In this document: positions 1-64,000 of the stretch, piece after piece
Numbering within the stretch: the stretch's first letter is position 1
Layout of the letters: each line of letters opens with the position of its first letter
Assembly (NCBI GenBank): GCA_951406725.2
Contig: OX597816.1
Coordinates: forward strand, 111,042,001 to 111,106,000
DNA: 64,000 nt
DNA from: Octopus vulgaris
Lineage: Eukaryota
Direction of reading: 5' to 3'
The notes under the pieces: generated by a model
What the model saw: the letters and a program-made list of their open reading frames with translations, nothing else
Database searches by the model: none
Told to the model about the DNA's origin: nothing
Made by a program: the position numbers and the translations under genes

Positions 1-619
1 AACTATTTGCGGCGCAAATTTGAGAAGCACAGATATAGGAACTCACACGTTAGTTTACCTACCATGAAACTGTAGTCAAACATGATATACAGATTTTGTC
101 CAAACAACTGCACCTCTTACTATTGCTGGCATGGAGCAGCTTAGCCAGTTGTTCATACACTATCCTATCATATTGAAACCAACTAAATATTCTTTTGTTC
201 CTCCTAATTCTCATATGTTTCGTTTATTTGCTTGACACACCATGAAATACTCAGTATTTATGAGATGTGCGTCATATTTTTTTAATTATAGAATTAATGG
301 AAACTGAGTGAGATCACATTAGTATTTGCCCTGCTTCACTTTTCGGGGAGAAGATTTGGTATTAATTCTAACAGCGATTAATCACTTGAGCTTCGTTCCT
401 TTATGAGAGATTTTAATCCTTAGAATATACGTATGTGCGCGTGCGCGTGTGTGTGTGATATATATGTGTTTTATGTGTGTGTGTGTGTGCGCGCACGTAT
501 GAATTAAGAAAGTAACGTTGCAGCTATTTTGGTATCAACGAATTATTTATCTGCATACATTAGAAGTCAGGAACAAATAATCTAAGAACATTGTTATAAT
601 AACGTACTAGTCCATAATG

Positions 620-1640
620 TATACCTTTAAGATACCTCCAGCCGTCCACTTCAGCTGATATTTTTCAATCGGTACATTCAATCTCATGCCATATACTGTG
701 ATTTGCAATCTTTGCCTTGGGAATCAAGTTCAACAGCGGCAATACTTGAAAGTAGATTTAATCAAATCAGTGACGTCAAATCATTTAGACTTTTAACAGC
801 TGAAATGCTTTAGGAAAATTTTTACTCACTTATTCATTTATTCTGTGATTTAAGCTTGAAGACGTGTGTTGCAAATATATTTCAGAGTTTATATGTGCTC
901 TAACAAAATACTTTTAATTCTAGAAAAATCACGAATCTGCTTCATACTTGAGTTTTAATACGTTTATTCTTGCCCTCTAAATCATCAACGGAGGATCAGT
1001 GTTTGTGTATTATTTTATAATGAGCAAAACCCTTTGTTTATGACAATTTTCTTATTTTCAGAAGGTATATTAAAACTGCAATAAAACTAAATAATCATCG
1101 GAAATAACTGATGCTTTACACGTAAGCAGGTGCCATATGTCCATATATTCACAAACGGTGTCAGCATACTTAACAATCTGTGTCACTTTAATTATTATCT
1201 CATATGACGTGCTGAATGTAAAGCACCCTATGCGCTGCTTCCGGTTCACAATTTTCAAACGGATTTTATCTAATTATTGTTGGATAATGCATGAGGACTA
1301 CATAACTTTCGGTTTCAAATAGAAAGCTGACTGGTGTAAGATTTTTCGAGGACAGCAGTGTTCCATACATGAAACCAATGCGTATACATACATGCATACA
1401 TACATAAATACTTACACACACATAGATAAAAGACAAGTTCTCAGAAAGACCCAATGCAAACCTTGAAGATTGAAAGCATGTTATTGATGAGTCTGCAATA
1501 GCGACTAAATGACTCTGACAGGGAAAACTGACTACTGACTCTCTCTTCAATGAACACATTAAACAATCCATTAGATAGTTTGTTGGCAAAAGAAAGAAGT
1601 GGTATTGAACCAGTGCATGTGTTTATTTTAATCTTTATTA
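620..1640 (+). mobile_element. Very old LINE (RTE-like) endonuclease/linker remnant
   Basis: Frameshifted fragments in the expected order: GFAI, NQISD..RLLTA, YDVLNVK..TDFYLIIV, HVIDESAIAT..FNEHIKQSI. Weak similarity only. Confidence 0.3.
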
Positions 1641-1704
1641 GAATAATGATCCTCCCTGGACACAATAATATACATATGCATGTGTGCGTGTACGCGTGCG
1701 TGCA

Positions 1705-1920
1705 TATTTGTCTTTGTGCGATTGAGGTATCCCCCGATCACTTGACAACCGGGGTCGGTGTGATTATATCTTCGTAAGTTAGCAGTTCAGCAAAATGCCG
1801 ATAGTATATATGTACCAAGCTTAGAAAGTACAGAGATCGATTTGTTCGACTAAAATTCTTCAAGACGGTGTCACAGCTTCGCCACAGTCTAATGACTGAA
1901 ACAAATAAATGATAAAAGAT
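1705..1920 (+). mobile_element. 3' half of tRNA-derived SINE family A
   Basis: Matches the reverse complement of about 8552-8745 (cttgacaaccg, gatcgatttgttcgactaaa, aatgactgaaacaa tail). Confidence 0.7.
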
Positions 1921-2069
1921 ATGGAATATTTATTAATATATTTCAAATACATTTTTTTTCTGTGACGTCGTATATCATCAAACGCAAGGTGCACGAACAT
2001 CACCAGTCAAATGATAATGATTAAAAGTTTTATAAATAGAGATTCTTAGAAAATAAAATATAATATCGA

Positions 2070-2700
2070 CTTCAATTTTTGGCACAAGGCCAACAATCTC
2101 AAGAGAAAGGATTACATCGACCACAGTTTTCAACTTTTACTTATTTATCAACCACGAAGTGATGTAAAGTAAATGGACTTCGGGGGATATTGAACTCAGA
2201 TCGTGAAAATAGACAAAATGCTGCTAAGCATTTTACCCAGAGTGCTAACGATTCTGCCAAGTCTCCGCCTTATAACAGATTACAATACTGGTTTCAAATT
2301 TTTGCACAAAGCTAGCAATTACAAGGGAGGGGGTAAGTCAATTTCATCACCTCCACTGCTGAACTGATACTTGTTTCATTGACACCGAAAGTACGAAAGG
2401 CAAAGTGAACCACGGCAGAATTTTAACTCAGAACATAAAGACGGACGAAATGAGGTTAAGCATTTTCCCCGGAATGCTGACGATTCCGCATTCACCGCCT
2501 TATAACAGATTATAATACTGGAACTATATATTAGTACACTGAGCGAAATGCTTAGCATCAGTTGGTCCGTCTTTACGTTTCAGAGTTCAAATTCCGCCTT
2601 TGATTCTTTCGAGGTCAATGAACTTATTATCCAGCTGAGTCTCTGGATTCCCGCGAACTTGCTGGCCTTGTTCCAAAATTTGAAACCAATATTAAAACTG
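2070..2700. mobile_element. Three copies of SINE family B (two tandem at about 2070-2290 and 2290-2520, one inverted at about 2540-2695)
   Basis: Repeated blocks tttggcacaaggcc / gctaagcatttt / ccgccttataacagatta, and an inverted copy aaatgcttagcat...gctggccttgttccaaaatttgaaac. Confidence 0.7.
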
Positions 2701-4323
2701 TATGATTCAGTTAAAGGCGATATTAATAATGAATTCTTAGAGTGTTTTGTTATAAACGAAATATAAGTAAACAGCCTTAAACATCGTAATTCATTGAAAG
2801 TTGGAGGAGACAAGTATCTTCTTTATCATTATGCAAACGCGACACTGCAATTGAATACCTACAGGATGAATATTATATTTAGGATTTTTCATTATGTGTA
2901 AATTAATTGCATTACCTTTCAGCGTAGGACAGCTAATTTCCATTTATTATAATATATTTACAACATGCATTTCCGCCTGTTTTTTCATGAAATATTAATC
3001 AGTAATGATCAAATTTGATTATACTAACATTATTACATTTAGTTTCAATTCCCTTTATATAAAGAATGAATAATATGTATGTATACATATATAAATGTAT
3101 TGTGAGTGTTCAAAAACTTTCACAAAGTACAATTTTGATAATACCCGTGATAACATGCCATACGAAGTTTATAATATTGTCTACACTAGTTATATCGTTC
3201 TAATCCAAAAAATTTCTAATCCCCTAAAGTAGTAACAACCTTTCTGATGGGTTTGCACACAGTTGTCATCCACTAAATGTCGCATACTCACTAGGATATT
3301 GTGACATTGTAAGGAGTTTAAATAGAATGATTTATAATTCATTATGTAAAACTGAAAATTTAAGCAAACGAATAAAATTTATACGAAATTAACCAGGAGT
3401 TCGTGCTTTGTGACGGAAATCAGCTACTTAATTAGACATAACAATTATTGTCGCAATATGAATACAAGCCCAACTTCAAAAGATCGTTTGCACTTCCAGA
3501 GACATTAACGTTAGGTAGAGGACGATGGTCAATCCATAATACTGAAACTTCCCTCTTTCTTGTGCTAATTATAAGAACACTACAAAAAAAAAAGAAAAAT
3601 ATTTTATTTCACTTTCCTGTGCTAATTGTAAGAACATTGCAAAAAAAAAAAAGAAACAAGGATTTTGTAAGTAGAAAAATTAAGACGGTAATTGAATATG
3701 CATTAGGGATGAATTTTGACAAGAACTTATCTTGAGAATAGCAGGTTATTAACTGTGGCAGTATGCTCTTTTGCAAAGGAAATTTTGCATTACTCTTATC
3801 TTTATAAGCTTTAACAAAGAGACTTGTACAAATGCTATTTGTTGAATAAGTATTTCATAACAAAAGACATCTATGGATCCATAACGAAAACAAACTAGAA
3901 ATCTGAGATGGTTGTAAATGCTTAGTGGAAACAGTATTTTGTTTTAACACAGAGTAAAGCACACCAATACACCACTGATGTCAGATGGAAATTTGAGGTG
4001 TCACAAAAAATTAAAAGAGTTAATGGGTTAATTTTTAATGAAATTCCAAAACACAACTTAATCATTTCTTAAATAAAACTGTAATATACCACTTTAAAAT
4101 CAGTATCATCGTAAACATTATTATTGTGATTAGTATGATTTGTATTATTGATGTTTGCTTTTTTTTATAAATATAGAGAAAACAACAAAAATAATAGATT
4201 TATTTTAAAATGAAATTTAAGAATATTACATATTATATACATATATATGTGTGTGTATGTAAGTGTACCTATGAATGTATGTGTGTATGTATGTATATTG
4301 TCAAAGGATAACGGACAATTATT

Positions 4324-4560
4324 TGTCACGGTCCAAGTTTTACATGCGGTTACAGCAATGAAATAATAACCCTTCCTTCCTTTCTTCGTTTGTGGAGGTA
4401 CTGAATCTATAGTATATATAAGCGGGGACAGTTCTCATTCTAACATTTTTCGTGCCACTTCTTTTTCCTTAACAGTAGAAGCATCGACTTTGAACTATTA
4501 GAAACTGGGTTTTGTCATACATGTTGTCAACACTGATACCAATAACGGAGAATCCCTACA
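4324..4560 (+). mobile_element. Possible solo LTR
   Basis: Begins TGTCAC, ends TACA, internal TATATATAAG. No second copy in the window. Confidence 0.25.
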
Positions 4561-4687
4561 TCTGTAACGTTAGCGCAACGGGTGATGATAATAGTAAGTC
4601 AGCATCTCCCTCAGGCGAATAAGGAATTCATCGTGCGCGTGTGTATGAGTGAGAAAGAGAAAGATAGAGACAAACAGACAGACAGAA

Positions 4688-4718
<31 letters not shown>

Positions 4719-5018
4719 TGGCATGTATAAATGGTTCTTGGCAGATTTTCCGACCATTAATATACAGTAGTTCGATCAATTACATCTCCAGGCTAGACTA
4801 AATCTGTGTGTGTGTGTGTGAGACAAGTTTTGACTTTTGAATTACAAGTACAATCCATCCTACATACTTTGACATACATTCCATATGTGCAATAAAAGCC
4901 ACACGTCGACTTGATGCTATAGAATACCATACACACAAGAATCAAAACAGCTTCCACCAGTTGATGATTGCATTGCAAAGCTTTTAATTTTTAGTCATAC
5001 TGCGCCGAGTCTGAGTGG

Positions 5019-5050
<32 letters not shown>

Positions 5051-5051
<1 letters not shown>

Positions 5052-5304
5052 CACCGTGATCACCGTGACCGACCAGGCTATCAGATGTTGCTACACATCG
5101 CTGGTCATAACGCGTTTTGCATTGTTTTAGCTTTCAAATGACGCCACCACTCTAGCTAAGCGAGCAGGCTAACAGAAGAAAGAGTGAGAGAAAGTTGTGG
5201 CGAAGGAGTACAGCAGGGATCGACACCACCCCCTGCCAGACCCTCATGGAGCACAACGCCCGGTCTGGGAATCGAAACCGCGAGTCCGATGCCCTAACCA
5301 CTGG
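5051..5304 (-). mobile_element. tRNA-derived SINE (internally deleted)
   Basis: Minus strand begins ccagtggttagggcatcggactcgcggtttcgattcccagacc (A/B-box-like) and ends in a short-repeat tail next to (TA)n. Confidence 0.65.
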
Positions 5305-5591
5305 ATTCGGTAAAGCTACTGTTCCATATGATAGTGTCTCGTTCTTGATTTGTCGCACAAAACGAAAGTAAAGACAGCAAAAGCTGTAGGAGTTGTCTTG
5401 TAGGAGTTCAGATTCGAAACTGAATCTTTAAATTCTCCTTGGGCATACGACCTTTTCAAACGACGAAAGTTATCATAACAAACGGGTGTTCCACTTCAGC
5501 TGTGGCCAATGTATTGCCATCGCTTAGTCACATGGATTAGGTAAAGCTATTGTTCTATATGATATAGCTACTGTTCTCGCTTGTTGGTTCA

Positions 5592-7234
5592 GGTATATAT
5601 ATATATATATACAAAATTCTTTGAGATAGGCAGAGAGAATCCAACAGTGGAGTCGCGCGACACACAGACAGAATTTGACAGGGAAACAAATAGCATCGAC
5701 TCACTCACAAACAGATAATTCACATCAACAACATGCATTCCAACTTACAGATCTGACCGGACACAGCATTTGTAATTTCATTTGACTATTAGATACTGAT
5801 GTTCCTTATCAAAAAAGCTCCCCTAAAAAAAGAGCGTCAAAGAACAAACACCAAAGAAACGCACGACCTGCAACAGAAAACAAAGATGAGAGACACGCAC
5901 GGCTTGTAGATGATGAACAAAGAAACAAAGCTTGACATCTGAAACCAAACATCAAAGAAATACACGACTTGCAGATAGCCAACAAAGAATGGTAGCTCAA
6001 CGTGCCGCAGAAAACGAAGTTTAAAGAAATGTACAACGTACAGATAGCCAGCAAAGAATGGCAACTCGATGTGCATTATAAAACGAAGATCAAAGAAATG
6101 GAAGACGTGCAGCAGAAAATGAAAACGAAAGAAATGAACCGCTTACAGTTGATCGTCTTCGAAGAGCATCACATCGTATACAAGAAACACCACAAGAAAC
6201 TGCAAACAGACGTGGAAATGACCGAATTAGTCACAACGAAGGTAGGTCACGTCAGCAATGGCATCTTGCGGCTTTCAGTTACAACCCCAATTATTGCTAT
6301 GGATCTGAAATTGACTTCAGGGATTGCAGCAACATTACTACTCAAGGTCGGACTACTCATTCAGCATTCAATTCACCTTTAGATTTATCTAACAAAGAAG
6401 ATTCAGTTTGTAATTTATATAAAAAAAATTTTTAATGGATCAACTAATACAAAGACGTTATTTAATTGTTTGGGACTAATGTACCACGGCCCTCAAAAAA
6501 GCTTTTGATGTTGTGGACAGAACATTACGAGACATTAGAAATTGTAATTCCATGATGGGAAATGTCACAGTATTATTGTCAGGAGACTTCAGGCAAACAC
6601 TACCAGATGTTCCTCTTGTAGATGAGCTCAATGTTTCAATAAATTCTTTTGTATTATGGCACCATGTGAAAACACCTCAGCTTTCGTCAGATATGAGATC
6701 GAGGCTTTCAAGAAATCAATCAGCTGAACTATTAGCAGAGCAGCTTTTAAAACTCGGTGAACGGAGGGTTGCAATTGATTACACTCAATCCAATATTCAG
6801 CTGATTCCGTAAAATAGTGTAAGCAACTAAAATAAAAGTATATCTAAATAACATTTTTTCCTTAATACTTTTTATGTAGTGGTCGAAGGAAGATCTTGAT
6901 TTCGTTATGAATGGTCCACATAACCATACATGATGCAGAGGCTAGAAGCCTATTTCAGTTCGGGAGGGATCGTCATCACATGTCACTTAGTCGCAAATAC
7001 ATGTCATTTAGCTGTATCACCAACAACAATGCAATTTCGCTATGACATCACCCAATAATCTATCAAGTACATTTATACATTTCTCAATACATACTACTAT
7101 TAGGACTTCCCTCCGTCGTTTTCTACCTCCATCGTAGATTGATAGATTTGCTAGCATATATAATAATATTTTGAATGTGGCTCCCGAGAAAGATTAAAAG
7201 TAATTACCCGATCAACGGCGGCCATTACTGCTAG
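5592..7234 (+). mobile_element. Internally deleted Helitron (RepHel N-terminal repeats plus PIF1 helicase fragment)
   Basis: ORF 6513-6812 DRTLRDIR..VLLSGDFRQTLP..LLKLGE (PIF1 motifs). R/Q/E-rich N-terminal repeats at 5830-6300. 3' end cccgatcaacggcggccattactgCTAG|T. Confidence 0.85.
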
Positions 7235-7533
7235 TATGTGTGTGTGTGTGTGTGTGTGTGTTGAGTAAAAAGAGACAGTCAAAATTTTAGATCATTCTTT
7301 ATTAGTGCTTTCTTTCGTTTAACCGAACGCTTCAAGATCATTTTGGTTTTAACTTTTGTCTTGAAGCGTTCAGATAAAACAACAAAAGCACTAATAAAGA
7401 TCATACTGACTGTCTCCTTTTTCTCACACCATTTTAAACGCAATATCTTTGTGTGTGTGTGTATGTGTGTGTGTGTGTGAGTGCGTATATATATATATAT
7501 ATATATATATACATACATACATACATACATGAA

Positions 7534-7875
7534 GGCGCATGGCTCAGTGGTTAGAGCGTCGAGCTTACGATCGTGAAGTTGTGAGCTCGAATCCCGGACC
7601 GGGCTGCGTGTTGTGTTCTTGAGCAAGGCACTTTATTTCACGTTGCTCCAGTTCACTCAGCTGTAGAAATGAGTTGCGACGTCACTGGTGCCAAGCTGTA
7701 TCGACCTTTGTCTTTCCCTTGGATAACACTGGTGGCGTGGAGAGGGGAGGCTGGTATGCATGGGCGACTGCTGGTCTTCCATAAACAACATTGCCCGGAC
7801 TTGTGTCTAGGAGGGTAACTTTCTAGGTGCAATCCCATGGTCATTCATGACCGAAGGGGGTCTTTACTTTACTTT
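7534..7875 (+). mobile_element. Full-length tRNA-derived SINE
   Basis: A box TGGCTCAGTGG, B-box-like GCTCGAATCC, central cttgagcaaggcactt and a (CTTTA)n tail. Inserted within (TACA)n. Confidence 0.85.
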
Positions 7876-7990
7876 ACATACATACATACATACATACATA
7901 CACACATACATACATACATATATACATATATACATACATACACACATACATACATACATACATACATACATACATACATACATACATACA

Positions 7991-8022
<32 letters not shown>
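7876..8022. repeat. (CATA)n microsatellite
   Basis: Directly visible. Confidence 0.95.
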
Positions 8023-8025
<3 letters not shown>

Positions 8026-8204
8026 GTACTGGAGAAATTATACAAAATGTATAGGTAGATGATGAGTAAAGCATCGGCACACTTTCGATTATCTGCCCTT
8101 ATCCGTAGATTTATTGCAGGACCTTAGTGGTTGAGGTGACTGTATTAGTAAAACAGATGGAATAAAAGATTTTAATTATTCCATCTATTTTACTAATACT
8201 ATAT

Positions 8205-9030
8205 ATATAGATTGAAAATGTCTGGAAAGCATATAAAAATGTGGAAGAGAAATCCCTTCGTTTCACATAGTCGCCTATCCTTGTATATTAATATTTATAC
8301 ATATTAATATACAAACTTGACTACTTGAAAAATTATACTGAGGAGTTAGTTGCCTCCCCCCCTTGTCACCTGTTGTCTCCCTTTGTCCACTCTCTAGACT
8401 CATTCTTATTTTCAAGCATCCAAAATGGTAAGACCCGTTTGTGACAAGAATTGATTACTTCACAATGTCCCTTGAAAAGGTAATTTAAATAGCTAAAACC
8501 GGTTGGATATCACGACATCCATAAAATATTTATATACTCTTTACTCTTTTACTCTTTTACTTGTTTCAGTCATTTGACTGCGGCCATGCTGGAGCACCGC
8601 CTTTAGTCGAGCAAATCGACCCTGGCACTTATTCTTTGTAAGCCCAGTACTTATTCTATCGGTCTCTTTTGCCGAACCGCTAAGTAACGGGGACGTAAAC
8701 AGACCAGCATCGGTTGTCAAGCAATGCTAGAGGGACAAACACAGACACACAAACATATACTCACATACATATATATATATATATACGATAGGCTTCTTTT
8801 AGTTTCCGTCTACCAAATCCACTTACAAGGCTTTGGTCGGCCCGAGGCTATAGCAGAAGACACTTACTCAAGGTTCCACGCAGTGGGACTGAACCCGGAA
8901 CCATGTGGTTGGTTAGCAAGCTACTTACCACACAGCCACTCCTTATAAAAAGATATGAAACTATGTGAAACGAAGGCATTTCTCTTACACTTTGTATATG
9001 TTTTCCATATATTTTCAGTTCATAATTTTT
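8205..9030 (+). mobile_element. Non-coding PLE-type end with inverted tail and decayed hammerhead, interrupted by a SINE
   Basis: 8210-8280 is an inverted copy of 8952-9025. Hammerhead-like atgtcc-cttgaaaa-..-aaaccggtt-ggatat at 8465-8510. Confidence 0.45.
8538..8943 (-). mobile_element. Full-length tRNA-derived SINE family A
   Basis: Minus strand head aggagtggctgtgtggtaag...ggttcagtccc, internal (GT/AT) tract and (GAGTAAAA)-like tail. Related copies at 1705, 34380 and 36350. Confidence 0.85.
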
Positions 9031-12000
9031 CCACGGGGTGTATACTGAATCTCCAGTATTTTTCTTCTCCTTTATATTTATATAATATTTATATATACAC
9101 ACATATTAGTATACATTAATCTCAAGAACTTATGGAAAGACTGGTGATGAAAGGAAATCCTTAATGACTATTGAGAAATTTCTAGTGACTATTCTACAAA
9201 CAATTTATTTTCTCTTCTCGACCGTCCGGTAGCTTTACAACGAATTACGCAATATAATATGCAGAATTTTTTTTAAAGATTTGTAGCGAATTTTAATTCT
9301 TATTTTATAAGCATTGAGTTCAATAACTTATGAATACATCGAAATTATTTCTACTAACGCATATATAGCACATATATGTATAAACACACTAACACCCACG
9401 TACACACTATCATGCACATAATGGTAAGTTTACATACACACATAATCACTTTAGCATACGTATTGAAACACACACACAATCAGACATAACTGTTCTCATA
9501 CAAGCATATACAAGGTTTTCCTCGGTAGGTAAAGAAAATCAACACTTTAAGAGTACGTTTCTTTAACCATTATCGCAACAATATACTCTGAAATGGGAAT
9601 CAGAGAAATTGATACAATGGAGTGTTAGTGTTTTTGGTGTTGGACATCATTAGCATTGTCAGTTATTTTTGGCATTACATAATTGTCTTCATGGCTGCAC
9701 CTACATCCCCGATGCTATTACTATTAACTTATCCCCATCATCACTGTCACTGCCATCAATGTTATCATCATCAACTTCCACTTAGTCATCACCATCATCA
9801 TCACTATTGTCACCGTCTTCTTCGTCATTCTCATTGGCATCATCACCGTCGTTGTTTATTGATTCTCATCATAATATATATATTCATTATTTATAATACT
9901 TCTCCTATGAGGCATACCACCTATAAGATGAATGTTATAGTCAGCATGCCTACAAGCTAAACAACGGTAATTATCATTGTCATCGCAGTAGGTTAACACG
10001 CAAGAAATTTCAATTAATAACTTAGCATAATTCTCCAGCAAATTTGTATCATAGTTACGTATACCTCCTCGTTTCAGAGAACAGTCTGAAATACATATAC
10101 ACATATCTCACCCACTAATATGAAGCTTCCCCATCTGGAAACATTATCTGTCTCTCTATCTATCTCCCTTTGTTACTCATTCTTTTCCTGAAAGTGGCTA
10201 ATTAAAATGTCATATCATAAGAGATATTTCTTAGAATGAGATATTTAGTATTAATGAGAATCTGTAGGCGTCTGCACTAAGAAAATATTTATACCAAATG
10301 GTGGATTTGCTTTGACAAATACTTCATACAATACCCTTCATTCATAGATATTACTAGTTTAGTGTAATGTAATTTTCTCTCCCATACATACACTGAGTTG
10401 ATCCACCAGAAGACAAAAGGAGGTAAACAGTGATTTTTTTCCGTCTGGATAAATGGTTTTACATTAGCACAAGTTAAAACTATGTAATGAAAATAGAGAG
10501 CATTTTCAAGTGTTGACTATTTTTATTTATATATGAAAATACATGGAGGAAATCGGTTGATATTGATAAAATCAGGCAAAACTTCAACGAATAATTTAAC
10601 CTGGTAATAATACAACATTTCAATCTCATTTACCTCGATAACAACAGTAACTTTTACGAATGGCGAGTGTAACCGGTATCACTTTACAACGATTTTTAAT
10701 TAGTCATGTAAAATAAAATATGTTACCTGGAAACTAAGACGGATCTAAAGTAGTTTTAATTATCTGGTTATGTAACAATTTCGTTGTTCCTCTGTATAAA
10801 ATATCCATTTGTTATATTGCTTCATAGATGAGCTGTACCACACACGTAGCTAAATAATTGGTCTCCTGAATGAAAAATACTGAGGAAACAGATTAATCCG
10901 ATTACAAGGCGTCGATTGTTGGCCTGCATTATCAAACATCAGCTGCACGATTTCTTCTGTTGTCTTCCTCTTCAAATAAACTTGATCAAAATGTTAGAAT
11001 TCACTTCTCTTTGCTGTACACTTGCATATCTATTTTGTGAGATAGATTGTATCGTAACATTTATATAATGCAAATTTTGGCCTGCTTAAATATGTCTTTC
11101 TCTTTCAAACTTTATCTTCAAAATAGAAGTATCAAATTTATCATTTGTCACTCTTTAATTCATAAGAAGGTTTTAAATCTTAATAAAATTACAACTTTGT
11201 CAAAGAGAATTTCATTGTTTTAGATTAGAAATTTGCAACTTCCTAAGAATGTGTAAGTCAGTTTTGCGGCTTTTATTGGCCTTTATGTTACCAATTTGTT
11301 TTTCATAGCCTTAGAATACTAGAGGAAAAACTGCGGTTAGTGCAAAAGAATATGCTTAAGATAATTATTGACAAATAGATATTCTTAAAATGTGTTTCTT
11401 CCTACACAAATCCCATTTGCAAGAATGAATGGATATAAGATATTGAATTACGTTAATTGTTTCATTGGCACTTGCTACATGAAACTTATAAGTGTCAAGA
11501 AAATATATAAAATATTGCTGAAATTGTTTACTTCATTTAATGATTTTCTAATAATTAAAATTTTCAATAATGACGAATTATTTGAAAAGTATTGAAATAT
11601 TCTTCAAATAGAAGGGAAACGGAGATCATTAGTGAAGAAACATTGTCAGGCGGCATTAGATTCATGTTATCCAGTCTGGAATTTTTAAAATGTTTATATA
11701 AATGTTCGATTGCATGAGATATTTAATTTCATTCCATTTCTAGCCTACCATCTCATTGAAAGTATTGCAACTTTGTAGCTGAGGTTAACTACATATCGAC
11801 ATGGCCTTTTGTTTATGATGTCACAAACATCATTTTCTGAAACATTTTAGTCATTGAAAATATCAGCTTTTAACGGACAAAAGCTTACTGTTTGAAACAA
11901 AATCTAGTGCATGTCCAGTACTATTTTGTTATCGTGTAACAAGGAATGCCAATTCAACTTCAGTAGTAGTTGTGCTTTTCCTTTCATCATTAAAAAGTCA

Positions 12001-13369
12001 CTTATGCTGATGCACAACTATCTCATTTTATCAGTTTTGTTAAAAGGCATACTGCCATATTTATAAATAAAGTTTACAATATATTTTTGTTATTTAGTTT
12101 CATAAAGTGAAATTAACCATGGAGTGTAAAATGTCTCTCAACTTTAGTTCAGTAAATGATCAAATCAAATATAAAAATAGCCTTCGTCTTGTATAACGAT
12201 GTCCTTGACATACAAAATTATGGGGTGTTCATGCTTACAAAATATTTGATACTAGATATGTTAGATCATGGCTAATTTTCGGGTAGAAAAAAACAACCCA
12301 ACAAAACTTTAACAAATAAACCTGAATAGTCAAACTTAATATGGATCATATTAAACGTATATAAAGTTTTCTAATACCCGCTGGAGGAGGGACGTTAAAA
12401 GCTGCAAGAACGTTTCCATTTCCACTAGCAATATTTAAGCAATAAATATTTTCTTTCAATATTTAAAATAGAAAACATAAAGTATGAAAGCCAGTTCAAG
12501 AGGAGTTTAGATTGCCGAGGAAAAGTTAGACTTCATGCGTTTGCAAAATACCTCTCTATCTTCACACAAATATACACATAACATGTATCTAACCATCTCA
12601 TTTCTCTTCTTTCACTCTAGCCTCTAACTAGTTAGCCTTATTGGTACGTCTTGTGTCTAGTGACACAGTTTGAATTACATATGTAACATCAGTGATTTAC
12701 TCATATATAATGGAGAACTTTGATATTAAATCCATCAAAGAAACAATTAAATGAGGCTGTTGTCACATCGTGCAAGGAAATAACACATTAGTAAACAATC
12801 TTAATTATTCATTTGTCAGATTCCGCAAGTACACTGAGATGGCTCAGACAGATTGCATCAATACACACCTGTTCAAACGTACAAAAACATTCACAGAATA
12901 TCATTTCGCTTTCAAATTCCCCGATATAAAAGTCACAGACACCTAAATTATCTTTTCAGCAAAATTTAGTAAAGCCACAATTCAGATCAACACACCTGCA
13001 ATTTACAAAGTTTATAATTTCCTAACAAAACTTTTATACAAACTACTTTATAATTCTTGTGTGTTGAATTACTGATCATTTCCAATATTTAATTTTTTGT
13101 TGCTGATAGAATATATTCTAACGCAGAGTGCAATAAAGTATTTTTGAACGGAATTAAGTACATTAAGTAATATAAAGGTGTTTCAACACAGTGTAATAAA
13201 TTAATTTCATTAATGTTAATTTTGTAAAACGATTTTAGCCCATTAATTAGTTACAGAGGAAGCGGCAGAATTCATAACATTTGTGACATCGATGAATAAA
13301 CATTTCCAAGAACAGGTCTAAATTATAAGGTATGAGAATTACCTTTTGCAAATTTGACCTTCGTAAAAA

Positions 13370-14745
13370 CTGCCATAGCCCGAAAGGCTCTCAAACGGTG
13401 CGTCCTCGAGAACTGGTTTTTTTTCATTTCTTCTTATCCTTTCTGTCTTTATGTTTTTTCGTTTGTCTTTTTACTAACTAATTTTTTGGATTTTGTTTTC
13501 AATTCTATACTTTTCATAATTTTTGTTGAAATTTTTGTTGAACTATTAAGAGAACTTTAAAAAAAGAACATCGTGGCGAAAAAGGAGTTCATTGTTCACA
13601 TTTAAGTGAATTATTTTGGTGGGCGGATCCTCTGCCGCCATAAACTGTGGAATTCTTTTTTGCTACTGTGGAAAAACAAAATTTTCTTCGTTGTGTATTT
13701 ACCACCTAATGTTAAATTAATTTTGTTCCTGCTACTGTGTCCCCGACTCAATAGAGTACCTCTTTTGGAAACTACAACGGCCAGGAGTACCGGTTGGCTG
13801 GAACTTCATTTTTTTGAAGAAGCTGTTCCAGTGATTTGAACTATCAAAGTGCAAAGAACTGTCGCCCTGCTGAACTGTTTTTTCATTTTTTGTTATTTTT
13901 TCTGTCTATATTTTTCTCTTGTCTTCTTTCTAACTGCTTTTTTATTTTATTTTTAATTCTTTACTTCTCATAAATTTTTATGAACTATTTAAGAGAACAT
14001 GGCGAAAAAGAATGTCTTGGAGTGGGAGATTATCCAACCTAAAGAGTGGATTAAACAGCAGGAGGAGAACACGGTGGTGTTGAAAAGATATTTGAAGGTT
14101 CTCGACGCCATCGGCGTGTTCTCCAAAGAAGTAACAGGAGAATATTTGAAGGACTATCTACCAAATGTGAAATTTATTGCACGGTGTGTTGGATATGCAA
14201 CGATTTGGTTGCTATTTGACAACCCGGATGAGGCTCGCATTTTTGCGAGCCAGCCCCAGGAGAGCAATAAAATTTGTTTTTTCCCACGTATTGTGGGAGG
14301 ACACTGACGCGGGCTTGTGTTTGTGGGTTGCCACCGAACTTAAAACCAGGCTGGATAGAGGACACTATCCGCCGGGGTTTGGGTGGCAGCGGCACCAATC
14401 TCATTAATGTTAAATTATTACCAGTGGCTGATTGGGTGGGGTCAAAAGTTATTTTGACCCTGTGGACCCAATCAGTAAAGAAGTTAGTCTTTCCAGTATT
14501 TTTAACTATGGCTGGGAGCAGGTACCCGGTGATTCTTGAGGATCATCCCCAAATGTCACGGTTGTCTGTAACATGGCCATACAAAAGAGAATTGCCCCCA
14601 GGACCAACAATCGGCGGGCGTTGTCTGTTTCCTCCATTAATCATCATTCTCACTTTTCATCTCATATAACATTATGTCTGTATCCAGCCCGCAGCTTCCT
14701 TCTTTCTCTATGTAAGGCCATTATAGCCAATTTAATGAAATAAAG
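13370..14745 (+). mobile_element. Tx1/L1-like non-LTR element, ORF1-only unit 1 (frameshifted)
   Basis: ORFs 13999-14307 and 14274-14669 join by frameshift. Shifted frame near 14550 gives PKCHGCL*HGHTKENCP (CCHC knuckle). T-rich 5' UTR has a diverged direct repeat, and the pyrimidine-rich 3' UTR ends AATAAAG. Confidence 0.65.
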
Positions 14746-15700
14746 CTTGCTTCCGGTTTATCGTTGTTCAGTTGGATTGTTCATTTTGTTCGTTATACGC
14801 GTTTTTTTTTTTGCTGTCTTGGCGGTGCGACGTTTTTCCTCTGGTCTAATGGAGGGGCGTTGTGCGGAGAGTTGTGAGGGTTTAAGCTATTCTTCTTCAG
14901 AATTTGTGTCGTATGAGGAAGAAATGGCGAAGTATTTGAACTAGATTGATGCAGTGATAGAAACAAGAAATTACGCCGCAACAGCAAAGGGAAAAATTGA
15001 AGACATAAGTCTGGAAGAGCTGAGCAAGTACAAGGAAATACTTAAAATGGAGGGGAATGACGTGAAAGTGTTCCCCGCCAAAGAAGTGTTAAATGATAAG
15101 GAGGAGAGAACTATTGTTTACAGGACATACATAGTGGCAACAAAAGAAATAGAAGTGGTATCGGAGACACAAATTGAAAAGGTGTTGAGGCCAGTCTGGC
15201 AAGAGATATCCTATCTTGCCAGAGGAAGAAAGTATGGAACGGTGGAAGTGAAGTTTCGGGAGATAGCTACCGCCAAACTGCACTCAGCCACACCATCAAA
15301 AACCGAAGAAGTGGTGCTTCTACTCGTATACCTTAGAGACGTGCTTCTAGGGTTAGGATAGAGGAAAGGACATACCACCAGAAATGAATGCAGTCTGGTT
15401 GGTGGCTGCCTTACTGCTAGGGATGGAAGAGAAGGTGGTGGCCCTGCAGGTCAACAGAACACCCTACAGAAACTGGCAAGGGCAGAGTCTAGACATGGTG
15501 GTACATATTAACCCAGAGTATATTGAAAGCATGGTGGAAACAATCACGGTCGGAGACGTGACACTGAAAGTCAGAGTGGAAGGGAGAATTCCGCGGTGCT
15601 ATACATGTGGCCTGAAAGGCCACATTAGAGTGGATTGCACTCCACCACTTGCGAAAACTACGGAAAGGTAACGAAATGAGAAAGTACAGTAATTTTGTTT
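14746..15700 (+). mobile_element. Tx1/L1-like non-LTR element, ORF1 unit 2 (frameshifted, truncated)
   Basis: ORFs 14954-15361 (RNYAATAK..YGTVEVKF) and 15384-15671 ending VEGRIPRCYTCGLKGHIRVDC (CX2CX4HX4C). Confidence 0.75.
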
Positions 15701-15779
15701 TAATAAACTTTTTATATATATTTTGAAGCTGAGAGACTCATCAATATGAAATGCCGAGAAATTTTGCAAAATTGCTTTA

Positions 15780-16167
15780 TCTGCGATGAGGACATTTGGA
15801 AGAGTCTATGTGGAGAAAAGCATGTAGCAGGGTAAGCTGATTAGCAATAAGCCATTGATAAACCTTGACCAGTTCTGAATTAATTGTATTGAGTAGGGCG
15901 GAAATGTCCTGGTGACTAATAAAAATAATAGTCATCAGGGAAATGTAGAAAATTTAATAAATCAATAGAATTGCATATATCATTTATATAGAAAGGGAAC
16001 GGATTTAATGGGGGCAGTATAGACCCGTTGGGTGACTCCTAGCTTTATAGTGGATATTGGTAATTTTGATGTTTCAACAGAAACACACTGTTTACGCTGT
16101 GAGAGGTATGATCTAAACCAATTTTTAGGAACACCACCTATTCCTATACGTCCAAGTTTGAATAGAT

Positions 16168-16170
<3 letters not shown>
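15780..16170 (-). mobile_element. L2/CR1-type reverse transcriptase remnant
   Basis: Minus translation [57 protein letters not shown], resembling GVPQGS..YINDL..FADD. Confidence 0.7.
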
Positions 16171-16225
<55 letters not shown>

Positions 16226-16296
16226 ATACTATTTATCTGTAGATGTATATATATATATGTATAAATGTATATATATATATACGTATATATATATAT

Positions 16297-16380
<84 letters not shown>
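16171..16380. repeat. (TA)n microsatellite
   Basis: Directly visible. Confidence 0.95.
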
Positions 16381-16385
<5 letters not shown>

Positions 16386-16550
16386 GAAATAGAAAGATGA
16401 ATAATCTTGTTGCAGATTAATCAAAAGTTTAACCGATACCTTGGTAGCAAAAATCACAGCAGAAGACAGCACGGTTGGAGGTACAACCATATGGTGTTGC
16501 AATAAAACGATTTCTGTTCAATCTTCGTTCAACTCCATTTCTTCAATTCA

Positions 16551-16556
<6 letters not shown>
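16381..16556 (+). mobile_element. 176-bp element sharing both termini with the PLE at 19045-20185
   Basis: First 54 nt are identical to 19045-19098. Last 59 nt match 20127-20185 with one mismatch. Confidence 0.75.
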
Positions 16557-16614
<58 letters not shown>

Positions 16615-16615
<1 letters not shown>

Positions 16616-17942
16616 AAAATAGTTAAAAGTGAAAAAAATACAGAAGACTTAAAGGTGAAAAAATATATATATTTGCGTCAATATGTATGAAGAATATTAA
16701 AAAAATTTTTTCCTTACAATGACATAGTTTAGAAGAAAGACCGGTTTCGCGTTTAGCTTTTCAAATTTCTTACGACGTTATGTTTATGTTGAATAGAGTT
16801 ATCGTTATGTTTATGTTTAAAAGAGTTCTAAATAAGGGGAGGTTATGAGTGATTTCTTCCGGTGTAAGGGAGATAATTGCTTAAATTTTTTTTCCTTTCC
16901 CTTGGTGTGAATTTCTCTGTATCAGTATGTTGGCATGGTTAAGTCTGGGCTTGTACTTTTCAATGAAGAATGTTTCCTTGTTTAGTCTAATTTATGTTGA
17001 TGATCCGATAGCACATTGGTAAAATGGAAAGATTAAAAATTGTGGTAGTAGTTGCTTTGCGCATTTCTCAATGTGCTCACTAAAAGGTATCATTCTGTAT
17101 TCTGGGAATGCAATCTTTTGTCGATGCAGTGTGCATCTACGTCTGAGTGATAGTCCCGTGGATCCCACGTAATCTTGGTGGCAGCCCGAGCATTTTATGA
17201 CATAAATAATGTTTTCAGAGGCACAAGTAAAGTTAGATTTGATCTTGAATTTCTGTCCCTCTTTAAAGAGGAATTCTGATCCTTCTAGCAGGTTTGGACA
17301 TGTTGCACAGTTCGATCTACCACATTTTTTTACTTTTGCATCCGTAATTTCAGAAGACAATTTTGCCTTTGTGAGAATCTTTCTAAGTGATTTAGGTTGT
17401 TTGTAGTTTTTAATGATTTGGTGTATGTTTAGAATTTCCTTTAATTTGGGGTCCTTATGAAGTATTGGTAAATTCTGGGTGATGATGGTGAAGGCTTTTT
17501 TGTTTCTGGGGTTGTATGTAGATATGTAAGGTAGTATTTTCGGGGAAGGTGTGTTGTTGTGTTGAACTGTTCTCAAAGTTTCTATGTTGATTTCTGTTGC
17601 ACGTCTGATCCCATCCTCTATGAGTTGAGCTGGGTATTGTATGTCAATTAGGGTGTTTTTGAGGTCTTGCAGTCTAAAGTTCCTGGTATTTTGTTCTGAC
17701 ACTATTGTGCATATCCTTCTTGCAAGGTTGAAGGGGATGTTTGTTTTAGTGTGTCTTGGGTGGCATGAATTAAAAAGAAGGTATTGTTTGGCGTCTGTGG
17801 CTTTGTAAAAGATGTCTGTTTCTATTTTAAGGTTAATTTTTGTGATTAGTATATCCAAGAACGGGAGCTCCTTTTGGTTGTATTCCATTGTGAACTGTAT
17901 ATTTGGGTTTATGCTGTTCAATAGGTTTTTAAACAATCGTCT
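16615..17942 (-). mobile_element. 5'-truncated Penelope-like retroelement (Neptune-type): RT thumb plus GIY-YIG endonuclease
   Basis: ORF 16992-17936: IQFTME..LPFLDILI..YLLFNSCHP, linker KCGRSNCATC, NIIYVIKC..YVGST..R..H. Frameshifted end RLNKETFFIEKYKPRLN. Confidence 0.92.
16733..16771 (-). ncRNA. Decayed minimal type I hammerhead in the PLE 3' region
   Basis: aagaaa-tttgaaaa-gc taaac gc-GAAACCGGTC-tttctt. Stem I is perfect, but the CUGANGA core is mutated. Confidence 0.55.
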
Positions 17943-18194
17943 AATATATATATATATATATACACATACACATTTACGTGTTTATGCGCGAATGTGCGTG
18001 CTCACCTACATTCACATAATTACTGAGACAAAAATACCAATTTAAATTTGTTTCATTTCTATCATTGTCGCAATGGGATTGGCAAACGCCCACATAAAAT
18101 ATTTAATAGCAGAGATTGTTTTGTAATAAAGGAAGCTGTAGAAACAGTTAGAGTGCTTTTCATTTTAGCCGAGTCTTTGATCACGTATAGCCAA

Positions 18195-18400
18195 TAGTGA
18201 TTCCAAATTTTGGCGCAAGACAGCAATTTCAAGTGATGGATAAGTCCATTATCTAGAACTCAGTATTCAACTGCTATTTGATTTATCGACCCTGAAAGGT
18301 ATAGTGGTGGTATCCGAAGTCTGGAAGGTAAAGACTTACGAAATGACACTAAGCATTTTGTTCTGTGTGCTACCGATTCTTCCACATTGCCACCTAGCGT
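18195..18400 (-). mobile_element. SINE family B copy
   Basis: ttccaaattttggcgcaagacagcaatttc...tttatcgaccctgaaagg...ctaagcattttg, similar to 2070-2520. Confidence 0.6.
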
Positions 18401-18983
18401 ATATTTCAACAACCCACCGGTTGTGAAGCAATGATGGAGGAGAAACAGACCCAAAGAGACACGCACTTTGTTTCCGTCAACCAAATCCACTCGTCTCCTT
18501 CCTTCTCCTTCCTAACTTTATCATTAATACTTTTTAGAATAACACCTACGTAAATTCTATAAACAAAACATTCAAAACAAATATTTCCATGAATTGAAAA
18601 TATTTCATGAATTGAACAGGACTGCTACCATCCACTGACTATTCAAATTACTACTATCACGGCACTCCCAAATTATTCTTCTCCTTCTACCCCTTCTCCT
18701 CCTCCTCCTCCTTCTTCTTCTTTTTCTTCTTCTTCCCTACCAAGAATTCACAACTACCTCGAACCCACAAGAGTAAACAAGAGAGACAGACACAGACAGA
18801 AACAAGGAAAATGCCACTTGTATTTGAATACTATACAAATATTCTTTTTAAAAAAACTTTTCTTTTAATTTTTCTAAATTTTATTATTTAATTGTTACAG
18901 TTGAAAATGTCTCAATGACTGTAACCGGTACTGAAATGATTTTTTACAAAATTATTTTAGCATTTTCTATCTTGACTTTTTTC

Positions 18984-19044
<61 letters not shown>

Positions 19045-19049
<5 letters not shown>

Positions 19050-20181
19050 GAAATAGAAAGATGAATAATCTTGTTGCAGATTAATCAAAAGTTTAACCAA
19101 TGTAAGATTTACACGGACTCAGATGTCTACTCTTATGTCGGGGCCTCATCGTCAACATTGTCCTCACGAATCTCCAACCATTACGCAACTTTTCGAGACG
19201 TGAATAAATGCCAGACCACGGGACTTAGCAAGCTAATATGGCGATTGAAGAATACGAACTCAAGCTAAAGCCTGGAATGGTCAATTTTGTCGGTGGCCCT
19301 CCCATTTGACAGGGGCAGAAAGAAGTGCAACCTTTGTGTCTCCGAACTCTTCCATATATTGTTCGCCAGAGACCGGATGGTAAACGGACTTTTACAGTCG
19401 GCTTTTCGATGCCCCCACTGGCAGCGTTATACTTATCTTGCTTATAAATAACACTTATAAATAATACCTGCACCCGGTTACACTACTTATATGAAAATAG
19501 CCCTTGGAAATAAATTCTGAAAAACTTTTAAGAGAAATATGATTAACCATTGCAAGGGGAATTACTCCTGGGAGACGATTGGTGGTTTGTCTTGACAACG
19601 GGGGGTTTCTTTGACAAGGCAGGTTTAGACGAACACACGCACACATAAAAAACTTTTTTCTGCCACCCGACGGATTTTACAGCAGTGACCATTGTGTAGG
19701 GCTGTTTACCAACTGACGGCCACGTGATCAAACGCACATACGAACACATAGAACAGTACACACACACATGTTTCTAAGTAGATTTTAGTCTCGCCCCATA
19801 TAATACACCTAATATTCTTTAAATAGTCAGAACTTTAGTCGCGGTCACAAAGAACATCTAAACACCCCGTGCTCCCACCCACCGGAATGACCGCTGCCTG
19901 ACCCGTTAAAACCTTCAACACACCCACCACCAGTTTTCAACATACATTGATAAAAAGCTTGGCCATGGGCTCTTAGGAGCCCCGTTCGATTTGTTTTGCT
20001 CCGCCTCTGTTCTGTTTTTGTTTTTTTCCAACGGATTTCCTATTTCTTCCTGAAGAGAAAGACACAATATGGTCTCCTTATTCAATCGGAATTTGGTAAA
20101 TTGTGCCTTTCGAAACACATGTAGAATGCAATAAAACGATTTCTGTTCAATCTTCGTTGAACTCCATTTCTTCAATTCACT

Positions 20182-20185
<4 letters not shown>
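19045..20185 (+). mobile_element. 5'-truncated Penelope-like element (GIY-YIG end, 3' region, hammerhead)
   Basis: YSYVGASSSTLSSRISNHYATFR..TGLSKLIWRLK, then WSILS and CNLCL. Flanked by (TA)n on both sides. Confidence 0.85.
20047..20126 (+). ncRNA. Type I hammerhead ribozyme, intact core
   Basis: ttc-CTGAAGA-gaaagacacaat...attgtgcctttc-GAAAC-acat-GTA-gaa. Confidence 0.8.
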
Positions 20186-20220
<35 letters not shown>

Positions 20221-20225
<5 letters not shown>

Positions 20226-20609
20226 CGTGATGCCTAAACCAATCAGCTCAACCAACCAATCAGCTTAAGTAATTGAGTGATACTACACACTGATTGGTCA
20301 GAATACAGTTTGCAAAACCTAGCACTCTGGAGCCTACCCAGCTGTATTTATAGCACAGAATCACTCATCTTGCTACAGTCAAAAATTGTGAAGCATGACT
20401 GTCAACACTACTACATGAACCCGAAGATTGCAGAATTCAATGCATGAAAGTACTAGTTCAATCAGAATGAATATTTAACATTCTACTATTTCATTTTATT
20501 TTACTCAATTATAATATATTATCTTATAATATATCATTATAAGATTGTAAATAAAACGTGAAAATCAGACAAGGTTGGAATTCTTTTTATTAATATATTC
20601 TTCTATACA
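20221..20609 (+). mobile_element. Possible solo LTR / promoter-like repeat
   Basis: Three CCAAT boxes (two forward, one reverse), TATTTATA at about 20345, AATAAA at about 20550, ends ATACA. Confidence 0.35.
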
Positions 20610-20622
20610 CAATCACACACAC

Positions 20623-20688
<66 letters not shown>

Positions 20689-21519
20689 GTACAAACATAT
20701 ATCTAATTATATATATGTATAAATATATATTTATATATACGTATGTGTGTGTGTGCGTGTGTGTGTGTGTGTGGTTGCATAAATTTGATCAGAAGATATT
20801 TTAACATCGTGAAGAGATAGTTGTATGCAATGAAATACTGGTTCAATACCTAATAGTTTTCAGAATGAAATTCCCTTAAAACAATAGGTGCATATTAAAC
20901 ATATAGTATAATATCCATTTAAAAGAAGAAAGGAATTGGAGAAAAGGAAGGAAATAATTGTTTATTATTAACAAAATTTTGTCATCTTTGCTTTTTATAG
21001 CCGTTTCATTCAATGCACAATAATTTAATTCCAAATTTGTACATTAAATTTACATTTATGTGACCTGTGGATAATTTCATCAGAGAAAGAAATTTTAAAT
21101 ATACCTTTGGATGTTGTATGAGGATCTATCATTTCATTTCACCAGACCGAAAATGCAAACTATTCACCTGTAAACCATATATTTAAGACAATAAATCACC
21201 AAGGAGACAGAGCGGAGGAGTTTTGTGGCTTGGGAATCATATTGATAATTAAATAAAATGACAGATACGTATACAAGAATGCCAAAACAATCTATCCAGT
21301 ATTTATATGATGAGGAAGAAAATTTCTACGATATTTGCGTAATTCTTTAAAATTTACAATATGTAAGATGAAGCGAATGTTTTAGTTAAATCATTCATCA
21401 CATAACTTTAATGTTGTTATAGAAATAGTATATTAAGAAATAATATATAATTAGATAGAATGATAGCTGGATGTTCTATTACATCTATTTGCTGATGTAA
21501 CACGAATTAATCTATTTTT

Positions 21520-22330
21520 GTTTACTGTCAAACCAGATGGAGAATATTTATGATAAATAGTGCATTTGCAGTCGAAGAAAACTGTCAACAGTGTCTTCAC
21601 GCTGCTTCGACTCATTCGTGCTTTCTCCGATCTTAGAGAATTTGGAGACTTTCACTGCAAAGAGTGAACTTTAGTTTCGGGGTAATAGTCATAGACTCTC
21701 AATTCGTCAGCTGTTATATCCGTTTTCAAAACAGTGTCCGTCTACTACAGCACAATCAATGAGATTCTGCGCCACTTAAACCCGAACTTTTTCATTAACC
21801 GAAGGCAGTTTTGAAACAAACTTGGCAGACAGACGACTTATATTCAAATCATCAGTGAGAATTAACTAACCTGAACCATAACTAATGTTCACATCCTTTG
21901 ACAACTCATGTACAGTGATACATTAGTTTTTCCGAAGATGTGTGGTTTCATCAGTTCTACTGGTTGCGGTCTCCCAGAAGATCTGTCACTCTTTTTCGGC
22001 CATCTAGAAGCCCTTACCACCACTTGTATACTCGGGTCTGGCTCATGCACTCCTCTCCATACGTTTTCTGCCACTTCGTGTAGGTCTCTGCACAAGATTT
22101 TTGCAACATTGTTGCTTATTCTCTGCTCCTACTTATCTGCCATTCTTTCCGATGGAAGCTCTGTGCTTTGTGAGACATACACTACGCACTTTTCTTCCAA
22201 ACACTGCCATGAATAACAGAAGTGAGCGAGAATGCTATACCTCAGTGTGCATTGGTGACAGAGTTTCAGCTCAATTTGTGCCAAACGACATCACTCTCCG
22301 TACTCTAACTCAGTTACAAATGCAACTGTG
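21520..22330 (-). mobile_element. Decayed mariner transposase (N-terminal two thirds)
   Basis: Frameshifted YGEECMSQTRVYKWW..SGRP..ISYGS..ILTDDLNISRLSAKFVSKL..ITADELRVYDYYPETK..KARMSRSSVKTLLTVFFD. Confidence 0.85.
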
Positions 22331-23203
22331 CGATATCTTTTGATCAGATGTCTTGACACTCTAGATCATCTGTTTTAATTTAGCGTTGCATGGAACGTCT
22401 GCATGATTTCTTCTCCGTGCTGAGGTGACTATAGAGAGTCTGACGAAAACAATTTCAGCGTGTTTTCGGTAACGAAAGTTTAGAACTAAGAACCAAACTT
22501 ATTTTGTTTTAAGCCGTGATTGTTACACCTCAATCAATAACTGCCTGTCATGGACTTTCTAACGCCAGCTTATTCGAAAACTGGAATGATTCCATCAAGA
22601 AAACCTGCCTTCAATCATGAACATCAAATGTATTGACAATGTCAACATCGTTGCAGTTCTTGAACAGGTAACAGCTTTGAGGCTACCATCATAAAATAGT
22701 CACACAAGGTCATGCCCGCAACATGTAGAGTTCTAGATTGCTACGTCAGATCATCTACAGCGACTGTGTTTCTGTGAGCATGTGTATGTGTTTGTATGTG
22801 TGTATGAGTGCATGTGTGTGTCTGTATGTGTGCCTGTATGTATGTGCATTGTGTTATTATAAGTATCAAAAGGAGAGAGGAACAGAACATTTCCATATAC
22901 ACGTCTCTGTATATGTGTGTGCGTGTGTACATGGGTGTGTGGATGTGTGGGTGTTTATGGGTATCCATAAGTATTTGGAAGATTTTCATGTGATAAACAT
23001 GTCTGACAACATTTAATGAAAGAACCTGTCATCGAATAACGCGTAGTTTCTAAATGAGTTTACAGATATCCATGCAACATAGCCACCATTGTTACAATTT
23101 ATAAACATAACTTCGCTGAGTTTCTGAAAATATTCAATTTGCTGAATGTAAAAAATATACGTAAACGTATATATCGAGAAGTGCGTTATATATAGAGAGC
23201 TCT

Positions 23204-23343
<140 letters not shown>

Positions 23344-24386
23344 AATAAGTTATTTTAGTACAAAATACCATCGTTTTGGATAGTGAGAATTTCAATTATT
23401 CCATAGTAAATTGGTTCTCGATCATTTCGACGCTGTGGTGCACTGGCATAAAATAAAAATATGACTTGTACACTTCCCTCCTAAATTTAAGGGAAAACAA
23501 GTTGGAAAATTTAAAAAGTAAATAGAAACTTATTGTTTTCTTTGCCTATTGAGAATAACTGTGTATACCATCATTTGAATACGTTGCTTTTCAACAATCT
23601 GATGAATACTTATTACTAATATAAATTCATTCAATTATATACTTACTTATAATCTGCGTTGCGCTTCATGATCAGTACTGCTACGCAAGTACTTAAACAA
23701 CAGTGTACGCAAAAAATTGAGGTGGCTGGTAAAAGGGTATGAACCGAAAGTAATAAATTTTGAGTACTTTCTATGTTGTTTAAGTCTACCTTGCTTTTGC
23801 TGAGATGTATTGTCAAATTACATTTGCCCACACGCCATAGGATATCATCCAAGCACATGAAGAACAATGATATTGCAACACATTTAATATTTAAATCCTG
23901 CTGTTGTGCACATATTCAAGTCTTGAAATTTTGGCGCGAATCATATTTTCACAAGCATCATCAATGTTGCAGATCATATTTCATGACATATGACATTCTG
24001 ATGCCATCTTTTATAATTGTACTTTTACTTATATTTATTGGGCGTTCATTCACTGCTCTGGTGGTGGTATTAAACTAGACGCTGAGTTAAAACATTTTCA
24101 CCAGATATTAATGTAAAATTTACTTATCTTTCGAATGTGTTCAGAAATGTTTTGAGTCATCTTATATATATATGCATGTATGTGTGTGTGTATGTATGAA
24201 TGTATATAGATGTATATATATTTGTATGAATATATATATATATACAAGAAGTATTGGTATCTAGAAGACCCAAAGAGTGGCGGTTAACACTGAGTAAATG
24301 CTATGGACAGACTGTAGTTAAACTCTTGTTTCGATAGTGATATGAATGAGGAGTCTAATGTAGGTCTTGTATTAACATGCATATAA

Positions 24387-24517
24387 ATATTAGACAAACC
24401 AAGATAACAAAGTCAAGGCTGAGAGGAGTTTTTAGAACATTTATAAGGAAGATTTCCTTATCAATGTCCTGAAAACTCTTTACAACCTTAGCTTTGTTAT
24501 CTCATTTTATCTAATAT
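24387..24517. repeat. Imperfect palindrome of about 130 bp
   Basis: atattagac..ataaggaa-gat-ttccttat..tctaatat, arms of about 64 bp. Confidence 0.8.
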
Positions 24518-24587
24518 ATATATTACGCCTTGATAGATCGTTAGCTCCTACACGCATTGTTTTACTCTCATTGTTTTTTTCTGTGTA

Positions 24588-24625
24588 TCTTTCTGTCGAA
24601 GAGCGTAGGCTCGAAACGTAAAAGA
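24588..24625 (+). ncRNA. Minimal hammerhead-like motif with variant core
   Basis: tcttt-CTGTCGAA-gagc gtag gctc-GAAAC-GTA-aaaga. Confidence 0.55.
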
Positions 24626-24722
24626 CTTGTTCTTTTTCTATTCCTGAGCGACATACTAATACATTTGTTTTGTTTGTACTCCACCTGCCTTCATCTTTTG
24701 TTTATTTTCGTAAACCTTCCCG

Positions 24723-24751
<29 letters not shown>

Positions 24752-24755
<4 letters not shown>

Positions 24756-25202
24756 AATATTTTGTATTTATATAGATAATTATAAGAAGAGTTTGGCTAT
24801 ATGTCTCACCACGAATGAAAAATAGACGCCAAATGACACTATTACCACCATAAATTCTCCGAGAATAACACACCACATAATAGGCTAGCAAAAGAAAGAA
24901 AATGAATTAAAACCTTCGTTTAAGCGCGTACAGAGACACTCGTGAATTTATGCTATACAATACCGTCACTGATGAAAGCAATAGGTAATATTTTTATATT
25001 TTAAGCTCGAAACAGGATCTTGTTCGCGATTAACCGAAAATTTTAATTCATTTTCTTTTTTTTATTAGCCTATTATGTGACGTGGTATTCTCGGAGAATT
25101 TATGATAGAAATAGTGTCATTTGGCGTCTATTTTTCTATGCTTGGTGAAGCACATAGCCAAACCCTTGTTATAATTATGTATATAATTATAAAATATTTG
25201 TA
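24752..25202. repeat. Long inverted repeat (arms about 24752-24928 and 25025-25202) with a hammerhead-like motif in the spacer
   Basis: aatagacgccaaatgacactatt / aatagtgtcatttggcgtctatt and taaattctccgagaata / tattctcggagaattta. CTGATGA..gctcGAAAC at 24969-25013. Confidence 0.85.
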
Positions 25203-25240
25203 AAATTTACCTCTGAGGTCTTTATTTCCGCTCTGGCCAC

Positions 25241-25330
25241 CTGGTGAAAATCATTAATGATTTTTACCCTTTATTATAAATATCAAGGACTATGATTACG
25301 TAAGTAAAATCGTTAATGACGAAACCGGTC
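25241..25330 (+). ncRNA. Decayed hammerhead with long stem II
   Basis: CTGGTGA..tcattaatgatttttac/gtaaaatcgttaatga-c-GAAACCGGTC. Stem I is not recoverable. Confidence 0.5.
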
Positions 25331-25599
25331 TTCGATTAATTCTGTATTTTGTATATTTTCATCTGTCTTACTCGCTTATGTTCTGGTGTTTTGCTGAATT
25401 TTTCTAGAGAACATTCTTTTCGTTGGGGATAGATTGTAGATGGTCTTCTTCTAGCATATTGGATGTGCACTTAGTTGTCATCCTTTAATATACGCATGTA
25501 TTATAATTTTTCTGAATTTTCATATTTTTCTATACGCTAGGCTACTGGTTTAAAATTGATGTTAATTACATTAATATTCAATTTATCGCCCTCATTATT

Positions 25600-25645
<46 letters not shown>

Positions 25646-28600
25646 ATCAGCTTATTAATCAACCAAGAATGTTTCATCCTCGAACACTATATGCTTTCAG
25701 TTGTAACTTGATTTTAAAAATTTAATGTACATACATTTCTTGTAGAGGCCACAGTACTGTAATATGCTGATCGTACCCATCATCAACTTTAAACACATTT
25801 AATTCAGTGTAATTATAATTTGTGGTAAACAGTCTTCATAAAATAAAGGCGCCTACTTTCTTTCCTTCTTTCGTTCAGCAAGGCCAAATATGTTTGTGTC
25901 ATTCGTTTAACATGGCAGTACATTATATATTTCTAGGTGTCAAGATAATTTGATACTGATTGTACTGCCTGGAAACCATACAAAATAGTTTTGTTTTGTT
26001 TTATGATTTCTTCTTTCCTAATTCACTGCATGTTCTTTTAACTTCGTCATGAATTTGAGAAGTTCACACATTTGGTTTTAATAAACGTGGAAGAGCTTTT
26101 TTACGCAATTTGTGTTCTAATTGGCTTTGTTAATTTGCATTCATTTATAGTTATTACCAACGTCCCAATGCTTCAGTGAAAATGATATACATCGATAATT
26201 AGATAATTAAATAATTAAAAGCTATGTTTGTATTCTCTAATAAGATTGGCAGAAAATATATGATGCCTTGTGATGATCTTATATTTCTCATAGGAACACA
26301 TCATGTAGAAACTTTTGTCGAATTATCACCGTACTTGACGTAAAAAATGTAATAATTGTCATCGACTAACGCTATTTTTCACTCGTTGCATACTTAAATC
26401 TATTTTAAATTTTTTCTAGTATTCCAGGCATTATATTTTCTAGAACCCATATGCTGAGAATATAAACTACCTGTCACGGTATTTTTTCATTTATAATTTG
26501 TTTGCTTGTAAGGACTAACGAATTCTCAGTTACTTCTTTTAACTGTGCCACTCAGGTATAGACATATATACTCCGGTGGGTAACTTTTTTATTTGAAGGG
26601 TGTTTAAACATGATAATTAGCATATCCCATCATTTGTATTTTTTATTCAATTAATTTTATATTTTTTAAAGCACCATGTAACAAACAGAATTAACAATCA
26701 TAATTAAATCGATTGTTATTGAACGTTACACAGAAAATGCCATTTCACCATGTTCTTGGTGTTGAGAGAGTGCAAAATATTTAATGGAAAGAAAAACCGA
26801 AGGCAATTAAAATTAAATTATTCTGCAAGAAATGTCCATATTTCAATAAAAGAATAATTCTGAACTTCGCATAATTAATTTCATATGATATCTTATTTCG
26901 TTCGTATCAAGGCCATTAATGTTTAGGGGCTGGCAGCTAAGCAATTTTTATCTTTGGTTAAAACCTCCGTATGGTGATTTTCGAGGAGATATATGACTTT
27001 CAAAGAAGTCAAATTGGAGTAATCATTGGAACTTGTTTTGGATAAATTGGTTCATGATCTGGTAATTTTTCCTTTAAAAACTTGACGAGGTCTCATATCC
27101 CACTCATTGTTTCAGCGTCGATTAAAAGTAGATATTCAGGACGACGACTAAAACGTATTACTCCATGTCAGGTAAGAGACCTTGTAATGTTATATATGTC
27201 GCTTCGTTCTGACAGCATCACCTAAACAACATTGGTGCCAAGATGCATTACTTTTGGATTAAAACAGCGTTGGGAGGTGAGACTTTCATGTATGTCCAGT
27301 TAATTATCTTCTTCCACATATTCTGCTCTGGCATGCACGTATACGTGCATAATTATGATCAAACTTTACCACTGGACGCCATAGAGTATTCAATAATTCA
27401 GCATTAGGAAATGAGCAAAATATATCTCTCTCGATTTTCCTGACTGACACTATTTTCTGTTTCTTGGACATAGTTATGCCTAAGCTGGACATAGGAAGGG
27501 CATGCAGCTACGAAGACCAAAGAATTATTTCCAGTAAAACGCAAGCAACTATTTCAAGCTTTAAAATAACTAAACAAAACTCTCGTTAATTTAATTATGT
27601 TTCTTCCTTGCATAAAGATTACGTTTTAATGCGACATATCATTAAACCAAAGCATATACATTGCTTAAGATATCCGATTCTCTCCCAAATGTTCCTAGTA
27701 AAGAAAATCACTTAGCGGTGCATAATGTTTTAGAATTTTTTTAATTCATGTAATGTGGATAATATGACAAGAAGTGAAATAAAACATCCCAACATGATGA
27801 AAGTGATTTTTATTTAGTTATTATGTAGACCGAATTCAACGTTTCATTTTCATTTAACATGGAGAATAATATAATTTTATTTCTAAACACGTTACTTCAC
27901 TAATGTAACAAGATATTTTAATGGAAAAATGGTTCTGTATCAAATAAAAAAATATATAGCCTAAAATTAAAGTCTTTCTGTAATATAAATTTTTAACTTT
28001 TTAAATTTTTATAACTTCACATATTATATGGAATCCATCCCACAAAAACATTATAAGCCTGATGTATACATTCTACCATTCCCAAACTAAATCCTTTTAT
28101 TATTAGACAATCATTTTACTACTAACCACAGGTGGTGTATATATATATATATATATTCATATGTTAGTTTACTATTTTTTCCTTGTTATTTTTATTATTA
28201 TATAGCATTTTTATTGTTATTGCTGTTGCTGTTTCTGGAGTAGTTATTGTTATGTTTATTAATTAATCCTTTATCCATTTAAGAAAATACTCACCATTAT
28301 TTAAATGTATTTTATGGGGAGATATTCAAACCAACTGATTATTCCACTAAACTTCATTCTAGTTGCCTTACAGGCTAGGATCCCTGATATGATTCTGGAT
28401 ATAATGGAAAACCCAGTCTAAACCGTATTCCTAGCGCATCACAATCGTATCACGAAATGTATATGCTATAACAGTGAAGACATTGCGAATATTGAAGAAA
28501 AATATATTAAAAATTATAATGAATTTCTTACATCTTTCGCCAAAGAAATTCTACTATAAAAGAATACATTTATATATGTATATTTTAAATCGTAAGGACT

Positions 28601-31600
28601 TTAAAATGATCGTGTATTTGCATAAAATATATTTGCATAAAATATGATTTTTTTTTTCTTTCTTAAATAGACTGATATCAATAAGAAGTAATCCTATATA
28701 AAGGGACATGCTAAACAATATATTCAGTTTCAAATAAGTGAAGGCTATAGGGATGTCTTCTGATGGGGTTTTACCACAAAAGGGAAATTTATTTCGTTTC
28801 TTTTTAATAAATTCATTTTACCTGCAAGAATTTGGAATTAATATAAGAAAATTTGTATATATCTTCAAATTTGCAATACGGTTATTTATCATATACATGA
28901 GAAAGCGCATATATTAAACAACTTTGTTCTATGTTATCAAAAGCATGACACATTCAAATTATACACCAGCATATAGTTATTCATATCGTACATAATATAA
29001 AGCTTAAGTCGCATTAGTCATGTTTTATGGAATGGCTTATCAACATTTTGGCAAAATCCAAACACGAAAAATTGTTGGCTATGATCAGGGTAAATAAAAT
29101 GTGAACTCAATGTTACAGAGGACCAAGCATATGACTGAAAGCTAGACAAATCTATTGTAAACATTTACGATCACCTCTATCGTAGTCCTGTTTATATGGT
29201 TTGCTGCACTGCCTGGAGTCTTTATGTTTCCTTATATAAAGATAAGTCCAGTCATTATTAGGGTGATTGTTTCAATGACCATCTTTTTGAATATCCGCAA
29301 ATATCGTCTGACCTCAGGAGAACTGTGGCGCACCAGTTTGACACCTGTGCTACTATACTCTATGTTTTTGACTATAATCAATGTCTGGATATGAGTAGCC
29401 AACTGGCCATATTTCCTCCGATGAATTTAAACACTTGGCCATATGTATACACTACTCTACTTCCTTTGATTTCATCAAACACACCAATGTGAAATGTGCG
29501 TTTATTATTCATTTTCTTTCCTTGAAATTTTGTTCTTTGAAAGCCTACCTATGCGCTCGCCGCTGGTTTATGCTATATGTACTGCCAGCTTATCATATAA
29601 ATCACGATACTTTGTAATTGAATTATACTAAATCCTCATCAATTTCTTCTATTATATCATTTCTCTTGGCCTTTGTCCCTTACATGAAACGTCTCATTCA
29701 TTTTATCTCTCATTATGTGCATTTATCTCCAGTTCCATGTTCTCCTAACTTTTAACATGAACTTCCATTTCACTTCAACAAGCCATTACTTGATTCCTCT
29801 GTCGAAGGTTCTGCAGCCGAAATGTTGACTAGCTGGCTCCTCAGAGTAACCATTTGTAGGATGTTATGTAACACTGCTACATTAAAATTTTTCTTAAACG
29901 TGATGTTTTCTGGCTGTCATTCTATATATTTTGCTTGTGAATAAGTTTCATTCAACTAGCTTTCAAATCGTGGTTATTCTATCTTTTTTATGGGCATAAT
30001 ATATTTAAGAATACATTTTCCACGATATGATTCCTTTATTTAATACGGTAGCTGCGAAGATAAGGCAGTCTAGTGACAACGTGGAAACGCGTTATTTGCT
30101 GGCAAAGATTCTTCCTTCACTGCACATGGTGTGTGTGTGTGGTCATATTGTGCAGTAACCACATAAAAAGATCAGCCATATAATAAAAGCAAGCTCGGAA
30201 AATTAAAACCACCTCCACGAGTGGGGATCCCTGATTGTTGCAGTAGCAAACAGCAACTACCATTGTACGTTGTTATTACCATAAACTATCATTTCCTCTA
30301 ATGAATAATTGTTACTGTAAACGATGAGACATCTAAAACATTTTAACTCTACGACATGACAAAAATCGTTCTAGGCGAGCATAAACATATAGACACAAAT
30401 ATGTCTGAAACATCAATAACTTCATTATCTCCTAGCACTATTCTGCGACACTAATAAAAATCCAGTGGAATAATAATGATGTCATGGAGCAGTCAGAATA
30501 ATTAATTTTTATTGAAATATTGTGAACAATGGCGATACTGCAGTATATGCAGGGTGGCACATAGCCCTAATACGATGAATATTTCTATGAGAGAGTCATG
30601 GGAATGACTCACTCATTCAGCATCTTCTACTTGGTGAACATTGAAATATATGGGTCAAATGACTCCTAAACGACATGGCAATCGACCCACATGCAACGTA
30701 ACATTTTCGACCGAGTTAGCCGTGATCTACGCAACAAATTGTGCATATTACTTTGCAATAAATATGTGAAATTGCGTCGCTCTTTTGGATGTTTTACTTA
30801 AATGGATCTACATGTATGTGATTTAAAAAAATTCCTTGAATGCTGTTTCACAGTGTTTTTATTTATGTAGTATTCCATCTCATTTCATGTTACAAAAGGT
30901 CTCAATTAAATATGCTTTCTTGTCATATATGTATTTAAATAATTTCCAAATACTTACACAGAACGTTCAACTATTTAAAATGTCTGCATATATGTGTGTG
31001 CTTGTGTTAGTTCGTGTACGGAGCACTCGAACACACATAGATACAGAATAACATATACATCATAATTCAGTTGAATGAATTCTCTTTCATATTATATTTT
31101 TTATTGATTTCAAACAATGGTCCAAGTTCACAAAATTTGGGGGTGAGCAGAGTCAATTAAATCGGCTCCAGTATAGCTTGATCTTTAATTTATGAATCCC
31201 GCAAGGATGCACGTGAAACTTATTACAGTGCCCAAGGCCTTGAATAGGAATAGACAGACAATAGGGATTTTCGTGAGAAGATTTCTTAACCACAGAATCA
31301 ATGATTGACATTTTAGCTCATAGTTTAATAACTTGAAGTTGAATAGTCACTGAGGGTTAGGCAGCACAAACTCATCTAATATACATAAAATAGTAAATTA
31401 GAAATTTTCTTAATGTGATTATTTGAGTTCATGTTATCACACTTGACGGATTTATGTAACCATGAAATTTTGAACGGACATAAATGTATCCTTTAAAATG
31501 ACAATCTTTTATATATTATCTATTATTAGCATTAGGCCAACGCTTCTAAATAAATCATTTAAGATGAATAGAATATTTAATGATGTGAGATCCATAATTG

Positions 31601-33154
31601 CATATACTCCCGAAATCTCTATATATTCTCATTGAATTTCTTATAAATTACTTAATTTCCCAATATAACAGAAATAACTTTTGCCACATTAACTTAACAG
31701 AGAATATAACAAGCTGGTTGGTAGTCTGAAGGCAAATTTTCTCAAGCTATTGACATAAGTATGTTGTGTAAGTGAAGGAAATCAAAACAATTTAGCTGTC
31801 TTAGCATATAGACAGATTTCTTCAAGGATCTGATGTCCTTGGCAGCTGCTAACGTCTAGTTCTTAAATTAACTTCGTTGAGGCAAGTAAATACCAACTAT
31901 ATTAAAATCCAAATATATGCGATGATATATAGATATATAATGTGATTAAAATACAGCTGATCACCAAAGTCCCACTTCTTAAGCATCAAAACTGCATTTC
32001 GAGACATGTAAAACTACCTTACCTTGAAATAAGTGATTTTCAAAAGTTGTTAGTCATCACATAGTAGAGTTTAAATATTCCAACTCATTTCTTCTCCCCA
32101 CCTACACACACACACACACACACACACAACAGAAAATAAGAAGTAGCATCTTAGGGGTTTTGCCTGTTATATAAACTTTTAACAGGGACCGAAGTTTCTT
32201 GAACGGAAACAGAAAAAAATTAATATTTTTTCTGTTCAAGGCGTTTCATTTTATTGATATTGTGACAGTCATACTATTTCAATTAGTCGGCGTTTGGGTG
32301 TCAGTTATTTTAGAGGGTGCTACAGCATTAGGAGAAATACAGTACGTATATAAAATATTACAAGCGTTGCCTTAAAAAGTACGAAACTAGAATTGAAAAA
32401 TGCGCACGCTCAAAAGAATTACACAATGTCATAATAAACCTTAGAAAGCATGGCACTAGCATCGTTGCACTAAAATATTGGAATGTTTTATGTTGTACAT
32501 TTTGTGGCATCTTTTTTATCACAGGAAATTTGCTTAGTTCATTGAAATTAAGTTATATTAAAAAATCAAGTTAAATTATCGCATACTCAATTTTAACAAT
32601 ACAATTGCGTATAAATACTAATGTCATCTTAACGCAATAATTCAATATATGAATGATAACTTTATGAATTCACAAGTAATCAATCAAAAATAATTTAGTC
32701 ATTTGTTTAATTCGCATAACTATTCCATAAAATTGTGTATCATAATGCAAATTATCTTTGCTTATAATTTCCGTTTCGTGCTTTCGCTGTTATATAGATT
32801 CCACTTCATCAGAAATACAGTTTATTTTTTATTAATATGGTACTTTGCATGCAGTGTGAAATATGTTTTTTACATATTTTGGTATGAAGAGTATTATAAT
32901 GAATTTAATTATTTTTTTATATTAAGAACGCGGTTTAATAATCATCGTAACATCGTAATTCACACACGAGCCTCATTTCGTTTTATGATCCCACAGAATA
33001 CACAATATATAGTGATTCCAATATTTTTGCACAACAATGCTAGTCCCATACTATTTGAGGTTTATTATGACATGCTGTAACCCTTTTGAGCGTGCGCATT
33101 TTTCAATTCTATATATATGTATGTATGTATATATATGTATATATATATATATAT

Positions 33155-33333
33155 GGGGGGCAAAGGAAAGTGATTGCGTCTCTCATAGCCTCACTCTCCA
33201 GGTGTAATGATCGCTGCAGAACTTCTACTTGGCTGCGCCTAGTGGAAAGTTCTTGCTTATGGCCTCTCCTGCACTACTGTGTCCACAGCAGCACCTTCAC
33301 GCGGTACCCCCTGTTCTCACTGAGTCTGCTGTG
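33155..33333 (+). ncRNA. HDV-like (CPEB3-like) self-cleaving ribozyme
   Basis: P1 GGGGGG(33155-60)/CCCCCT(33307-12), P2 CACAGCAG(33284-91)/CTGCTGTG(33326-33), P3 ACC/GGT with L3 TTCACGC, J4/2 CTGA(33320-23). Confidence 0.75.
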
Positions 33334-33990
33334 TGGCGCGACCGGGTGCTTGGCGGTATAACCAGGTGGGCAGACTGGGCTCGTTAGCCTTGGTTGGCAG
33401 CCAGTCTAGGAGAAGGAAAACTCTGACTCCAAACCCTCACTCCGCTGCCTTGCGGATGCTCTTGGGAGAGGGAAAGGCTATGGGAGTAAACCCAGACAGA
33501 AAATCCGGAGTGGAGCTCCGAAGGCGGTAGGGTGTCGAATCTCGACCCTTTTCCGGCAACTCCTGCAGCCAACCAGACTCCAAACGTACTGCACTGCATT
33601 CCTTTGGATTATGTCTGGGGAGCCGAGAGGGAGATTCTGGTGTCTGGGCAGCCCAGTGTCTTCGTTCCTACCGCCCAGGCTTGCGCCATGGAGAAACTAC
33701 TCCATCGATGGAACAAGCTGAGATGGCAGTTACGAGTTTTAAGCCAGGGTGAATTGGCGTAATCCCAGGCGCTACGGGCCGTCTCTAACGGTGGGAGGGA
33801 TCATTGAAACAACTGCAGCAACACCCCACACGTACCCATCAATGTTCGTGTGCAGCAACTGTACCAAGGACTGCCACTCTAGAATTGGACTGTTCAGTCA
33901 CAGCAGACGCTGCACATCATCAAAGTAGGCCCCACCCTTGGCGCGACCCATTGTCTATCAAGACAGACGGGAGAGAAGGAGAAGGAAGAA

Positions 33991-33992
<2 letters not shown>
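33155..33992 (+). mobile_element. Internally deleted (bipartite) RTE/BovB-type non-LTR element
   Basis: GC-rich RTE-like 5' UTR (ggcagccagtctaggagaaggaaaactctga) joined to the ORF C-terminal zinc finger [24 protein letters not shown] (33842-33928) and a purine-rich repeat tail. Inserted in (TA)n. Confidence 0.85.
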
Positions 33993-34079
<87 letters not shown>

Positions 34080-34096
34080 TATATATATATATATAT
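33993..34096. repeat. (TA)n microsatellite
   Basis: Directly visible. Confidence 0.95.
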
Positions 34097-34379
34097 GGAG
34101 TTAAACGCAGGTGTTATTCAAATTCTTTTAATTCCGACACATGCTTCGAAGATATTGGTATTATTCCAAAAGAATAAAATGGTGTAAAACAATGTTACCT
34201 TATCTTCGGGGAAATGAAGAAATAAAAATCGTCAATAAGGCATTTTAACAGAATATGTTGGATATGTAAAGTGATGAACTGAACGCTATTAAGTTTCTTT
34301 TTAAAAAAACGTTAGATGATATAACGTTAAAGGTACCCTGTAGAAAGAGGAGGGTGTAAAGGAAAGCGAGAAACTCAAA

Positions 34380-34520
34380 TGCATCCAGACATACACACTC
34401 ACAAACACACACATACACATATATATGACGAGCTTTTTTCAGTTTCTGACTACTAGATCCACTCACAAGCTTTTGGTTGGCCCGTGGCTATGCAGCAGAC
34501 TCAAACTCGAACGACATAGT
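34380..34520 (-). mobile_element. SINE family A fragment
   Basis: gacgagcttttttcagtttctgactactagatccactcacaagc matches about 8785-8860. Confidence 0.6.
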
Positions 34521-34622
34521 TGGGAATATATTTTAATTTCACTTAAGCATTGCGTGACAAATAAGGTATTGTAGAATCCAGTATACGTACGTTTCAGAAC
34601 GAATATACAGCGGCAATACGTA

Positions 34623-34838
34623 AGAGAGATGACAAAGAAATAAAAGACTATCTTGTTCACTTCATTAGCTTACAGTTGTCTCTGCTTGAGGTTGAGTGCC
34701 TGTATAACACATTTTAGCTTCATATTCGAGGTTCCGATGTAGCTATAAGGTGTTATTCAGGCACTCAACCATGAGTCCACTACACCTTATAGCAGAAGCA
34801 GCTGTAAGCTAATGAATTGCCTTCTTTGTCATCTCTCT
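34623..34838. repeat. Fold-back hairpin of about 215 bp
   Basis: Nested arms agagagatgacaaagaa/ttctttgtcatctctct, ttcattagcttacag/ctgtaagctaatgaa and ggttgagtgcctg/caggcactcaacc. Confidence 0.9.
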
Positions 34839-34846
34839 CTCTCTCT

Positions 34847-34891
<45 letters not shown>

Positions 34892-35229
34892 TGTGTGCGT
34901 ATGTATATATTCAGTTACATAATTCTTACACAAGTAAATGTGATAGCTTCTTAGCCAATTCATGTATTTATCTTCGTCAAAATCCGTTGCGTCATTAGGA
35001 TATTATATTGAAATATATTTTTCGATGCTGAAATAGATAGCATCATCTATCATATAACTAAACACTAATATTTGCAAACATTTGTTATGTAAACATCGGC
35101 TTCTAGATTCTTGACCGAGAGACCGTTTCGTCATTTGTTCCGATGTCATCATTTCCTCTTTCTCTTTGCCTCTTTCTGATGCATATACACATACATACAC
35201 ACATACATATACATGCTTCCACGCTTACA

Positions 35230-35295
<66 letters not shown>

Positions 35296-35446
35296 TATAT
35301 GTATATATATATATGTATATGTATGTATGTGTATGTGTATATATATATGTATATATATATATATATATGAATGTATATGTATATATATATATATACATAC
35401 ATACATACATACATACATACATACATACATACATACATACATACAT
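35230..35446. repeat. (CT)n-(TA)n-(CATA)n compound microsatellite
   Basis: Directly visible. It is the source of many spurious ORFs. Confidence 0.95.
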
Positions 35447-36221
35447 GTAAATATAAAATACATCAATTACAGGACATAAACAACGAGTGTAAATTACGTA
35501 GACACACGAATGATAAGTACAGGACGAATTACGAAAACATATGCAATGAGAACAGAACATCACCAGCGAGTGAAAAATACGTAAACACATAATGAGAGAC
35601 AAGTACGGGACAAAAGACCAAAAGAAGTCTAACTCCTCCTTAGTTGCCGACTGTTAATTACTCACTATTTCAAGCTTTCAACGACGATATAGGAGAACTT
35701 CATAAAACAGCAACATCTAGAGATTTTTAAAATATAAAATTTCTGGAGAGTTAGAAATTCGAACGAACAAACAACTACAGAGTGAACGTACAGAGTAAAC
35801 AATCGATGAAGACAAACATTAAGGGGAGTTAAGCCAAGACGCATTTTAACGGGTAACGCCCGTGAAAGATTTTGAAAGGATGTAGAATGAATAAAAGAGA
35901 AGAAAATAGTAGAAGAAAAAAGAGAAAAAATGTCTGGAGGCCAGAAAAAATGACGTCCAGCTAAGAACGAATCGCGTCCAGAAAAGACAGAGGTGAGAAA
36001 AAATGGCCTGTAGCCACATGTGAAAAACAGGCAGACGACAAGGGAGACAAGAAAGAGGATGAGCGAAAGAAACAAAAGAAGGAGAAGGAACGAAAGACAG
36101 TAAGGGGTGGAAGGAAGATAGACAGGCGACAGCAAAGAGGGAGAGAAAAACGGAAATTAAGGAGGATTGCAGAGGGGTAGAGAGGAGGAAAGAAAGAAAG
36201 AAAGAAAGAAAGAAAGAATGA

Positions 36222-36256
<35 letters not shown>

Positions 36257-36349
36257 GGAACAGAGAGTAGAGTCGCAGAAATTATAAATAAAAGTAAAAA
36301 CCTACTGTGGACAAGGCTGCGTGGCGTTCGATTATAAATTCTTTTATTC

Positions 36350-36483
36350 TTATATTATTTTTAAGCCTAGTACTTATTCTATCGGTTTACTCTTGCCGAA
36401 TCGCTAAGGTACGGGGACGTAAACACACCAGCATCGGTTGTCAAGCGATGTTGGAGGACAAAGACAGACACACAAACATATAG

Positions 36484-36551
<68 letters not shown>

Positions 36552-36690
36552 GATGGGCTTTTTCTCAGTTCCCGTCTACCAAATTCACTCACAAGGCTTT
36601 GATCGGCCCAAGGTTATAGTAATAGACACTTGCCCATGTTGCCACGCAGTGGGACTGAACCCGGAATCATGTGGTTGTTAAGCAAGTTAC
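36350..36690 (-). mobile_element. SINE family A copy
   Basis: Colinear with about 8630-8925 (gtacttattctatcggt..ccacgcagtgggactgaacccggaa). Confidence 0.85.
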
Positions 36691-37883
36691 TATATTTCAA
36701 AAATGTTGCCATAAAGGCATAATTCAGAGTAGCTTGCAGGCTGGACAAAGACATTGATGAGGTGAAGGATGAAACGGATGATATTAATGGGAGAAGTCAA
36801 AAAACGCCCGCCGATTTTTTCCTGCTCTAAAACATTATTCTCTTCTTTTTTTTCACAGAAAAATACAAAACGAGGTAATGAACCTCTTACTTCAGTTTTA
36901 CAATTTTGGGACTAATAGTCCATTCAAGAATTGGGGCGTTAGACCTCTTAAACACAATAATATGCAATAAACATTAAACATTATACAATAAACATTATAA
37001 CACTGAGGTTTTTCAATCTCTTGTCACTATTCCTCCCCAACACCGCTTGTGCTCGTCCAATTCTTGGCAAACTTGCTCCTGTGTTTGGCGGCGAATATTG
37101 TGAGAAATGCCTTGCTGTAGTTGATATAGTAAATATTATCACTGTGACTGTCTTCAAAATTGTAAATGCCATTCTCTTTGCCGTTGCAGCAGTGTTGGCG
37201 TAATTTGCGGTGGTACTTTCTATATTACTGTCACTACTCAGATCTAGAAACTCTTTGATGTGTTCTGTCTTTACCAAAACTTTAGTATTCAAGAGTTCTT
37301 CCAAACACAGAACCACATGATTCTACTCGCGCATTCCGAAAAATACGTCTTCAAACCCAGAAATATGTAGGCGGAGCCTTATGCTTATCCACGCGAGGAA
37401 TGCAAGAGGAGACGTGAACATGTTCATCTAAGCCCGCTCATTCCATGAATAACTTTATACCGGTACTTTGAACCTTGATTACAAAACATTTGGCTGGAGC
37501 TTCAGAAATTACATTTTATAGATGAAAAGCAAAATAACCTCTTGGTCACTTCCGTAAAATAACAATTTCAATGTCGGAAATTGTTGATTGTAAAATATAA
37601 GAATTGGAAACAAAAAGTAACCAGCCTCCTACGTGTCTTAATGCACGTCCAAGTATTATTAAGTAGTAGTAGTAGTAGTAGTAGTAGTTATAAGACTAGT
37701 AATTTTGAGGAGATGCTAGGAGATAACATTGACATCATCATTTCATTTAAACTCGGAATTGTGGAAAACATCGACGGGACTTCAATCGAATCCGAAACGA
37801 AACTACTTGAACAAATCCTACAAGGATTTTATGATGCTTTAAATATTCGTCTAATCTACTACTGTGGTTGGTCAGTAGAAACC

Positions 37884-37884
<1 letters not shown>

Positions 37885-37945
<61 letters not shown>

Positions 37946-38092
37946 TAGAAGAAGAAGTAGAAGAAGAAGAAGAAGAAGAAGAAGAAGAAGAAGAAGAAGA
38001 AGAAGAAGAAGAAGAAGAAGAAGAAGAAGAAGAAGAAGAAGAAGAAGAAGAAGAAGAAGAAGAAGAAGAAGAAGAAGAAGAAGAAGAAGAAG
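37885..38092. repeat. (TAA)n-(GAA)n compound microsatellite
   Basis: Directly visible. It explains the poly-I/poly-R ORF. Confidence 0.95.
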
Positions 38093-38699
38093 CTGGGTCA
38101 ATTCATACGCATTAAGTATGATAGATATGAAAGACATTACAAGTAATAAAAACAATATATCATAATTTATTTCACATACTAAATGCCGAATATTCAGAAA
38201 TGCGTAGATGTTGGCTGCAGAATGTTATATCATGTTATATCCATCTAAATAATCTATCATCCACAAAGTCATTTAATTGTTACTCTCAATGTACAAGCTT
38301 CAAAAGCAATATATTAAGGCAATAAGAAAATGACACGTTCAAAATACTGAGAAAAAAATGTTCAGGTTCTAAAGTAAATTTGTAAAGCATTGAATTTTCT
38401 TGAATCAAGGATAATTCTTTAAACACAGACGTGCAGACATCCAACCCGCTCGAAGACATGTGATTATATACATACAGATAATTGTACATATGTATGTATA
38501 TCTATATGTGTGTGCGTGCGCGCCTATGTGTGTATGTGCGTGTGTGTATGTGTACCATACATGTAAATACATGCATCTCTCAATGAATGGAGTACTTTTT
38601 TGTTGATCTAACTTTATACATATATATATGTGTGTGTGTGTCTTTATATTTATGCATATGTATATATATTTATATATATATACACACATGCGCACACGC

Positions 38700-38739
<40 letters not shown>

Positions 38740-39651
38740 CTATATCCATATATGGCTTCCAAATAATATTTTACTTTACATTCTTAAACGTTTAAACGCT
38801 TTACTTTTTTCTGACAACTATTATCCACTTTCTCAAACAATTTGCATGATCTCCTTCAAGCCATTATATCACTAAAAAAAGTGTGGAAAAGTAACTCAAA
38901 TAAACATGGTTTTCTTTCTTTTATTCTGCTTATTACATCTGGACAGACTAAAGAATATTGACACAGTTATTAAAGTAATTGTTTTGCACAACACGTAGTG
39001 CACAAATCTGTTTAGGATTAGTTCGTCGTTTGTTCCCATAATTTTGAACTAATCAATTACTGGTTTGAAATAAGAGTGATTATGTTTACGAAGAACTTCT
39101 TCAAGGCTTCGTGACATCTCAATAAAAGTAAACATCCTCATTATCATCGCTAGCGGTGCATGAATAATTTGCGAAATCCCTAAAACTTGACTGCCAGTTA
39201 TTTCCCATGCAAGCTATGAGGCATTTCTAGTTTGTGTCTTCAGCATCTACAGCGCTGTAGTAAATATAGGTTACACGAAGTCGCGTAGCCTAAGTTCTGC
39301 CCCGAAGTAATGACATGTACTTATAAACTTGATGTTTATAGATATAGATGTAGCTATCAACAGATTTAAAATTTTGGGATGGATAAATTCGTGCTCCTGC
39401 AAAATATGAAGATTAGACTCCAAATGGCTATCACCAGATTCAAGTGTATTTACAGCATTGTTTTATAAAGGACTAGAGATGCCGAAGTAAAAGGAAGCTT
39501 CCTGGATACGGAAGATACCTTCTGAGTAGTTAACATGAGTATCAGAGACTAATGATCATTTGAGCTTTGGATTGTTGTAGGTGGTTAGATATCTTCAAAT
39601 ATCTCAAATAATGATTAGCATCAACTCCCTTATAGTTTTTAGTTGAAATTT

Positions 39652-39688
<37 letters not shown>

Positions 39689-41565
39689 TGTTTAGAAAAA
39701 GATGTGCAAAATCATCATGAACTTGCTCAGATAGTTTCAGGTGTCTCAGAGTCAAAACCTATACTGTTCAGGTCTGCTATCAAAGCACCGTGAATTTTCG
39801 AGAAGGTACAGCGATAATGTGTTAGTTCTCGCAGCACATACAGATAGTTTAGAGTCTTGGATAATTGACTAAATAAACCACAAGTTGTAGTCCTAACTGT
39901 CAGAAAGTGGTCCGTACTGAAGGCCTTGTTACGGAATGAATATTTCGTTGCTATTTTTCAATCGCTACAATTTATGTATCCTTATTTATATGTTTCATAT
40001 ATATATGGTAACTCTTAACGCGTAGCAACTGAAACATCATTTAGGTGAGATTTTCTGCACCTGAAGGTCTTTGGAAAAATAACTACAGGATTTCTTTTAA
40101 CCCTTCTACCTCTATTAAATTACATTTCCCAGATTATTTGCACATTTTGTAGTGCGTGCATGTACCATCTCCTTACATAATGGTAACATTTTTCATTATT
40201 TAATACTGTCGTAAAACAATGTGTTCGAAAACTAAGAATAATATGACCATAAGCTCGTTTAATCAGAACTTATTTTGGGCTAAATAACAAGAAAAACCAA
40301 CCATTATTATCTTATAAATTATCAGTTGCATTTTAAAACATAAAACTCTATCATTGATGAGCTGGGATATTTATCAAGGCACCATACACTATAATGTGAC
40401 CCTTCTATAGTATTGCAGAGAAACACAAATAACTCCGCTCTCGAGTATTTCAGTAGGCTGAAAAAGACCTTGTTGAGAGATTTCCCAGGGACTAGTAGTT
40501 TGTTCAGGAGAGGGCTATGTGACAGTAGTGTGTAGAACACCGAGTAAACCTGAAATATTTTGCACTTTTGGAAATAACTAACACATAGAATAGGTTTCAG
40601 GAAGTTTTTTTGTGACCAGGTACATCTTCATTTCGTTTTATGTGTGTTCATCGATAATCATAATGTCTTGCAGAGATTCTAAGAGGAACATACTTAATGC
40701 TTTTCTTGAAAGATGTTACTACTAGAAAAGTGATATCTTAATAATTAATTTGATTTGTTGGTGCAGTATAGTTATATTAAGATATATGTAATGAGTAAGA
40801 ATACGTCAGAAAGCGTATAAGATATGCAGACAGATTAGTGTTGAGACCAGTTCAAAGACCTAAAATCCAACATCAAACGAAAGGAGACATAATCCAGGAA
40901 AACAAAAGGTACATGTAACACATGTAGTATTCAAAGCAAGGAAAGCACAATAAAATAAAAAATGGAGATGCAGTTGTAGATGGCATGAAAGCATTTATGC
41001 TTTAGTTGTAGAGAATTTGATATAAAAATAATTAAGTAGTGAAACAGGAAGTACTGGAAAAGGAAAGTCCATTATAGTTCAACATAGACAGGTAGACATT
41101 CAGAAAGCTACTGCTCTAAGTTAGAGTATGAAATCTCCTGAAATCTATTTATATATATAGGATAATTGCTAGGATTATTCTCTTTCATATTCTCACCTGT
41201 GATATTAGAAGATGAATTTTCCGGATGTCTACCTATCTGTGTTGAACTACTATGTGCTTCCGTTTTCCTAATTTTCTCAAGTTTTCTGTTTAATTATATT
41301 TATACGTCATTTTCTATAATTAATTTATAAATGATTTGTACCTATTAATTACTACCTGTCCAACTTTTATTTTATAAAAGACATTTCAAGAATTATATTA
41401 ACTGAACATTTTTCATTTTCAATTTATATCTAGTTGTACGCTCTAAACACAATGTGAAATTTATGAAAATTTATAAGCTGAAAATGCAATGTTATCAGTT
41501 TAATATTTGGTTTTCTGACAAATATAAGCTCCCCAAGAAATATTTTGTGAATTCGAGAATTGTAT

Positions 41566-42210
41566 ATTGCCAGATGTACCCGGCGTTGCTCGGGATTAAA
41601 CAGTTTTCAGACTCTCGCCTTCAGTGTTCTAGTCTTCCTTGGTTTATACTTGTTTATGGAGAGATTACGTCTTTTCTGTGTTTTGTCCGCTCATTCCGTA
41701 AAAAATTATTTGAAGAGAGCAGAAATTTAAAGAAGAGAAAGCGAAAAGGACAGAGAAAGAAAGTGAAAGATGTATGTACGTCTATATGAAATGCACGCGC
41801 GTGTTTGTGTGTGTGAGAGAGAGAGAGAGAAAGAGAGAAAGAGAGTGAAAAAGAGAGATAGACTGAGTGAAGATGTATGTCGTGCTGATTGATGTCTTTT
41901 ATGGTACACACACATATAGAAAATGTGACTTCATCGCGTAAAATTTTTACGATAGTTGATTTATGTAAAAGATTATAAGGTTAAAAATATATGAATGGAA
42001 ATTAAGTTGAATTTGTAGCCGAAATAGTACTGAAACTTTTGATACCCCATACGTCAAAATCTGTAAATCGGTTTTGGAATGCATAAGGAACACACACACA
42101 CACACATACACACACAGAGACACACACACACACACACACATGTATATATATATATATGTAGGACATACTTCTTTCAAGTTGAATGCATTATCTCACTTTA
42201 CTATAGAGAT
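41566..42210 (-). mobile_element. Non-autonomous Helitron-like element with internal microsatellites
   Basis: cccggcgttgctcggg (41579-41594) is the reverse complement of the Helitron subterminal hairpin seen at 7206-7234. The terminal CTAG is degraded. Confidence 0.55.
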
Positions 42211-42899
42211 GTAATACTGAAATAGTGTAAGAGATAAGAGATTGCTCTGGGCTCGCATTGAGCAAGAAGTTGGAAATTTATTTGGCCCATGACACTGCAT
42301 GTACCTTGGCTTTTGTATTTGACAACTGTCACAGCAAACACGTTGCTTTTAATGGCGGAACAAACAGGACAAAAAGATTACAAAAATAGTGATTCTCACT
42401 TTGAAACTAAAAATTTTGAAAATCGTTTTAGATTACAGAACGCTTCGCTCTCTCAAGTACCCATGTTTAAAACTTCAGCGCGATGGGATGAATAACACTC
42501 GAGTTATATACGCACAAAAAGACACAACAGAGAGAACGAATTATATATATATATGAGCACGCTTGTGTGTGCATGTACATACGCAAGTATGTATGTATCT
42601 ATCTGTGTATTTACGTGAGTTAAGACATTTGCTTTTGTTCAGAAAATGTACCATATCACATCACTTTCGAAATATATTTGGTTCCTAAAAAATGAGAGTG
42701 TCAACTATTTCATGCTATTATAGATTATTGTTGATAAACCAAACGCGTACAACGAACATCACAGACGCTGTCAACTATGTGATATTGAAAATCGCAAAAA
42801 CAAAATTATTCTATTTGGCTACATTTTGAGCAGGAAAGAAAGAAACGCTTCTGGTATGCTTCACTTATACAAAATATTGATTGGAGGCATCAGATTTGT

Positions 42900-44330
42900 T
42901 CATTAATCCCCTATTCATGTGGTTGTAAATGAATAATAGATGCAAGTAATTTAACACAACATGTAGATGAAAAATAAGTAGATTCGCTGACTGCTGGTAA
43001 CAAGATAAATACAAGTGCACTCTAAACCTAAAATATCATTTTCGAGCTAACTGCAGTTCCCTTTGCACGAAACTTTTCTCAGTTAGGAATTTCATCCCAT
43101 AATGTTTGCCACATGTAGAGTTTACTAATAAATCAGTTGCAGAATAGTGGCTTATAGAGTAGCTACTTGTATCGAGACTTGTTGATTGAAAGATTTATAA
43201 AATCGAATAATTTTTCTTGTTCTCCTTCTAATTTTGCTTTCATATGCTGGTGTGATATTATTTGTGCATTGAACTTTGTAGTCACTAATGGGAAATGTTT
43301 CAGCGTATGACGTTGGAATTTCGTTGTATAATGATTTGTTGGGCAATGGTTCGGTGAGACTTAATGAAATATTACTAACGAGATTGTTTACTTTTACACT
43401 TTGTATTTCATTAGAGAAATTTTGTTTATACTCTTTGTCTCTTATTTCCATTTTATAAATTTTGTTGAAGGCTGTTTCTAAATTTAGGTTTATATTTTAA
43501 AAAGAGATAAGCTGTGTTAAAACTATGATGTGGAGTCCTTATTTGTTAAAAAATTGTTTTTTTCTAAGTTTATCAGTTGAGAGATGAACATTTTGCGATG
43601 AATAATCCACTCCCTCTATATAATCCGTCTGAAAAAGAAAGAAATCTAGAACGAAGTGTTGGTTATATGTAGAGGCTAATCATATCTTTAAAGTCTTGGG
43701 ATTGTCTTGACTTTATGCTAATATCAAAATATTCTTTACGGATTATTTTCCTCAAGTATCCATCATTATGGAATAGAAGTTTTTTTGGTCGTAATATTAT
43801 TTTCACTATGAAATATTTAATAGGTTTGACACCATTCAGAACTGCTATTATATATGATTCACCTATTTCTGCCCATGAGTCTTTAATCTCAACCTGTTGG
43901 AAATGTCAACTACATTTATTCGGGATGTTTAACAACTTTCCTCACCTTTTCTCTGGAGAGTTCATCGTTGCTCTAGAGAAGAGGCGAAAATATCGCAATA
44001 TTGCGTATAAATATTTCAGTAGTTACTTACTAATGATGTTAAAATTAGTTTGTTGGACAGAGGCAATATTCGGAAAAGACGTTTTGTGGTCTTTAATTGT
44101 GATGTATGAATATCTGTGTGTTGAAATATCTTCCCTGTTGTTTGTATTTTTATAGTTTAATATTGTATTTTGTGTTGTTTTTTCTTTTATACATTTAACA
44201 TAGATTTACAAAGGATACAATGCCAAGAAACGTTATTTCACTGTTAAAATTATTTGTTTTATCTGACTTTGCAAATAAGTTTCCACTGGACTTGATATAG
44301 GTAATTTTCAGCTTCAGCACATTTTGCTGA
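42900..44330 (-). mobile_element. Decayed Penelope-like element
   Basis: RRRTRKIIRFYKSFNQQVSIQVA resembles RKRNIIWFNPPYSKNVSTNIG. DSWAEIGE resembles the GAEVCE RT motif. Many stops. Confidence 0.5.
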
Positions 44331-45067
44331 GAATTCAAATGTGCTTGTTAAATCTGAGGCTTTTGATCATTGCCAATACTCCTATACTGAAAGAGTTGTA
44401 TTAGGATATTGGATACTGGACAGATATGAGTGTGTGTATGTATGTGTATGTTTGTGTGTGTGTGCGTTTGTGCGTGTTTGTCTACATGTTTGTTTCGCCT
44501 GTTTGTGTGCCGTGTGTGTGCAGTGTGTGTACCGTATGTGTGCCGTGTGTGTGCTGTGTGTATATGTCGTGTGCATGTATATTCCGTGTTTGTGTACGCA
44601 TGTCAGTGCATATGCGTGTGTGACATTATTTCTTTCATTTACGTCAGTATTTTTTTAGTCGTATACTTAAAATTGTTCTGCAGGTTCAGTAATTAACTAT
44701 TTCAGCTGACATTTTTCCCTTCAACTAGTTATTTATTTTACACGTAGTCAGTATATTCGTTTATGGTTTTCGGTTTGAAAATTAAAGCTGTTTTTCATAT
44801 GATGGGAAACTAAAACTAGAAGCATTGTATCTAATACGAAATGAGAATCATGCTCTTTATACATTCTGCTTGCACACGGTAGTCCAAAAGCATAGATAAA
44901 CGCTAAACGCATAGAATCATAATCAAAGTCATATACACAAACCTTCACGGACACACGGACACATACACATACTTGAACATACACATACATGAACATACAC
45001 GACCATAGACAGACACACATACATGCAGACACACATATACACATACATACATACATAAATACATACA

Positions 45068-45101
<34 letters not shown>

Positions 45102-46066
45102 CATACATGCATGCATACATAACCTGTTGAATTTGTTGAAATGACGGAGCCTTATATCTAGGTTAGAAACCGGCTCTTTATCTATTGGCAAGAAATCTTG
45201 AAATAAAACTGAATAATGACATACATACATACAAATGATCAGGATAACTGGGACTGTAAATACGTATAAAAATCTGAAACACCTTGAGATTTGAAGGATG
45301 ACGGTCAAATCATGATACTTCATAACCTTGCTACCAAATCAGCGGCCAGTCAAAATATACTCTAAATTTAAAAGATAATCAGAAAGCATACGTGTATACA
45401 TACATGCATACTAACATACATCCATACATACATACATACAAACAAACATATATACATACAAACATATATACATATAAACATACATACATTTATACGCACG
45501 CATACACACACTCGTATAAAAGTATAGACGGTAATACATGCATAACTTCGAGCTTACAGGTACCTTGGACAAGGTAGTGAGTAGCCTCTCCTGGGTTGTT
45601 CAATTCTGATTGATGAGTAACAACGTGCTTCTAAGTAAGGTACTTTATTTTCTTTGCTCCATTTCACTCAAATATTTGATGCAGGAAGCAGAATTTCTCA
45701 GAAGCGTATATGTGATACTACCTTCTCCATGGAGAGATTTATTGTTCATCCAGTTGACTCAATAAACTGGTGAAGTTATTACAAACACTACTTTTATTAC
45801 TTAAATATACATATACACAAACATGCAGACATCTATCCACATACAGATATAAGTAAATATATGTATAAATATATATATGTATATATATATATGAGCATAT
45901 GTGTGTTTGTTTTCGTGCGCATGTGTACCTTTTATATCAAACTGGAAAGAGTAGTTGTGAAAATTTTGACATCAGGAAAATGTTATGGAAAGTAAAGTGT
46001 TGTCAGCCATAAGCACTGAACATATTAACTTTGACATTATCAAGAAGCAGGAGTGTTTTACACACA

Positions 46067-46117
<51 letters not shown>

Positions 46118-48398
46118 TCACACTCACACACACACACGCACGCATACACACGCATATGGCAAGTGTAAGAAAAAGTCTTTAGCCAATCTATATTATATGA
46201 AACTATCAAGCTGGAAAGCTTTTACTTCCCTGACATTAATCAGATAGAGTTGATTTTATAACATTATGTTCGTCAAACAACTTTAAACCAAGTCATAAGT
46301 TAGTGTAATGTGTTATTGTTGTTCTTTTTCCATCAATCAATGTGCTCCCTTTTTCCAAACATACTCTGTAGTATACGATCATAGCAATGAAAGGCAGTCA
46401 AATGCCATATCATCTCATATCTCATAGTATTCGTTATATATATTTTTTTACCTTTATCATTGGCGTTGATAAAAAGAATAATTATTTGTTGTACTAAATC
46501 ACAGAATATGCTGCACAGCCGATATCAACCAACGTTCATTTAGAAATCCATCTCTTAGAATGGCCAAGTTGGGCCGAGAAAATTTAAGAGAAATCATAAG
46601 TCCTAGGTTCAATCTCCTGGTGAGTATATCATTAAACGCGAAGAGTGTATATATCAGAGGAGAGAGAGAGAGGTAAATGAAGGGATAAGCTAATTATACA
46701 GATCAATATATAAAGTCTATTAAATACATGAAATACAAAAAATGTGTCTATATATATGTATATATATAATAACAAAATAATAAATAAAACATGCGTATAT
46801 ATACATACATATATGTACGTACCTACATCTATATGTACATATGCATGCATACATGGATACAGGACACCAAAAAAACGTTGAACACAATGAAAAACGAAAA
46901 CATAAAAACAAAACCAAGGAAATTGACATTTTTCCTAATCAACGAAAAAATCGAGTACAAGACATACAACACAAGGAACATTCCCCTTCTTCAGCCGCCT
47001 CTGTTTTATCTACTCCGCGTTTCGAACTCTACAGGGTTCTGTGTGTGTCTGCGTGTGTGTGTGTTTTGTGTGTGTTTTATAAATCTCTCAAAATTATCTT
47101 TACATTTCAGCTATTAAAACCCATTAATATAGTACTCGATAATTAACATAACTATATTGCTTCCTCTCAAACATCGACTTTTCTACTTCATTATAACATC
47201 GTAAAAAAACAACGGTTTAAATGCTTTTGCATATTTTGTCACAGTCCTTTTTAGATGGAGGTGCATTCCGGAGCTAACGAAGAATGATTCTGCTTCTTTG
47301 TTCTCTTTGCTAATAAAATCTGCCAAACATTTTCTCACAGTATTCTATAATTTTAAAATATAGTAAGAGGCGAGTATATTAGATAATGTATTAGTGAGGT
47401 TTTCTGTCAGATAAAAGAATGTGCTTGCAACGTCTTTGATCATATATCTTCTTAGTCGTGTCTGACATGAATACAAACAACAACTAGTTTCCGAAGTTGA
47501 AGTAATACACAACAATCAAACATTGTAATCCACAGAAAAGGAAATACCACCCACCATAAGCTGATACTTTGTCCTTCCGTTAGAAATAATTAATAGATAA
47601 TTAATCTGAGGGGTATGTTATCTTTTAGAAATTCCAGTAAGCTGCTGTTTACTCATTATTGCTTAAATAATTGTGCAACTTATTCATTACGGATGTGTTA
47701 TTTCTTCCTCTTGCAAATAGCATTGGATTTACTTTCTGTCTATATAATGATACGCCCATGATTAGATAAAAACGGTAAAAAAAATTAGATACATTAAACA
47801 GCTGAGTTAACATTTAGCGTTCTAAGAATTCTAGAACATCATAGATGTTGAAACCGGTTGAAATGTCCAAATAGGCATTTAAGCTTAAATATCATAAGGG
47901 TCACAAAATAAAAACGTATATTTTAGAAATATGCAGCATCTTATTGCGCATGCATATTCACGCATATTCTCACTGCTTAGTATATTCTTTTATTCTTTTA
48001 CAAGTTTAAAGCATTGGGTCGAGGCTATGTTGAGGCAATGCCTTCCCAGTCTCAGTCGATTCAAACCAAGTCCTTATTTTTTAAGTGCATGAGTATACTG
48101 TTTCCTATTTCCTTAATGCATCTGCACACATGCAAACACATGTACAACAGGTATATGCATACATAGGCACTCACGCCCCTCCATACATATACATACTCAC
48201 GCGCACAGTATCCTCACATTCACGCATAAGTTTGTGCACACACTTAAGCCAGATTACTGCTGTCTCCCTTGCCACCCTTATCTTCAACCACTTCCTTCCT
48301 TTCGGTCAATTCAACATGTGCAACCATTAATATAGACACCTCTTTTGTCTTTGTCCCATTTTCCTCTCGCTCCATCTGTTTTATCTCCTCGTTACCTA

Positions 48399-48430
48399 CT
48401 GTAGAGGAGCTAGGGCTCGAAACGTTAAAT
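48399..48430 (+). ncRNA. Second copy of the variant-core hammerhead-like motif
   Basis: CTGTAGAG-gagc tagg gctc-GAAAC-GTT. Downstream flank resembles that of 24625-24720. Confidence 0.45.
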
Positions 48431-48603
48431 ACTCTTCCATTTTTCTAAACGCCGAACTTGTACACCTTCACTGTAGTTCCTTCACCTGTCTCAATCGTTT
48501 CTTTTTATCTATTTTAGCTTTTGTGCAATTATGGACAATATATGCATATGTGTCTGTCTGTCTGTCTGTCTGTTTGTGTCTATAAAATATACATGCGCAT
48601 ATA

Positions 48604-49877
48604 CAGGGTAGGGAAGCAACATTTACAATATTTTGAAGCAGGGATTGAAAGACAGTGTATGACCAATTAGTTTATTGAAAATCATGAGAATGTATTTGCC
48701 ATAAGAAAATTTACATAATAGAAAATGTTTTTATTCTATGTGTCCTCCTTCTTTCTCAATAACTGTCTTCACACGCTTCCTGAAACTTGCACAAGTTTTC
48801 CTCAAATATTCGGGAGACAATAGTATCTTTAAGAGAGTCGACGTTGCTGTGTGATGTTCTATTGGTAGCATGTCCTAAAACGCCCCAAATAGTATAATCC
48901 AGAGTGTTTAGATCTGGGCTAGAAGGTGGCCATAAACATGAACCCCAAAAATTGCTAAAGTTGGATTTGCAGAAATCTTGTATTTTTCTAACTGTGTGGG
49001 CTGGAGCACGATCCTGTGTCCATACTTAATTACCATCTGGGTAGTTTGCTTTAAGCCATGGCAATACCTGGTATCTCAGAGTCTTGTAGTAAGTATTAAC
49101 ATTGATCATTTCATCAGCTTTGTAGAATATTATAGGCATTTTCTTTCCATCGGAAGCCACAACACCAAAAGCCATAAGTTGAGCAGGATGTTTTGTTTTG
49201 GATGTTCCCTTAACCTCAACTGTTTATTTTTGATATATCTGTCATTTCTGCGGTTCAGAACAGCATCGATAGTGAAGAGCTTTTCCTCTGAAAAGATCGT
49301 TACAATGGAGGACTTCTTCTTGAACCATGTAATAATTTTCTTGCACCTTTCCAATCTCTTTTCCTTCATAGCTGTTGTCAAAAAATGTTTTCATGTTCTT
49401 GTGTGAGATTTTAACCTCAAATCGTATTTTACTGCTTTTCTAATGGTCTTGTTGTCTACCTCAAGTCCATTTGCCATTTTTCTCATGCATTTGGTTGGTT
49501 CCTTTAAAATTTTGGATTTGAGAGCTTTAATAAAAGATTTGATACGTTTGTTTTTTTTTTGTTGATTCCTCCACTTCCAGACTTCCTCGTAATAGTTTTG
49601 CTTATAGTCATTCTATTCTTACATTATAAACAGTGTTTATGGACATTCCAACTATTCTCGAAATCTCCCTTGGTGTGACGAGTGCATTCAGCAAATCACA
49701 CATTCTTTGACTTTTGCTTTCCTGATTACACATATGGGCAACATTTTCTGAAAGGGTAAGGATAATAGTGTTAAGTATGATTATTACTTCAATATATACT
49801 AGGTTTCAAAACAACTGACTTAGTGTCTGCTGAGAAAAACCAACTTAACTTTCATTGTAAATTTTGCTTCCCTACCC

Positions 49878-49879
<2 letters not shown>
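48604..49879 (-). mobile_element. Full-length defective Tc1/mariner element, DD37D (maT) family
   Basis: 26-bp TIRs cagggtagggaagcaa(c/a)atttacaat, TA on the left flank. Motifs IFSEEKLF and TQD..37 aa..WPPSSPDLNTLDYTIW. Frameshifted. Confidence 0.92.
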
Positions 49880-49942
<63 letters not shown>

Positions 49943-50019
49943 TTATATATATATTTAAATATGTGTATGTATATAATGTATAGATATATATATATATACG
50001 CTTTAGAATAAGGTACTTG

Positions 50020-50990
50020 TCAAATAGAATGACAAGGGAACAGGGATTCCGTAATCAACTTCAATATTTTACAGCTTTTTCTGCTATACGCTGCAACACT
50101 CCCAGAGCTGAGTATTGTGCATCAAGTTATAGTTTCGCGGGAACTTCTAAAATCAAGTGGAAGTCTATTTGGAAAGCATTTACCTACATACAAAAATCAC
50201 AGTTGAAAATTCTTTTCCATATCTTTGCAAAGCTGCATCATAGTTTTCATGATAATTATTTTCAGATTTCTTTCCTCTTAACACCCACTATCACTGCATG
50301 ATTTTGCAAACGGTTGCACTTGGTGATAGAAAGATATTGAGATAGAAATAGTTGTCTCTAGAGGCAAGAGAACGAATCAGAAATTTTCTTTCCAGCTTCA
50401 TATACTCTTGTTTGACCAGCAATGAAATAATCGACAGTGGCATAAAAAAAAACAGCTGTCTGAAATTCTGATTCTGTAAACATTTCAGCATTTTTCGTTT
50501 GGCTTTCATGACTTGACTGGTTCTCATAAAAAAGAAATATTTTGCTTTTCCCCACTTGTTTATAGTTTAATTTCAAATTGCAGACTATTAGCGATGTTTC
50601 CATTCACCCAGCAGAGTGTCAAATTGATTTCGCAGTGTCTGCATATTTTCTAATGTTCTCTATTAATAATAATGCACACTTTTGCTTCTAAGGCCATGTC
50701 GTACGATTTTAATGGAGCAAGAATTTTAAAACAGATGAATTAAATGAGTATGCATCTAGATGAGTACGTGCAGATGTTTCAGTTTCTACAAATAGATGTT
50801 CATCACTTAGTTTCTGAGAGCAATACAATATCTTGAAATGATCTCTTTCTTTTGAATTCACATTTAGCTGTCACCTTCGCTTCTCTAATGAGATATATCT
50901 GGTTACGCGTTTCACTGATAAGATTGAGAAATCTGAGATACTGGAAAGTATTTCAGAAAGTAAATACTGGAAAATGTTGGATATATTTTT
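50020..50990 (-). mobile_element. hAT (ZMYM1-like) transposase remnant
   Basis: LNLISETR..LRNQFDTLLGE..FYENQ..SEFQTAVFFYATVDYFIAG..KKISDSFSCL. Confidence 0.55.
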
Positions 50991-51999
50991 TAGACCAGCA
51001 TTAAACACTGGATCGACTTGTGGATATCACATAATATATAAACGTTTCTTCTCGTGTGTACCTCCAGACATCCTACAGCGCAGCGCTTAGAACTTATGTA
51101 TATGACAACTGATTGATTTATTGATGAATGGAAAATGAGAACACAGAGAAAGAGAGAAAAGTTGTATGTGTGTGTGTTTGTTGAGTGTTTGTATGTGTGT
51201 GCGTGTGTTTGTGTCTGTGTGTATGTGTGTGCGCGAGCGTGTGTGAGTGTGCATGCACTCAATAATGAAAGAATGATAGGAAAATGTTGAAATGGAAAAG
51301 AAGTTGATGGAGAGTAAAGGAGTTTGGTGAAAGCAAAAATGTGAGCGAAGTGGTAGAGCAGTATATTATTGTTGGTAGAGGTACTAAAATAACACCTCCA
51401 CTTGTAAAGCCGTGTATATGTTTCGGGCTATATTACATTCATCTATAGATATATATTTATGCATACGTTGGGTTCATGTAGGTGTATGTCTGTGTGTGTG
51501 TGTTTGTGCGTGTGTGTGTGACAGAGAGAGAGAGTGTGTGTGAAGCGTCTCCAGCGGATGGGAATATGGTAGAAATGAAAAATAAGAAACCTAGCAGTCC
51601 ATCCGTTACTGCGATGAATGTTCCAGTTAATCTGATCAACAGATCAGCTTGCTCGTGAAATTAACGTGCAATGACTATGCCCTTACCAGAAACGTATACC
51701 CTTAAGGTAGTTCTCAGGGATATTCAACGTGACGCAGAATGTGAATGGGGCAGGACGCAGTGCTGGGACGTACGACATTACAATTTTGAGCCTAACCAAT
51801 AAGCTACGCGTCTTCGCAAAGCCACGGGCCTTTGCAAGTAAGAAATGAGACATAGAATAGGAGGAAACGAATACCGTGTTAGCTAGTTAAAGAGAGGGGC
51901 AAAAGGAAAGAGAGAAGGGAACATGAACTTGGTAGTGCTGGGAGATACAGATAACTCTACGTATTCACATATATTACATATCTAGAACTGTAGGGTTAA

Positions 52000-52470
52000 T
52001 GATGTCACTAGAGTATTGGTTAACGTAGATGGCAATAGTGGTTGTAATATTGTGAGAGCAAGGAAGTGACGAGAGTAGTTTTCTTGTTTTTTATTTTGGA
52101 ACACTTATTCGTAAAGTCGAAATTCTTTTCACATGAGATTCGTACATTAAGAGGTTCAATTATCTAAAAAGCTGTTCAATTATCTAAGAGCTGTATTTAA
52201 GTGGTGAAAATATAACTCCTCCGGAAAGTAGGCATATTGAAATTATTCTAGAAATGTTACTCCCCACAAAGTTTCTTTCTTGTCATGCCATACTGAGCCA
52301 ATATGTTTTCCATTTCCATTTCATCGCGGACAATTCCAATAGCACAACGAAATCCAGCACCATAAAGCATCTCAAATGACTCGAGTTCATACCCTGTTAA
52401 AACTTTGATAATTTTCGACCGACATTTTTGTAGGAATTCGGTATCATCCTTTAAACAGAGCAACATTTTC
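52000..52470 (-). mobile_element. Possible PLE N-terminal remnant
   Basis: EFLQKCRSKII..GYEL resembles the FLxKC..IIPKGFxL motif of PLE N-termini. Flanked by stops. Confidence 0.3.
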
Positions 52471-52589
52471 AGCAGTATTTACTTGACATCTACGTAAAGA
52501 CTGAACTATCTTTTTACAGTGGAAATCGTCAAGATTTAAAATACATGTGCTCATAATGCTCACTTAATTAACTTTTGAAGCATATCAAC

Positions 52590-52960
52590 GATATGCTCGT
52601 ACTCAATATGCTCATATTTTCTTTTTTCATCGAATTTAATGAAATAATCCCTCTGCAATATATTTATTTTTTTCTTTAGGAAGACAAAATTAAATATGCA
52701 GATGACATCAAGCAATTAGCATCTGCAGAAGTTCTAAATGAAGGCATTCTATTGAAGAATCTTGCAAGAAAAATTCCTGACACAAAGGTTATGTGCTATT
52801 AATCATCCCGTTTCTTTTTGCATGGAAAATTACACACGAAGTAAACTTTCCAAACACTGTCTAAGTAGAGATATTTCATAATATGGCAGGTGTAATAATG
52901 GTGCTCTTGTGTAAGTTCGACGATATTCTGTAGGTATCGCAACGTCGTGTCGTACAATAC
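52590..52960 (+). mobile_element. RTE-type reverse transcriptase remnant
   Basis: IKYADDIKQLASAEVLNEGILLKNLARKIPDTKVM resembles YADDIALLASSAEELQ..AKKIGL.IN.KKTKVM. Confidence 0.5.
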
Positions 52961-53384
52961 TTTTGTTTCTAATGAAAAATTCCATATCTATATAAATTTG
53001 GAACTTTATTCATCTGTCAAGATATCAAATATGTTTTTAAATATATGTAAAAAGATCATCACTTCACCTCCACTGAAATTACAATATCGCTACTAACAAA
53101 CAGCAGTTTCTTTTCTGAATCCATGTAATAAGTATCTCAAAATAAGATATATAAAAGCATTTTACAGTTTATAGATCTGCCTTTCACCTCCCAGACTTTC
53201 AAAGTTTACTTCCTAAAAGTAACGGCCCTTCAAGTTGCAAAATCGCACGAAAAATTATTCACAACAATATTTACAAATTCAAATTCTTTTTCAATGAAGG
53301 TGGAAAGTTTTTCAATGAAGGTGAAAACATGGATAATTAGACAGGAGTCTGGACAATTTTGAAATATTTTATTTGTGCAATGCG

Positions 53385-53575
53385 ACAAGCTGGCAGAATC
53401 ATTACTGCGCTGGAAAAATGCAGAGCCTTTCTTCCGACTTTACCTTCTGAAATAAAATGCCACGGGGGTCAACTTTCGCTTCTCACTCATTCGGGATAGA
53501 TAAAATAAGTACCAGTTTAACACTGGAGTCGATGTAATTAAATTACCCCGTACCCAAAATTTGAAACGAATATTT
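53385..53575 (+). mobile_element. SINE family B copy
   Basis: gcgacaagctggcagaatc..gataaaataagtaccagtt..caaaatttgaaac. Confidence 0.6.
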
Positions 53576-53599
53576 TGTGTGTCTGTTGCTCTTTTACTT

Positions 53600-54500
53600 T
53601 CCAGGAGCATGAACCTATGATATATCGATTACTGTCCGATGAAACATTATGCCAACAGAGAAACATATTTGCTTACGAGTAATTGGAAAACAATTCAACA
53701 GTTAGAATGAATAATCTTTCCAGCTATCTGTGCCTATTGTAAGCTTCAAAAAGTAATTCAACTATGAAATGCTTTTGCGGAATATCTTATTGAAGATCAC
53801 GTGTTATGTATTTTCTCCTAAGATTTCCCACTGTCAGTTAAAATCTCCTCAGTTGCAACTGAAGAGATTTTATAACCAGTACCAGGAAATGTCCTAACGT
53901 ATTTTAGTATTGATCAAATAATTAATGACAAAAAAAAGGAGATAACTACTACACAATAGAATTACTTAATTCATTTACTCCACGTGGAATACTATCTCAC
54001 AAACTGAATTTGAAAGTAGAATCAATTGTAATGTTATTATATAATACATCAATGCAGCAAGGGCTATTTAGTAGAACTAAACTAGAAATCGTTAACTTAC
54101 ATTGTAACTACAAGAATGTTTGTTAATAAATGGAGCTTTGGCTGCCGGGTAAACGTGGATATTTACAGTTTAACTGGTTAATAGCGAACACAATTTGCCT
54201 TTTAGTTTACAAATATCTATTTCCTGTTACATTATCTTTTCACTGAAAAATGGTAATATGCAGGGCCAAACATTTAATAAAATAGAGATTTGCTTACCGC
54301 AGCATATCTTGAGACAAGGATATTTATTTGTTGTATTCTCTAGGTATAGAAAACTTATTGATACTTATTTGTTGCATTCTCTAGGAATAGAAAACTAACG
54401 AAAGAGTAGCTAACACCAATAGGCAAGGAAAGCAAATAGAAAAAAATTATCACCAAAATTAATCTATACTAGGAAGTATTAGATTAATGCTGTTTATGAT
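53600..54500 (+). mobile_element. Decayed Helitron PIF1 helicase C-terminal half
   Basis: VFSPKISHC..EEIL..PGNVLTYFSID..LNLKVESIVMLL..QGQTFNKIEICLPQHILRQGYLFVVFSR. Confidence 0.7.
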
Positions 54501-54739
54501 AATGAAAATTAATGGAATAATCTTTCAAATGATACAATGATGAAATAAATTTATTGTACGACAGTGCAATGTTATTAATTATTGATTTTCCTTAATATGG
54601 TTCTTCTATTGATTTGTTTATTATGCAAATCATATTTATTATATTAAGCGTATACCAATATTAATTCAAATCTTGATTAAGTAATATATATTTTTTTAAT
54701 AATTCAAATCTTTCTCGTTTATCCATGTTATATGTAAGT

Positions 54740-55000
54740 GTACAAATATATTCAACAGTACAACCATAATATTAACAAGGATTCAACAACTGCATACTCA
54801 GATTTGCTAAAGCACTATCAATGCAGTTGCACGTTAGAGAAAAATATTATAGATGAGGTATTCAACTGTGTTCCATATGAAAGATTGCTTAATGCGTTTG
54901 CTGCATACATCATTCTTTCAGTTCATTTTCAGTCATTTTGAGAATGTTGCCATAATGGAAATATAAATAGTCATGAATTATTACTTTCTCATGGATATTT
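54740..55000 (+). mobile_element. CR1-like RT remnant
   Basis: STTAYSDLLKHY..DEVFNCVPYERLLNAFAAY resembles KAFDSVPHERLL.KL.AY. Confidence 0.4.
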
Positions 55001-55260
55001 CTGTATACCTCTTTCTAGAGATCGCTCACCTCCTGATACAAGGTAAAAGTATTAGATTACAACTTTCAAGATTGAATAGATGATAATTGTATAACTATGA
55101 ATATATTTTACTGCTTCAGCTACAAGATAAATGCTACTTATGTAGACTTCTCACAATCTCAATACGTAATGACTTCCAAAATAAATACAGGTCTTATATA
55201 TTTTAGATTCATCTTTAAACGTACAATATTAAAGTTATTTTTCTACGGGTGCTGCTAGAC

Positions 55261-55294
<34 letters not shown>

Positions 55295-55342
55295 GTAGTA
55301 GTATTATTATTGTTATTATCATCATCATCATCATCATCATCA

Positions 55343-56106
<764 letters not shown>

Positions 56107-56129
56107 CATTATTATTATTATTATTATTT

Positions 56130-56986
56130 TCATTATTATTATATGTTTGACTTTTGCTTTACATTTGTACAAGTTGGCTCCAAGTCTCATTCAGAGAACT
56201 CAAGAGACAACAAGCTGGAAGTTCATGTTGGTGTTATGTCTAGGGTGCCATATATTTGGTTTTGTACTTAGTGTTGCACTAGTGAATGTTTAAGAAACCA
56301 TAAGAAAATAATGTTTGTTTTAAAACTTGAGATTACATAGAAAGAATTTTGCATAGGATATGAGCAGTTCCTATGAGCACTATCTTTTGAATTTCTGCCA
56401 TTTTGGGGTTTCCTCGTATCTGAGTTAGGTAGCAATCAGCTCCTTTTGCTATCATTCCCAGGTCACCTATAACAACAGGTATTGTTTTAGTCTTCAGGTT
56501 CCACATTTTGCTGATTTCTATTTCAAGATCTTTATATTTGTTCAGTTTTTGGTAGGTCTTAACAGATACGTTTATATTGGTTGGGACAGTCATATCAATG
56601 AGGAGGCATGATTTTTGTCTGAAGTCTTTCAATATGGTGTCTGGTTTATTCGCATTTATCTTTCTGTCAGTTTGAATGGTGAAGTTCCAGAGGAGTGAAA
56701 AGTGATCATTTTCAAGTACTGGAGGTGGTTTGTGTTCCCACCAGTTTTTATCATGGGGCAAGTCAAAGCTTTTGCAAATTACCCAGTGAATATATTGTGC
56801 AGTTCTATCATGCCTGTTGAGATATTCTGTAGGCACAAGAAGACTGCACTTGGAGACAACATGATCAATGGTTTCATTTTGTTGTTGACGTACATGATAT
56901 GTTGGGCTACTGCCGTTCTTTAATATGTTGGCCTAGTAGTTCCTTGTAGGTAGACATTGATCTAGAGCTGCTATGATAAACTCTTC
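56130..56986 (-). mobile_element. 5'-truncated R4/Dong element, subfamily 2 (RLE endonuclease end plus 3' UTR)
   Basis: ETIDHVVSKC..YLNRHD..LLWNFTIQTD..KPD..LIDMTVP..KLNKYKDL. Flanked by (TAA)n. Confidence 0.9.
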
Positions 56987-57069
<83 letters not shown>

Positions 57070-57169
57070 ATTATTATTGTTATTGTTATTATTATTATTG
57101 TTATTATTATTGTTATTATTATTATTGTTATTATTATTATTATTATTGTTATTATTATTATTATTATTC

Positions 57170-60100
57170 AGTAGTTTTATTTTTATAGCGTGCTTTCACT
57201 TCACTACCGAGCGCAGCTCTGTGTGCCTTGGGTATGTGCTGTGATTTGTTGTGATGATCTGATGGTTATTGTATGGAAAGTGTTCTGCGTAGGATGTGTG
57301 CAGTGCCTAGTAGTGCAATTTTCTGTATGTTATATGTGTTTGTAAGTCCTGGTGTTTTTGTTATGTATTTGTCTGAATATTTTTTTATCATGCCTAATGC
57401 ACCTTCTATGATAGGAATTGTTTCTGTTTTCAGGTTCCACATTCTAGTTACCTCTATTTCCAGGTCTTTGTATTTTGAGAGTTTCTCCATTTCTTTTAGA
57501 GACACGTTGTCATCAGCCGGTATTGATACATCAATTAGAAAGCATTTTTTTCTTCATGATCTCTGACAACTATATCTGGTCTGTTGGCCTTAATTTCTCT
57601 ATCTGTGTGTATCGGCATATCCCAGAGTATGGTTGCTTTCTCGTTTTCTGTGACCTTTTCTGGTGTGTGCCTATACCATCGTTTTTCTGTTGTTATTCCA
57701 TAATGTTGGCATAGCTTCCAGTGTATGTAGGTTCCAACTCTGTCATGTCTGTGAATATATTCCTTCTTAGTCAGGACTGGGCAGCCAGAGATAATATGAT
57801 TTATTGTTTCTTGTCCATCTCCACATATTCTGCAGTTACTTTTTATATTTCTTTTCATTACAAGTTTTTGGTAATTTTGGTAATCCCTCTGTTTCTACTT
57901 TGAGTCCTGAGCTTCTCAATCATTGCTGGGATTTTTCTTTGTCTATTTCTTTTGCGTTTAGTTTAGTCCTGTATTTACAATGAAGGGGCTTTTCTTGCCA
58001 TCGTTTTATCATGGTTCTTTGATGTTGTAGTTTTAGTTTGGATTTCATTTGTTTTATAGCTTTTGTTGTTTCTTCATCTTTTTCTTCTTCTTCATATTTC
58101 TTAGGTGGTATGATTTCTTGTTTGTATTCGTCAGCTTCCTTAAATACTGAAAACAGTTTTTTGTTTTGCTCGTGTTTTGCCGCTATTTTATAGTAGTTTT
58201 CTAGCTCTATAAGGCCTCTTCCACCTTCTATACGTTGTATATATAGTCTTTCTATGTCAGATTTTGGGTGATGCATCCTAGATCCTGTCATTATTTTTCT
58301 TGTTTTCCTATCTATTTTGGTCAGTTCATTTAGTGTCCAGTTAAGGATATTGTAGCTGTAACATATAACTGATACAGCTAAAGTGTTAATACCTATTATC
58401 TTGTTTTTAGCATTGAGCTCTGTTTTTAGTATTGATCTAACTCGTCTATAATATTCTTTTTTTACTTTCTCTTTCATTTGTGTGCGTTGTGTCTTATCTA
58501 GTTCATGGATTCCTAAGTATTTGTAAGTTTGGCTTTGGTCTAATTCTTTTATTTCATTGGATTTATCTAGTGTGATGTTGCTACTCTTAACTAGTTTTCC
58601 TCTTTTCAGGGTTACTTTGGCGCATTTATCTAATCCAAATTTCATATCTATTCCTTTGGTAAGTCCATGAACTGTCTTTAATAGTGTTTCCAGCTGTTTG
58701 TCATTTGTAGCGTATAGTTTTAGGTCATCCATATATAAAAGGTGGCTGATCGTTTTGCCGTAACATTTATATCCGCATCCAGTACTATTTAGCATATCAG
58801 ATAGAGGTGACAGTGCCAAGCAGAAAAGGAGGGGAGAGATCGTGTCTCCCTGGAATATTCCTCTTCTAATGGGGATGGCTTTGGTTTTCATGAGTCCCTC
58901 TTTTGTTTGGAGCTGTAGCACTGTTTGCCATTTATTCATAGAGTGTCCAATGAATTTTATAATTGTTGGTGCAACTTTGTTAATGGCTAGTGTTTCGAGT
59001 ATCCATGTGTGGGGGATGCTATCAAACGCCTTTTTGTAGTCGATCCAGGCCATACTGAGGCCTTTCTTCTTTCTGTGGCTGTCTTCAGTAATGGCTTTAT
59101 TAATCATTAGTTGATCTTTACAGCCATATGAACCTTTGCGGCATCCTTTCTGCTCTTCTGGAAACGCGTTGTTTTCGTCCAGGTGCTAGTTCAACCTTTG
59201 CGATATCACTGCAGTAAATGCCTTGTACATTGTAGGGAGACAGGTTATTGGTCTGTAGTTTTCTGGTTTTGCTGTCTCATTTGATTTGGGAATTAAGATG
59301 GTTTTCCCCTTCGTGAGCCATTCTGGCATTGTCTCTTGCTCTGTCAGTATGTTGTTAAAGTTTTCAGCCAGCTTTTTGTGCATTCCTGTTAGATATTTCA
59401 ACCAGAAGTTGGGGATCTTGTCATGCCCAGGTGCCTTCCAGTTGCTTAGTCTTTGCAGTGCCTGGGTGACCTCTTCAGTTGTTATGGGGGTTCAAAGTTG
59501 TTCAGATGCCGAGTTTGTTATTTTGATACTCCTTTTTTTTTTTGTTGTTCGTTCGTCGACCATATTTCTCTCCAGAATTCTTCCACTTCTTCTGCCGTTG
59601 GTGCTGCAGTGATTTCTATTTTATTTTTGACAAGTTCTTGGTAGAACTTTTTGGGGTTGGAGTTGAGCTTTTTGTTTTGTTCAAAGAAGCGCTGGCGTTT
59701 CTCGTACCGGCGGATCCTTTGTGTTTTGGCAAGGATATCTTGCTTTAGTTTTTCTTTTATCTCGGGTGAATCTTTTTCTGTGATGTTGTATTTGCGGAGT
59801 ATTTTTTGTTTTCTTTTTGTTGCTCAGTAGCGTTGATTGTCTACTGATTTCATTAAGAATCGACAGATCTTTTCTCATTTTGTTTTGGATGTTATTTATC
59901 CACATGCTTTGTTTGGGTGGTGGTACTCCTGTTTGGATGGGTTTGAGTGAGTATCCATCTTCTGTTGTGGCTGCAGTGGCTGCTGCGTATCCTAAGTCAT
60001 TTAGCTCAGTGATATCGCTTTTTGTTTCAGTGGCTATTAGTTCCGTGACAGGTAGGTTTATGCTGTTTATAATTGATGTTGTTGTTTCGTCTATTTTGAT

Positions 60101-60466
60101 TTTTGGGAGGAATGGTCGGTGCTCCATCTTGAGATCTGTGTTTTTCAGTTCTTTGATTATTCTACTTTTTATAGTATCATAATCATTAGGCTTCCCTTCG
60201 TTGTTTTCAGGTTTTACATTTGTGTCACTTTTTTTCACGTTCGTATATTTGTTTGTCGTGTTTTTGCTTGCTGTTTGTCGTGTATTATTATGCATCCTTA
60301 CGGTCTGGGTTTGTCGTTTTTTGTTTACATCGTGTTTGTTGGGAATGTTACGTTTGTCTTCGTGTTTTACTGTTCCAGTGTTTATATTATTGGGCATTGT
60401 TGTGTGGCTTCTATCTACATCTTCCTGATGTATTTTTTCTTTTAGATGTTCTATTTCTATTGCTGA

Positions 60467-60467
<1 letters not shown>
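57170..60467 (-). mobile_element. Near full-length R4/Dong non-LTR retrotransposon (RT plus CCHC plus RLE), frameshifted
   Basis: ENYRPITCL, WIDYKKAFDS, GIFQGD, HLLYMDDLKL, YKYLG, GGRGL, CRICG..ETINHIISGC, RHD, RPD, EKLSKY. Confidence 0.95.
57920..59107 (-). pseudogene. Reverse transcriptase ORF fragment of the R4/Dong element
   Basis: 395-aa open frame with the YMDD catalytic motif, bounded by in-frame stops. Confidence 0.92.
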
Positions 60468-60554
<87 letters not shown>

Positions 60555-60855
60555 GAAGGAGAGAGCAGTGCATGCTATCAAGGTGACACTGGAGTAAAAT
60601 ATACGAACCCCAGTATACCTATCATGACTACCCGTCTGAGAAGAGTACACTAGGCACATGCATCACAACCATATAGGCGTGACATGGTAATCTCCTATCA
60701 AGATAAACAGCACATGACCTTGCAGGTGGGGCCAAGTTAGAATTTTCTTCTAGTCGAGTAACCCATCTGTTATACCAAGACAAAACAATGTACATGATAA
60801 CATTTCCAATCAGTTTAGATCAGAAGCCACGAGAGCCACTGCCTTGTACTGCATC
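60555..60855 (-). mobile_element. Block A': deleted copy of block A upstream of the Dong ORF
   Basis: Colinear with 55393-55605 and 55855-55942. Confidence 0.8.
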
Positions 60856-60940
<85 letters not shown>

Positions 60941-61481
60941 ATTGGTGATATTGTTCTTATTGGGATTATAGGAGGCCGTCAATACTAATAAGGACAGCAA
61001 CTACAGCAGCAATAGTTGTTTTCTACTCTTAGCCTTGTTTTGTTGATCCAGTTATGCATCACAAGTGGTCTGCTAGATATTGTAGTCAACTGTCATCTAT
61101 GCTGCAGTCTCTCGGCTACAAATAATTTGAACTCAACTTCGTCTAATAATAAACTGTAATTTCAGATATACTTTCTTTTTAAAAGCAGAATTATTATTCA
61201 CTGATATATTAAACGAATATGTACATGTCCTTGGTACCCACCATGAGTCACTCCAAACAGTAACATGGTGCCGTAACTGTCTAAGTTATATTTACTTGCA
61301 GCTCATCATGTGTTGAGATACATTTATGATTAGGACTCTGTTCTATATGTTCATTCTCTTGTTTTTTGCCTGCACTGCAAACAACAAATAATTTTAAACT
61401 TTAATGTAACGCTCTCACGCTTAATAATCACCTTCTCATCAGATAATAGAAGATTATGCAAAGATTATGCCTTTCACCTCG

Positions 61482-61580
61482 GTATCTCCACACAACAGCA
61501 ATCTCAATATCTCTACACAGCAGCAATCTCTGTATATCCACACAAAAGCAATCTCAGTATCTACACACAACAGCAATATA
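61482..61580. repeat. Minisatellite, about 25 bp x 4
   Basis: Unit approximately gtatctccacacaacagcaatctca. Confidence 0.8.
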
Positions 61581-63049
61581 CACCTCGTGTGCACTGCATT
61601 CACGCCTTCACTAATACATGCACACACTCTCATATACGAAGTCGCAGTCATACAAACGTTAGCTATCTATCACGCCTTGTTATGAGTGATAGTATCCATT
61701 TATACCTCTATGCTCTACAACATGCAGGCAGGTAAACACTCACACATTGCTACCACATACCTACACAAACACATGCACACGATTCCTGTATATTTATATA
61801 TAACTTGCCCTTATTTTCGTATTCTTTAAACTACCTTCGCTCGTTTCATTTTATTCATCTACTGGCACCCATCTTACAATAAACCACTAATTTGCAAACT
61901 ATCGATCCATACAATTTCGTCCTTTAATTGGTCATGCTAACTTTGCCCTTAACTACACACATATAGCGGCTTTTCATTGTTTTGAAGGGGCACCACCTGA
62001 AACGATAAAAACCTCCTTGCTGTTTACCCCTAGCATAATTATATATTTTGTTTTCGTTGTTTTATTCTTGTGTATTTCTCATGACTTTCTTAATATAAAC
62101 TGAAAACCTGATCAATGAGAGTTACTTAGAATTGGAATAAGTTTGATAATTATGTATCATTGTCATGATAGTGGAAAAGATAATAGACCTTTTAGTTATA
62201 TTACTTGTTACGAGAAAGCATCTGATATTGAAACAGATGGTTTTATTTATTTCCATTGATGCCTAACATCAATGGAATAAGCTTCGACATTATAGTCATA
62301 AGAATAACATACAATACCTTTGGAGGGATTTAGGCTACATAAATACTTAAACAAGCGTTATGACAAAAATATCCAGAGGCTCGTAAGAGAGTTCCCAGAT
62401 CTTCAATTTAGATATTTAATCATTTTAATCAATTTCCTTCAAATAGATTATGTGCAGAAGTTGTTTATTTGAAATAGAGGATGATATGATCAACCCATTT
62501 CTAAGAAGGTAAATAATCTCAACATGGAATATACTCACTAATCAGATAATTCTTTCTTTCACAATGTTTCTCTTATAAACTTTTAACTATACGATCTTTG
62601 CTTGTTATATTAACATAGCTTTATATTGTGTCGGATCGACGTAGCTTATATTCTTATGCCTGCTATGAATCTCATATTGCATACAATGTATTATGCAAGT
62701 TTTAATTGGTGGCGTATAGGAGAAAGTGTCAAACAGCACTCAGTTATTTCCCATTCCGTGTTCAGCTCGAATACAGCTGAAGTTAACCAGGCTTTTGTAA
62801 CACCAGCAGTGGACAACAAACCTACTATTAATATCATCGACTGATTTGAATCACTGTGCCCTATCCATATATAATTATATATTGTCTAAATGAATAATTT
62901 CAAATTCTGCGAGAAACCATAATTTGAAATAGATATAATCCTTCTCTTGTACTCTCCTACAACTACAAGCGAATGATTTGAAGATACTTAAAGAAAATCT
63001 TAGTAGAGGTAATACCATCAATCCAATCAGGTGATGACATTCTATTATT

Positions 63050-63900
63050 GAGATATTCTACCCCTTTTTTCAAAAGGGCGAAGATCTACTACGATCGGTT
63101 TGAAAATCCAGGTAGTTACTCACAGTGCATTAGCCATAACAACCCAAACGTAATATCGAAACACTTCCTTTACTAAGAAGCAAAAAGGACAGAAGCTTTT
63201 TTTGTAAATGCAGAAGACACCTGATCTGCGATTTGGGATTTCAAAAAAAGTTTTGTGCATTGTGAAGAAAAAACTTAAATAACATAAAAGGAAGAACGAC
63301 ATAGAAGTAGATGTTAAGACAAAAAACTCTATGAATTATTGTTCCAATAAATGGAGGATGTTAAAAGCTAAGGTTGCTGGCTGTGTTTGACAGGGGGAAA
63401 CCTGAAACAAAACCCGTTTTTTTTCTAATTATAACCGCTTAAAACAAGGGAATATAAGGAATTAGGCAAAGACAATGACTGATAAGGCTAGAGACACAAA
63501 GCAAACACAGGAAGAGAAGATAAATATTAAATCATCTTCTAAGTGAATGCAGAAAGCTAGCAAGTAGTTTGCTTTTGACACAGGCATGACTGTGTCGGCA
63601 AAAGAATAAACTGTAATGTCAACCAGGATTGTGGATTCGAAGTGAGTGACAAATAGTATGAATACTAGTCCGATGCTGTGGTAATAAATGTTCATTAAAG
63701 AATTTTATGGGATTTCTTATTGAGACTCATCACAATATGGAAAAAATGAAATCAAATATGATCGTGATGGACAGAGTTATAGTACCATTGTTTTATTACG
63801 GCTATTGCATGACAATGTCATGTAACCCAACCCCAGGGTTACGTGATGAATGCTACTTAACATGAAAACTGTATTATCAATAAAATCCGCTTCCTTCAAT
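63050..63900 (+). mobile_element. Old R4/Dong remnant in the opposite orientation
   Basis: SECRKLA..RHDCVGKRI..GFEVSDK..ILWDF in shifting frames. Confidence 0.55.
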
Positions 63901-64000
63901 TGAACGCATATCACATATTAGAGAATTAGTAGTGTCTAATCCAGATTTGATTGAAAGCTGGTTAAAAGCCTTTCAGACACTGTGTTAAGAAACGCAATGA

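What the first reader, a model, noticed from the sequence alone, without database searches (positions are those of the whole stretch)
33155..33333. CPEB3-like HDV ribozyme with almost no P4 at the 5' end of an RTE element
Seen: the nested double pseudoknot starts at the first non-(TA) base. It has P1 G6/C5U with a G-U pair at the predicted cut site, an 8-bp P2, P3 ACC/GGT, L3 UUCACGC, a single C-G P1.1 and J4/2 C-U-G-A. Known: RTE/R2/R4 elements use 5' HDV-like ribozymes. The human CPEB3 ribozyme, recalled from memory, reads GGGGGCCACAGCAG..UUCACG..CCCCUGU..CUGCUG, and these same primary blocks occur here in order. Unusual: a J1/2 insert of about 123 nt and a P4 reduced to about 5 nt. Inference: a possibly active invertebrate relative relevant to a retrotransposon origin of the CPEB3 ribozyme.
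Basis: partly seen in the sequence, partly recalled or inferred. Interest (0 to 1): 0.75.

Follow-up and report, generated by a model that had tools for sequence, protein, structure and literature searches.

The report
Ribozyme head of an RTE retrotransposon
This is the front end of a shortened copy of a young jumping gene, and it has every helix of a hepatitis-delta-type RNA fold that likely cuts the element's RNA free; that arrangement is already known, and the likeness to the mammalian CPEB3 ribozyme is no closer than in sister elements.

Summary
Observation confirmed. 33155-33333 is the exact 5' end of an 838-nt internally deleted copy of a young 4.0-kb single-ORF endonuclease/RT (RTE-type) element with at least 51 copies in this genome. 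All HDV-like parts are present. My descriptor finds 1 site on both window strands, 0 in 10,000 shuffles and 0 with C-to-A/G/U controls. A diverged relative (L099) keeps the same P4-less core with one compensatory P2 pair, and other RTE heads vary P1 and P3 on both sides. Cleavage is untested. Long J1/2 and no P4 are both published (active silkmoth R2; an abalone ribozyme with 5 nt in place of P4). The CPEB3 inference is not supported for this element: in structural register it matches 13 of 25 core positions of the Rfam CPEB3 consensus, like other RTE heads (10-14, one 19). Two other old repeat families in this genome match more closely (17-24 of 25, one copy over the Rfam cut-off); one leads into the endonuclease of a Vingi-like LINE. 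The scan noted P4-less RTE heads and the Vingi-CPEB3 link before, on other DNA. Verdict: new member of a known kind.

The parts
33110..33154 (.). (TA)n-rich target microsatellite upstream of the element
   Evidence: most sister copies also start in (TA)n
33155..33161 (+). P1 5' strand; G33155 is the first base of the element and the predicted base 3' of the cut
   Evidence: 30 of 30 fetched loci begin at element position 1-3; G at position 1 in 24 of 30
33162..33283 (+). J1/2, 122 nt, predicted hairpins; holds C/U-rich tracts that can form a rival P1
   Evidence: L099 has 277 nt here, one extra hairpin inserted right after P1
33284..33292 (+). P2 5' strand
33293..33305 (+). P3 (33293-95 with 33303-05) and L3 (33296-33302); C33298 forms P1.1
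33306..33314 (+). P1 3' strand (33306-12) and G33313-U33314 (P1.1 side)
33315..33319 (+). 5-nt linker in place of P4
   Evidence: invariant in 30 of 30 copies; 5 nt also in L099
33320..33323 (+). J4/2, C-U-G-A; C33320 is the predicted catalytic cytosine
   Evidence: invariant in 30 of 30; same four letters in RTE head L178
33324..33333 (+). P2 3' strand with a 1-nt bulge (33325); may extend to 33338
33367..33438 (+). mid-UTR block shared with other retroelements
   Evidence: coral and other metatranscriptome contigs; a second family in G000
33686..33711 (+). internal stem-loop resembling the 3' terminal one; many sister copies end here
   Evidence: 17 of 30 loci end at element positions 553-562; the likeness is my reading of the sequence
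33808..33809 (+). junction of the internal deletion (about 3.2 kb, removing nearly all of the ORF)
   Evidence: window matches full-length L039 at 1-655 and 3830-4005
33809..33928 (+). remnant of the ORF end with a zinc-finger-like motif and stop codon
   Evidence: same residues end the ORF of L054
33948..33992 (+). 3' stem-loop (33948-70) and purine microsatellite tail (33971-92), followed by (TA)n

Best explanation
The stretch is the first 179 bases of an internally deleted copy of a young RTE-type retrotransposon, and it carries all helices and the conserved bases of an HDV-like fold that likely cuts the RNA just 5' of G33155. Shown: element boundaries, family, pairing potential, compensatory change in relatives. 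Inferred from HDV-like ribozyme biology: the element is read through from flanking host DNA; P1, P1.1, P2 and P3 form the nested double pseudoknot without P4; C33320 with Mg2+ catalyses cleavage; the freed RNA has a fixed 5' end and is copied by the family's endonuclease/RT into (TA)n sites, so copies start at G1. This window copy cannot encode the protein and is most likely a passenger; I put its own cleavage activity at about 0.55.
For: Sharp shared 5' boundary at P1's first base in 30 of 30 fetched loci, with unrelated flanks. Of 51 copies seen begin within 3 nt of G1. Full-length copies encode endonuclease plus RT. Descriptor on 80,185 nt upstream of 80 metagenome RTE-like loci: 6 sense hits with C, 0 with A, 0 with G, 1 with U, 0 antisense. 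L099 (66% identical protein) differs at 8 of 50 core positions and breaks no pair: one compensatory P2 pair (C-G to U-A), one C-G to U.G, the rest in loops, linker, bulge or J4/2; it also closes the P1 top mismatch. Five other heads show 3-5 both-sided changes in the 10 P1+P3 pairs, none broken. L099's extra J1/2 is inserted behind an unchanged G-run. Contigs from runs of three coded organisms list only one other letter in the core, U33325C. Published rules allow P1 top mismatches, P2 mismatches and no P4 (PMC3774820).
Against: No cleavage data. All runs laid were contigs, which cannot show RNA ends. Copies within the genome give no covariation: core 1.6% versus J1/2 1.4% from the majority, and only 12 of 30 pass the descriptor. 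The 30 loci were picked by likeness to the 5' end, which favours 5'-complete copies. The best nested fold pairs the G-run inside J1/2 instead of with P1; my rough sum favours the native fold by 6-10 kcal/mol but ignores pseudoknot penalties. 74 of 80 metagenome loci gave no strict hit, although 57 of 80 had 750 nt or more upstream. Only one close P4-less relative supports the exact register. A G-run start could also mark a promoter-defined start.
Confidence: 0.8

Rival explanations
1. The fold is an inherited but weak or dead ribozyme. It serves mainly as a stable 5' structure (exonuclease shield or translation signal), and the 5' end is set by an internal promoter.
For: Rival P1 pairing in the nested minimum-energy fold; P1 top mismatch and P2 bulge; some R2 ribozymes that fold on paper did not cleave (PMC3774820); shielding and IRES roles are described for such folds (PMC13708176; PMC6765202).
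Against: Catalytic C, J4/2 A, L3 and P1.1 are kept in all diverged heads, and C-substituted controls are nearly empty, which points to selection on catalysis.
Confidence: 0.13
2. This RTE head is a direct evolutionary relative of the mammalian CPEB3 ribozyme.
For: Against the Rfam consensus printed, it shares a 9-nt block before P3, 6 of 7 L3 bases, 5 of 7 P1 3' bases, the G.U at the cut and a single-pair P1.1.
Against: 13 of 25 core positions in register, against 10-14 for ten other RTE heads and 19 for L149. The 9-nt block is one base out of register and is changed in L099. No RF00622 hit here, while two other families in the genome hit it. The 25 positions leave out outer P2 and P1, where the likeness is best.
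Confidence: 0.07
3. Chance resemblance in a GC-rich structured UTR.
For: No Rfam match; folding z-score -1.5; the descriptor was written after seeing the motif.
Against: 0 of 10,000 shuffles; strand-specific and C-specific hits with compensatory changes in independent loci; P1 begins at the element's first base.
Confidence: 0.02

Closest known systems
HDV-like ribozymes at the 5' ends of RTE, R2, R4/Dong, Ingi/L1Tc, Baggins/LOA retrotransposons (Ruminski 2011 not held, known through PMC6765202, PMC5786205 and PMC3774820 passages)
   Same: Position at the exact 5' end of an RTE-type LINE; nested double pseudoknot; 6-bp P1 with top mismatch; catalytic C in J4/2.
   Different: This family is not shown to cleave; I found no description of it in the papers searched.
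Silkmoth R2 ribozyme (B. mori, S. cynthia) and the abalone HDV-like ribozyme cited in PMC3774820
   Same: Long J1/2 and no P4 stem; abalone has 5 nt in place of P4, as here. The silkmoth form cleaves, and C-to-U abolishes it.
   Different: R2 is rDNA-specific and borrows P1's 5' strand from 28S rRNA; J1/2 is 216-498 nt against 122 nt. I could not see the abalone sequence (Webb and Luptak 2011 not held).
Minimal HDV-like and theta ribozymes (bioRxiv 10.1101/2023.06.13.544163)
   Same: No P4 domain; catalytic C first in J4/2.
   Different: Those are short, phage-borne and tRNA-linked; this one has a long J1/2 and heads a LINE.
Mammalian CPEB3 ribozyme (Rfam RF00622)
   Same: G-run P1 with G.U at the cut, similar L3, single-pair P1.1, a shared block before P3.
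   Different: P3 and J4/2 sequences differ, no P4, J1/2 122 nt against 1 nt; no Rfam hit; a multicopy transposon end, not a single conserved intronic site.
Bipartite non-autonomous RTE derivatives (Bov-A, RTESINE, MAR4_MD; PMC5786205)
   Same: 5' part joined to the 3' end by internal deletion, keeping the original 5' end.
   Different: This junction was seen once among 30 loci (L006, L024 and L086 have other junctions), so it is not shown to be an amplified family.

Membership tests
HDV-like ribozyme | P1 of 6-7 bp starting with G at the cut site (G-C or G.U) | tested here: met
   6 bp, G.U first pair; both-sided changes in relatives
HDV-like ribozyme | P2 of 5 bp or more stacking on a 3-bp P3 | tested here: met
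   8+1 bp with 1-nt bulge; compensatory pair in L099
HDV-like ribozyme | L3 with conserved U, C and G, and P1.1 | tested here: met
   C33298-G33313 in 30 of 30; U33296 and G33301 in 29 of 30
HDV-like ribozyme | J4/2 with catalytic C and conserved A | tested here: met
   30 of 30; C-specific descriptor hits
HDV-like ribozyme | Mg2+-dependent self-cleavage lost on C-to-U | not testable with these tools
   bench assay needed; only contigs were available
Minimal (P4-less) HDV-like ribozyme | No P4 helix | tested here: met
   5 nt between P1.1 and J4/2
CPEB3 ribozyme family (RF00622) | Match to the Rfam model at its gathering score | tested here: not met
   no hit at E up to 10; the model cannot take a 122-nt J1/2, so this alone is weak
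CPEB3 ribozyme family (RF00622) | Core sequence in register closer than generic LINE heads | tested here: not met
   13 of 25 against 10-14 (one 19) for 11 other RTE heads
RTE-clade LINE | Single ORF with APE endonuclease and RT, short 3' UTR, microsatellite tail | tested here: met
   Pfam PF03372 and PF00078 in L053; 4.0-kb copies; the fetched copies carry stops or frameshifts
RTE-clade LINE | RT phylogeny groups with named RTE elements | not tested
Bipartite non-autonomous LINE family | The same deletion junction amplified in many copies | tested here: not met
   junction 655/3830 in 1 of 30 loci
Vingi clade (carrier of side family A only) | About 3-kb single ORF, endonuclease plus RT, no RNase H, very short 5' UTR | tested here: inconclusive
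   two-step chain: L182 fragment to P0122 (E 4e-4), then to about 990-aa proteins on about 3.2-kb contigs without PF00075; the name Vingi is recalled and from earlier notes, not from a labelled hit

The most novel reading that the evidence does not exclude
The mammalian CPEB3 ribozyme is the adopted 5' end of a Vingi-like LINE, and this genome keeps decayed near-copies of that head (two families, 25 loci read here). The window's RTE head would be a P4-less, J1/2-expanded cousin in the same pool of swappable LINE 5' modules, not the donor.
Probability: 0.45. Interest if true: 0.7.

Novelty: new member of a known kind. Interest (0 to 1): 0.3.

Why it matters
For the window itself, little: it adds one more RTE family with a predicted 5' HDV-like ribozyme, a natural P4-less, long-J1/2 example that is easy to assay. 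The side result matters more: near-CPEB3 heads on an endonuclease-type LINE in an invertebrate genome make the origin of the CPEB3 ribozyme testable. The 17 of 30 copies ending near position 558 may show how the RTE protein picks its RNA 3' end.

Tried and rejected
Rfam scans of the region and of seven RTE loci found no ribozyme family. The metagenome pattern scan with the mid-UTR motif gave 0; viral contigs gave no relative. One search used a mistyped pattern and the wrong end of L055; neither is evidence. A second G000 family sharing the mid-UTR motif (L059-L078) shares nothing upstream, so it gave no covariation. MAFFT did not align the cores structurally, so pairs were tabulated by script and no covariance model was built. 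Coral and other small-share runs covered only downstream UTR blocks. An alternative 3-bp hairpin over 33316-33324 as 'P4' leaves no J4/2 and was rejected; it may compete in folding. The relaxed core search (14 loci) had no control. No host gene was recognised in the window by reading its ORFs (not scanned against Pfam). Direct searches with the L034 fragment found nothing, nor did Pfam with the L182 fragment. Ruminski 2011, Webb 2009 and Webb and Luptak 2011 are not held; their supplements may already list this family.

Full report
Observation. P1 pairs 33155-60 with 33307-12, with G.U at the predicted cut and a C/A mismatch on top. P2 is 8 bp plus one pair across a 1-nt bulge. P3, a 7-nt L3, one P1.1 pair, a 5-nt linker in place of P4 and J4/2 C-U-G-A follow in the HDV order. 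Rfam finds no ribozyme here. A descriptor I wrote finds this site alone on both window strands and nothing when the catalytic C is replaced. It finds 0 hits in 10,000 shuffles of the first 300 nt and 0 in 2,000 shuffles of 830 nt. Since I wrote it knowing the motif, the independent test is in other genomes (below).

The element. A search of the own genome scored 40 of 71 candidates, at 93-100% identity; 11 further copies came from a mid-UTR pattern. Five of 16 copies fetched at length are 4.0 kb and encode an endonuclease and RT in one ORF, broken by stops or frameshifts. The window copy joins the first 655 nt to the last 176 nt, so it is non-autonomous; that junction occurs in 1 of 30 loci. 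The label RTE rests on this architecture and on recalled knowledge; I built no tree. Earlier notes call the genome octopus-like; I did not test that. All 30 loci start at element position 1-3, mostly in (TA)n, though they were chosen by likeness to the 5' end. Copies are about 1.5% from the majority in core and J1/2 alike, and 12 of 30 pass the descriptor: neutral decay, no covariation signal within the genome.

Relatives. Eighty metagenome loci encoding related endonucleases were fetched. In 80,185 nt upstream of them the descriptor gave 6 sense hits with C, 1 with U, none with A or G, and none antisense; 74 loci gave no strict hit. A relaxed, uncontrolled core search found 14 loci, 2 of them P4-less (L099, L161). 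L099, the closest, is homologous along the UTR (72% over positions 8-283). It differs at 8 of 50 core positions without breaking a pair, with one compensatory P2 change, and has a full 7-bp P1. Its J1/2 is longer by one hairpin inserted behind the G-run. Five other heads change 3-5 of 10 P1+P3 pairs on both sides and break none. Contigs from four runs of three coded organisms list only U33325C in the core.

Mechanism. Most likely the family is transcribed from flanking DNA and the ribozyme cuts 5' of G1, giving a fixed 5' end that is then reverse transcribed into (TA)n sites. This follows the model for HDV-like heads of RTE and other LINEs (passages of PMC6765202; PMC5786205). Cleavage is not shown here. 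A rival pairing of the G-run inside J1/2 wins in nested folding and could slow it; a rough sum favours the native fold.

Known precedent. PMC3774820 (parts 2-4 of 7 read) describes an active silkmoth R2 ribozyme with long J1/2 and no P4, cites an abalone ribozyme with 5 nt in place of P4, and notes P1 top mismatches in about a quarter and P2 mismatches in about a third of R2 ribozymes. Theta ribozymes also lack P4 (parts 1-2 of 5 read). Bipartite RTE derivatives are known. The octopus LINE paper PMC9115989 has no occurrence of 'ribozyme' (passages). Ten literature searches listed no paper on this family's ribozyme or on a Vingi origin of CPEB3, but three key Luptak-lab papers are not held and subscription journals are not covered.

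CPEB3. Against the Rfam consensus printed, the window shares real blocks, but over 25 positions around the active site it scores 13, against 10-14 for ten other RTE heads and 19 for one. That score omits P1 and outer P2. An RF00622 search of the genome gave 27 matches from 59 scored candidates, one above the cut-off. Most of those read fall into two old families that have a short J1/2, a P4 and the CPEB3-type P3, L3 and J4/2; they score 17-24 of 25, with upward bias from how they were picked. Family A continues into an endonuclease start whose relatives are about 990-aa endonuclease/RT proteins without RNase H on about 3.2-kb contigs, which fits Vingi (name recalled, and suggested by earlier scan notes). 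PMC8233481 (term look-ups only) does not use the words origin or retrotransposon. So a LINE origin of CPEB3 is plausible, but this RTE head is not the lead candidate.

Verdict. A real, likely functional HDV-like ribozyme at the 5' end of an RTE family: a new member of a known kind, interest 0.3. The CPEB3-like families elsewhere in the genome are the lead worth following.

Noticed in passing
L032-L035, L181, L183, L185, L186, L191-L193, L195, L197, L200 (G000): Old dispersed family A, 14 loci: compact HDV-like head with P4; copies match 17-24 of 25 CPEB3 core positions (picked by the CPEB3 model and best register, so biased upward). About 170 nt downstream, L182 reads as the start of an APE endonuclease of a Vingi-like LINE.
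   Followed up: partly
L031, L036-L038, L184, L187-L190, L194, L199 (G000): Old family B, 11 loci: short elements with a CPEB3-like head; L031 passes the Rfam RF00622 cut-off (39.1 against 35 bits). L031 and L037 run into TAA repeats. Carrier not identified.
   Followed up: partly
window 33686-33716; L003, L004, L016, L025, L030 and others: 17 of 30 copies end at element positions 553-562 with no RTE 3' tail; several have target duplications (20 nt in L004, 12 in L025, 11 in L030) and L005 has a poly(A) run. Likely priming at an internal look-alike of the 3' stem-loop; a second cleavage site is not excluded.
   Followed up: partly
window 33351-33357; L079, L080, L082-L085, L088: 7 of 10 5'-truncated copies fetched begin at element positions 197-203, just past the ribozyme: perhaps RT stalling or TA microhomology.
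   Followed up: no
L020; L006, L017, L021: Short tandem repeats of the first 17-20 bases (L020) or extra G's before G1, as expected from template jumps at a free RNA 5' end (inference).
   Followed up: no
L127:11-90, L176:43-49: In these RTE heads the best P1 5' strand is a GT-repeat-like tract, in L127 with many equal registers; the target microsatellite may supply P1, as 28S rRNA does for R2.
   Followed up: no
L149:590-660: An RTE-like metagenome locus whose core has the CPEB3-type P3 and J4/2 (19 of 25); no good P1 partner found.
   Followed up: no
window 56336-60574 (-), 16995-17981 (-): ORF fragments of other retroelements: an RT with a C-terminal nuclease-like part, and a GIY-YIG/Penelope-like piece (labels recalled, not scanned).
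   Followed up: no
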